Positions 1 to 45,796 of a DNA stretch of 45,796 nucleotides are shown here, piece after piece. Positions within the stretch are counted from its first letter, which is position 1. Each line of letters opens with the position of its first letter. The position numbers and the translations under genes are program-made. The DNA is taken from assembly GCA_964609495.1 (NCBI GenBank), contig CAZSTA010000004.1, positions 1 to 45,796 of the forward strand, given 5' to 3'. This stretch comes from an uncultured bacterium. Lineage in GTDB: Bacteria; CAZSTA01. The notes under the pieces were generated by a model. It had not been told where the DNA came from and ran no database searches. It worked only from the letters and a program-made list of their open reading frames with translations.

Positions 1-242
1 ATCTCACCGGATACTGGGGCGATCAGCTTTCCAACCCACTTGCTCGATTGAACCTTTCCGCAGGTTTCTTCCTGCTCTACCTCGTCTCCCTCGAAGGGTA
101 GATCCACATAGACCGTGTCTCCCGCGGTCTTCTGATAGAAATCATCCATACCCACTCGGACTATATCATCCTCGATCCTTGCCCAAGTATGCTCCCGGTG
201 ATAATATAATTCATCAGGCAGATCATAATCGCCTATCTTCAT
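1..242 (-). CDS. gcvH: Glycine cleavage system H protein / lipoyl carrier (3' end runs off the window)
   Basis: Manual translation from ATG 242 (GGAGG RBS upstream): MKIGDYDLPDELYYHREHTWARIEDDIVRVGMDDFYQKTAGDTVYVDLP...GKVQSSKWVGKLIAPVSGE. Has the H-x-W, lipoyl-Lys and PVSG motifs. Not in the ORF track. Confidence 0.9.
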   Translation of the reverse strand, partial: MKIGDYDLPDELYYHREHTWARIEDDIVRVGMDDFYQKTAGDTVYVDLPFEGDEVEQEETCGKVQSSKWVGKLIAPVSGE

Positions 243-261
243 CTACAGTCCTCCTTTTTTA

Positions 262-1587
262 TTATTTACTCTTAGCGCACCTGAAGCCTATACTGAACCC
301 CCGTGAATTCGGAGGGCCAAAACCGCGATCGGCGCATCTTGCGGTAGCACCTCCCAAATCCCAAGAGCTACCTCTCCGCACCTTATATTCACTATACTGA
401 GGACCTTCAGGATTTCGGCTTGGTGATGAACTATAATATCCGCTGTCATACCAGTCCGCAACCCACTCCCAAACGTTTCCCGCCATATCATAGACCCCAT
501 AAGGACTTTCTCCCTGGGGATAGCTTCCCACCTCCGCAGGCCACATATAGCCATCATCCCTACCACTAGTGTTAGCATAAGTCGAGATGAACTCGTCTCC
601 CCAAGGCCAGTTTCGCCCATCTGTTCCCCTGGAAGCTTTCTCCCATTCTGCCTCAGTTGGCAATCTCTTCCCAGCCCATCTCGCATAAGCACTAGCCTCA
701 TACCAGCTAACTCCTACCACTGGTTGATTTGGCTGATTAAACTTCTTATCCCTCCAAAATTTAGGTTGAGTGATGTTATTGGACTTTATGAAATTCCATC
801 CTTCATCAGTCCAAAAGGTTCGATTATCATACCCTCCAGCCTCCATAAAAGTTCGGTATTGAGCGTTCGTCACCTCGTATTTATCGATATAGAAGGCGTC
901 TAAATATACCGTATGCTGAGGCTTCTCATCATTATCTCCCTTATCGCTTCCCATTATAAATTCTCCAGCGGGGATATAGACCATCTCTCCTTCAATTGGC
1001 TTAGTTATACTAGGCCGAATTTCCTCCGGTTGAACTTTCTCCTCAGTTAGCGTTACCTTAGTTGGTGCTTTCTTACCTAAGATAAACTCAACCTTGGTTT
1101 TTGCTTCAGCTTCGACCGCGATAGCTCCCTCATATTCGTATTCATCTTTTACCAGCTTAATCTTTAAAGTCCCTGGTTCAAGATCGCTTAGGATGAGAGG
1201 GGTAGTTCCCATCAATTCCCCATTTATGTAAACCTCAGCTTCCAGAGGATCTGATAATATAGTAAGCGAAGCCTTTGTTTCCCTCTTTCTCAACTTAGCT
1301 GTGAATTTAACTACTTCATCCGCCTCAATGAGGACGCTTCTCTCCCAATCGTAATAACCAGAAAGCGTTATTCTGATCTTATAAGTTCCGGGAGCTACAT
1401 CTTCTAAGAGGAGAGGAGTTTTCCCTTTATACTCTTCATTGATAAAGACCTCCGCTCCCTCTAGGAGTGCATCCTTCATATCCGAGGTCTTAATATACAA
1501 AATGCCTTCGTTACCTTGACTTAAAACAACCGATCCAAATGCAAACACAGAAATTACAAATAATAGTATATAAATATCCCTTCTCAT
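262..1587 (-). CDS. Secreted PEGA-domain + FGE-sulfatase (SUMF1/EgtB/PvdO-like) protein
   Basis: Signal peptide; two PEGA repeats (AEVFINEEYKGKTPL, AEVYINGELMGTTPL); FGE motifs FIMGS, RLPTEAEWEKA, DMAGNVWEW, GFRC. Confidence 0.88.
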   Translation of the reverse strand: MRRDIYILLFVISVFAFGSVVLSQGNEGILYIKTSDMKDALLEGAEVFINEEYKGKTPLLLEDVAPGTYKIRITLSGYYDWERSVLIEADEVVKFTAKLRKRETKASLTILSDPLEAEVYINGELMGTTPLILSDLEPGTLKIKLVKDEYEYEGAIAVEAEAKTKVEFILGKKAPTKVTLTEEKVQPEEIRPSITKPIEGEMVYIPAGEFIMGSDKGDNDEKPQHTVYLDAFYIDKYEVTNAQYRTFMEAGGYDNRTFWTDEGWNFIKSNNITQPKFWRDKKFNQPNQPVVGVSWYEASAYARWAGKRLPTEAEWEKASRGTDGRNWPWGDEFISTYANTSGRDDGYMWPAEVGSYPQGESPYGVYDMAGNVWEWVADWYDSGYYSSSPSRNPEGPQYSEYKVRRGSSWDLGGATARCADRGFGPPNSRGFSIGFRCAKSK

Positions 1588-1646
1588 TCTTATCCCTATC
1601 TCTCCTTCGACTAAATCGCTACCCTTCTCAAGCGATCTATACTACC

Positions 1647-2927
1647 CTAATCTTTTGCACATCTGAAACCTACCATCTTGGTTCTATCACCGAGGAAGTC
1701 ATAACCGCGAGCAGAACATCTAGCCTCTTCTGGAGAAGTAAACCAAGAGCCACCTCTTATTCCCCGATAGCTCCCATATTTCGGTCCCTGGGGGTTGAAC
1801 ATCGAGGCTTCATAGTAGTAATACGCATCATACCAATCGGCGACCCATTCTGCCACATTACCTGCCATATCGTAACATCCATAGGGGCTTATCCCCAAAG
1901 GATAACTATTCACTTGTGCAGTGTAATTATGCGCATCATTAGGAGCGTTGGTATTAGCTTTCTCAGGTGAAAAGTCGTTTCCCCAAGACCAAATCTTACC
2001 ATCGGTCCCTCGAGCCGCTTTTTCCCATTCCGCCTCAGTTGGCAATCTCTTCCCTGTCCATCTAGCATAAGCATCAGCTTCATACCAACTTACGCCTACC
2101 ACTGGATCAGAGGGAGAATTCCATAGCAAGTTCCGCCAATACTTGGGGGAAAATATTCTATTCTCTTTTATAAACTTCCAACCTTCTTCAGTCCAATATT
2201 CTTGTTTGAAATATCCTCCATCATTTATGAACTCGCTATATTCAGCGTTGGTTACCTCACTTTGGTCTATGAAGAAGGGATCGAGATAAACCATTATTTG
2301 CGGACTCTCGTCGTTATCTCCTTCATCGCTTCCCATAGTAAATTCCCCTCCGGGCACATAGACCATCTCCTCGGGGACCTCGAGATCTAGAACAGCCTCG
2401 AGTCTGATCTTGTCACCTGGCTCGACTTTAATCTCGCTCTCGTAATAGCGATTCTCCTTGACCAGGGAGAGGACGTAAATTTTACTATCCAGATCGTTTA
2501 GGATGAGGGGCGTTACTCCTTGAGGAATGCCATCAAGGAACGCTCTAGCCTCGGGAGGAGAGGAGATTATCGTTAAGCTTCCCTTCCTCCAAACAAGGTC
2601 GGCTAGGAGCTTAGTCACCTCTCCCGCCTGAACTGTAGTGATCGAGATCCAATCCGCAAAATCAGGATTTTTCAGAGCGATTTCGTGCTCTCCAGTTGAA
2701 ACATCCTCTATAGTTAAAGGGGTTTCCCCCTGAAGATCTCCATCCAGATAGATCTCGACGCCGGTTACTTCCTCACCTTCGGGATTAATAGCTTTAACAA
2801 ATATCATACCAACTTCCTCTTCAGTTGCCTTCTCTTCCTCCACGTTCTCGGTGTCAGCAAAAGCTCCGATAGCAAATATAACACTTAAAACGAGGCTGAT
2901 CATCACATAGATAAAGGATCGTTTCAT
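1647..2927 (-). CDS. Secreted PEGA-domain + FGE-sulfatase protein (paralog of 262..1587)
   Basis: Signal peptide; PEGA repeats; FTMGS, RLPTEAEWEKAARG, DMAGNVAEW, RGGSW, GFRC. Confidence 0.88.
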   Translation of the reverse strand: MKRSFIYVMISLVLSVIFAIGAFADTENVEEEKATEEEVGMIFVKAINPEGEEVTGVEIYLDGDLQGETPLTIEDVSTGEHEIALKNPDFADWISITTVQAGEVTKLLADLVWRKGSLTIISSPPEARAFLDGIPQGVTPLILNDLDSKIYVLSLVKENRYYESEIKVEPGDKIRLEAVLDLEVPEEMVYVPGGEFTMGSDEGDNDESPQIMVYLDPFFIDQSEVTNAEYSEFINDGGYFKQEYWTEEGWKFIKENRIFSPKYWRNLLWNSPSDPVVGVSWYEADAYARWTGKRLPTEAEWEKAARGTDGKIWSWGNDFSPEKANTNAPNDAHNYTAQVNSYPLGISPYGCYDMAGNVAEWVADWYDAYYYYEASMFNPQGPKYGSYRGIRGGSWFTSPEEARCSARGYDFLGDRTKMVGFRCAKD

Positions 2928-3089
2928 CTTTATATTCTCCTTTCTCTAAAATTATCGAACTTCAGCTCTCGACCATATCCATCTTAAGGGTAATTCCACG
3001 ACTGAGGGGGAATAATCGCAATGCTTATAGATAGAGTTGATTACGATTAGACGCTTCAATATGTCCGCATTTGGAAGTATATCAACTTA

Positions 3090-3118
3090 ATTATATTATA
3101 TTTATCTGAGATTATCAA
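3090..3118 (-). promoter_or_regulatory. Sigma70-type promoter for the FGE/gcvH genes
   Basis: Minus strand TTGATA-17 nt-TATAAT. Confidence 0.65.
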
Positions 3119-3347
3119 GTATTTTTTAGTGTTGGAGATAAATATCTTCTTATATCACCTCCGAATTATGAGGGAGTGAATCGCTATAAGCTGATCATAG
3201 GCTTATCAATAAAGTATTTCTCACAGCTCGTAATGAATAGGTAAGAGGCGAAAATTGGGATAGCTTTTGGAGACAACTAGGCAGGGTAGCTATAGGATAA
3301 ATCGTTTCGCTCGGAAGTCTGTAGATATACTGGTAGTGATAAAACCT

Positions 3348-3621
3348 TCACCTGTAATATTGAGCCTGTGTTTCAAACAAGCGCGCATACATTCCACCGC
3401 GATGAACCAGTTCGTTATGAGTGCCATTTTCAATGATTCTCCCATCCTCCACTATCAGCTTCATAAGATAGAGCGACAGCAGGGGTAGCACGCCTTGCAC
3501 AACAAGAATCGCCAGACTGGCTATCGTCCAGCCTGGCGCGCTTTGCCAGACAAGGCGCAACGCAAAATCAAGTCCGTAATACACGCTGTATTTTAAGTCT
3601 TGTTGATTCGCCTATCCGCAT
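3348..3621 (-). pseudogene. ABC exporter (permease/ATPase) remnant with large internal deletion
   Basis: N-terminal TM segment (ALRLVWQSAPGWTIASLAILVVQGVLPLLSLYLMKLIV) fused directly to the extreme NBD C-terminus (EDGRIIENGTHNELVHRGGMYARLFETQAQYYR). An upstream ATG at 3621 (MRIGESTRLKIQRVLR) is out of frame by one base. Confidence 0.8.
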
Positions 3622-3668
3622 ATATAGAACTTATGCCGAAACATAATTCCAGTCTAAGATGAAGGGAT

Positions 3669-4694
3669 TCATACTGCTTCCAAGAGCCTGGACATGATGA
3701 TACGGCGGCGCTGTCCCCGTCGAACCTCTTTCTCAAGTTGACTATCTAGTTTGGGAATGGAGATCTGCCGAAAGCCCATCTTGCGGTAGAGATTGATAGC
3801 AGTCCTGTTCTGCTCAAAGACTAGGAGATTCATCGTAGCGCCGCCCTCCTCGGCTGCTTTTCCCATCGCCATGCGCAACAGCCCTTCGCCAATGCCTGCC
3901 CCCCGATAGCGCATGCGGACCAACAGGTTGAAAAGCCACCACTCGGGGTAAAGGTCTGCATTCTCAGGGAACCGCCTGACGACCACTGCACCTGCGATAC
4001 CTTCTCCTACACTAGCGATCAAAGTATATCCACAATCCTCCAGGCTATCTATCTGCCTGGCGAATGCCCCAACAGGCTCTCCCAGTTCGGGAAATCTCTC
4101 ATAGCCGTGGAGCCTAGAGAGGTCAGAGGCATCCTCGACTGTGGCGAGGCGATAGCGAACTTGCTTGCAGATCAGCTTCCTCGCTAAGGCACGGTAGAAC
4201 TTGCTCCCTTGCAGGCGGCGGAGAAGCCAAGAAGCAATTCGCCTGCCCATCCTCGCCAGCCGAAAGAGCAGGTGTCTAAGGGGATGAAGATTTATCCACA
4301 ATAGCGCCGCCAGCCGCCAGAAACCTTGATCCAGACGGATGACCTTCTTTCCCCACTGAACGCTCACCACCCGGCCCAGCACCTGCTCCGCCTGAACCCA
4401 CTCATCGGGACTGGGCGTTGCATCCCCCCGCATCGCCAGCACCACCTGGCCATCCCGCGCCTCCCTGCCGACGACCCGATGAGCGACTAATCGCTCCTCG
4501 GCCGCGCGATAGAAGGCTACGTCTCCCACATTCAGGTCATCAGCCTTGGTGGGCTGGACAGTGAGGATATCTCCATCTTGAATGAAGGGGAACATACTCC
4601 AGCCACGAGCTTCAAAGGAGAAGGAGCCCCCCTGAGCAAGAATCTCAGCAGATAGCTTCGCAAATTCAGCTCCCTTAAGGGTCACTTGACGCAT
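3669..4694 (-). CDS. S24/S26-family peptidase domain fused to a C-terminal GNAT acetyltransferase
   Basis: N-terminal GWSMFPFIQDGD and VAHRV motifs; C-terminal YRGAGIGEGLL and NRTAINLYRKMGF GNAT motifs. Confidence 0.82.
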   Translation of the reverse strand: MRQVTLKGAEFAKLSAEILAQGGSFSFEARGWSMFPFIQDGDILTVQPTKADDLNVGDVAFYRAAEERLVAHRVVGREARDGQVVLAMRGDATPSPDEWVQAEQVLGRVVSVQWGKKVIRLDQGFWRLAALLWINLHPLRHLLFRLARMGRRIASWLLRRLQGSKFYRALARKLICKQVRYRLATVEDASDLSRLHGYERFPELGEPVGAFARQIDSLEDCGYTLIASVGEGIAGAVVVRRFPENADLYPEWWLFNLLVRMRYRGAGIGEGLLRMAMGKAAEEGGATMNLLVFEQNRTAINLYRKMGFRQISIPKLDSQLEKEVRRGQRRRIIMSRLLEAV

Positions 4695-5566
4695 CGCACG
4701 AAATCCACCACGCTTTCGTCAGGCACAAAGCCTAGTTCGTAACATGGCACGCTGGCCACCAGTTGGGCACAAAAGTCGAGGGTGAAGCTCATCCCCTCCG
4801 CGTTCCACAGTGGTGGGAAACAGCGAGTCAACAGCATCGAGGAGGCGGTAACCCCTTCCTTGCGGCGGGCGCTGTTGGCCTCGGCGTGGCGAAGGAAAAA
4901 GACCTTCTCCAGTGGGACACCCTTAGGCGAGACGCTGGTATAATCGCTATGCCAGGGAGTGCCATACATCCAGAAGCGACCCTCACGCCGACGCAGCACG
5001 ATGCGATCGTCGTTGAGGACGAGTGCCTGGTTCCCCCAGAGCCGGGCCATAGTCGTCTTGCCGTGGGTGGAGCTGCCGGCGAAGAGGTACCCCCGTCCAC
5101 TGTCATCAATGCCGCAGGCGTGGATCATCAACCCTCTGCCCTGTGCCAGCAAGCATATCATCAGCACTTCGGGGAGAGGAAACTCCAGCGGATTGGGTAG
5201 AAGACCTTCTGGCGTCTCTCCGGGCTCAGGGATGTGACTGTAAACCTCTCCCTGCTGGAAGTCGGCATCGAAGATTGCAATGCGGTAGGGGAGCGGACCG
5301 GCGGCGGGCGACCTCAGCGCGAAGATATTCTGCCCACCGATCCGGTAGAGGCTCCAGATCATCTCTGAGTCGAAGACCTTGTTCTCGTCTCGGAGGGGGA
5401 TTTGAGGTAGGCCATCGTAGCGGGCGTGGATGGTGACCTCTGGCTCCTCAGTGCAAAGGAAGTCTCGGTACACCTCCTCCAGACGGATCGATTCCATCGG
5501 CTGATCACTGATGATGTCAAAAACGATGTTCGCGATCTTGACTAGCATATCATTTTGAATTCCCAT
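4682..5566 (-). CDS. HPr-kinase-like P-loop protein (ScmC-like accessory of radical SAM cassettes)
   Basis: MIHACGI, Walker A GSSTHGKTT, LNDD and GTPW motifs; overlaps the next gene. Confidence 0.7.
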   Translation of the reverse strand: MGIQNDMLVKIANIVFDIISDQPMESIRLEEVYRDFLCTEEPEVTIHARYDGLPQIPLRDENKVFDSEMIWSLYRIGGQNIFALRSPAAGPLPYRIAIFDADFQQGEVYSHIPEPGETPEGLLPNPLEFPLPEVLMICLLAQGRGLMIHACGIDDSGRGYLFAGSSTHGKTTMARLWGNQALVLNDDRIVLRRREGRFWMYGTPWHSDYTSVSPKGVPLEKVFFLRHAEANSARRKEGVTASSMLLTRCFPPLWNAEGMSFTLDFCAQLVASVPCYELGFVPDESVVDFVRCVK

Positions 5567-5740
5567 TCACTTTTCACCAGAACAACTATATCTTGGTAGC
5601 TGTGATACCATCGAGAGCAAGTCGATAAACTGGTTATACTCGAGCACATAGACACACAGACAACCACCGGTCTTACCCCGGGTGCCTGAATCTGTTTTGC
5701 AACTTGATAGTATCGCCTCTATTATATATTGTAACCTTGA
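5567..5740 (-). pseudogene. Leaderless second core-like segment in frame after the precursor D stop
   Basis: Reads SRLQYIIEAILSSCKTDSGTRGKTGGCLCVYV...SGEK*. Nucleotides 5687-5720 duplicate 5774-5810 (EAILSSCKT vs EAVLSGCKT). Confidence 0.5.
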
Positions 5741-5902
5741 CTAAGACACCGGAGGACCAAGAGGCCCAATGATTGAATCTCCTGTTTTGCAACCTGATAG
5801 CACCGCCTCTTTGACCACCAGTTTAACCTGTTTCAACTGCGGTTTGCGATATGGCTGCCTGGTTGTCCTCCTTTCCACTCTCTTCCCCTCTTTCTCCATC
5901 AT
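5741..5902 (-). CDS. Putative RiPP precursor D (53 aa)
   Basis: MMEKEGKRVERRTTRQPYRKPQLKQVKLVVKEAV-LSGCKTGDSIIGPLGPPVS*; AAGGAGG RBS; YxxPxL leader motif. Confidence 0.8.
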   Translation of the reverse strand: MMEKEGKRVERRTTRQPYRKPQLKQVKLVVKEAVLSGCKTGDSIIGPLGPPVS

Positions 5903-5986
5903 TGCTTCCCTCCTTTCTGCTTGGTATTTAATCTAAACGCTCATATTGGATTCTGCGTGCTTAGCTAAAAATGTCCTTACTTCATA

Positions 5987-6091
5987 ATCACCCTCCCCTA
6001 ACCCCTCCTGTCAAGGGAGAGAGAACTAAAAGGAGCCAGCTTATCTCAATGTTCTCCCTCCCCTCGTGGGAGAGGGCTAAGGTGAGGGAGG
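5987..6091. repeat. REP-like doublet palindrome, copy 1
   Basis: Reverse complement aligns with 24794-24904 and 8135-8224. Confidence 0.8.
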
Positions 6092-6109
6092 AGTCATATC
6101 TTGAACTCA

Positions 6110-6241
6110 CTAGCGAAGATTATAAGGAATCGTAGCTAGCACTGCCTCTTTGGTCATCAGTTTGATCTGTTTCAACTGCGGTTTGCGATATGGCTGCCTG
6201 GTTGTCCTCCTTTCCACTCTCTTCCCCTCTTTCTCCATCAT
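6110..6241 (-). CDS. Putative RiPP precursor C (43 aa)
   Basis: MMEKEGKRVERRTTRQPYRKPQLKQIKLMTKEAV-LATIPYNLR*; same RBS and leader as D. Confidence 0.7.
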   Translation of the reverse strand: MMEKEGKRVERRTTRQPYRKPQLKQIKLMTKEAVLATIPYNLR

Positions 6242-6290
6242 TGCTTCCCTCCTTTCTGCTTGGTATTTAATCTAAACGCTCATATTGGAT

Positions 6291-6390
6291 NNNNNNNNNN
6301 NNNNNNNNNNNNNNNNNNNNNNNNNNNNNNNNNNNNNNNNNNNNNNNNNNNNNNNNNNNNNNNNNNNNNNNNNNNNNNNNNNNNNNNNNN
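6291..6390. other. Assembly gap (100 N) inside the precursor repeat array
   Basis: N run; 6236-6290 and 6391-6445 are the same 55-mer. Confidence 0.98.
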
Positions 6391-6458
6391 CATCATTGCT
6401 TCCCTCCTTTCTGCTTGGTATTTAATCTAAACGCTCATATTGGATTCTGCGTGCTTAG

Positions 6459-6584
6459 CTAAATAGGAGTGCCAATAAACATCACTGCCTCTTTGATCAT
6501 CAGTTTGACCTGTTTCAACTGCGGTTTGCGATATGGCTGCCTGGTTGTCTTCCTTTCCACTCTCTTCTTCTCTTTCTTCATCAT
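6459..6584 (-). CDS. Putative RiPP precursor A (41 aa)
   Basis: MMKKEKKRVERKTTRQPYRKPQLKQVKLMIKEAV-MFIGTPI*; start overlaps the rSAM stop (ATGA). Confidence 0.7.
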   Translation of the reverse strand: MMKKEKKRVERKTTRQPYRKPQLKQVKLMIKEAVMFIGTPI

Positions 6585-7687
6585 TGCTTTCCTCCTTTCT
6601 GCCTGGCGTTTAATCCAAAAGCCTCTGCCCTAGCGTGGGCGATCTGGCAGAGGTAATTCACCAGTGCCTCTTGGTCGCCGGTTTCCATCCACGCCCAGCC
6701 GGGGCACTGACTGCACAGTGAGATCAACTCACAGCTCTTGCAGGGCGTCTCCCGTGACCACTTCTGCGCCCGCACGCGGGCTATGAACTCGTGCCATCCC
6801 TCGCGGAACCTCCCCTGACGCAAGTTATAACTGGAGACACGGGACATCATACAGGCGCTCAACTGTCCGTAAGGATCAATGTGGAAGGTTCTTAACCCCG
6901 CGCCGCACTGGTAGAGGTATTCAGGGTGGGGAGGCGATCCCCGGAATTTATCGCAGAACTCGCGCCAACTCTTCATCCGCTTCTCGTCTGCCAGATCCAG
7001 TGCTACTACCTCCTCAGGGGGAATTCTGAACTTCGCCGGCTTCTGGTCACCATCCAGTCGCACATTCAACACGGGATCGAAGCGGAAGCCCACGTCCAAC
7101 CCCTCGGCATAAGCTTCCATATCCCAGACCTCATGCTTGTTCAGCGTCATGATCACACTCTTTAGCTTGAGGGAGAGTTTGCGCTCCATCAGCAACTCGA
7201 TCCCCCTTATGCACCGCTCGTAGGAGCCAGGAACGCCGGTGACCCGCTCGTAGGTCTCCTGGGTGCGACCATAGAGGGTAATCTCCACGGCGAACGGGCG
7301 CCACTCAGCCAGGTGGTCGGCGATGCGGGGGGTGATGGTGGTGCCGTTAGTGAATATGGTAATCAGCAACCCTTTCTTCTTGGCATAGGTGTAGATATCG
7401 AGAAAATCAGGACGGATAAAGGGATCACCGCCGGTGAGCAGCAGCCATAGGCAACCTTCGTCCACGATCTGATCCAGAAGATCGCACAGTTCCTGATAAC
7501 TCAGTTCCCTTTCCCTCGCATCCCGGTCATCAGCAGGCAGATTGATGTAGCAATGGGCACAGTGCAGGTTACAGCGAGCAGTGACCTCGATGCTACCGGT
7601 GATGGGGATGCGCTGACTGGCTACCTTGTCATGCAGACTCTTGCTGAACTCACCGTAGCTGGTAATAGGAATATACGGACATTCCAT
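6581..7687 (-). CDS. Radical SAM/SPASM-domain peptide maturase
   Basis: CNLHCAHC, TGGDP; SPASM cysteines CGAG...HIDPYGQLSAC and CKSCELISLCSQCP. Confidence 0.92.
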   Translation of the reverse strand: MECPYIPITSYGEFSKSLHDKVASQRIPITGSIEVTARCNLHCAHCYINLPADDRDARERELSYQELCDLLDQIVDEGCLWLLLTGGDPFIRPDFLDIYTYAKKKGLLITIFTNGTTITPRIADHLAEWRPFAVEITLYGRTQETYERVTGVPGSYERCIRGIELLMERKLSLKLKSVIMTLNKHEVWDMEAYAEGLDVGFRFDPVLNVRLDGDQKPAKFRIPPEEVVALDLADEKRMKSWREFCDKFRGSPPHPEYLYQCGAGLRTFHIDPYGQLSACMMSRVSSYNLRQGRFREGWHEFIARVRAQKWSRETPCKSCELISLCSQCPGWAWMETGDQEALVNYLCQIAHARAEAFGLNARQKGGKQ

Positions 7688-7688
7688 C

Positions 7689-7994
7689 TTAAACCTCCTT
7701 TACAGCACCAATTTCCTCCAACTGCTGAAGAAACTTTATAAGATCCACTTCCGCCTCCTCTGGGCTCACCTCAAACTCCCCAACGATTGCCTCTCTTATT
7801 TCCTCCACTCGTTTTTCGCCGTCGATAAGTTCCCAAATGCGACTAGCAACTTCGTCCATAGTATATATACTTTCGACATCTCCAACTTTCTGTCGAATCG
7901 GAACCAGAATGAATTCGTCAGCAATCTTTCTCGAGACGATGGATGGATCCTTGGCGAAGCGTTTCTCAAGATAATCGGTACTCTTTATCTTCAT
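7689..7994 (-). CDS. PqqD-family RiPP recognition element (RRE)
   Basis: SRKIADEFILVP...YTMDEVASRIWELIDG...EFEVSPEEAEVDLIKFLQQL. ATG 7994 with AGGAGG RBS is preferred over the track start at 8045. Confidence 0.92.
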   Translation of the reverse strand: MKIKSTDYLEKRFAKDPSIVSRKIADEFILVPIRQKVGDVESIYTMDEVASRIWELIDGEKRVEEIREAIVGEFEVSPEEAEVDLIKFLQQLEEIGAVKEV

Positions 7995-8086
7995 ATTCCC
8001 TCCTGTTCTGATGTTGTATAGCTTAAAGCAACCAAAGTCCTTCATTTATGTGCAATTCTTTCTACTTTTTCTTTGATTAATTGAGT

Positions 8087-8272
8087 CGCTCATATTCGCA
8101 TAAGGTGCGCTATAATGAGCGAAAGAAGTAATTTCCTCCCTCACCCTATCCCTCTCCCACTAGGGGAGAGGGTTAGGGCTACTCTCTCTATTCCCCCCTC
8201 CTCGATGGGAGGAGGAAGGGTGATTGCGAAATAAAGACACTTTAGCTAAGCACGCAGAATCCAATATGAGCG
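8087..8272. mobile_element. MITE-like element containing a REP-like doublet (8135-8224)
   Basis: Bounded by inverted 10-mers CGCTCATATT (8087) and AATATGAGCG (8272). 8241-8272 is the exact reverse complement of 5938-5969 and 6432-6463. No target-site duplication seen. Confidence 0.6.
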
Positions 8273-8305
8273 AAAATCTTAGCTTTGTGATCTATTTAGT
8301 CTCTC

Positions 8306-9478
8306 TTAATCCAGTCTTTTACTTAGAGATAGGGCGGCTTTTCCTCTGCTAATTAACAACTTAACTGGACGGAGAAGGTAATAGAGAGGGAGAAGAAAAG
8401 GATGTTTGATATTATAACATTTAATCATATAATCTCGGTAGGGGAAGATTCTAATCAATAAAATTTTGATCTTTGTCATTAATTTCCCATCAAATATCGA
8501 TCTTGAAGATATATCTAACCCGAATTCAGCTCTTATATAATAGAACATAGCTCTCCACCAATTTAACTTAGTAGAGCCGAATTCATCAAAAACACGAGGG
8601 GGGATAGGGGTATAAAATAGTTCTGTCAATTGCTTAAAAGTTCTTATCACCGGTATTATTATTATCAATTTTAATCCCTTGGCTCTATTTATTAACTTAT
8701 CCCAATCTAGGTTATCTTCATAGTAACGTATAACTTGATCTATATCATAGAACCAAAGTAAATAGTTAGATGATGGGTGGTTTACGGCAAGATGATAGCA
8801 AAGATAAATAATCAAATCTTCGGGACACAGGATTAACGTGGAGACATCGGAAATCTCCACCTCTATAGCATTCTCCCAAAATTGGTCGATAGGATCGGTC
8901 TCTACATAGTACGAATAATCGGAGAGATTCCAATGAATCTCTAGTTTTAAATGAGGACTATCCTGTTTTATAAATGGCAGCTCCTTTCCAAAGGTCTCAT
9001 TATATTCCTGGCAAAGTTCATAATCATGAATCATACAGGCATATCCTAGCTCAGTCAACACCTTCTTTACTTCGAATAAATCCTCTCTCTTAACTAGGAG
9101 ATCGACATCACACATCGGTCTCAGTGCAATATTTTTATAAACTATCTCCGCTAAGGCAGCGCCTTTAAGGACGATCACTTCTATCCCTTTCTGCTTAAAA
9201 GCGCGAAGAATCTTGCCAAGCTCATAATACATCACGATATTGGAAGCCATATTACTATAATAAGATTGCCTAAGCTTCTCTATGACCCAGGGAGGGATGG
9301 TATCTATTCTACCATTTTTTCTCAACTTATTATAGATAAGGGGAGAGATACCTTCCCTTCCAGCCTGCTCTAAAAATAATTGCCAATCAACATCAGGAGC
9401 AGAGTCGAGATTATTATTCAAAAGAGATAAGAGAACAGCATCGACATTAGACATTAGATCGCACCTAGATATTGTCAA
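8306..9478 (-). CDS. Uncharacterised nucleotidyltransferase family protein (NTP_transf_5-like)
   Basis: VIVLKGAAL, LRPMCDVDLLV, LEIHW, LLWFYDI motifs. Confidence 0.85.
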   Translation of the reverse strand: MTISRCDLMSNVDAVLLSLLNNNLDSAPDVDWQLFLEQAGREGISPLIYNKLRKNGRIDTIPPWVIEKLRQSYYSNMASNIVMYYELGKILRAFKQKGIEVIVLKGAALAEIVYKNIALRPMCDVDLLVKREDLFEVKKVLTELGYACMIHDYELCQEYNETFGKELPFIKQDSPHLKLEIHWNLSDYSYYVETDPIDQFWENAIEVEISDVSTLILCPEDLIIYLCYHLAVNHPSSNYLLWFYDIDQVIRYYEDNLDWDKLINRAKGLKLIIIIPVIRTFKQLTELFYTPIPPRVFDEFGSTKLNWWRAMFYYIRAEFGLDISSRSIFDGKLMTKIKILLIRIFPYRDYMIKCYNIKHPFLLPLYYLLRPVKLLISRGKAALSLSKRLD

Positions 9479-9552
9479 ATTATCTGATGACTCTTCACGA
9501 CCGAAGGACAGAAGATTCTTGGGAACACCGAACTTTACCCTTCCTTGGTCAT

Positions 9553-9581
9553 ATTATAGCTTAAGATTAAATAATTGTCAA
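9553..9581 (-). promoter_or_regulatory. Consensus sigma70 promoter at the head of the RiPP cluster
   Basis: Minus strand TTGACA-17 nt-TATAAT. Confidence 0.8.
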
Positions 9582-9799
9582 TTAATTGATAATAATTATT
9601 AATCAAATAATTGTCATACCGCAAAATTCCCTCTCTGACTAATGATCTTTGACAAATTGGAAGTTAGGGGATGAGATATTATGCCCCCGCTTCTACTTAC
9701 ACCTCTGAAACTATTTCCCATCTTATTATATCATAAATTTTAATGATTTGGAAAAGATGATAAAGTTGTTTCTCTAATCATCTCCTCCAGATAAAGATA

Positions 9800-11671
9800 T
9801 TATGATCGCAGGGTATCCAATTCCCTCTTCAATTCCCAAAATCTCTTATTCAACTCTTGGGCTTCCTCACTTTCCTCAGCTAAATTCATCTCTCCTAGCT
9901 TATAATTGAGAAGAGCGATCTGATGCTCTAGAAGTTTCAAACGTTTCTCCTTCTCATCTATTGCCTCGCCTATATGCTCCCACTTGCTATAGCTTTGAAG
10001 ACGTGCTCTGTCCTTTTTCTTCTCCTCGTAGTAACTATATCCACCCGGATAGCAGATCGCCTTTCCGTCCCATAACTCGATTATCCTGTCTGTTATCTTA
10101 TTCAGAAGATATCTATCGTGAGAGACCAATAGGATCGTCCCTGGGAACTCAGCCAGTGCCTCCTCTAATATCTGGAGGGATGATATATCAAGGTGATTCG
10201 CTGGCTCATCTAAAACTAAGAGATTAGCCTCGGATATTACTAGCTTGGCTAAGATCATCCTCGATTTCTCTCCCCCGCTTAAGTCTTTCACCTTCTTAGC
10301 GAAGATCTCCTTCTCCGAAAAGAGGAATCTTGAGAGAAGATAGTGGATCTCATTCTTCGTCATATCCTTCTCCGATCTTATCTCGTCGTAGAGATTATTC
10401 TCATAGTTCAATCCCGCTAGCTTCTGATCGCAGTAGCTTATCGTCAGGTTGTTTCCCAAGATCACCTCCCCGGAATCGAATGGTTCATTTCCCAGGATTA
10501 TGTTAAGCAAAGTAGTTTTCCCAGTGCCATTAGCTCCTACCAATCCTACCTTCTCCCCCCAACGGATGGTGAAATTCACATCCTCGAAGAGGAGCTTATC
10601 CTCGAAACTCTTGGCTAGATCACGAACCTCGATCACTCTCTCTCCGCTTCTTCCTTTAAGCTCGATATCAAGTTTGATGCTATCAGCTCGGCGGGAACTC
10701 TTTCCCAGATCTTTTTTGAGTCGTTCAAGTCTCCTCGCGGCTGTTCTCGCTTTTCTCGCCAGCTTCGCCGCTTTCCTTCCATAGAAATCACTTCCGCTTT
10801 TAGGTCCATTTTGGATCTTCTGAGATCTTCCCTTGATCTCTCTTACTATATCATCTAGTCGCTCTATCTCAGCCCTTTTTCTATCATAAGCTTGTTGAGC
10901 TTGACGGAAGCGAAGCTCTTTTTCCCGAACATAATAACTATAGTTTCCGGCATAGTTAGAGAGCTTGCCAAATTCTAACTCCACTACTCGATCAACCAAT
11001 TTATCCAGGAAATAGCGGTCATGGGAGACTATGACCATTGCTCCCTTGAAGTTCTGGAGAAAATCCTCAAGCCATTCCGTCATATTGATATCAAGATGAT
11101 TAGTAGGCTCATCGAGGAGAAGAAGTTCAGGATCAGTGAGGAGAACCTTGGCTAACTCGATTCTAGTTCGTTCTCCCCCACTAAAGGAATCCACCGGGCG
11201 ATCGTAAACTTCGGGTTCGAAACCAAGACCACTCATAATCTTATCTATCTTACTTTCGTAGGTGTAGCCGCCTTTATGCTCAAAGGCGGCTTGCCACTCC
11301 CCATACTCCTTGAGTATCCTCTCCAGATCCTCGTTATTCTTCTCGCTCATCTTTTTCTCCAGCGTCCTCATCCTCTCGCTCATCTCGATTAGGGGTTGAA
11401 ATACAGTCATTATCTCTTGATATAAGCTGATCTCGGAGAGAAGAGATGGCTCCTGCCTAAGATATCCCAAGCGCAAATTCTCACGAGGGGATACTTGTCC
11501 TTTATCCGGCTTCTCCAAACCCGCGATGATCTCGAGCAAAGTGGTCTTACCACTGCCATTTCTACCGATAAGACCGATTCTCTCCCGATCATTTATCGCC
11601 AAGGTTACCTCCCTGAAGACCTCAAAAGCTCCGTAGGATTTCGTTACGTTATCCACGCTCGCTATTATCAA
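9800..11671 (-). CDS. ABC-F family ATPase (ribosome-associated, possibly resistance type)
   Basis: Two NBDs (GRNGSGKT, FSGGE, LDEPTNHLD; GANGTGKT, LSGGE, LDEPANHLD), no TM helices, extended linker, C-terminal coiled coil. Confidence 0.92.
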   Translation of the reverse strand: MIIASVDNVTKSYGAFEVFREVTLAINDRERIGLIGRNGSGKTTLLEIIAGLEKPDKGQVSPRENLRLGYLRQEPSLLSEISLYQEIMTVFQPLIEMSERMRTLEKKMSEKNNEDLERILKEYGEWQAAFEHKGGYTYESKIDKIMSGLGFEPEVYDRPVDSFSGGERTRIELAKVLLTDPELLLLDEPTNHLDINMTEWLEDFLQNFKGAMVIVSHDRYFLDKLVDRVVELEFGKLSNYAGNYSYYVREKELRFRQAQQAYDRKRAEIERLDDIVREIKGRSQKIQNGPKSGSDFYGRKAAKLARKARTAARRLERLKKDLGKSSRRADSIKLDIELKGRSGERVIEVRDLAKSFEDKLLFEDVNFTIRWGEKVGLVGANGTGKTTLLNIILGNEPFDSGEVILGNNLTISYCDQKLAGLNYENNLYDEIRSEKDMTKNEIHYLLSRFLFSEKEIFAKKVKDLSGGEKSRMILAKLVISEANLLVLDEPANHLDISSLQILEEALAEFPGTILLVSHDRYLLNKITDRIIELWDGKAICYPGGYSYYEEKKKDRARLQSYSKWEHIGEAIDEKEKRLKLLEHQIALLNYKLGEMNLAEESEEAQELNKRFWELKRELDTLRS

Positions 11672-11692
11672 TCATATCACCATCCTTATATA

Positions 11693-11728
11693 TAAAGAAA
11701 ACCGCGAGCAATCGACACTCGCGGTTTC
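11693..11728 (-). terminator. Intrinsic terminator about 20 nt upstream of the ABC-F start
   Basis: Stem AAACCGCGAG/CTCGCGGTTT with a 9-nt loop, followed by a T-rich tract on the minus strand. Confidence 0.75.
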
Positions 11729-11989
11729 TCAATAATCATAGTTCTATTTAATATAAGATCACATCTTCTCTGTTTAGACCCACCTAGGACATATAAAGAA
11801 ACAAGCGAATATCCATTGCGCTTAATTTCACCGCTATCTGTTCTTTATTGTCCTCATTTGAGCCTAATTTACAAAACCCACCAAAATCGAGAAGGTTTTT
11901 GAGGGACGCCTTTCCTCGCCCTGTTAAATGATTAGATCTACCCTCCCAACGAGCAGTTCTAATTGGAGATTTACTTGAAGAATTCTCCC

Positions 11990-13426
11990 CTAACCTACAT
12001 AATTTATATTTTTTTCCAATGGTGCGAATCTGGTATATTCTTCTAAAAAAGCTAATTCAACAGTTCCAATTGGCCCATTCCTCTGCTTTCCAATTATGAT
12101 CTCAGCCACATTACTCTTCTCTTCCTCTATCTCGTCTTCATCCTCTTCTTCTCTGCCAAACCTCCATTTAGCTTTGTGTTTTCTCCGATAATAACCTTCG
12201 CGGTAAATGAAGAGTACCAGATCAGCATCTTGCTCTATAGCTCCTGACTCGCGAAGATCGGAGAGGATCGGACGCTTGTCCATCCTCTGTTCTACTGCCC
12301 GAGATAGCTGAGAGGTAGCGATGAGAGGAACGTTCAACTCTCTGGACAATTCCTTCAAGGATCTGGAGATCTCCGATATCTCCTGCTGACGATTCTCGAT
12401 CCTCCTGTTTCTACTGCCTTGCATAAGCTGGATATAATCAACTATTATGAGACCCATATCCTGCTTAGATTTTAACCTTCTAGCCCTAGCTCGAAGCTCA
12501 TGAATGTTGATCCCTGGCGTATCATCAATGAAGATGGGAGAGCTGGATATCTTTCCTGCCATATTGATCAGATTGGGCCAATCATTTTGCGAGAGATATC
12601 CGGAGCGCAATTTGTGGGAGTTTACTCGTGCTTCAGAACATAGCATCCTTAAGACCAGTTGAGTGCGAGAGGTCTCCAAACTGAAGATCGCCACTGGGAT
12701 ATTGTGATTAATCGCGACATTAGTGGCTATATTCAAACAAAGACTCGTTTTACCCATTCCCGGTCTAGCTGCCACGATGATCAGATCCGAAGGTTGAAGA
12801 CCGGTCGTCATAGTATCGAGATCAGTAAAGCCTGTTGGCAGTCCAGTTATAAATTCTTTCCTCTCGTATAGGTTCTCTACATAGTCGAAACTATCCGACA
12901 TTATTTCCTTGGTGGAATAGAAGTGCTTGATATTATCTCTTTGGGAGATGTTAAATATGAGTTGTTCCGCCTTATCAAGGATATCGCTCAGCTTCATCTC
13001 AGTCTCAAAGCCCAATTGGGCTACCTGCGTAGCGGCGCTTATCAGATTCCTCAAGCATGCTTTCTCATATACTATCCGAGCGTAATACTCGATATTGGCG
13101 ACAGTGGGAACGCTTACTGCCAAACTCGATAGATAGCTCATCCCTCCCACCTTTTCTAGTTGCCCCTTATTGTGTAGCTTATCAGCTACAGTAACGATAT
13201 CCGCTGGCTCACTGTTCTCGATCAGCTCCGCTATAGCCGCAAAGATGAAGCCATGACTTTCCCGATAGAAGCTCTCAGGAGTCAATATATCCATAGCTAA
13301 GATAGCCGCATCTCTATTTTGAAGCATACCGCCTATAACCGATTGTTCGGCCTCGATATTCTGGGGCGGAACATTCTCTATAGGTACCACAGATGGATCT
13401 ATCAAATCGCCAATCTCCCAGGGCAA
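11990..13426 (-). CDS. dnaB: Replicative DNA helicase
   Basis: PPQNIEAEQSVIG, AARPGMGKT, IVDYIQL, LSDLRESGAIEQDAD, KQRNGP. Confidence 0.97.
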   Translation of the reverse strand: MPWEIGDLIDPSVVPIENVPPQNIEAEQSVIGGMLQNRDAAILAMDILTPESFYRESHGFIFAAIAELIENSEPADIVTVADKLHNKGQLEKVGGMSYLSSLAVSVPTVANIEYYARIVYEKACLRNLISAATQVAQLGFETEMKLSDILDKAEQLIFNISQRDNIKHFYSTKEIMSDSFDYVENLYERKEFITGLPTGFTDLDTMTTGLQPSDLIIVAARPGMGKTSLCLNIATNVAINHNIPVAIFSLETSRTQLVLRMLCSEARVNSHKLRSGYLSQNDWPNLINMAGKISSSPIFIDDTPGINIHELRARARRLKSKQDMGLIIVDYIQLMQGSRNRRIENRQQEISEISRSLKELSRELNVPLIATSQLSRAVEQRMDKRPILSDLRESGAIEQDADLVLFIYREGYYRRKHKAKWRFGREEEDEDEIEEEKSNVAEIIIGKQRNGPIGTVELAFLEEYTRFAPLEKNINYVG

Positions 13427-13428
13427 AT

Positions 13429-13899
13429 TTACTCCCTCTTGCCCTTCATCTCTTCCTCATCTATAACTCGAACTTTGGCTTTCGCCGTCACTTTACGATG
13501 TAATCTAATAGGAATCTCATAATCTCCGATCTGTTTTATCGATTCCTCCAGCCTTATCTTCCGCCTATCTATCGTCAATTTCAATTTTTTCTCGATCTCA
13601 TTAGCGATATCGGTAGAAGTCACTGAGCCATATAGATGACCTTCCTGACTAACCTTCCCTGGCATAACTATATTCAACTTCTCGATAAGTTCCGCCAATT
13701 GCTCAGCTTCCTCCTGTTCTCTAGCGTCCTTGAGCATCTCAGCCTTCTGCTTATGTTCCCAAGCCTTCTTATTTCCGGAAGTAGCCTCGATCGCTAACTT
13801 CTCGGGCAACAAGTAATTACGAGCATACCCTTTAGCTACATCGACTACAGTCCCCTTCTTCCCTAAGTTCTCTATATCTTGCTGTAAGATAACTTCCAT
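13429..13899 (-). CDS. rplI: 50S ribosomal protein L9
   Basis: MEVILQQDIENLGKKG...GYARNYLLP; LYGSVT. Confidence 0.97.
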   Translation of the reverse strand: MEVILQQDIENLGKKGTVVDVAKGYARNYLLPEKLAIEATSGNKKAWEHKQKAEMLKDAREQEEAEQLAELIEKLNIVMPGKVSQEGHLYGSVTSTDIANEIEKKLKLTIDRRKIRLEESIKQIGDYEIPIRLHRKVTAKAKVRVIDEEEMKGKRE

Positions 13900-13913
13900 A
13901 GATTTATATCCCC

Positions 13914-14882
13914 CTATTCATTGCTTTTAGCTAAATTTAATTTCCTCAGATCAAGCAAGCTATCTAGTAACCCCACCAATACTACTATGAAGGATAGAAA
14001 AGGTATGGTTATCAGAAGAAAGTATATTATTACTTTGAAAACGATGTTAAAGGAATACTTTTTCATAAAGAAGCTCAATACCGATATAGCTTGAACGAAG
14101 AAGATTATAGAGAAAATAGATAGTATATTTGCTCCCATCCTATATAATATAGATGATCCCAGATATTGACTTAGCATCGTTATCAACCAACCAGCTATAA
14201 AGCCCCAAACCGTGTAGTGTGGAATTCGCCAACGGGAGAAGGGAGGCAGACCCCCCTCGATTTTATGACCCAATTTAGCCAACACCAGTTTAGCGACCCA
14301 GAAGTTCAGGAAGGTGTCAAATACAGCCGCAATTAGAAATGAGCTGGGCAGAAGCAGGGAGACCATCTTGAGCATATTATCAAAAGTGCTCCTCATCTCC
14401 TTCAACTGCTCTGAAGCAAGCCCCATCTTTTCGTAGAGCGATAAGGAAGTGGAGATTCCCTGTTGCATAGCTCTATTGATCTCCGTAATGGGATTCATCC
14501 TTAAGAAGATGAAGGAGATAGTCAACATAAGCCCAGTTCCCACCAGAGAAGCGATGCTCCCTATAATTAGGATCTTAGCAGGGGAAAATCCTCGTCTTAT
14601 GCATAGTCCTAGGGAGATCCCGATAGCTCCGAAGCCGAATAGAACGGTTATCCCCAATAGAGGGCCTGATAATATGGATACCAGGAGAGCGGCGATAAAG
14701 GTCGCCATTATGCTTATCTCTTTTCCCCATCTCACCCCGGCTATGATTATCGGAACTGGGCAGACGAAGGTCATCAAAGTTCCTATTACCGGTATATAGA
14801 AACTCATCAGAACCAGTATGGCGGCGATGCTAGCTAAAATCGCCCCCTCAGTTAATGCTCTCGTTGACAATTTATTGAGCAT
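13914..14882 (-). CDS. YybS/DUF2232 family membrane protein
   Basis: Multi-TM; TRALTEGAI start, PPFSRW, GLLDSLLDLRK end; located between rpsR and rplI. Confidence 0.85.
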   Translation of the reverse strand: MLNKLSTRALTEGAILASIAAILVLMSFYIPVIGTLMTFVCPVPIIIAGVRWGKEISIMATFIAALLVSILSGPLLGITVLFGFGAIGISLGLCIRRGFSPAKILIIGSIASLVGTGLMLTISFIFLRMNPITEINRAMQQGISTSLSLYEKMGLASEQLKEMRSTFDNMLKMVSLLLPSSFLIAAVFDTFLNFWVAKLVLAKLGHKIEGGLPPFSRWRIPHYTVWGFIAGWLITMLSQYLGSSILYRMGANILSIFSIIFFVQAISVLSFFMKKYSFNIVFKVIIYFLLITIPFLSFIVVLVGLLDSLLDLRKLNLAKSNE

Positions 14883-14931
14883 CCTTCATACTCTCCCCTC
14901 AGAAGGGAGTTTTAATATAGAGGTAATAAAG

Positions 14932-15195
14932 TTACTCAGATGAAGTAAAGGGCAACAGAGCGATGTTACGAGCCTTTTTGATAGCTCTAGTAAGGCTCCT
15001 TTGATGCTTAGCGCAGTTTCCAGATACTCGGCGAGGTATGATCTTCCCTTGCTCCGAGACAAAACGTTTTAATATTTTAACATCTTTGAAGTTTATCTCA
15101 TTTATGTTATCCGCGCAAAAGATACAAACTTTCTTTCTTGGTCTTCTTCTAGCTTTAAATTTGCTTTTAGATCTCCTTCTATCATCACGAGCCAT
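14932..15195 (-). CDS. rpsR: 30S ribosomal protein S18 (zinc-binding form)
   Basis: RKKVCIFC...[17 protein letters not shown]...[13 protein letters not shown]; likely start MARDD at 15195. Confidence 0.97.
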
Positions 15196-15262
15196 ATTTG
15201 ATTTATTCAGCCTCCTTAAATGATTGTTATGCAATTTTGGTTAGAATCGGTTTACAGAATAA

Positions 15263-15709
15263 CTAGAAGGGAACATCTGGAACCTCTTCTTCTGACGCTT
15301 CAACTTCTTCCTCTTCTTGCTCCTCCTGGTCCTCAATTTCTTCCTCTTCCTCTTCCTCTTCACTGGGAGCCTCTCTAGGAGCAGCAAGAAATATCACCCT
15401 TCTAGCTACTATATCCATAGCACTCCTCTTTTGGCCATCCTCAGTTTCCCAGGAGCGGAATTGAAGGCGACCATCCACTATGATCTGACTCCCTTTTTTC
15501 AGATATTCGCTGCAGTTTTCCGCTGGCCGTCCCCATACCGAAACATTGACGTAGCAAATATCCTCTTTTCGTTCCCCAGCTTGGGTGGTATAAGTCTGAT
15601 TGCTGGCTAATCTAAGAGTAGCTACTGCTCTGCCACTGGGGGTATAACGGAGTTCAGGATCTCTTGTCAATCGTCCGGAAATAAAAACCTTATTCAAACT
15701 TGCTGGCAT
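15263..15709 (-). CDS. ssb: Single-stranded DNA-binding protein, copy 2 (acidic tail ending VPDVPF)
   Basis: LNKVFISGRLTRDPELRYTPSG, GRLQFRSWE; poly-Glu tail with PF tip. Confidence 0.93.
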   Translation of the reverse strand: MPASLNKVFISGRLTRDPELRYTPSGRAVATLRLASNQTYTTQAGERKEDICYVNVSVWGRPAENCSEYLKKGSQIIVDGRLQFRSWETEDGQKRSAMDIVARRVIFLAAPREAPSEEEEEEEEIEDQEEQEEEEVEASEEEVPDVPF

Positions 15710-15735
15710 AAAGCGATCACTCTCCTCTATTGAGA

Positions 15736-16128
15736 CTAGAGTTCACTGATATCTATTGGTTCTGCACCCCCAAATGGCTCTTCATAGTAGGATTCTTTGG
15801 GCCTGCCTAGGAATCCGACTCTATTAGCTACAACTTTTAACTTGCTTCTTTTTTCCCCTTCTGGAGTCTCCCAAGAATCAAGTTTCAATCGTCCTTCTAC
15901 TACAACCTGCCTCCCTTTGCTTATATACTTACTGCAGTTCTCTGCCAATTTTCTCCAAGTTTCTATATTGACGAAGCAAGTAGATTCTTTCGTCTCACCC
16001 TCCTCTGTTGTATAGAAATTACTAACTGCTATACCGAAGGTAGCAACAGCATCCCCGCTGGGAATATAGCGAAGCTCCGGGTCCCTTGTTAAATTCCCCA
16101 ACAATATCACGCTGTTAAGATCTGACAT
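15736..16128 (-). CDS. ssb: Single-stranded DNA-binding protein, copy 1 (short tail, no PF tip)
   Basis: LNSVILLGNLTRDPELRYIPSG, VEGRLKLDSWE. Confidence 0.9.
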   Translation of the reverse strand: MSDLNSVILLGNLTRDPELRYIPSGDAVATFGIAVSNFYTTEEGETKESTCFVNIETWRKLAENCSKYISKGRQVVVEGRLKLDSWETPEGEKRSKLKVVANRVGFLGRPKESYYEEPFGGAEPIDISEL

Positions 16129-16176
16129 GGATTAACACCACCTTTAAAGTTAGATAAATGGCGGGTATAGATAATC

Positions 16177-16458
16177 TTAAGATCTTGAGGTCATAGATCT
16201 CATAACCAGACCGCTTAACTTAATTTCCCTTTCCAGATCGGAAATTATCGAAGGTTCAGCCTCAAAGGAAAAGATAACGTAAAAGCCTCTCTTCTTGCCA
16301 TTTATATCAAATCCTAATTTTCTAGCCCCCATCTTGTCCAAGCCTTTGAACTCACAACCAAGGCTCTTTATCAGCTCCTCCACCCCTTGTATTTTCCCCT
16401 CTAGTTCCTCCTCATCGAGATCGGGATCGAGAATGGAAACCAACTCGTATTTCCGCAA
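16177..16458 (-). CDS. rpsF: 30S ribosomal protein S6
   Basis: RKYELVSILDPDL...GARKLGFDI...GFY; TTG start at 16458 after a GGAGGTGA RBS. Confidence 0.93.
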   Translation of the reverse strand: MRKYELVSILDPDLDEEELEGKIQGVEELIKSLGCEFKGLDKMGARKLGFDINGKKRGFYVIFSFEAEPSIISDLEREIKLSGLVMRSMTSRS

Positions 16459-16471
16459 CCATTTCACCTCC

Positions 16472-17560
16472 TCATACATTAAATCTGAAGTAGATTATAT
16501 CTCCATCCTGAACAACGTAATTATGCCCCTCTAGCCGCATCAATCCTTTTTCCCTTGCGGCAGCTAGAGAACCTGTCTTTACAAGATCATCATAAGATAT
16601 TACCTCAGCTCGGATAAATCCCCTCTCCATATCACTATGCACCTTTCCAGCCGCTTGAGGGGCTTTAGTCTCTCGCTTCAGGGTCCTAGCTCTGACTTCC
16701 TTATCTCCAGTAGTATAGAAGGTGATGAGATCTAGCTGTTCATAGCCAACCCTTATTAATCGCTCCAGACTAGCCTCTTCAATTCCCAGCTCCTTCATAA
16801 ACTCCCCTATTTCGTCCTCCTCCAACTCGGAAAGCTCCGCCTCCAATTTAGCATAAAGAGGAACGCATACTGAACCCTCTTGAGAGGCATAATCCTCGAT
16901 CTCTGCTAAATAAGGGGAATCCGAATCATCCTCTCCTAAATTGGCTACGTAAATAAATGGCTTAACTGTTAAAAGAGGCATATCTTGAAGTAATCCCTCT
17001 CGTTCATCGTTTAATTCGAGAGAACTTAATAATTCCCCTCGATTAATGATATCCTCAAGCTCCCTCAGAGAATCCGCTTCTGCTTTATACTTAGGATCAC
17101 CAGTTTTGATAAATCTTTTGGCCTTCTCATGCCGTCGGTTTATGATCTCTAGATCGGCTAGACTTAGCTCCAGCTTTATAGTTTCGATGTCTCGAATAGG
17201 ATCGATACTTCCCTCTATATGAGGAACATCACCAGCCTCAAAGCAGCGCACCACCTCTACTATAGCATCCACCCCACGAATATGATCTAGGAATTGATTG
17301 CCTAATCCTTCACCTTTACTAGCACCTTTGACTAGACCCGCGATATCGACAAACTCGATGGTAGTGGGAACAGCCTTGGGAGGAGATAACAACTCATATA
17401 TCTTAGTCAGCCTCTCATCTGGCACTTTTACAATTCCCACATTAGGTTTAACGGTGGTGAAGGGATAACTCGCCACCTCAGCTCTCATTCTAGTCAAGGC
17501 ATTGAAGAGAGTGGATTTCCCCACATTGGGTAACCCCACTATTCCACAATTGAAGCCCAT
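16472..17560 (-). CDS. ychF: Redox-regulated ATPase YchF
   Basis: GIVGLPNVGKSTLFNALT, DIAGLVKGASKGEGLGNQFL, TGS domain GFIRAEVI...DGDIIYFRFNV. Confidence 0.97.
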   Translation of the reverse strand: MGFNCGIVGLPNVGKSTLFNALTRMRAEVASYPFTTVKPNVGIVKVPDERLTKIYELLSPPKAVPTTIEFVDIAGLVKGASKGEGLGNQFLDHIRGVDAIVEVVRCFEAGDVPHIEGSIDPIRDIETIKLELSLADLEIINRRHEKAKRFIKTGDPKYKAEADSLRELEDIINRGELLSSLELNDEREGLLQDMPLLTVKPFIYVANLGEDDSDSPYLAEIEDYASQEGSVCVPLYAKLEAELSELEEDEIGEFMKELGIEEASLERLIRVGYEQLDLITFYTTGDKEVRARTLKRETKAPQAAGKVHSDMERGFIRAEVISYDDLVKTGSLAAAREKGLMRLEGHNYVVQDGDIIYFRFNV

Positions 17561-17566
17561 TTTCTC

Positions 17567-18385
17567 TCACTTGCTTTTCGGGAGGAGATATTTATTGCTC
17601 AGAACTTCGCTTATCTTCTCCGCTATAACTCGTTGACCATAAGCAGTCGGATGTATTCCATCGGGATGTATTAAATCTTCCTCAGCTCTCTTTGAGAACT
17701 CTTCATTAATATCGATAAGACCGAGGTTCGATTTCCCTGCTACTTCTCTTATAGCCTGATTATAAAGTTCATAAATTTGGATCTGATCTAGGAGCGTATC
17801 CCTATCTTTCCTGCCGATGAAAGCCCCTTCTTTTACAGTGCTAGTGGTCATAAGGAAAATCTCCGCTTCACTATTCTCCTCGATCCTCGATATGATTGTA
17901 TGAAGCGTGTCCTTAAATTGATCTATCGGAACACGAGGTTTAAGCCTTAAATTTTCTACCCCTAGTAATTCTCCTTTGAATCCGCTCTTCACTACCCTTC
18001 TCAACTTCTCCAGCCATTTGGCTTTACATAATCTTCGATAGGCAGGGATAAGGCGATGTAGCTTCCTATCAACCTTACCTATTAGGATTAAGAGATTTTT
18101 CGCCATCCCCTCCTGTTTTTCAGGTTGAACTAGATAGCCATCGTTAAGACCAAAGCTGACTAAGACAAGATCGGGGTTAAGCTCGAGAACATCCCTGGAT
18201 AATCTTTCCAAACCTTGATGGGCTATATTACCTGAAACTCCAGCGTTGATAACTATTATATCATCCCTTTTGAGCTTTTCCCTTAATCTCCTCTGAAGTA
18301 TATAGGTATAAGTCTCATTCTCAGCTAATCCCTCACCATAAGTTACCGAATCCCCGAGAGCCACTATCCTTTCAGGAAAGGGCAT
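17567..18385 (-). CDS. SGNH/GDSL hydrolase
   Basis: GDSVTYG, NAGVSG, GLND, DGIHP blocks. Confidence 0.9.
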   Translation of the reverse strand: MPFPERIVALGDSVTYGEGLAENETYTYILQRRLREKLKRDDIIVINAGVSGNIAHQGLERLSRDVLELNPDLVLVSFGLNDGYLVQPEKQEGMAKNLLILIGKVDRKLHRLIPAYRRLCKAKWLEKLRRVVKSGFKGELLGVENLRLKPRVPIDQFKDTLHTIISRIEENSEAEIFLMTTSTVKEGAFIGRKDRDTLLDQIQIYELYNQAIREVAGKSNLGLIDINEEFSKRAEEDLIHPDGIHPTAYGQRVIAEKISEVLSNKYLLPKSK

Positions 18386-18427
18386 AAAGATAACCCCTTT
18401 GCGAACATCCGTTTAGACCAATTTCTA

Positions 18428-18456
18428 ATTATAGCATATCTTTGTAAGTTTAGCAA
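18428..18456 (-). promoter_or_regulatory. Sigma70 promoter for the SGNH-ychF-rpsF operon
   Basis: Minus strand TTGCTA-17 nt-TATAAT with extended -10 TG. Confidence 0.7.
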
Positions 18457-18504
18457 CCCCTAATTTTCACCCCCAAGTATTTAAATCGTGCTGAGAAATA
18501 GTTA

Positions 18505-19374
18505 TCACTTATATCTGATATCAAGACTGCCCACCCCAGATGTAACCTCTAAATCTAGCTTAGCAGAAGCCTCATCATAATTGTCTGTTTTGTATTCTCT
18601 CCCGTTGATCTTCTCGAAACTACTCGGAAGATCTAATGAACCTAAGGCAGAAGATCTTTTCAGATGAACTCCTAATCCTTTGGGAACTATGACTTTAATG
18701 CTGGAGGCTCCAGACTTTATCACTGCCTCGGTCTTCTCTACCTTGTCCCCAAAGATTACAGTAATGCTACTCGCCCCAGTGCTTAAGCGGAACTTAGTGA
18801 GCTTCAAAGAGCTGAAGTCAAGGTTCATATTGCCCGCTCCGCTATTCAATTCTAATTTAAGAGGAGCATCATCGATAAGCTTTAAATCCCAATCGATGCC
18901 CTTCATCCTATCCTCTCTTCTCTGTTTAATCTCTACTTCAGCTCTTCCATTCCTGTAATCATAATCGATTACTGATCTTGCCTTGCGGAATTCACCTTCG
19001 TAGAGCTTATCAGAAGTAGCGGATATATCAAGCTCGCCAGCCCCTATGCTTACTTCAAAATCAGCTTCTTTTATACCAGTTGGTAAATCCTTGCTATACT
19101 CCTCCGTTGGAGCTATCCTATCTCTGGTAGGACCTCCCCAAAGGAGTAAGACCAGAACGATCGCTAGAATTATGAGAACAGTAGTAGAATTCAAGGGTTT
19201 GATCTTGCCCTCGCGTTGGAGGATTCCTAAACCTATGAAGATCAAGGCAAGGGGCCAGAGTCTCCAAATTCTCGCTAGTGATCCCCATGACAGAACTCCG
19301 ATTGCGCCAAGGAGTAATATAACCCCTAAAACTACGACGAATGCCCCTATTAGAAATCGATCGTCTATTTTCAT
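18505..19374 (-). CDS. LiaF/DUF5668-like TM domain plus toast-rack beta domain protein
   Basis: RLWPLALIFIG TM motif; repeated GAG/GAS strands ending SGVGSLDI. Confidence 0.7.
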   Translation of the reverse strand: MKIDDRFLIGAFVVVLGVILLLGAIGVLSWGSLARIWRLWPLALIFIGLGILQREGKIKPLNSTTVLIILAIVLVLLLWGGPTRDRIAPTEEYSKDLPTGIKEADFEVSIGAGELDISATSDKLYEGEFRKARSVIDYDYRNGRAEVEIKQRREDRMKGIDWDLKLIDDAPLKLELNSGAGNMNLDFSSLKLTKFRLSTGASSITVIFGDKVEKTEAVIKSGASSIKVIVPKGLGVHLKRSSALGSLDLPSSFEKINGREYKTDNYDEASAKLDLEVTSGVGSLDIRYK

Positions 19375-19390
19375 CTTATCTACCTCCCAT

Positions 19391-21412
<2,022 letters not shown>

Positions 21413-21429
21413 TTATTCTTCCCTGGGGA

Positions 21430-21458
21430 GGCTGTCGGATCTTAGAGATCCGACAGCC
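21430..21458. other. Perfect 13-bp intergenic hairpin
   Basis: GGCTGTCGGATCT-TAG-AGATCCGACAGCC; no U-tract follows on the transcribed strand. Confidence 0.6.
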
Positions 21459-21470
21459 ACAAAAGTTAGG

Positions 21471-22436
21471 CTAACCAGCAATATCAACCTGTTTCCCACT
21501 CTCGATTGACTCGTTCACTGCTAAGCTCACAGCTAAACTCTTAACTCCGTCGGAGTAAGGGCATCTTATCTTGGAAGCATCCTTGGTCCTTACCGCCTCT
21601 ACGAATATCTGATCTTCTCGGAGATAAGGGTTCAAGATGCTTCTATACTCCTCACTCCTTCCCCTTTCGATGAACTTCACATATTGGCTTGCCATCTCCA
21701 CCGTCAAGTTCTTGGCGAACAGTTTGAGTCCCACTTCACCGCTCCCAGAGATACAGGCGGAAGCAATATGTCCGATAGCCCCATTCTCAAACTCAAGTAT
21801 AGCTAAGCTTGCATCCTCCACATCATAATTCTCGAACTCGGTGTTCAATCCAACGAATCCTCTCGCGAAAACGCTCTTCACATCTCCTATCATATAGCGA
21901 GCTAGATCGAAGATATGAGTCGTCTGCTCAACAGCTTGTCCTCCAGATTGCTCCTTTCTTCGCCACCAAGCTACTCCTGGCGTTCCGCCTAGCCAAGCTC
22001 CCAGAGCCATGGCGATCTTCTTGCCTTCCAATAGCTGTTTAGCTCTATCGGTGGTATCGAGATATCGCCAGTTATAACCTACGCTAGAGATAACACCTGC
22101 TTTCTCGATAGCTCCCTCTATCTCCTTAGCCTTCTCCAGAGTCACCGCGATGGGTTTCTCCACCATTATAGCTATTCCCTTCTCAGCGGCTATCAACTCT
22201 TGCTCCTCGTGAGCGAAGGGAGGAATACAGATGTAGATCGCGTCCAGCTTCTCCTTGTCAAGCATCTCCTTATAATCCGTATAAGCTACACCTCCGAATC
22301 TCTTAGCCGCTTTCTCCGCCTTCTCCTTCACTACATCACATAGAGCGGTGATCTTGGCTTCCTCGATCTGCTCCAACTGATTAAAATGAAAATTGGCGAT
22401 ACCTCCCGTGCCTATAAAACCGATACTTACAGACAT
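21471..22436 (-). CDS. Gfo/Idh/MocA family oxidoreductase
   Basis: IGFIGTGGIA, VEKP, SGGQAVEQTTHIFD. Confidence 0.92.
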   Translation of the reverse strand: MSVSIGFIGTGGIANFHFNQLEQIEEAKITALCDVVKEKAEKAAKRFGGVAYTDYKEMLDKEKLDAIYICIPPFAHEEQELIAAEKGIAIMVEKPIAVTLEKAKEIEGAIEKAGVISSVGYNWRYLDTTDRAKQLLEGKKIAMALGAWLGGTPGVAWWRRKEQSGGQAVEQTTHIFDLARYMIGDVKSVFARGFVGLNTEFENYDVEDASLAILEFENGAIGHIASACISGSGEVGLKLFAKNLTVEMASQYVKFIERGRSEEYRSILNPYLREDQIFVEAVRTKDASKIRCPYSDGVKSLAVSLAVNESIESGKQVDIAG

Positions 22437-22593
22437 TGATATGCCTCCTTTTAGTTAAAAGATAGTTACTGATAAAAATATAAGACCCATTAGATTCCGA
22501 AGAGTTGCCCGAAGCCTGCCTACGCACTAATTGTTCTATTACAACAAATCCGCTATTCATCTCCTCTCCATTCTTCGGCGTAAAAAAAATCAA

Positions 22594-23220
22594 CTACCCT
22601 TTAGAAAATATGCTTAGCCAAAAGAAGTGATTCTTTACCTTCCAGTTTTGCAGCTTGGATTGGCTCAATAAATCTTTTATCTCTTTTGGTGTATAAGAAG
22701 CTCTAACATGTTTTGAAAAAATGCCCAACCAAGATCTTCTAAAATCGCTGATTAAGAACTTACCTTTGGGCTTAAGAACCCGCTGGATTTCATTAAACAT
22801 TCTTATTGGATTCTTTATCAAATGAAGGGTGTTACTGCTGATAACTAAATCAAATGTGTCATCCTCAAGGGGCATATTCTCAGCATCGCCCTTTTCGAAG
22901 GAAACCCTCAAAGATGCTCCACTTTTTTGAACATTATCTCTGGCTAACTCTAATACCACATCAGAAAGGTCCAAACCTATAACTCTCACTTCAGGAATTC
23001 TTTTGGCAAATTCGATGGCAAGTAAACCTGGCCCGGTTCCCACGTCCAGAACTTTGCTATCAGTTATTCCCCATTTTTTAGCTGCAGAGACAAAACTCTT
23101 AGACACACTCCGCATCCATTTCTCAGTTTCTTTATTATATCTTCTCGCAGTTTCTATGTCTTCAAAGACTCCATGCTCAAGTGGTTTCCTCTTTACCATG
23201 AATGTATTCTCCTTCTCCAT
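22594..23220 (-). CDS. Class I SAM-dependent methyltransferase
   Basis: VLDVGTGPG, GDAENMP, FDLVIS, RVLKPKG. Confidence 0.9.
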   Translation of the reverse strand: MEKENTFMVKRKPLEHGVFEDIETARRYNKETEKWMRSVSKSFVSAAKKWGITDSKVLDVGTGPGLLAIEFAKRIPEVRVIGLDLSDVVLELARDNVQKSGASLRVSFEKGDAENMPLEDDTFDLVISSNTLHLIKNPIRMFNEIQRVLKPKGKFLISDFRRSWLGIFSKHVRASYTPKEIKDLLSQSKLQNWKVKNHFFWLSIFSKG

Positions 23221-23300
23221 CCCGAAAAGGCGAGATCCGGAATTTAATATAACGTTTTACGAATAAAAGAAGTTCACCTAAGTGGAGTTAACTGTCGTTT

Positions 23301-23771
23301 TTAATCTCTATTTCTACGTTGTAACAGCCGTATAATCCCCAGCAAGAAATTCACTCTTGGCACCTTTTGCATATAGCGTCTGTAGTCATCACCAAACTTC
23401 TCGATATTTAACTGGTCTGCTGATAGAATAATTAGGTAGACGCAAACAATAGCCACAATAGCACTAATTACAATTATCCAATTTTGAAGGAGGAAAATAT
23501 GAGAAAGGAACATCACTATCCCGCCTAAATACATTGGATGCCGAACAATACCGTAGATTCCGCTGTCAATGATATTACTAGTACCTTTTATACGAAGCGT
23601 AAATATAGATAGAAGAACAAATAACGCACCGATCACAAGTATTATCCATCCTACAACTACCAATTCTTTGATGATCGGAACAATATCTAGCAACCAGGAC
23701 AATAATATATTCAGAAAAAAACAGATTCCTACAATACTCATCAAAATGTTGTCTTTTGTCTCTCGCCTCAT
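23301..23771 (-). CDS. Isoprenylcysteine carboxyl methyltransferase / PEMT family membrane protein
   Basis: SGIYGIVRHPMYLG; KFGDDYRRYMQKVPR. Confidence 0.85.
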   Translation of the reverse strand: MRRETKDNILMSIVGICFFLNILLSWLLDIVPIIKELVVVGWIILVIGALFVLLSIFTLRIKGTSNIIDSGIYGIVRHPMYLGGIVMFLSHIFLLQNWIIVISAIVAIVCVYLIILSADQLNIEKFGDDYRRYMQKVPRVNFLLGIIRLLQRRNRD

Positions 23772-24418
23772 ATTCTATACTCCCGATTTCTTCCAATCGC
23801 CTTCCAATTTTTGATTAACATTATTAAACCATATACTCCTACTCCAAAGAGAACACAATCCTCATAGCATTCAAGCGCTCCTAGACACTTACCAACGCTC
23901 GTCAGGGCCCAAGGCAGAAGTAATATATAGACCTTCTTATCAACCTTTGGTATCGCTCCTGCGACCAGCGCAAGGGCGAATACTGTTAATGGACAAGGCA
24001 TCATAGGTGTGCAGGTTTTTGGGTAATAATGTCCAAGAGCCAATCCAATTAATGGATATAAGAACACCAACAGAATCCAGACGATCGTCAGATACTTTTG
24101 CCATTTCACATCAGGAAGTCTAAACTCGATTTTCCTCGTGAATATATCCACAGCAAACAGAATCGCCACAATGATGAATAAGGGGGCTCCGAAAAAAGTA
24201 GCCATCGGACTCTTAGCGAAGATCAGGAAATATACTATACCATTCCAAACAAAGGCAAATGAGAGGAATGTTTTCATAAGATCGTTTGCCCTAGTGCTAG
24301 GTTTAGCGAATACAAGGTATATCAAAATCAATGCTATAATTACCATAATTATTTGCACTAGAGAAGTTGCTTCATTGTATGCTCCAATTTGATTCCAAAA
24401 TGTCTCTGTAGTTGGCAT
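23768..24418 (-). CDS. Membrane protein (DUF6064-like)
   Basis: FWNQIGAYN start, WNGIVYF, LYPLIG, PCPLT motifs; multi-TM. Confidence 0.6.
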   Translation of the reverse strand: MPTTETFWNQIGAYNEATSLVQIIMVIIALILIYLVFAKPSTRANDLMKTFLSFAFVWNGIVYFLIFAKSPMATFFGAPLFIIVAILFAVDIFTRKIEFRLPDVKWQKYLTIVWILLVFLYPLIGLALGHYYPKTCTPMMPCPLTVFALALVAGAIPKVDKKVYILLLPWALTSVGKCLGALECYEDCVLFGVGVYGLIMLIKNWKAIGRNREYRI

Positions 24419-24456
24419 ATTAAAACCTCTTTTTTCAAATTAACAGATAGGAGCGA

Positions 24457-24681
24457 TCATAATTTTTCCTGCCGATCTTTATGAATATGTCGTAAGTAAT
24501 CAGTGAGTATGTAATGCCAAACTGCCTCGATCAAGAAAAATGCCGCGAGAAATCCGAAGGCTGCAGACCACCATCGCGAGGCAAAATACGACCAGAGGAG
24601 AATCATAATTATGCCCGAAATCAAATTAAATGTTCCAACTAACTCTGTGCCTGAGAATATCTCCTTTAAAAAGTTTTTCAT
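24457..24681 (-). CDS. Small hypothetical membrane protein
   Basis: 74 aa, two hydrophobic segments, GAGG RBS. Confidence 0.55.
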   Translation of the reverse strand: MKNFLKEIFSGTELVGTFNLISGIIMILLWSYFASRWWSAAFGFLAAFFLIEAVWHYILTDYLRHIHKDRQEKL

Positions 24682-24793
24682 AGTTTATCAACCTCTTTTT
24701 CATTTTTTGGCTTTTAGCGGGCGAAGCCCGTAGCGTATATGTAGATTTGTCAATGAATAAAATCTTAACTTTATGACCTACTGAGATATAATT

Positions 24794-24904
24794 CCCCCCT
24801 TACCCTAGCCCTCTCCCACTAGGGGAGAGGGAACATCGATCGAGATAGAGCTGATCTCTTTAGTTCCCCCTCCCTTGATGGGAGGGGGTTAGGGGGGAGG
24901 GTGG
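24794..24904. repeat. REP-like doublet palindrome, intact copy
   Basis: CCCTTACCCTAGCCCTCTCCCACTAGGGGAGAGGG...CCCCCTCCCTTGATGGGAGGGGGTTAGGGGGGAGGG. Confidence 0.85.
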
Positions 24905-25061
24905 TTTAAGATGGTTTCGAGATCTAACAAGAGAAAAATCTTCAATAGTCCCATTAATTCGGCAAAAACCAAGAGGGGGGGCGATTTAAGGTGAATTCAA
25001 GATCCGATCTGATCTCGAACATCTCAGATAAAAATTTGAAACTACTCAAATATCCCAGCTT

Positions 25062-25090
25062 ATTATATCATAGAATCGGGGTAAAAGCAA
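25062..25090 (-). promoter_or_regulatory. Sigma70 promoter
   Basis: Minus strand TTGCTT-17 nt-TATAAT with extended TG. Confidence 0.6.
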
Positions 25091-25156
25091 TATCGGGATT
25101 GTGATGATTTTTTGCTCTCTGGACTTACTATGTCAAGCCGAAGATGAGCTTGAAGG

Positions 25157-26938
25157 CTATTCTTTGACCTCGATCAACCAGGCTTGATGGGTAGCACCGG
25201 CATCATTTTCCACTATTATCTCCGCCCTGTATTTACCAGCTTTTCGAGGTATCCAAGTTATCTTACCGCTTCGGGGATCGATCCTTAAATCGACTGGGAG
25301 TAGAGCTGACCAGAGGATCGGTTCATCCCCTATCGCTTTCGCTCTTCTATCTTCATCATAGTTATAAACTTCTCCTACTTTGGCGATTCCTCGGGGAAAG
25401 GAAACTATAGCCGGAGGGATAACTGGATCAAGCTTATATAATATTATTCCCTTTCCCTCTTGAAAATTATCATCGCGAAATTGAAATATCACTCCTGCGG
25501 TATTATAGCGAAAGTAGAGGTCGGGATGATAGGCAAAGTATTCGCTTCTTTTTCTTCCCTCTGTAGGAGCTAACTTAGCTATTCCTATATATTCTCGACC
25601 GTTCCACTGCTCTAAGGAGGTCGGGTTATAGGAGATATAATCTAAGCAGATAATATAAGGATTATCGAGATTGGGAGGATTAAAGGAGATATTAGCACTG
25701 TAAGTATCCGCTTGCATCTTATCCCCCTGATCGTCCCATTCTCTGGGGTGAAAGGTGAAGCTACCTCTGGACATCTCCCAACGCGCCAGATTGGCGAAAG
25801 TTAGCAGAATAGAGCCATCTATCTCCCCCTGGTAATCTTCAAGGATGCTCTTTACTATAGAATATATACTGGGATTATACGGAGTGAGATTGAGCCAGCG
25901 ACCGATCTGAGATTGATAGTCGGGAGAATTAGTAGAGCCTTCACCATCCACATAGTCGCATATAGTCTGAGAGTCGATATATATGTTATTAAAGAAGGTA
26001 TTCGCGAAACATCTCATATCCTCTTCGGTAAAAACTATCCCCGCCAAGTAGCACTGGATAGCGAAATCAACAACGATAGCCGCATGGGATATATCCTCTA
26101 TCTCGCCTTTCCTCCCATATTTGTTCCATATATAGGAGTTATTATCAGTTAAATGCAAAGATTTCTTGATATGATAGGCTAAACGCGCTATTTTGTCCAA
26201 ATATTCGTCCTTCCCAGTTGCTCTATAGAGGAAAACTAGGGTGCGACCCATAGCGGCAGAGTGATTGAGAGGTAATTCTCTTTCTTCTTGGAAAGCATAA
26301 TCCTTCGGAGAGATGTAATAACCCTCGTCTGAATAGACCCTCCACTGATCGTTATGAGCTTCTACGGTCTCCTCAATTTTAGCTAGGTATAAATCTGCTT
26401 TCTCTCTATACGTTCTTCCATCATAAGTCGTTTCATACCATAGAACTCGATCGTTATATACTAGATAGACGAATTTAGCTATCGGATAGGTTATCATTCC
26501 GGAGTGAACCAGATAGCAACGAGGCTTATCGGAATAGGATATATTTATCCAACAAGGATTTATCAACCCTCTATAATCTTTAATTCCTCGAACATCATCT
26601 CTTTTATTCAACACGTTATCTATATGATCGGCAAGTTTATCTAAATAATATACCTCTCTCGTTTTTTCATACATAGATATATAGCCCATCATTATATATG
26701 ACTCTCCCCAGGCTAGAGTGCCATATTCATTATCGGAATGTTTGTAGCCATTGCCATTATTGAGTTTGGCATCTAGCTTATCGAAAGTTAAACGTGCTGT
26801 TACCGAGGAAGCTATTTGGAAGGTAGGGAAAAACAAAGATATCGAAATTAAAATGAGAATAACACTCAACTTAGATGACATATCCATCTGACCTCGCTCT
26901 AAGATAGTTTTAGTTCTATCTACCGTTTTTATTGACAT
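25157..26938 (-). CDS. Secreted protein, probable alpha/alpha-toroid (glycoside-hydrolase-like) domain with C-terminal Ig-like domain
   Basis: Signal peptide from M at 26881/26887 (likely true start); LYRATGKDEYLD-type repeats; C-terminal IDPRSGKITWIP...G.Y motif. Confidence 0.6.
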   Translation of the reverse strand: MSIKTVDRTKTILERGQMDMSSKLSVILILISISLFFPTFQIASSVTARLTFDKLDAKLNNGNGYKHSDNEYGTLAWGESYIMMGYISMYEKTREVYYLDKLADHIDNVLNKRDDVRGIKDYRGLINPCWINISYSDKPRCYLVHSGMITYPIAKFVYLVYNDRVLWYETTYDGRTYREKADLYLAKIEETVEAHNDQWRVYSDEGYYISPKDYAFQEERELPLNHSAAMGRTLVFLYRATGKDEYLDKIARLAYHIKKSLHLTDNNSYIWNKYGRKGEIEDISHAAIVVDFAIQCYLAGIVFTEEDMRCFANTFFNNIYIDSQTICDYVDGEGSTNSPDYQSQIGRWLNLTPYNPSIYSIVKSILEDYQGEIDGSILLTFANLARWEMSRGSFTFHPREWDDQGDKMQADTYSANISFNPPNLDNPYIICLDYISYNPTSLEQWNGREYIGIAKLAPTEGRKRSEYFAYHPDLYFRYNTAGVIFQFRDDNFQEGKGIILYKLDPVIPPAIVSFPRGIAKVGEVYNYDEDRRAKAIGDEPILWSALLPVDLRIDPRSGKITWIPRKAGKYRAEIIVENDAGATHQAWLIEVKE

Positions 26939-26960
26939 TTAGTTTCAAATAATGTATAAT
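26932..26960 (+). promoter_or_regulatory. Consensus sigma70 promoter for the PAS-STAS gene
   Basis: TTGACA-17 nt-TATAAT. Confidence 0.8.
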
Positions 26961-27045
26961 ATGAACTCAAATGTCGCATAAAAGTTTTTGTCTGAAATTT
27001 GCGAGCGGTATCGAACATACTTTGAAATGAAAGGAAGGCAATAAA

Positions 27046-28488
27046 GTGATCGGAAACAACTATGAATTGACGCCTGAGGATAAGGCAATTCTGGCGGAGA
27101 TTAAGGATCGGCTGGAGCCTCATCGCGATGAGATCGCTGGCAAGTGGAATCATCTGCTGGAGGAGACCGGATTGCTGGAGGGGCTTTCCCTTCCAGCGGA
27201 GAAGGTCTTCGATCTCACGACCCAATGGGCGGCAGAGGCTTACTTCTCATCGCTGGAGGAGGAGCTGCGGGAGAGTGAGGAGACAATGCGAGCGCTCCTG
27301 AACGCTACTACCGATTTTGTAAGCCTGACAGAACTTGATGGGACTATAATAGCTATCAATGAAACAGGAGCTCGGAGACTTGGCAAGAGTGTAGATGAAC
27401 TTATCGGTACACGCATTTTTGATTATTTCCCACCTGAGGTAACGGGATCCAGAAAAGCGCTAACTGATGAGCTTATTCGCTCAAGGAAGCCTATTCGCTT
27501 CGAAGATGAGCGTAGAGGAATGATTTTAGAAAACTGTGTCTATCCAGTCTTCAGTGATGAAGGAAAGATTGAGCGAGTAGCCACTTTCTCTCGAGACATC
27601 ACCGAGCGCAAGCGGATGGAGGAGGCGTTGCGGGAGTCACAGCAGATGCTGCAATTGATTGTGGATAATATTCCCCAGTTCGCCTTCTGGAAGGATAGAA
27701 ACCTTGTCTATCTGGGCTGCAATAAAAAACTTGCTCAAGTCGTAGGTATTGAAAAGCCGGAGGACATTGTTGGTAAGACAGATTACGATATGCCATGGGA
27801 GAAGGAGCAAGCAGACTCCTACCGCGAGTATGATCGTCGGGTGATAGACACGGATACGCCTGAGTATAATATCATCGAGCCCATACTACAAGCAGATGGA
27901 AAGCGGGGTTGGGTAGAGATGAACAAGGTCCCCCTTCACGATTCGGAAGGAAGAGTTATAGGAATCCTTGGCACTTATGAAGATATCACCGAGCGCAAGC
28001 TAGCGGAGGAAGAGAGGGAGCGTCTGCAACAAGAGACTATCGAAGCTCAAGCAGCAGCCATTCGCGAGCTTGCCACCCCTATCGTGCCGATTCACGAGGG
28101 GATCATCATTATGCCTCTGGTGGGCAGTATAGACACCCGACGAGCCAGCCAAATTATGGAGATGCTACTGAGTGGCATCAGCGAACACCAAGCTAGCATA
28201 GTGCTTATAGACATCACCGGTGTGCCAGTGATGGACACAGGAGTGGCGAATCATCTGTTGGAGGTAGCGAAGGCAGCAAGGTTGCTGGGTTCGGAGGTGA
28301 TAATGGTAGGTATCAGGCCGGAGGTAGCCCAGACAATAGTGCATTTAGGAGTGGATTTGACCGGGATAATGACCAAGCAGAATTTACAGAGGGGTTTGGA
28401 GTATGCTTTTCGGGTTATGGAATTGCAGATAGGAAGACGCGAGGAGATGGGAGCCAAAGTTCCTATTCCTGAAGAAGAGAAGGGATAG
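27046..28488 (+). CDS. RsbR-like PAS-PAS-STAS sensor protein
   Basis: Two PAS/PAC domains (RDITERK, EDITERK); STAS IRELATPIVPI...PLVGSIDTRRA...DITGVPVMDT...GIRPEVAQTIV. Confidence 0.9.
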   Translation: MIGNNYELTPEDKAILAEIKDRLEPHRDEIAGKWNHLLEETGLLEGLSLPAEKVFDLTTQWAAEAYFSSLEEELRESEETMRALLNATTDFVSLTELDGTIIAINETGARRLGKSVDELIGTRIFDYFPPEVTGSRKALTDELIRSRKPIRFEDERRGMILENCVYPVFSDEGKIERVATFSRDITERKRMEEALRESQQMLQLIVDNIPQFAFWKDRNLVYLGCNKKLAQVVGIEKPEDIVGKTDYDMPWEKEQADSYREYDRRVIDTDTPEYNIIEPILQADGKRGWVEMNKVPLHDSEGRVIGILGTYEDITERKLAEEERERLQQETIEAQAAAIRELATPIVPIHEGIIIMPLVGSIDTRRASQIMEMLLSGISEHQASIVLIDITGVPVMDTGVANHLLEVAKAARLLGSEVIMVGIRPEVAQTIVHLGVDLTGIMTKQNLQRGLEYAFRVMELQIGRREEMGAKVPIPEEEKG

Positions 28489-28517
28489 TTCACAATGACC
28501 TAATATTCTTAGTCTTT

Positions 28518-28777
28518 CCCCTCACCCTAGCCCTCTCCCACCAGGGGAGAGGGAACATCGAGATGGAGCTTAAGTCTATGCTTTGCATTATCTCTCGTCC
28601 CCCTCCCTCGATGGGAGGTTCTGTCAAAAATTAGCTCTCTAAATTGAAGCTGAAGCTAGATTTTATATGGTCTCTTGACTACCCCCCCCACCTTTCATCG
28701 CACCAGTTCAGCAAATTTTCGACTTTTTTCATTCTATTTTTTACAGAGCCCGATGGGAGGGGGATAGGGTGAGGGTG
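28518..28777. repeat. REP-like doublet interrupted by a MITE
   Basis: Aligns with 24794-24904 once 28617-28758 is removed. Confidence 0.8.
28617..28750. mobile_element. 134-bp non-autonomous MITE with IS6/ISL3-like ends
   Basis: Terminal inverted repeats GGTTCTGTCAAAAAT and GGCTCTGTAAAAAAT (13/15); 8-bp direct repeat CGATGGGA at 28609-28616 and 28751-28758. Confidence 0.85.
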
Positions 28778-28840
28778 TAATACAAAGTAAATTGGATCTT
28801 AGATCCCAGATTTTATATGTACTTCTTCCCTCAATAGACC

Positions 28841-28869
28841 TTGACAACTCAGCGAATTATTGATATAAT
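28841..28869 (+). promoter_or_regulatory. Consensus sigma70 promoter for the sugar ABC operon
   Basis: TTGACA-17 nt-TATAAT with extended TG. Confidence 0.85.
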
Positions 28870-28998
28870 GGAAGAGGCTTCTTGGTAGTTATCAATCATC
28901 CATATTTACTTTAGAGGGGGTGATAATCCGAATTAAGTCGAATAGTTTCTCAACCATTAGTTTATCTGTAACAAATATCATCTTAAGGAGGAGATAAT

Positions 28999-30477
28999 AT
29001 GAAAAAATTGACAAAAGTGTTTGCGATACTGCTTTTGATAGCGATCTTCGTAACTATAGAGCTTTTACCTGCGTTTGCCGCTAAGAAAACGGTGCGTATG
29101 TTTGCTCAGGCTTTGACGCCTCGGGAGAGGTTGGAGGCTGACAGATGGAATCCACCTCAATACTTCTGGAAGCTGGAGGAGGATTATGAGGCTGATCATC
29201 CTGATGTGGATATCGATTTCCTGAAGCAGATCGCGGGCGAATATGAGGCTTGGCTGGTCACTCAAATGACCGGGGGAATCTCTCCGGAGATCGTTTGGTA
29301 TCAGAGAGGGTATATCAACCGTGATTATAAGAAGGGCTGGTTCGTTAACCTATCTCCATGGTTGGACAAGCCCAGTCCTTATGTGGAAGGAAATGAGCAT
29401 TGGATCGATACCTTCCAGGGCCCTGTCATCGCCAGTGGAACCGCTCCTGATGGCAATATCTATCTGATCACTGGTGATATCGTAGGAACGGGTGTGTTCT
29501 ATAATGTGGATCTCTTCAAGGAGCTTGGGTTCACCGTTCCGGTGCCTCATGGGGTCACTTGGGAGGAGTTTATAGATATGCAGAAAAAGATCAAAGAGAA
29601 TACCGATGTTGCTCCTTTTGCCTTGGATATGGGGGCTAGCTCGATGAGAACTGACTGGACTCTAAGAGTACTCCAAGATGTATTGCTCGATGATAAGCTA
29701 GGCGCGATCAAGGGGATCGAAGGGTATGTCGAGAGAACCTGGAAGCCTGGTGAGCCGATAACGATGGAGGAAACTGTCCGGGCTATCAAGAAAGGTGTCT
29801 ATAGTGCCAAGGATCCCGCTTGGCAGGAGCAACTAAGACTCTTGAAGGAATGGTCTCAATACTTCGAGAAGGGTTTCTTGGCTGGTCCCGATGTCTATAG
29901 ACTATACATCACGGGAAAGGCAGCGATGACCTGGGATGGAAGCTGGTCAATTAAGCCGATCGATGTCGATCCGCTACGTGAATTCGAGTACGGTATCTTT
30001 CCCCACTTCCCCAAGATCACTTCCGAGACCTCGCCCTATGTTAAGAGGGATATCCTACCTCCCGCGATGGCTGGGGTCGGCGGAGTCTTCCAGTATGCGG
30101 TCGCGGCCGAGTCTGAGAAGCGGGGAGTCCTAAACGAGTCTGTCGATTGGATGATGTATATAACTGCCCCTCAAAACATCGTTCCTCTCCTCAACGATCA
30201 GACCTCTTTCGCTCCCGGTATCAAGAATCCTGAGAATGTCGATCCCCGCCTAGGTGTCTTCGTTGATATGATGGTGGAGGCTGGAGTTGAGAGGCTTGAG
30301 CCCTATGATAGTATGCTCACCAGAGACTTCTTCGATAAGTTCTATAAGCTGGTGCAGCAATATGTCGGTGGCAAGCTGGATATGGAGCAAGTTACCGATG
30401 AGATCCAGAAGGAGATGGAGATAGCGGCTGATCTCATAATCAAGGAGCATCCTGAGTGGGAGGCTGAAAATTGGTAA
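28999..30477 (+). CDS. Carbohydrate ABC transporter substrate-binding protein
   Basis: Signal peptide ending AFA; FYNVDLFKELG, TWEEF, GKAAMTWDGSW. Confidence 0.9.
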   Translation: MKKLTKVFAILLLIAIFVTIELLPAFAAKKTVRMFAQALTPRERLEADRWNPPQYFWKLEEDYEADHPDVDIDFLKQIAGEYEAWLVTQMTGGISPEIVWYQRGYINRDYKKGWFVNLSPWLDKPSPYVEGNEHWIDTFQGPVIASGTAPDGNIYLITGDIVGTGVFYNVDLFKELGFTVPVPHGVTWEEFIDMQKKIKENTDVAPFALDMGASSMRTDWTLRVLQDVLLDDKLGAIKGIEGYVERTWKPGEPITMEETVRAIKKGVYSAKDPAWQEQLRLLKEWSQYFEKGFLAGPDVYRLYITGKAAMTWDGSWSIKPIDVDPLREFEYGIFPHFPKITSETSPYVKRDILPPAMAGVGGVFQYAVAAESEKRGVLNESVDWMMYITAPQNIVPLLNDQTSFAPGIKNPENVDPRLGVFVDMMVEAGVERLEPYDSMLTRDFFDKFYKLVQQYVGGKLDMEQVTDEIQKEMEIAADLIIKEHPEWEAENW

Positions 30478-30490
30478 ACTGATGATTGAA

Positions 30491-30540
30491 GTGGCTAGAT
30501 CTTCCTGACTTAATAAGAGGTGGATCTAGCCACCTTTGTT
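30491..30540 (+). terminator. Hairpin after the binding-protein gene (partial terminator or stabiliser)
   Basis: GTGGCTAGATCT...GGATCTAGCCAC followed by CTTTGTT. Confidence 0.6.
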
Positions 30541-30557
30541 AGCTTTGATTATAATTA

Positions 30558-31514
30558 TTGGAGGTGGGTCAATTGGCTGTAATAAGTAGGAGAAGAGGGG
30601 GATCTGGCTTTAAAGCCTTAACTAAAGAGATAGCAAAGAAGAAATTCTGTTACCTGATTTTAATCCCTTCCTTCGCCCTATTGATGACTTTCAATTATTA
30701 TCCTGCCTTTTCCGCCCTCTATCATTCTGCGTTCAACTGGAATGGATTTAACCTTAACGAGTTTGTGGGGATCGGTAATTTCAAGGAGATGTGGAACGAT
30801 CCCATCATCCGAGTATCGGTATTAAACTTGATTAAATTAACTACTGCGGCGCTGATAATCGCCTTGACCTTTCCCTTGATAGCCGCCGAACTCATCTTCC
30901 ATCTGCGGAACTTAAAATTCGCCTATTTCTATCGAATCCTCTTTGTTGTGCCTATGGTAGTCCCTGGTATGGTTAATCTCCTGATCTGGAAGTTCATATA
31001 CGATCCAAATCTAGGACTTATCAATCAGATTCTAGGGGGTCTGGGGCTTGAGGATTTGCAAAGAGCCTGGCTGGGAGATTTCGATATATCCCTCTTCGCG
31101 ATTATATTTGTGGGATTTCCCTGGGTATCTGGTTTCTCCCTGCTTATCTACCTAGCAGGACTTCAGAACATCCCTCCCACTATTTTCGATGCCGCGGCTA
31201 TAGATGGAGCTTCGGGACTGACTAGGATATTCAGGATCGATCTCCCTATGATCACCGCTCAGATCAAATTACTCCTGATCTTAGCCTTGATCGGGGTATT
31301 GCAAGGTTTTGTCAATATTATGATCTTAACGGGGGGCGGACCGGGTAATGTAACTATGGTGCCAGCGCTTCATATGTATAATAGCGGCTTCTTATACGGA
31401 AGGATGGGCTATGCTTGCGCTATAGGAACAGCTCTTTTTGTAGTTATCTTGACTCTGACCTATATAAACCTGAAGTATATCAGATCTAGTTCTGAATATA
31501 CCCCATCTTCTTAA
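30558..31514 (+). CDS. Carbohydrate ABC transporter permease
   Basis: FVGIGNF; YLAGLQNIP...DAAAIDGA (EAA loop); TGGGPG. Confidence 0.92.
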   Translation: MEVGQLAVISRRRGGSGFKALTKEIAKKKFCYLILIPSFALLMTFNYYPAFSALYHSAFNWNGFNLNEFVGIGNFKEMWNDPIIRVSVLNLIKLTTAALIIALTFPLIAAELIFHLRNLKFAYFYRILFVVPMVVPGMVNLLIWKFIYDPNLGLINQILGGLGLEDLQRAWLGDFDISLFAIIFVGFPWVSGFSLLIYLAGLQNIPPTIFDAAAIDGASGLTRIFRIDLPMITAQIKLLLILALIGVLQGFVNIMILTGGGPGNVTMVPALHMYNSGFLYGRMGYACAIGTALFVVILTLTYINLKYIRSSSEYTPSS

Positions 31515-31530
31515 AGTTGAGGAGGAGATT

Positions 31531-32376
31531 ATGACTAAGAGGAATCCCAAGGCTAAGGAATTTAGAAATGATCTGCCCATTCACATAATATTATTGCTCA
31601 TCGCTAGCATTACCTTCTATCCCTTTATCTTTATGATAATAACTTCCTTTAAGGATAACGCTCAATTTATGCATCACTTCTTCGGGGTAACTTATCCTCT
31701 CCACTTCTCGAATTATCAAGATGCCTGGAGTCAGATCAGCGGCTATATATTAAACAGCATCATCGTTACTAGCGGTTCTGTTCTTGGAGTGCTGATCCTA
31801 TCGAGTGCGGTAGCGTATATTTTCGCCCGATTCGATTTTCCCGGCAGGGATTTCTTTTTCCTCGCCATCATCTCCCTACTTATGATCCCTGGCATCCTAA
31901 CTTTAGTCCCTGCCTTCCTGGTTGTCAAGAGATTGAATCTTTTAGATACCAGGTGGGCCCTGCTCTTGCCCTATATCTCTGGAGGACAGGTATTCGCTAT
32001 CTTCGTTCTAAGGAGCTTCTTCTCCTCTATCCCTGAAGAGCTTCTGGAGGCGGCCAGAATCGATGGAGCCGACGAGTTCCAATGCTTCTTCAAAGTAGTT
32101 ATGCCCCTATCAGGAGCTATATTAACCACGGTAGCTATTATGAATGTTCTATGGACTTGGAACGATTATGTATGGCCTCTAGTTACCTTAGCCGACGATA
32201 GCCTGTGGACTATCACTTTAGGATTAGTCGGCTTCCAGAGTCAATATGCTGGTATGGAGCTATGGGGACCCCTATTTGCTGGCTATGTGATAGCCTCCAT
32301 TCCCTTAATAATGCTATTCTTCTTCACGATGAGATATTTCGTAGCTGGTCTAACCTCTGGAGCATTGAAGATCTAA
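31531..32376 (+). CDS. Carbohydrate ABC transporter permease
   Basis: IPEELLEAARIDGA, WNDYVWPL, FVAGLTSGALK. Confidence 0.93.
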   Translation: MTKRNPKAKEFRNDLPIHIILLLIASITFYPFIFMIITSFKDNAQFMHHFFGVTYPLHFSNYQDAWSQISGYILNSIIVTSGSVLGVLILSSAVAYIFARFDFPGRDFFFLAIISLLMIPGILTLVPAFLVVKRLNLLDTRWALLLPYISGGQVFAIFVLRSFFSSIPEELLEAARIDGADEFQCFFKVVMPLSGAILTTVAIMNVLWTWNDYVWPLVTLADDSLWTITLGLVGFQSQYAGMELWGPLFAGYVIASIPLIMLFFFTMRYFVAGLTSGALKI

Positions 32377-32536
32377 GATCTGCTAGGGGGTATTATTTAC
32401 CGCTTGAGAATAATATAAAGCTCTTCTGGATATATCCAGTTGAGCTTTCTTGCTGTTTTATTCCACCAATGGCAGTTGAAAAACTGAGAGAAAGATCGAG
32501 CTAAAAATTATAGTAAAAAGGAGAAGTGACTTTATA

Positions 32537-33679
32537 ATGAAGGAATTGAGGGTAGGAATAGTTGGTTATGGCTTCATCGGTAGGATGCATACCCTAGCTT
32601 ACCTTAATATCCCCCTCTATTACGATCCCTTTCCAGCCGATATTAAATTAGTTGGAGTGTGTGCCGCCAGTCAAGCTAGTTGTGATCGAGCGATGCACCA
32701 AGCGGGATACGAATTTTGCACCACTGATTATAAGGAGCTAATTCGAAGAGATGATATTAATGTGATAAACTGCTGTGCTCCCAACTATCTACACTATGAT
32801 ATTTTAATCGAGGCTATGAAGCATGGCAAGGATATCTATTGTGAGAAACCCCTAGCGATGAACGTCGCTGAAGCTAGGGAGATAGTTGAATTAGCCAGGG
32901 AAACTGGAATCAAAAACCAGATGACCCTGATGTATCGATTTGTCCCAGCTATGATGAGAGCTAAGCAACTGGTGGAGGAGAATTTTTTAGGTCGAGTATT
33001 CTCCTTTCGTGCCGCCTATCTCCATTCAGGCTATATCGATCCCAAGAGACCAATGTCCTGGAGACTCGATAAATCCCAAGGAGGCGGTGGAGCCCTCTAT
33101 GATCTAGGCTCTCATATCTTAGATTTAGTTCGATATCTACTAGGAGATTTCGAGAGCGTCTATGCGATGACCGAGACCTTCATTAAGGAGAGACCTCTCC
33201 CTCACGAGCCTGATAAGATGGCTAAGGTGGAAGTTGATGATATCTCTATATTAATGCTGAGGATGAAAAACGGGGCTATCGGGACCCTAGAGGCATCCAG
33301 ATTAGCTACCGGGGTCGATGATGAACTGCGGATAGAGATTCATGGGAGCGAGGGAGCTATCAGATTTAACCTGATGGATCCGAACTGGTTGGAGGTATAT
33401 GATAATAGGGATAAAAGCGGCCCTATCGGTGGTGATAGAGGTTTCAAGAAGATCGAGACGATCCAGGGATATCCCAAGCCAGCGGCTTTTCCTGGTCCCA
33501 AATTCAGCATCGGTTGGACTCGCTATCATATAGCCAGCCTCTATGACTTCGCAACTCATATCATTGAGGATACTCCTACTTCTCCCAATTTTGAGGATGG
33601 ACTTCGAGTTCAGGAGGTGATGGAAGCAGGGTATAAATCGGCTGAAGAGCAGAGTTGGATCTCCATATCTCCGATGTAA
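32537..33679 (+). CDS. Gfo/Idh/MocA family oxidoreductase
   Basis: GIVGYGFIG, YCEKPLA, GGGALYDLGSHILD. Confidence 0.92.
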   Translation: MKELRVGIVGYGFIGRMHTLAYLNIPLYYDPFPADIKLVGVCAASQASCDRAMHQAGYEFCTTDYKELIRRDDINVINCCAPNYLHYDILIEAMKHGKDIYCEKPLAMNVAEAREIVELARETGIKNQMTLMYRFVPAMMRAKQLVEENFLGRVFSFRAAYLHSGYIDPKRPMSWRLDKSQGGGGALYDLGSHILDLVRYLLGDFESVYAMTETFIKERPLPHEPDKMAKVEVDDISILMLRMKNGAIGTLEASRLATGVDDELRIEIHGSEGAIRFNLMDPNWLEVYDNRDKSGPIGGDRGFKKIETIQGYPKPAAFPGPKFSIGWTRYHIASLYDFATHIIEDTPTSPNFEDGLRVQEVMEAGYKSAEEQSWISISPM

Positions 33680-33712
33680 CAATTACATTAATATTTTCAA
33701 GGAGGAAGTAAT

Positions 33713-34345
33713 ATGGAAAAGAGGATGATGTTATGTATCGCCGTTCTAGCTCTAGTGAGCTATGGGGGATTTATTGCCTATGCAGGAGGTATGGGCCCAG
33801 TTGAATCTTGTGCTATTATCCCTTCAGGGGATAGCGCCATATTGAATTTTCATGCCTTCTGTATAGATTATGGTAAGAACTTCCCCGAGGAATTAAATCC
33901 GCCGGCTGGTTTAGCTGAGGATGGAGTGCGATCAGCGATCTATTGTGGTTATGAAAATGATTATACCCTCAAAAATTTCTACCAAGTTCAACTTGCTATC
34001 TGGCATCAAGTCGATGGGACCTGGTATGATGAGGATCGAGCCTTAGCTGAGGAGATCGATGCCTGTGCCTCCGAGTATATTCCGCCGATAGATCTAGTTA
34101 GTCCGGGTATCCCGTTACATAAGGCGCTCGATGAAGGTCTCGTCAAGATAACCTATCTGAAATGGGAGGCTATTGAAGATCCAAAGGGACGGCTGGATTG
34201 GGAATACTATGGGGTAGGTCAGATGAAGATAGAGAATCTCACCGATGAGAAACTCACCGTTCATTTAGCCTATGGCACTGTGTTGCCTCCTAAATCGGAA
34301 GATGAGCAGAATATGGCCGCGTTTGACTTCGATGATTGCCCTTAG
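33713..34345 (+). CDS. Secreted protein with thioester-domain-like motifs
   Basis: Signal peptide; AFCID, VQLAIW and C-terminal EQNM motifs. Confidence 0.55.
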   Translation: MEKRMMLCIAVLALVSYGGFIAYAGGMGPVESCAIIPSGDSAILNFHAFCIDYGKNFPEELNPPAGLAEDGVRSAIYCGYENDYTLKNFYQVQLAIWHQVDGTWYDEDRALAEEIDACASEYIPPIDLVSPGIPLHKALDEGLVKITYLKWEAIEDPKGRLDWEYYGVGQMKIENLTDEKLTVHLAYGTVLPPKSEDEQNMAAFDFDDCP

Positions 34346-34376
34346 TTTCCATCTTCCCGAATAGGAGAGCGAATCA

Positions 34377-34874
34377 ATGGTTCTTAGAACATTCAAGACT
34401 AAGGATGGCAAAAAGGGTATCATTATCCGCTATCTTCGCGAGGATGATACTGATTTGCTCTACGAACTATTTCAAGGTTACTCCGAGAGATCGATTTATT
34501 TCTTTCATCCTCATAAATTCGATTACGGAAATGCCGAGCGTATAACCTCCAGCTTAGCCAATTCCCCTGACTATTACATAATAGCTGTCACTACTGAGGG
34601 AGAGGCTACCGGTTATGCTTTCTGGGTCGAGGGTGATAAACCGATTCCTGGGTTAGGGATTGGGGTTAAGGATAAATATCATGAATTGGGGATCGGGACC
34701 CAATTGATGGAGACCATGATAGAATTAGCGAGGCAGAGAAAGAAAAAGGGATTAAGACTCACCGTCCTCAAGGACAATTTCAGAGCTCAATATGTCTATA
34801 AAAAAGTGGGCTTCAAATTCACAGGAGAGGAGACTGAGGATTCCGCTGAGTTCTGGATGGAATTAACCTTGTGA
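34377..34874 (+). CDS. GNAT family N-acetyltransferase
   Basis: LGIGVKDKYHELGIGTQLM; DNFRAQYVYKKVGF. Confidence 0.88.
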   Translation: MVLRTFKTKDGKKGIIIRYLREDDTDLLYELFQGYSERSIYFFHPHKFDYGNAERITSSLANSPDYYIIAVTTEGEATGYAFWVEGDKPIPGLGIGVKDKYHELGIGTQLMETMIELARQRKKKGLRLTVLKDNFRAQYVYKKVGFKFTGEETEDSAEFWMELTL

Positions 34875-34955
34875 GCAATAGATCGAAAAAGGGGTCTTGG
34901 ATTTCCAGTAATAAGGGCATCTTCTAGTTATGAGAATAAATATCTATGGAGGGAA

Positions 34956-34988
34956 GCTGGCGGATTCAAAAGGTCCGCCGGTATTTTC
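34956..34988 (+). terminator. Probable intrinsic terminator
   Basis: GCTGGCGGATT-loop-GGTCCGCCGGT followed by ATTTT. Confidence 0.55.
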
Positions 34989-35035
34989 CGATAAGCACCC
35001 CAGGTTTTATTTGCTCCCAATAAAAGCAATAGCTA

Positions 35036-35064
35036 TTGACAAAGAGACAGATATTTGGTATGAT
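35036..35064 (+). promoter_or_regulatory. Sigma70 promoter
   Basis: TTGACA-17 nt-TATGAT with extended TG. Confidence 0.8.
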
Positions 35065-35069
35065 ACTGT

Positions 35070-35255
35070 AGTTGGCATACTCCAGCGACTTTAGTCGTTG
35101 GGATTCTGGGGGCAAGCAGTGAAAGCCAACTGAGTTGGTCTTATGTCACCTAGTCCGAGAGGTGAGGGGGCGCCCCAACTCTAAGGATTCAGCATTTCTT
35201 TAGGTCTAGCTGAAAGTGCAATGGGTATTTTACCACGCCTATTGCAAATGCTGAA
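35070..35255 (+). ncRNA. Unassigned structured RNA (candidate riboswitch leader or sRNA) upstream of hppA
   Basis: Three consecutive nested stem domains beginning at the predicted TSS; G-U pairs favour the plus strand. Confidence 0.55.
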
Positions 35256-35493
35256 AAGGGTTAGATTATTTTGGGAATTGATTTTACACAACAGCCCTTG
35301 ACCTGTTGTAACCTCATATCAATTATCAAAGAGCTACATAACATATTATATCATAAAAAAGCGATATGTTCAGGAAGAAATTTAAATTTTTATTCGATTA
35401 TGCTTTGCATAATATAGTCATTTATCCAACGACTATTCTTTCTGGCAAGGAGATCGTAAAATTTAAAGAAAGGGAGGAGCAAAGAGAAAAAGT

Positions 35494-37554
35494 ATGGGAG
35501 CATTACTGTTAACAGCCCTAGCTGGGCTAATTGGTTTAGTCTTCGTGGGTTATCTAATCAGAACTGTCTTATCTAAAGATAGGGGTAGCGGTATGATTCA
35601 AGAGCTTTCTGGTTATATCCACGAGGGGGCAATGGCTTTTCTTTTCCGAGAGTATAGATCTATACTCATCTTTGTAGCTATCGTGGCGATAGTTATAATC
35701 TTCGGTATCAATCCGGCAACGGGATTAGCGTTTATCCTGGGAGCTGGTTGTTCAATCGCGGCTGGATATATCGGGATGCAAATCTCCACAAGAGCTAATG
35801 GTCGCACCACCCAGGCGGCTACCCAGGGTTTCAGCGAGGCGATGGCGGTAGCTTTCCCTGGCGGAGCGGTTATGGGAATGTCTGTAGTAAGTATTGGACT
35901 ATTCGCCTTAGCTGTCCTCTACTACATCTTCAGCGGAGCGGATTCGATAATAACGAACATCGAGATGCTGAGTGTAACAAGCACTTTAGCTGGCTTCAGC
36001 ATGGGAGCTAGCTCGGTAGCCTTGTTCGCCAGAGTAGGAGGGGGAATATATACTAAGGCGGCTGATGTAGGCGCTGACTTAGTCGGCAAGGTGGAGGCTG
36101 GAATCCCCGAGGATGATCCTCGTAACCCCGCGGTTATCGCTGACTTGGTGGGAGATAATGTAGGTGATGTGGCAGGTATGGGAGCCGATTTATATGAATC
36201 CTATGTGGGATCGATCGTTGCAGGGCTAGTTCTCGCGGCAACTACGCTTCCAGATAACCTCAAGTGGAAGGGGATTTCTTTATGTTTCCTCTTAGCGGCT
36301 ATTGGCATCCTCTCCTCTATAATTGGCAGTTTCTTCGTGAGAACGAGTGGGAGTAAAGTTGATCCTGGTAGCGCTCAGAGATCTCTAAGATATGGGATGA
36401 TAGCTAGCGCGATCCTCTTCTTAATTGGGTCGGCTCTCCTGATAGGCTTCTGGTATGGCGATATGAACGTTCTCTATGCTGCTGCCGCCGGATTGATAGC
36501 GGGAATGGCGATCGGTTTCACCGCTGAGTATTATACCTCTGGCAAGTCGATCCGGACTATCGCCGAAACATCCACGACTGGAGCCGCAACTACCATTATC
36601 CAGGGAATAGCGACCGGTATGAAAAGCACTATTCTGCCTTTGGTGTTAATCGGTTTAGCTATTATGATAGCTTATAGTGTTACTAGTGGAACTTCTGGCT
36701 TCTTCGGTATCGCGATCGCGGCTATCGGGATGCTCTCGATCACTGGAGTGACTGTGGCAGTAGATGCTTATGGTCCCATCTCCGATAACGCTGGTGGTAT
36801 CGCCGAGATGTCTCACCAGAGGGAGGAAGTTCGTAAGATCACGGACTCCCTCGATGCCGCGGGGAATACTACTGCCGCTATTGCCAAGGGCTTTGCCATA
36901 GGCTCTGCGGCTTTGACCGCTCTGGCACTTTTCATGGCTTATATCCATGCGGCTAATATAAAATTTGAAGACCTTAGCATCCTCAACTATAAGGTCATAT
37001 CAGGCCTCTTCATCGGGGGAGTCATACCCTATATCTTCGCTTCAGCGACGATGCAAGCGGTAGGACGAGCTGCTTTTAGCGTAGTGGAGGAGGTCCGTCG
37101 TCAGTTCAGGGAGATCAAGGGATTAATGGAAGGAGAGGCTACCGCCGAGTATACCAAGTGTGTAGATATCACTACTGCTAGAGCTTTGAAGGAGATGATC
37201 GGTCCAGGAATCCTGGCGGTTTTAATTCCCATCGTGTTAGGCTCTATCTTTGGAGCGGAGATGTTGGGTGGCATCCTAGCCGGCTCTTTGGTGACTGGTG
37301 TTCCTCTAGCGGTGATGATGGCTAATGCCGGTGGTGCTTGGGATAATGCCAAGAAGTATATCGAGGAGGGTAACTTAGGAGGAAAAGGCTCCGATGCTCA
37401 TAAAGCCGCAGTAGTGGGCGATACTGTTGGCGATCCCTTTAAAGATACTTCTTCTCCTTCGATGAATATCCTCCTAAAGCTGATGGCAGTTGTCTCTCTG
37501 GTATTCGCTCCCTTGATTATAGCTATACATCAATGGCTCGTAGGACTCTTCTAA
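35494..37554 (+). CDS. hppA: K+-dependent membrane pyrophosphatase, probably Na+-translocating
   Basis: [33 protein letters not shown] (K+-dependent type), [16 protein letters not shown]. Confidence 0.95.
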
Positions 37555-37586
37555 TTAGGATAATTACAGAGTAAGGCGAAATAAAA

Positions 37587-37629
37587 CCTAGAAGCTCTCC
37601 GATTTTCACTTGATCTAAGAGCTTCTAGG
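37587..37629. other. 12-bp hairpin after hppA
   Basis: CCTAGAAGCTCT...AGAGCTTCTAGG. Confidence 0.55.
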
Positions 37630-37714
37630 GGGAGTTCTTCTATTGTTATTTTCTGAAGATCGACTGATTCTGTCCGTTTAGCTGCTATAGGGAAATAGGA
37701 GAGGAGATAAAGCT

Positions 37715-38935
37715 ATGAGTGAAGTATCTGGCGGAAAAGAAGATAAGAGGGAAACTCTAAAAGAGCTAATAAAGAGATTGCATGAAGGTGCAAATCCCGA
37801 GGAGATAAAAGAAAAATTTAAAGAAGTGATAAAAGATACCACCCCGACTGAAATATCCCAAATAGAAGAAGAACTCATAAAAGAGGGTATGCCGAGGGAG
37901 GAAATCCAGAGACTCTGTGATGTTCACCTTGCTGTATTCAGAGAGTCGCTTGAAGAAGAGGAGATCTCAGCGCCTGTAGGACATCCAATTCGTATTCTTA
38001 GGGAAGAGCACAAAATGCTCCTAAAATTTGCCGAGGAACTGAGGAATACTGCAAAAGAGATAAAGGGGACAAAAGACTTTGCTTCTGCTGATGAAGAGAT
38101 GAAACAATTAAGCCATATCGCAGAGCATTTTAAGGGATCAGAAAGCCACTACTCGCGGGAAGAAAATGTCCTCTTCCCTTATATTGAGAAACATGGGATC
38201 ACCCAACCTCCAGCAATTATGTGGATGGAGCACGACAAGATAAGAGGGATAGAGGAAAATCTCTACTGGGTTATTGATACTCGCGAGAGTATGGTTTCTC
38301 AAGATTTTGCAGAACAACTGGAGGAAGCGTCGCTATCCTTGGCTGATATGCTCTCGAGTCATTTTTATAAGGAAAATAACATCCTCTTTCCGACCGCTTT
38401 AAAGACTATAGGAGAAAATGAATGGAGAGATATAAGAGAGCAATTTGATGAACTTGGCTATTGCTGTTTCACCCCTGAACCTGCGAGGATAGCTATTGAA
38501 GAGGTAGAGGCACCAACTTCTGAACCTGAGGCGGAGGGCGTGGTTTCCTTCGAAACTGGCACTTTATCAAAAGAGGTGGTCGAAGCAATTTTTAACACCC
38601 TGCCAGTGGATATTACTTTTGTAGATAAAGATGACACTGTGCGATACTTCAGCCAATCCAAAGAGAGAATTTTCGTGAGAGCAAAAGCAGTGATTGGACG
38701 AAAAGTTCAGCAATGCCATTCTCAAAAGAGCATACACCTCGTTAATCAGATATTGGAGGACTTCAAGAGTGGTCGCAGGGAGGTAGCCGAGTTTTGGATT
38801 AATTTGGAGGGAAGGTTAATCTATATCCGGTACTTTCCTGTTCGTAACAAAAACGGAGATTACCTGGGATGTATAGAAGTAACCCAGGACATAACAGATA
38901 TAAAAAAGATCAAGGGAGAAAGGAGATTGTTATAA
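37715..38935 (+). CDS. DUF438 / hemerythrin-like / PAS domain protein
   Basis: LIKRLHEG, RLCDVH, GHP, HYSREENVLFP, MWMEHD, KENNILFP, LPVDITFVD...IGRKVQQCH. Confidence 0.88.
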   Translation: MSEVSGGKEDKRETLKELIKRLHEGANPEEIKEKFKEVIKDTTPTEISQIEEELIKEGMPREEIQRLCDVHLAVFRESLEEEEISAPVGHPIRILREEHKMLLKFAEELRNTAKEIKGTKDFASADEEMKQLSHIAEHFKGSESHYSREENVLFPYIEKHGITQPPAIMWMEHDKIRGIEENLYWVIDTRESMVSQDFAEQLEEASLSLADMLSSHFYKENNILFPTALKTIGENEWRDIREQFDELGYCCFTPEPARIAIEEVEAPTSEPEAEGVVSFETGTLSKEVVEAIFNTLPVDITFVDKDDTVRYFSQSKERIFVRAKAVIGRKVQQCHSQKSIHLVNQILEDFKSGRREVAEFWINLEGRLIYIRYFPVRNKNGDYLGCIEVTQDITDIKKIKGERRLL

Positions 38936-38986
38936 TAAGGGCAAACGCCTTGCCCTACTCCTGATCGAGAAAGGGGAAAATAGAGT

Positions 38987-39952
38987 ATGGAACAGGAGAA
39001 GCTGGTTGTCTCGACCTCTCCTCATATCAGAGATAAGGCGACGGTCTCTCGGATTATGTGGGATGTAATTATCGCCCTTATCCCCGCCACCCTCGCGGGT
39101 ATCTATTACTTTCGAGGCGGGGCGATAGGAGTTATAATCGTCTGCGTGACAGTGGCGGTGACCACCGAGGCGATCGTTCAGAAGCTGTTGGGAAGGGAGA
39201 TAACGATAAAGGATGGAAGTGCTATCATCACGGGATTGTTGCTAGCTTTGAATATGCCTCCTCGAGCTCCCCTTTGGCTAGCGGCAATAGGAGCTATCAT
39301 CGCCATTGTTCTGGTAAAGCAACTCTTCGGCGGTTTAGGGTATAATATCTTCAATCCAGCTTTGGCCGCTAGAGCGATTATGCTCGTCTCTTGGCCCTTG
39401 AGGATGACAACCTGGGTATCTCCTATAGATGCTACTTCTACCGCTACTCCCCTCGATGTGGTGAAGCTTTATGGAATGCAGAAGGCTTTGCCGCTTCTCC
39501 AAGTCCCAGATGTGTCTGCATTACATTGGGATCTATTCATTGGAAGAGTAGGAGGTTGTATCGGAGAGACTTCAGCGATAGCCATTTTAATAGGTGCGTT
39601 ATATCTCCTAATTCGTAAGGTGATCGATTGGCGTATCCCGGTTGGCTTCATCGGAGTAGTTTTTATTTTAAGCCTTATCCTAGGCAAAGACCCTTATCTC
39701 TATGTATTTGGGGGGGGATTGATGTTAGGAGCCTTCTTTATGGCTACTGATATGGTCACCTCTCCGGTGACTAAGCTTGGTCGGCTCATCTTCGGGATAG
39801 GATGTGGAATCGTTACGATACTCGTCAGGGTTACTGGTAGTTATCCTGAAGGGGTATCCTTCTCCATTCTCTTTATGAATACTGTTACTCCTCTACTTGA
39901 TAGATATACTAAGCCTATACCTTATGGAAAGAAGGTAAAATCTGGTGCGTGA
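38987..39952 (+). CDS. rnfD: Rnf electron transport complex subunit D
   Basis: STSPHI, KQLFGGLGYNIFNPA, DATSTATPL (FMN-Thr), GCIGETS, GAFFMATD, YPEG. Confidence 0.95.
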   Translation: MEQEKLVVSTSPHIRDKATVSRIMWDVIIALIPATLAGIYYFRGGAIGVIIVCVTVAVTTEAIVQKLLGREITIKDGSAIITGLLLALNMPPRAPLWLAAIGAIIAIVLVKQLFGGLGYNIFNPALAARAIMLVSWPLRMTTWVSPIDATSTATPLDVVKLYGMQKALPLLQVPDVSALHWDLFIGRVGGCIGETSAIAILIGALYLLIRKVIDWRIPVGFIGVVFILSLILGKDPYLYVFGGGLMLGAFFMATDMVTSPVTKLGRLIFGIGCGIVTILVRVTGSYPEGVSFSILFMNTVTPLLDRYTKPIPYGKKVKSGA

Positions 39953-40496
39953 TATAGCTAGATTTGGACTGACTTTGATGATCGTCTGTATTATATCTGC
40001 GGCTGCTCTAAGCTTCACCTATCAATCAACTTCTCCTCGTATCGAGGAGAATAGGAGAGATAGGCATAGGAAGGCTCTTATAGCTGTTCTGCCGGACGCT
40101 CAAGAGTTCAAGACCGTTGAGGGGGATGAGATCAAGGGAGATGAGGAGGTAACCGTTGGGTATAGCGATGATCAGAGGGTAGGAGTGGCTCTTAAGGTCT
40201 CCATTCTCGGATATGGTGGTCCTATCGAACTTATGGTAGGAGTTAATATGGAGGGAGAGGTGAGCGGAGTGGAGGTATTAAGTCAGGCTGAGACGCCTGG
40301 CTTAGGAGCCCGCATAGACGATCCCGAGGAGAATTTTCTGGAACAGTTCAAGGGCAAAACTATAGAGAATCGTTTTAAGGCTAAGGATGATATAGACGCA
40401 ATAAGTGGAGCGACGATATCATCACAAGCAGTTACGGATGGAGTTAAGAAAGCCTTAGAATTATTCTCAGAATACTTTGGAGAAAGGGAGAAGTGA
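39945..40496 (+). CDS. rnfG: Rnf complex subunit G
   Basis: GYGGPI, ETPGLG, DAISGATISS. Confidence 0.95.
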   Translation: MRDIARFGLTLMIVCIISAAALSFTYQSTSPRIEENRRDRHRKALIAVLPDAQEFKTVEGDEIKGDEEVTVGYSDDQRVGVALKVSILGYGGPIELMVGVNMEGEVSGVEVLSQAETPGLGARIDDPEENFLEQFKGKTIENRFKAKDDIDAISGATISSQAVTDGVKKALELFSEYFGEREK

Positions 40497-41104
40497 TGAA
40501 TGGCATTTGGAAAGATTTTACAAACGGTATAATCCGTGAGAATCCTGTATTGAGATTAATGATTGGTCTGTGTCCTCTCCTGGCAGTCTCCAACACCGCG
40601 ATAAATGGCTTTGGGATGGGAGTAGCGGCTTCCTTCGTTCTTATCTTCTCAAATATGGTGGTCTCTATGATCAGAAAGTTTGTGCCAAATCAAGTTCGTA
40701 TTCCCGTCTTCATCATCATCATCTCCACCTTCGTAACGATCACCGATCTAGTTATGGCTGCTTTTGCTCCGGAGTTACATCGCAATTTAGGGGTATTTGT
40801 CCCTCTAATCGTGGTCAATTGCATCATTCTAGGTAGGGCTGAAGCTTTTGCTTATGGACACCCGCCTCTGAACTCACTTGCTGATGGATTGGGTATGGGA
40901 TTAGGATTTACTCTGATCATCACCCTCATTGGAGTTATAAGGGAGCTTTTGGGGAGCGGTCAGATATTTGGATACACAGTTTTAGGAGCTTGGTTTGAAC
41001 CAGCCATCGTTATGGTTCTACCTCCAGGTGCGTTCTTAACGATCGGTTTCCTGATGGGATTGTTGAATAAGCTGGAGAAGAAAGGTGTAAAGGGAACTTT
41101 TTAA
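40493..41104 (+). CDS. rnfE: Rnf complex subunit E
   Basis: ENP, GLCPLLAV, VRIP, PLIVVNCIILGRAEAFA, LPPGAF. Confidence 0.95.
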   Translation: MMNGIWKDFTNGIIRENPVLRLMIGLCPLLAVSNTAINGFGMGVAASFVLIFSNMVVSMIRKFVPNQVRIPVFIIIISTFVTITDLVMAAFAPELHRNLGVFVPLIVVNCIILGRAEAFAYGHPPLNSLADGLGMGLGFTLIITLIGVIRELLGSGQIFGYTVLGAWFEPAIVMVLPPGAFLTIGFLMGLLNKLEKKGVKGTF

Positions 41105-41155
41105 TTCTGGTAACTTTCTAACCTTATATATTTTTGTCTGCGAAAGTTACCAGAA
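41105..41155 (+). promoter_or_regulatory. 51-nt hairpin motif, copy 1 (rnfE-rnfA intergenic)
   Basis: TTCTGGTAACTTTC-TAACCTTA-N13-GC-GAAAGTTACCAGAA. Confidence 0.6.
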
Positions 41156-41258
41156 CACTTGAGTTTTATTGCCGGCAAAAGTCCCCTTTATTAGAATAAC
41201 TTATTGAATAATGTGAAGGTTAGAAGAGGAGGCTTGTCCCTCTGGGGAGGTTAAGATT

Positions 41259-41846
41259 GTGCAACATCCGAATCTATTTTATATATTTATTGGAGCGCTT
41301 CTCGTCAACAATATTCTACTATTGAGATTCTTGGGGTTATGCTCTTTCTTTGGGATCTCTAACCAGTTGGAGACCTCTATAGGGATGGGGATGGCTGTTA
41401 CCTTTGTTATGGTCATATCCTCGGTAGTGACCTGGCTGATCTACAATTTCATCTTAGTCCCATTCGATCTGGTTTTCCTTCGCACTGGGTCCTTTATCCT
41501 AGTGATCGCTACTTTAGTTCAATTGGAGGAGATCTTCATTCGGAAGACAAGCCCAGTTCTCTATAGAGCTATGGGTATTTATCTACCTCTTATCACCACG
41601 AACTGCGCCATTTTAGCGGTTGCTTTTTTAAACATAGATTATGGCTATACTCTGTTAGATAGTATAGTATATGCCTTTGGAGTATCGCTTGGCTATGTTT
41701 TAGCTATTGTCCTCTTCGCGGGGATAAGGGAGAGGATGGCTTTAGCCCCCATCCCGGAAGCTATGAAGGGTTATCCGATCGCCTTCATAACCGCTAGTCT
41801 GATGTCCCTAGCTTTTTTGGGTTTTAAGGGGCTGTTTGGGTTATAG
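41259..41846 (+). CDS. rnfA: Rnf complex subunit A
   Basis: LVNN, FLGLC, FILVIATLVQ, GIYLPLITTNCA, IRER, SLAFLGF. Confidence 0.95.
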   Translation: MQHPNLFYIFIGALLVNNILLLRFLGLCSFFGISNQLETSIGMGMAVTFVMVISSVVTWLIYNFILVPFDLVFLRTGSFILVIATLVQLEEIFIRKTSPVLYRAMGIYLPLITTNCAILAVAFLNIDYGYTLLDSIVYAFGVSLGYVLAIVLFAGIRERMALAPIPEAMKGYPIAFITASLMSLAFLGFKGLFGL

Positions 41847-41859
41847 GATGTTGATTTCG

Positions 41860-41910
41860 AAAAGGTGACTTTTTAACCTTAGATTTCTTATGAAGCAAAA
41901 GTTACCTTTT
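41860..41910 (+). promoter_or_regulatory. 51-nt hairpin motif, copy 2 (rnfA-rnfB intergenic)
   Basis: AAAAGGTGACTTTT-TAACCTTA-N13-GC-AAAAGTTACCTTTT. Confidence 0.6.
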
Positions 41911-41926
41911 ATAAGGGGATGGTTCG

Positions 41927-42760
41927 ATGATAACATACGCTATAATCAGCCTGGGGGTTATAGGTTTGATATTCGGCGCGGGTTTAGCTTTAGCATATAG
42001 AAAATTCGCAGTTGAAGTAGATCCTATGTTGGAGGCAGTCCGAGAGGCTTTGCCCGGTATCAACTGTGGTGCTTGTGGCTATCCTGGTTGCTCCAGTCTA
42101 GCGGAAGCCATCGTCAAGGGTGAGGCGGATATAACCGCTTGCACCTTTGGGGGAGCGGCAACTGCTAGGAGATTGGCACAGCTTTTAGGAAGGGAATTGG
42201 TGATCGAGGAGAAGAAAGTTGCTAAAGTCTATTGTCAAGGGAGCCGAGATAAATGTCCAGAGAAATTTATCTATGATGGAGTTATGGACTGTCAAGCTGT
42301 GATGTTAGTTGGGGGAGGAAATAAGGCTTGTAACTATGGTTGCTTGGGATTGGGAACTTGTGCCCGAGTCTGCCCAGTAAATGCTATAACCATGGGCGAG
42401 GATAGATTGCCGATTATAGATGAGAATAGATGCACTGGTTGTGGGATATGTGTGAGGGAGTGTCCTCGTCAGATCATACATCTTACCCCTGTCTCCCAAA
42501 GGACTTATATCTTATGTAGTTCTAATGATAGAGGAGCCGCAGTTCGCAAGATCTGTCAAGTTGGATGTATAGGATGTGGAAGATGCGCTAAGGTTTGTCC
42601 AGTTTCCGCTATCACTATGGAGAATTTTTTAGCTCACATAGATTATGAAAAGTGCACGGATTGTGGAAAATGTGTGGAGGTATGTCCTATGAAGACGATA
42701 GTCCAGAAAGACGAGGTAAAACCCGGAGTAGTCCAAAAGATCGCCAGGGCAGCTTCTTGA
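41927..42760 (+). CDS. rnfB: Rnf complex subunit B (polyferredoxin)
   Basis: LPGINCGACGYPGC plus several CxxCxxCxxxCP motifs. Confidence 0.95.
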   Translation: MITYAIISLGVIGLIFGAGLALAYRKFAVEVDPMLEAVREALPGINCGACGYPGCSSLAEAIVKGEADITACTFGGAATARRLAQLLGRELVIEEKKVAKVYCQGSRDKCPEKFIYDGVMDCQAVMLVGGGNKACNYGCLGLGTCARVCPVNAITMGEDRLPIIDENRCTGCGICVRECPRQIIHLTPVSQRTYILCSSNDRGAAVRKICQVGCIGCGRCAKVCPVSAITMENFLAHIDYEKCTDCGKCVEVCPMKTIVQKDEVKPGVVQKIARAAS

Positions 42761-42818
42761 AGCCGATTGAAATTTTAGAGGGGTGATATTTATTACACGA
42801 AGGGAAGAAGTATAGGGA

Positions 42819-43307
42819 ATGATAGAATCTATAGTTGAGACTCTACGTGGTCTTCCGAAGCCTCTAATCGTTCTTTTTATATCTTGTCTCCCCATCGCCG
42901 AATTGAGAGGCGCTATACCAGTTGCTTTGGCTTTAGGTATGTCTCCTTTTAAGGCTTTCTGGCTGGGCGTTATCGGTAATCTGATTCCTGTGATTCCCTT
43001 GTTAATCTTCTTAGGGCCGATTTCCGAGTGGTTGCGTCGCTTCAAGATATTCGAGGGATTTTTCGATTGGCTTTTCAAGCGTACCCGAAAGAGGGGAGAG
43101 AAGGTCGAAAGATATGGAGCGTTAGGCTTGATCTTCTTCGTAGCTATCCCTCTTCCCATCACCGGAGCCTGGACGGGATGCGCAGCCGCTTTCGTATTCG
43201 GGATAAGATTTATATATGCTTTTCCTGCTATATTATTGGGAGTATTGATCGCGGGGGTGGTAGTTATGCTAGCTAGCTTGGGGGTCATAAACTTGTGGTT
43301 TGTTTAG
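42819..43307 (+). CDS. Small multi-drug export family (COG2426-like) membrane protein
   Basis: LPIAELRGAIP; FVAIPLPITGAWTG. Confidence 0.88.
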   Translation: MIESIVETLRGLPKPLIVLFISCLPIAELRGAIPVALALGMSPFKAFWLGVIGNLIPVIPLLIFLGPISEWLRRFKIFEGFFDWLFKRTRKRGEKVERYGALGLIFFVAIPLPITGAWTGCAAAFVFGIRFIYAFPAILLGVLIAGVVVMLASLGVINLWFV

Positions 43308-43347
43308 TTGTCAGGGTTTCTAAATTCTGGAAAGGAGTTAGATTTCG

Positions 43348-43584
43348 GTGGTTAAACATCGAGAGGAAAAGAAAAGAGAAGCAAAGGATACTCCTGAATT
43401 CGAAGATGTAGAGAGAATGAAGGAGATTAGGAGGAAGAAGAGGCAGAAGGAACTGAGGGAGAAAAGGAAAAATTATCATGAAGATGAGGAAATGAAAGAA
43501 GTTTTTAAGAAGAAGGATGGCCGGAGGAAAAAGAGGAGTAAGAGGCAGAGAGATCTGGAAGAGGAAAAAGATTACGAATATTAG
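43348..43584 (+). CDS. Small highly charged hypothetical protein
   Basis: 78 aa, mostly K/R/E/D; AAGGAG RBS; terminator follows. Confidence 0.55.
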   Translation: MVKHREEKKREAKDTPEFEDVERMKEIRRKKRQKELREKRKNYHEDEEMKEVFKKKDGRRKKRSKRQRDLEEEKDYEY

Positions 43585-43637
43585 AGATTTAGATGGGGTT
43601 TCCCTTATAGCTAAATAGAGAATAAAATGCGATCTAT

Positions 43638-43669
43638 AAGCCGGCCATAAGGATGGTCGGCTTTCGTTT
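43638..43669 (+). terminator. Intrinsic terminator
   Basis: AAGCCGGCCAT-AAGG-ATGGTCGGCTT followed by TCGTTT. Confidence 0.65.
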
Positions 43670-43685
43670 AAGGGGAGGCTGTCGG

Positions 43686-45796
43686 GTGAAAATTTTTCGA
43701 GGAAAAGTGAGGGTTATCCTAATATCACTTTTTCTGTTGTTTATCATAATATTGGGTGGGGGTTACTTCTTTCTTCAAAGCGAGCGAGCTTTATCTTTAA
43801 GTAAGAGGATATTGCTTGCTCAACTCGGCAATATCGTCGAAGGAGAGATAAAGATCGGAGAATTTCGAGGCGATCTTCTCTCCGGTATATCGCTTAAAGA
43901 TGTTCAGATCCTGAGAGAAGGAGATCCGATCCCTGTTCTGGATATAGCGGAGGTTATAATCACCTATAATATTTTTAAATTGCCCTCTCGTATCCTCGAT
44001 ATCAAAAGTATGAAGTTAATCGAACCCGAGGTGATGGTATGTCGATATAAGGACGGCTCTCTCAACCTCTCAGATATCTTAGCCAAAGGGGAAGTTTCTG
44101 GAAAAAGGATTATAAAGATCGATCTTTCAAAGATAGAAATAGAGAAAGGAAGAGTGATAGTAAAGGATGAGATGGGCACTATTCCCCATTCGGTAATGGA
44201 TATCGCTCTAGCGAGCTCTTATGTCAATAACCTCTCTACTAACCCTTCCTTTACCGGTCAGGTTTCCCTCTCTTCCCTCGTTGTGGGCGGCAATCACCTT
44301 AAAGATGTGCAGTTTAGATATAGCTTCGCTGATGATAAAGCGAAGCTATTTGGATTCTCTGCTGAGGTCTTTGGAGGAGACATCTCAGGGAAGGGAGAGA
44401 TCTCTCTGGGCAAGGGGGGTAATGAATTTGAAGTAAATGTCAAATTGAACGGTATGGATGTAGGAGAATTATTTGCTCATAATGTTCCCTTTCTGGAGCC
44501 CTGGTTTGGAGGCATCGCGGAAGGGGAATGCTCCTTGAGAGGAGCGTTTGGTGATTTTGCAAGTATTATGGAGGAGGGAGAAGGTCTGCTAAGAGTTCGT
44601 AAAGGACTTTTCATAAAATATCCCTTCCAGGACTTCAGCACTAAATTTAAGATAAGAAAGGGGATATTGCTAATAGACGAGATTCGAGCGAGTGATGATC
44701 AGGCTGAGGCTATTGGCAAAGGTTTCATCGATATGGCCACCGGGGATATGGAAGGAGACTTGATAGGCAAGAATATAGATCTTAGAAAGATAACTTATGT
44801 CTATAAAACCCCACCTCTGGAGGGTATTGGAGATTACAATGGCTCTATCTATGGAAATATTCTCGATCCAAAGCTCGCGGGAAGAGTTAGGATAAAACAA
44901 GGAGGCTATGGAGGAGTAGTCGTATCCATATTAGAAGGAGATCTACGCTATGAAGATTGGAGATTATCAACCGCAGGTAAGACCTATATAAAGCAAGGTG
45001 ATCTTACCTATGATATTCGCGGTAGTCTTATCTTCTATCCCGAGTTCCGCTTTGATAATCTCGAAATTAAGGTGAGGAGAGGAGAGATTACCGACTTTCT
45101 CATCGCTAATAATTTAATTAGCGATATCTCGGGTACCTTCGCGATCTCTCTTGTTCTCAATGGCACCCCTACTGAATTGGATGGAGTAGGCGTCCTATCA
45201 ATAGATAAGGGGACGTTTCTCGGTCGTCCCTTCACCGATTTTCGTTCCGAATTCAACTATGATGGTATCAACTTCACTTCCCGTTCACCAGCCGAGGTCT
45301 TTATAGGTGAATCTAAGCTAGAAGCCACCGGGCAAGTCGGTTTAGATCGCCATCTCTCCCTAGAGATATTTTCCCATAACACCAATTTAAGTGATATTTA
45401 TCCTTCCCTGCCCAATTATCATACCGAGGTCCAAGCCGAATTGAAGGGAACTCTGGAAAAGCTCGAACTTTATCTGGACCTTAAAGATGAAGCTGGAGGC
45501 AAACTTAATGGACAGATCGGCTTAGAGTTGGGTGAGAAGCAGGAGTTCACAACCGATCTAACCTTCGAAGGATTGAAGGGACGCAGAATATTATCCTCGA
45601 TCGGCTATCCACCCTTACCTTTAGATGGAACTTTGAAGGGAGAGGTATTTGGTAAAGGGCCGATAAAAGATCTTTTGAAAGCTCAATTCGATATCTTTAT
45701 GGACGAAGTCGATCTTAATATATATGATCATCAGCTAGGAGAGAAATCTTCATCCACTCTCGCTACATTTAAAAATAGCCGAAGGGTAGAATTATC
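43686..45796 (+). CDS. TamB/AsmA-like protein (3' end runs off the window)
   Basis: GTG 43686 after GGGGAGG; MKIFRGKVRVILISLFLLFIIILGGGYFFLQS...EIKIGEFRGDLLSGISLKDVQI. Single N-terminal anchor, beta-rich. Frame spot-checked open at both ends; absence from the ORF track is consistent with no stop. Confidence 0.75.
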   Translation, partial: MKIFRGKVRVILISLFLLFIIILGGGYFFLQSERALSLSKRILLAQLGNIVEGEIKIGEFRGDLLSGISLKDVQILREGDPIPVLDIAEVIITYNIFKLPSRILDIKSMKLIEPEVMVCRYKDGSLNLSDILAKGEVSGKRIIKIDLSKIEIEKGRVIVKDEMGTIPHSVMDIALASSYVNNLSTNPSFTGQVSLSSLVVGGNHLKDVQFRYSFADDKAKLFGFSAEVFGGDISGKGEISLGKGGNEFEVNVKLNGMDVGELFAHNVPFLEPWFGGIAEGECSLRGAFGDFASIMEEGEGLLRVRKGLFIKYPFQDFSTKFKIRKGILLIDEIRASDDQAEAIGKGFIDMATGDMEGDLIGKNIDLRKITYVYKTPPLEGIGDYNGSIYGNILDPKLAGRVRIKQGGYGGVVVSILEGDLRYEDWRLSTAGKTYIKQGDLTYDIRGSLIFYPEFRFDNLEIKVRRGEITDFLIANNLISDISGTFAISLVLNGTPTELDGVGVLSIDKGTFLGRPFTDFRSEFNYDGINFTSRSPAEVFIGESKLEATGQVGLDRHLSLEIFSHNTNLSDIYPSLPNYHTEVQAELKGTLEKLELYLDLKDEAGGKLNGQIGLELGEKQEFTTDLTFEGLKGRRILSSIGYPPLPLDGTLKGEVFGKGPIKDLLKAQFDIFMDEVDLNIYDHQLGEKSSSTLATFKNSRRVEL

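Follow-up and report, generated by a model that had tools for sequence, protein, structure and literature searches.

The SynChlorMet cassette (TIGR04248-04251; Pfam ScmC) is defined by two radical SAM enzymes and, like the locus described here, combines in a single operon a PqqD relative with a radical SAM/SPASM enzyme and an ScmC-like protein. Its product is uncharacterised, and literature searches on "SynChlorMet" and on "ScmC" with "radical SAM" found nothing. Tailored lasso peptide clusters (paeninodin, pseudomycoidin and albusnodin types) are a second point of comparison. PMC8498205 describes three tailoring steps in lasso systems: HPr-kinase homologues place a phosphate on the C-terminal Ser while the precursor is linear, a nucleotidyltransferase, in some cases fused to the B2 protease, attaches hexose to this phosphate in pseudomycoidin, and albusnodin is acetylated by a GNAT; YxxPxL is given in PMC6784204 as the leader motif of actinobacterial lasso peptides. 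The sactipeptide and ranthipeptide maturases (SkfB, CteB, PapB and AlbA) share with the present locus a radical SAM enzyme with a full seven-Cys SPASM domain beside a Cys-bearing peptide, and the PQQ and mycofactocin pathways share a discrete PqqD/MftB-type RRE, a radical SAM/SPASM enzyme, a dedicated peptidase and a short peptide substrate.

The window, a 45,796-nt stretch of DNA from an uncultured bacterium, contains a run of cassette genes (3348-9478) located entirely on the minus strand behind a promoter-like site (Table 1). Each item of the gene run listed in an earlier note on this DNA was found (nucleotidyltransferase, PqqD, radical SAM/SPASM, small ORFs, kinase-like protein, S26-GNAT and exporter remnant), as was the consensus promoter it had placed upstream; scanning positions 3000-10000 gave 22 promoter-like sites as compared with 8.7 ± 3.6 in shuffles, so that only the perfect 12/12 match stands out. 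The note's claim that lasso cyclase, YcaO and Lan enzymes are absent also holds, with none found among the window ORFs of at least 150 aa. A 593-aa ORF (25157-26938) is without any match.

Table 1. Features of the cassette locus; positions are those of the window.
Feature	Position	Strand	Evidence
ABC exporter stub, 78 aa	3348..3584	-	last ~32 residues match MsbA/HlyB-type extreme C-terminus, E 2e-7
S26 (SipW/archaeal-type) peptidase-GNAT fusion, 341 aa	3669..4694	-	sigpep_I_arch 58.9 bits (cut-off 51.85 bits); Acetyltransf_1 1e-12
ScmC-like P-loop protein, HPrK/PEPCK fold, 294 aa	4682..5566	-	ScmC 31.8 bits, HprK_rel_B 23.9 (NCBIfam)
Leaderless core-like relic (..EAILSSCKTDSGTRGKTGGCLCV..), in frame past gene 4 stop	5570..5740	-	translation
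Peptide gene 4, 53 aa, leader, EAVLSGCK, one Cys, C-terminal Ser	5741..5902	-	peptide HMM E 1.4e-10
~155-nt repeat element with dispersed REP-like motif	5938..6092		between peptide genes 3 and 4
Peptide gene 3, 43 aa, full leader, tail LATIPYNLR, no Cys	6110..6241	-	peptide HMM E 9.4e-7
Peptide gene 2, unreadable, at most 38 codons to next stop	6280..6396	-	100 N at 6291-6390
Peptide gene 1, 41 aa, full leader, tail MFIGTPI, no Cys	6459..6584	-	peptide HMM E 5.6e-6
Radical SAM/SPASM enzyme, 368 aa	6581..7687	-	Radical_SAM 2.1e-20, SPASM 0.0019 (Pfam)
PqqD-family RRE, 118 aa	7689..8045	-	PF05402 2.7e-17
Inverted copy of the 5938..6092 repeat element	8134..8272		32-nt arm 100% complementary, 35-nt arm 91%; pairwise alignment
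NTP_transf_5 nucleotidyltransferase, 390 aa, TTG start	8306..9478	-	PF14907 E 6.9e-61
Sigma-70-type promoter-like site TTGACA-17-TATAAT	9553..9581	-	12/12 consensus, best site in 3000-10000; match to consensus alone

In the radical SAM enzyme, Cys39, Cys43 and Cys46 (CX3CX2C) and the seven SPASM cysteines (C261, C279, C316, C319, C325, C328 and C347) are the same in all 24 homologues compared. Its relatives comprise more than 120 protein clusters at 63% identity or above, with the nearest at 81%. By profile, the nearest solved structure is the thioether-forming SkfB (1.9e-18), followed by PqqE (1.1e-12) and CteB (4.8e-7), and SuiB also appears with PqqE among the PDB matches. The NCBIfam scores nevertheless set the enzyme apart from the described maturases, with StsB, AlbA and PapB far below their cut-offs, PqqE at 74.5 against 381 and MftC at 104.5 against 265. 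No characterised non-peptide radical SAM family reached its NCBIfam cut-off either, the best being AhbD (115.6 bits versus 500).

The best NCBIfam matches of the PqqD protein are lasso_PqqD_Bac (34.8 bits, cut-off 80) and ScmD (31.4, cut-off 100). A predicted complex with peptide 4 scored 0.52 ("weak support") as compared with 0.01 for the best of three controls. In a benchmark, 116 of the 157 solved complexes reach this mark, as do 2 of the 215 mismatched pairs; only 18 of the 157, together with both mismatches, do so at scores of 0.60 or below. The runs share at least 92% of contacts, with a partner pLDDT of at least 54. Because RRE-leader complexes have already been solved, the pass may reflect likeness to known structures.

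The kinase-like protein has no match in a Pfam search. Across 37 sequences, His149, Gly169 and Lys170 are invariant and GxSGxGKS/T is conserved. A Foldseek search with its model (pLDDT 96) returned PEPCK (E 1e-6) and HPrK/P (1knx, E 4.3e-5), with a better fit to PEPCK (TMq 0.46 versus 0.30, both modest TM-scores), and the profile alignment with HPrK/P is limited to the P-loop region (E 6e-4). Its Atlas neighbours bear the automatic name ScmC, and 38-73% of their members have Pfam ScmC (score 0.97). The SynChlorMet resemblance proposed earlier therefore stands at the superfamily level and fails at the level of the Scm equivalogs, which were rejected since no cut-off was reached: ScmC scored 31.8 bits against 125, ScmD 31.4 against 100, ScmE 84.6 against 400 and ScmF 82 against 400. 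That the locus is a bona fide Scm cassette would explain the matching parts list, the appearance of Scm models among the matches and the naming of the Atlas neighbours, but is very improbable given these scores, the equally low ones of a relative with three radical SAM enzymes (L076) and the presence in the window of one radical SAM enzyme rather than the defining pair. The best reading of these comparisons is that the family is a sister of the SynChlorMet cassettes, related yet distinct, with S26 as a near-constant partner and an identified precursor family.

Ser33, Met34, His72 and Arg73 of the S26 peptidase are kept in 54 of 54 sequences and Asp91 in 53; in the GNAT part of the fusion the motif RGAGIG can be read. 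The cassette S26 peptidase is soluble; no hydrophobic 19-mer of the S26-GNAT protein reaches 1.6. Gly106, Asp124 and Asp126 of the nucleotidyltransferase are invariant in all 13 cassette-linked homologues, and the best matches of its model (pLDDT 80) are the O-nucleotidylyltransferases ANT(2'')-Ia, MenT1 and LnuA (E 6e-4 to 4e-3, TMt 0.6-0.68). The exporter stub consists of a single hydrophobic TM-like stretch (residues 17-46) joined to the end of an ATPase domain, which indicates that the exporter of this copy is deleted down to the stub.

Related loci were taken as the best 80 of at least 572 stretches confirmed by tblastn. Within these 80, tblastn with the window proteins found the kinase-like protein in 73, PqqD in 71 and S26 in 55, with all three together in 53, as compared with 18 for the nucleotidyltransferase and three for the GNAT part. 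The latter two are absent from most related loci and are thus not essential to the family product. The tailoring set, which had been called unusual, turns out to be largely the conserved core, with only GNAT rare and the nucleotidyltransferase accessory. Judged from gene content, the family core is a PqqD protein (RRE), one radical SAM/SPASM enzyme, a precursor peptide, the ScmC-like P-loop protein and S26, to which NTP_transf_5 and GNAT can be added, in many cases as fusions with the peptidase. Fusions of S26-GNAT-NTase (L007) and S26-NTase (L046 and L073) tie the tailoring genes together.

A peptide HMM matched 64 small ORFs in 62 of the 80 loci, hits that are partly circular since its seeds were chosen by regular expression from the same loci; it also matched all three readable window peptides, none of which was in the seed. 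The radical SAM homologues in these 62 loci therefore adjoin YxxPx[LIV] peptides, so that neither outcome that would have refuted the earlier note's reading, homologues without such peptides or a match to a characterised non-peptide family, was observed. Ser is the last residue in 57 of the 64 ORFs (Gly-Ser in 42) and Thr in four, against a background of 11.4% Ser and 1.15% Gly-Ser among 10,991 small ORFs of the related loci. The leader motif [YFW]xxPx[LIVMF] is present in 59 (strict YxxPxL in 25), and of these 59 peptides 53 have exactly three Cys downstream of it and 55 have C[KR]. The typical family peptide begins with a YxxPx[LIV] leader of lasso type, continues through an EEAVLGxCK junction into a core with three Cys, and closes with Gly-Ser. 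When 34 peptides were combined into a profile, it matched 1527 protein clusters, all unnamed; each of the 120 clusters listed shows three Cys together with CK/CR and ends in Gly-Ser. The original description of an uncharacterised radical SAM RiPP-type cluster is supported.

The family also differs from the maturase systems. Its core has 24-25 residues with three spread Cys, a Gly-Ser end and a kinase-like partner, and its RRE is a separate protein, whereas in sactipeptide and ranthipeptide maturases the RRE is an N-terminal domain. Alternatively, the family might make a conserved physiological molecule along the lines of PQQ or mycofactocin, for instance a redox peptide, a metal-binding peptide or a cofactor derived from a peptide, rather than a secreted antibiotic-like RiPP. 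The discrete RRE would fit, as would the weak NCBIfam matches to PqqD and MftC models, the range of the family across many phyla, the strongly conserved core scaffold (14 of the 120 clusters listed share one identical 25-residue core on differing leaders), the lack of a tblastn match to the window's exporter stub in most related loci, and the S26 reading frames of Acidobacteriota that continue into giant Peptidase_C25/DUF11 proteins. This alternative is nonetheless quite unlikely, because among the 120 listed peptides conservation is higher in the last 24 leader residues than in the core (mean pairwise identity 0.77 versus 0.56) and 98 cores are distinct, the usual RiPP pattern rather than that of a cofactor, and because the cassette is without a downstream cofactor-tailoring set, no PqqB/C- or MftD-type enzyme being seen in the window.

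By analogy, the closest functional counterpart of the leader/RRE/kinase/NTase/GNAT kit is the tailored lasso peptides, which the earlier note had missed. Shared with them are the YxxPxL-type leader, a discrete PqqD-family RRE (lasso_PqqD_Bac being its best match), an HPr-kinase-fold enzyme beside Ser-ended precursors, and a nucleotidyltransferase, sometimes fused to the leader peptidase, with a GNAT; the kinases and nucleotidyltransferases are likened by their described roles. The window differs in having a radical SAM/SPASM enzyme and an S26 Ser/His peptidase instead of the Asn-synthetase-like cyclase and transglutaminase-like B2 protease, and the three conserved Cys of the family cores contrast with the Gly/Ala-1 and Asp/Glu-7-9 ring pair of a lasso core.

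The window's own peptide genes depart from this family pattern. They have a common leader (MMxKExKRVERxTTRQPYRKPQLKQxKL..KEAV), so that the small leader-bearing ORFs previously reported as precursors are present, but they are not equivalent, with family core features only in gene 4. Peptides 1 and 3 stop 7-9 codons past the leader in copies of a repeat element, without a terminal Ser: the stop codon of gene 1 lies inside a repeated 32-nt element and gene 3 terminates at the repeat edge. Gene 2 shares its upstream spacer and its ATGATG start with genes 3 and 4, and the relic contains a 29-nt direct repeat 90% identical to the gene 4 junction. The REP-like motif (GTGGGAGAGGG.TA.GGTGAGGGAGG) has four matches versus none in 100 shuffles, and also occurs at 24794 and 28516. 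The peptide array seems to have been rearranged, both by tandem duplication and by a repeat element of the host.

Taken at face value, the earlier note's reading would have the cluster work fully, with every one of its three or four small ORFs a real substrate, giving short Cys-poor peptides in which the radical SAM enzyme would form a C-C or C-O link, or epimerise, instead of cross-linking Cys. All five enzymes are intact with their catalytic residues, every peptide gene comes with a conserved Shine-Dalgarno-like spacer and an ATGATG start of its own, the leaders are 76-82% mutually identical, and PqqE and SuiB are SPASM enzymes that form C-C links. Such a cluster is, however, unlikely in view of the three-Cys core of the family, the early stops of peptides 1 and 3, the 78-aa exporter and the lack of comparably short Cys-free cores among the relatives seen, the only like case being a truncated copy, a second ORF of L076. 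The window copy is instead probably crippled, or would at best make a non-canonical one-Cys peptide from gene 4. It is probably partly decayed; advanced decay is argued against by the intact radical SAM, kinase-like, S26 and nucleotidyltransferase enzymes, which keep their catalytic residues, and by their high conservation. With one Cys in peptide 4 and none in peptides 1 and 3, this copy does not speak for Cys cross-linking, and the proposed pathway for crosslinked peptides, mostly without its three-Cys core here, may no longer run in it.

The cluster is also a compositional mosaic. Against 30 non-cluster window genes (GC 0.441 ± 0.031, GC3 0.455 ± 0.051), the S26-GNAT, kinase-like and radical SAM genes have GC contents of 0.569, 0.581 and 0.561 (z 3.9-4.5) and GC3 of 0.62-0.72, bearing out the GC-richness noted earlier by eye, while the PqqD gene is host-like (0.434) and the nucleotidyltransferase gene low (0.364). 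In 18 related loci the GC of cassette genes mostly follows that of the locus, so the excess is not a family trait. The excess is real and fits either the suggested horizontal acquisition, if recent, or recombination; the GC-rich trio of this copy looks recently acquired or recombined.

Taken together, we consider it about 0.68 probable that the locus belongs to an Scm-related RiPP-type cassette family with the following chemistry, of which this copy is probably crippled. The PqqD protein would bind the YxxPx[LIV] leader, like lasso B1 proteins, and the radical SAM/SPASM enzyme would cross-link the core at its three conserved Cys, thioethers being the likeliest linkage. The kinase-fold protein would then phosphorylate the conserved C-terminal Ser while the peptide is still linear, and the nucleotidyltransferase could attach a nucleotidyl or sugar group to the Ser phosphate or hydroxyl. 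The S26 Ser/His peptidase would subsequently cleave the EEAVLG|xCK junction intracellularly, after which the GNAT may acetylate the new N-terminus or the junction Lys and an ABC exporter may release the product. The gene set is very widespread yet unstudied, and would combine a lasso-style recognition and tailoring kit with a radical SAM enzyme in place of the lasso cyclase.

The cassette forms one minus-strand run of genes (Table), in which the four small ORFs following the radical SAM (rSAM)/SPASM gene encode candidate precursor peptides 1–4; small ORF 2 is masked by 100 N (6291-6390), and peptides 1, 3, and 4 are readable. As the earlier note had stated, no lasso cyclase, YcaO, or Lan enzyme is found among the window ORFs of at least 150 aa. 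A terminator scan gave a sole hairpin, inside the exporter stub, and shuffled sequences yielded more sites. Outside the cluster the window is ordinary chromosomal DNA, carrying DnaB, L9, YchF, LigA, a membrane pyrophosphatase, and Rnf subunits. An ABC-F gene sits immediately upstream of the cluster promoter, and just downstream of the cluster are two tandem paralogues whose C termini match the same FGE-sulfatase-type models; the Pfam run, which covered 1647-2927, gave FGE-sulfatase and PEGA.

Features of the cassette and its surroundings in the window
Feature	Position	Strand	Evidence
Promoter-like TTGACA-17-TATAAT, perfect match	9581..9553	minus	consensus match
NTP_transf_5 nucleotidyltransferase	8306-9478	minus	PF14907, 6.9e-61
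PqqD protein	7689-8045	minus	PF05402, 2.7e-17
Radical SAM/SPASM enzyme	6581-7687	minus	
Small ORFs, n = 4	directly after rSAM gene	minus	
Kinase-like protein, 294 aa	4682-5566	minus	no match in local Pfam copy
S26 peptidase-GNAT fusion	3669-4694	minus	
78-aa ORF (exporter stub)	3348-3584	minus	end matches last residues of MsbA/HlyB-type exporters
~155-nt element	5938-6092; inverted at 8134-8272		
REP-like motif GTGGGAGAGGG.TA.GGTGAGGGAGG	6066-6091, 8135-8160, 24794-24819, 28516-28541		
ABC-F protein	9800-11671	minus	520 bits vs cut-off 380, 'ribosomal protection-like ABC-F' model
Tandem paralogues	262-1587, 1647-2927	minus	FGE-sulfatase-type models
593-aa ORF	25157-26938	minus	no NCBIfam match at E ≤ 1e-10, no Pfam match at E ≤ 1e-4

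A peptide HMM built from 33 motif-picked peptides of 80 related loci from other genomes matched 64 small ORFs in 62 of those loci, together with the three readable window peptides, which lay outside the seed (E = 1.4e-10, 9.4e-7, and 5.6e-6) and all contain YRKPQL. The family consensus is KKPYxKPxLxxVxLxPEEAVLxxCKxxxxxGPxxxxCxxxxxCxxxGS. The motif [YFW]xxPx[LIVMF] occurs in 59 of the 64 ORFs, followed by exactly three Cys in 53 of them and with C[KR] in 55, and the C-terminal residue is Ser in 57 of 64 (Gly-Ser in 42) and Thr in four; against a background of all 10,991 small ORFs in these loci, a terminal Ser occurs in 11.4% and a terminal Gly-Ser in 1.15%. The earlier note had staked its reading on YxxPxL peptides adjoining the rSAM homologues, and peptides matching the HMM do adjoin them in 62 of 80 loci, with the strict YxxPxL form in 25 of the 64 ORFs. 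Searching a protein database with peptide 4 alone recovered no peptides other than those of the window. A profile run against 5.8 billion proteins returned 1527 matching clusters, every name shown being "hypothetical protein"; these at least 1527 precursor clusters come from Acidobacteriota, Nitrospirota, Myxococcota, Chloroflexota, Omnitrophota, and other phyla. All 120 of the 1527 clusters that were listed have three Cys, CK or CR, and a Gly-Ser end, and across these 120 the mean identity is 77% over the final 24 residues of the leader vs 56% over the core, with 98 distinct cores. A leader more conserved than its core is the usual RiPP pattern, and it weakens a cofactor-like reading of the peptides.

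The enzymes are likewise widespread. More than 120 protein clusters are 63–81% identical to the rSAM, the named few belonging to KSB1, Nitrospirae, Acidobacteriota, and Desulfobacteraceae, and a scan in which each species was represented by one genome gave at least 572 confirmed relatives, of which the 80 loci were kept. By tblastn with the window proteins, the kinase-like gene is present in 73 of the 80 loci, PqqD in 71, the S26 peptidase in 55, the nucleotidyltransferase (NTase) in 18, and the GNAT part in three; PqqD, kinase-like, and S26 genes occur all together in 53, and several part-missing loci are contig fragments of 1.9–2.6 kb. Fusions tie the tailoring parts together: in one relative (L007, 3892-5973) a single 693-aa protein combines S26, GNAT, and NTP_transf_5, activities that in the window are divided over two genes, and two others (L046 and L073) encode S26-NTase proteins. 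In four acidobacterial or Chloroflexia relatives (L033, 10459-16392; L034, 10165-16488; L032, 2743-6612; L009, 10084-13086) the S26 frame continues into very large proteins that carry Peptidase_C25 (gingipain-like) and DUF11 domains; these are open frames only, representing either true fusions or neighbouring genes in one frame. Three Nitrospiraceae loci (L069, L075, and L076) hold three rSAM genes with kinase-like and NTase genes, all whole, and a fourth (L077), on a shorter contig, has two rSAM matches but none for PqqD. The peptides of these four loci have an EQAILxACS junction and 3–7 Cys, with a second, truncated peptide copy also present in L076.

The rSAM carries CX3CX2C (Cys39, Cys43, and Cys46) together with Cys261, 279, 316, 319, 325, 328, and 347, all invariant in 24 sequences, and thereby has the CX3CX2C plus seven-Cys SPASM arrangement expected of sactipeptide and ranthipeptide enzymes. 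It reaches no NCBIfam cut-off, and by profile is nearest to SkfB (1.9e-18), then PqqE (1.1e-12), CteB, and SuiB. Models of non-peptide enzymes (heme d1, heme b, and MoaA) occupy the top NCBIfam rows, but align with the N-terminal half only (residues ~33-195) and score 74–116 bits vs cut-offs of 284–650, and peptides adjoin the homologues; membership of a characterised non-peptide family, which the earlier note had named as refuting its reading, is thus rejected. The PQQ and mycofactocin enzymes are similarly distant (PqqE, 74.5 vs 381.35; MftC, 104.5 vs 265). Judged by these model scores, the cassette lies outside every curated rSAM maturase family.

The kinase-like protein retains His149 and the GxSGxGKS/T loop in 37 sequences, namely the window protein and those from 36 of 73 loci, selected for ORF length near that of the window. 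Its predicted model (pLDDT 96) matches PEP carboxykinases (E = 1e-6, TMq 0.46) and the HPr kinase/phosphatase 1knx (E = 4.3e-5, TMq 0.30). A profile search of the PDB returned mostly generic P-loop proteins (a designed P-loop protein and ABC ATPases), with HPrK/P at E = 6e-4, which is not decisive. Its Atlas neighbours are auto-named ScmC, with Pfam ScmC, PF27840, in 38–73% of members; the Pfam ScmC model in the local copy did not match the protein itself. A putative HPr-kinase-fold enzyme adjoins precursors that end in Ser, both in the family (57 of 64 peptides) and in window peptide 4. The S26 domain keeps Ser33, Met34, His72, and Arg73 in 54 of 54 sequences, has the Ser and His of a type I signal peptidase of the SipW/archaeal type, and scores 58.9 on sigpep_I_arch (cut-off 51.85). 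As no 19-residue stretch of it reaches a Kyte-Doolittle value of 1.6 (maximum 1.56), the domain lacks an anchor-like segment of the sort that would put the active site outside the cell, and is read as a putative soluble, dedicated leader peptidase. The NTase keeps Gly106, Asp124, and Asp126; its model (pLDDT 80) best matches the small-molecule O-nucleotidylyltransferases ANT(2'')-Ia, LnuA, and MenT1, and a sequence search of the PDB gave nothing meaningful.

The best NCBIfam match of the PqqD protein is lasso_PqqD_Bac (lasso B1), at 34.8 bits, which is below the cut-off of 80. In complex prediction, PqqD with peptide 4 scored 0.52 vs 0.01 for the best of three controls, passing a mark that is passed by 116 of 157 solved complexes and two of 215 mismatched pairs, where scores of 0.60 or less among those passing comprise only 18 of the 157 solved complexes and both mismatches. 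The runs agreed in at least 92% of contacts, with partner pLDDT of at least 54. This hints that PqqD may bind peptide 4; the pass may also stem from likeness to solved complexes of PqqD-type leader-binding proteins (RREs) with their leaders.

SynChlorMet (Scm) cassettes carry two rSAM/SPASM enzymes, ScmE and ScmF. The window has a single rSAM, whose ScmE and ScmF scores are 84.6 and 82 bits vs 400 each, and the ScmC (TIGR04249, 31.8 vs 125) and ScmD (TIGR04248, 31.4 vs 100) models also stay below their cut-offs. The SynChlorMet resemblance proposed earlier consequently holds at the level of a broad ScmC-bearing group, as seen from Pfam ScmC among the Atlas neighbours, and fails at the Scm equivalog cut-offs; the cassette belongs to the former and falls outside the latter. 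Literature searches, outside which lie subscription-only papers and supplements, found no paper on the cassette, and in the literature searched ScmC-like cassettes exist in family databases without product, assigned precursor, or paper. The YxxPxL leader is common to lasso precursors and the window peptides, but lasso clusters have an Asn-synthetase-like cyclase (C) and a transglutaminase-like protease (B2), both absent among window ORFs of at least 150 aa, and the cassette is therefore not a lasso cluster. In sactipeptides and ranthipeptides a Cys-bearing core supplies the thioether sulfur; the family has three Cys after the leader motif in 53 of 59 peptides, window peptide 4 has one Cys, and peptides 1 and 3 have none.

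In lasso systems, B1 binds the leader through the motif YxxPxL (PMC6784204). Linear lasso precursors can be phosphorylated on their C-terminal Ser by HPr-kinase homologues, that phosphate can receive a hexose from a nucleotidyltransferase, which in some cases is fused to B2, and albusnodin is acetylated by a GNAT (PMC8498205). Tailored lasso peptides are the nearest functional precedent; by analogy, the cassette would join the tailoring kit of lasso peptides to an enzyme of the sactipeptide or ranthipeptide type. The RRE would bind the leader, the rSAM would cross-link the three Cys, the kinase-like enzyme would phosphorylate the terminal Ser, the NTase and GNAT would optionally decorate the peptide, and the S26 peptidase would cut near EEAVLG↓xCK before export of the product; beyond gene identity, we infer every one of these steps. 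At somewhat short of even odds (roughly 0.45), the cassette represents a new RiPP class, in which recognition and tailoring parts of the lasso type (a YxxPxL leader, a B1-like RRE, a kinase for the C-terminal Ser, a nucleotidyl/glycosyl transferase, and a GNAT) are combined with an rSAM/SPASM cross-linker and a soluble S26 peptidase that replace the lasso cyclase and B2. Its product would be a cross-linked three-Cys peptide of ~25 residues with a phosphorylated C-terminal Ser, possibly nucleotidylated or glycosylated.

The copy in the window departs from this pattern in composition. Calculation supports the earlier impression that three genes are GC-richer than their flanks (0.56–0.58 vs 0.441): the S26-GNAT (0.569), kinase-like (0.581), and rSAM (0.561) genes stand at z = 3.9–4.5 relative to the 30 window genes outside the cluster (0.441 ± 0.031), with GC3 of 0.62–0.72. 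The PqqD gene (0.434) looks native and the NTase gene (0.364) is low. In 18 related loci the GC of cassette genes mostly tracks that of their own locus (L013, locus 0.41 and rSAM 0.44; L007, 0.37 and 0.39), so the excess is not a family property. The window cluster is thus a compositional mosaic that would fit recent acquisition or recombination of its GC-rich part; the horizontal acquisition inferred earlier stands to that extent. A quick tree, from which no donor is drawn, groups the window rSAM with those of L013 and L050 (SH-aLRT 94, not starred) and interleaves phyla. The rSAM of L016 (Dongiaceae, Pseudomonadota) is nested in an acidobacterial clade beside L028 (SH-aLRT 99), which may reflect transfer or binning error.

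The substrate array is also disturbed. Peptides 1 and 3 have a full leader, stop 7–9 codons later with no Cys, and end at or inside copies of a repeat element. This ~155-nt element recurs inverted between the NTase and PqqD genes, the two copies bracketing PqqD, rSAM, and peptide genes 1–3, with one 32-nt arm 100% complementary; the pair may record a past inversion or a MITE-like insertion. A guessed palindromic motif gave 0 matches, and the element's own sequence was used instead; the resulting REP-like motif has four copies in the window vs 0 in 100 shuffles, two of them within the cluster and the other two at intergenic sites elsewhere, and since its core is also found at 24794 and 28516, the element belongs to the host. 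Peptide 4 has EAVLSGCK, one Cys, and the terminal Ser, and its stop is followed directly, in frame, by a core-like relic without a leader, which starts with a 90% identical copy of the peptide 4 junction. The remnant of an ABC exporter described earlier is indeed a 78-aa stub, with one TM-like stretch joined to an ATPase tail. Canonical three-Cys peptides are present in L013 and L001, the nearest relatives at species level. On this reading, the window copy combines enzymes that are intact and in part imported with a substrate array that has been scrambled, lacks an exporter of its own, and is either crippled or non-canonical.

The window copy would accordingly be a poor choice for reconstitution, for which L013, L001, L007, or an acidobacterial locus is better, and the reaction order taken over from lasso tailoring is testable. 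The analysis assigns ScmC-like cassettes a precursor family that is sharply marked by its lasso-type leader, EEAVLGxCK junction, three Cys, and terminal Gly-Ser. If this is true, orphan SynChlorMet-like cassettes would also gain a precursor type, the recognition and tailoring modules of RiPPs would swap between class-defining enzymes (cyclase and rSAM), and a soil- and sediment-wide peptide class from seldom-cultured phyla would be added.
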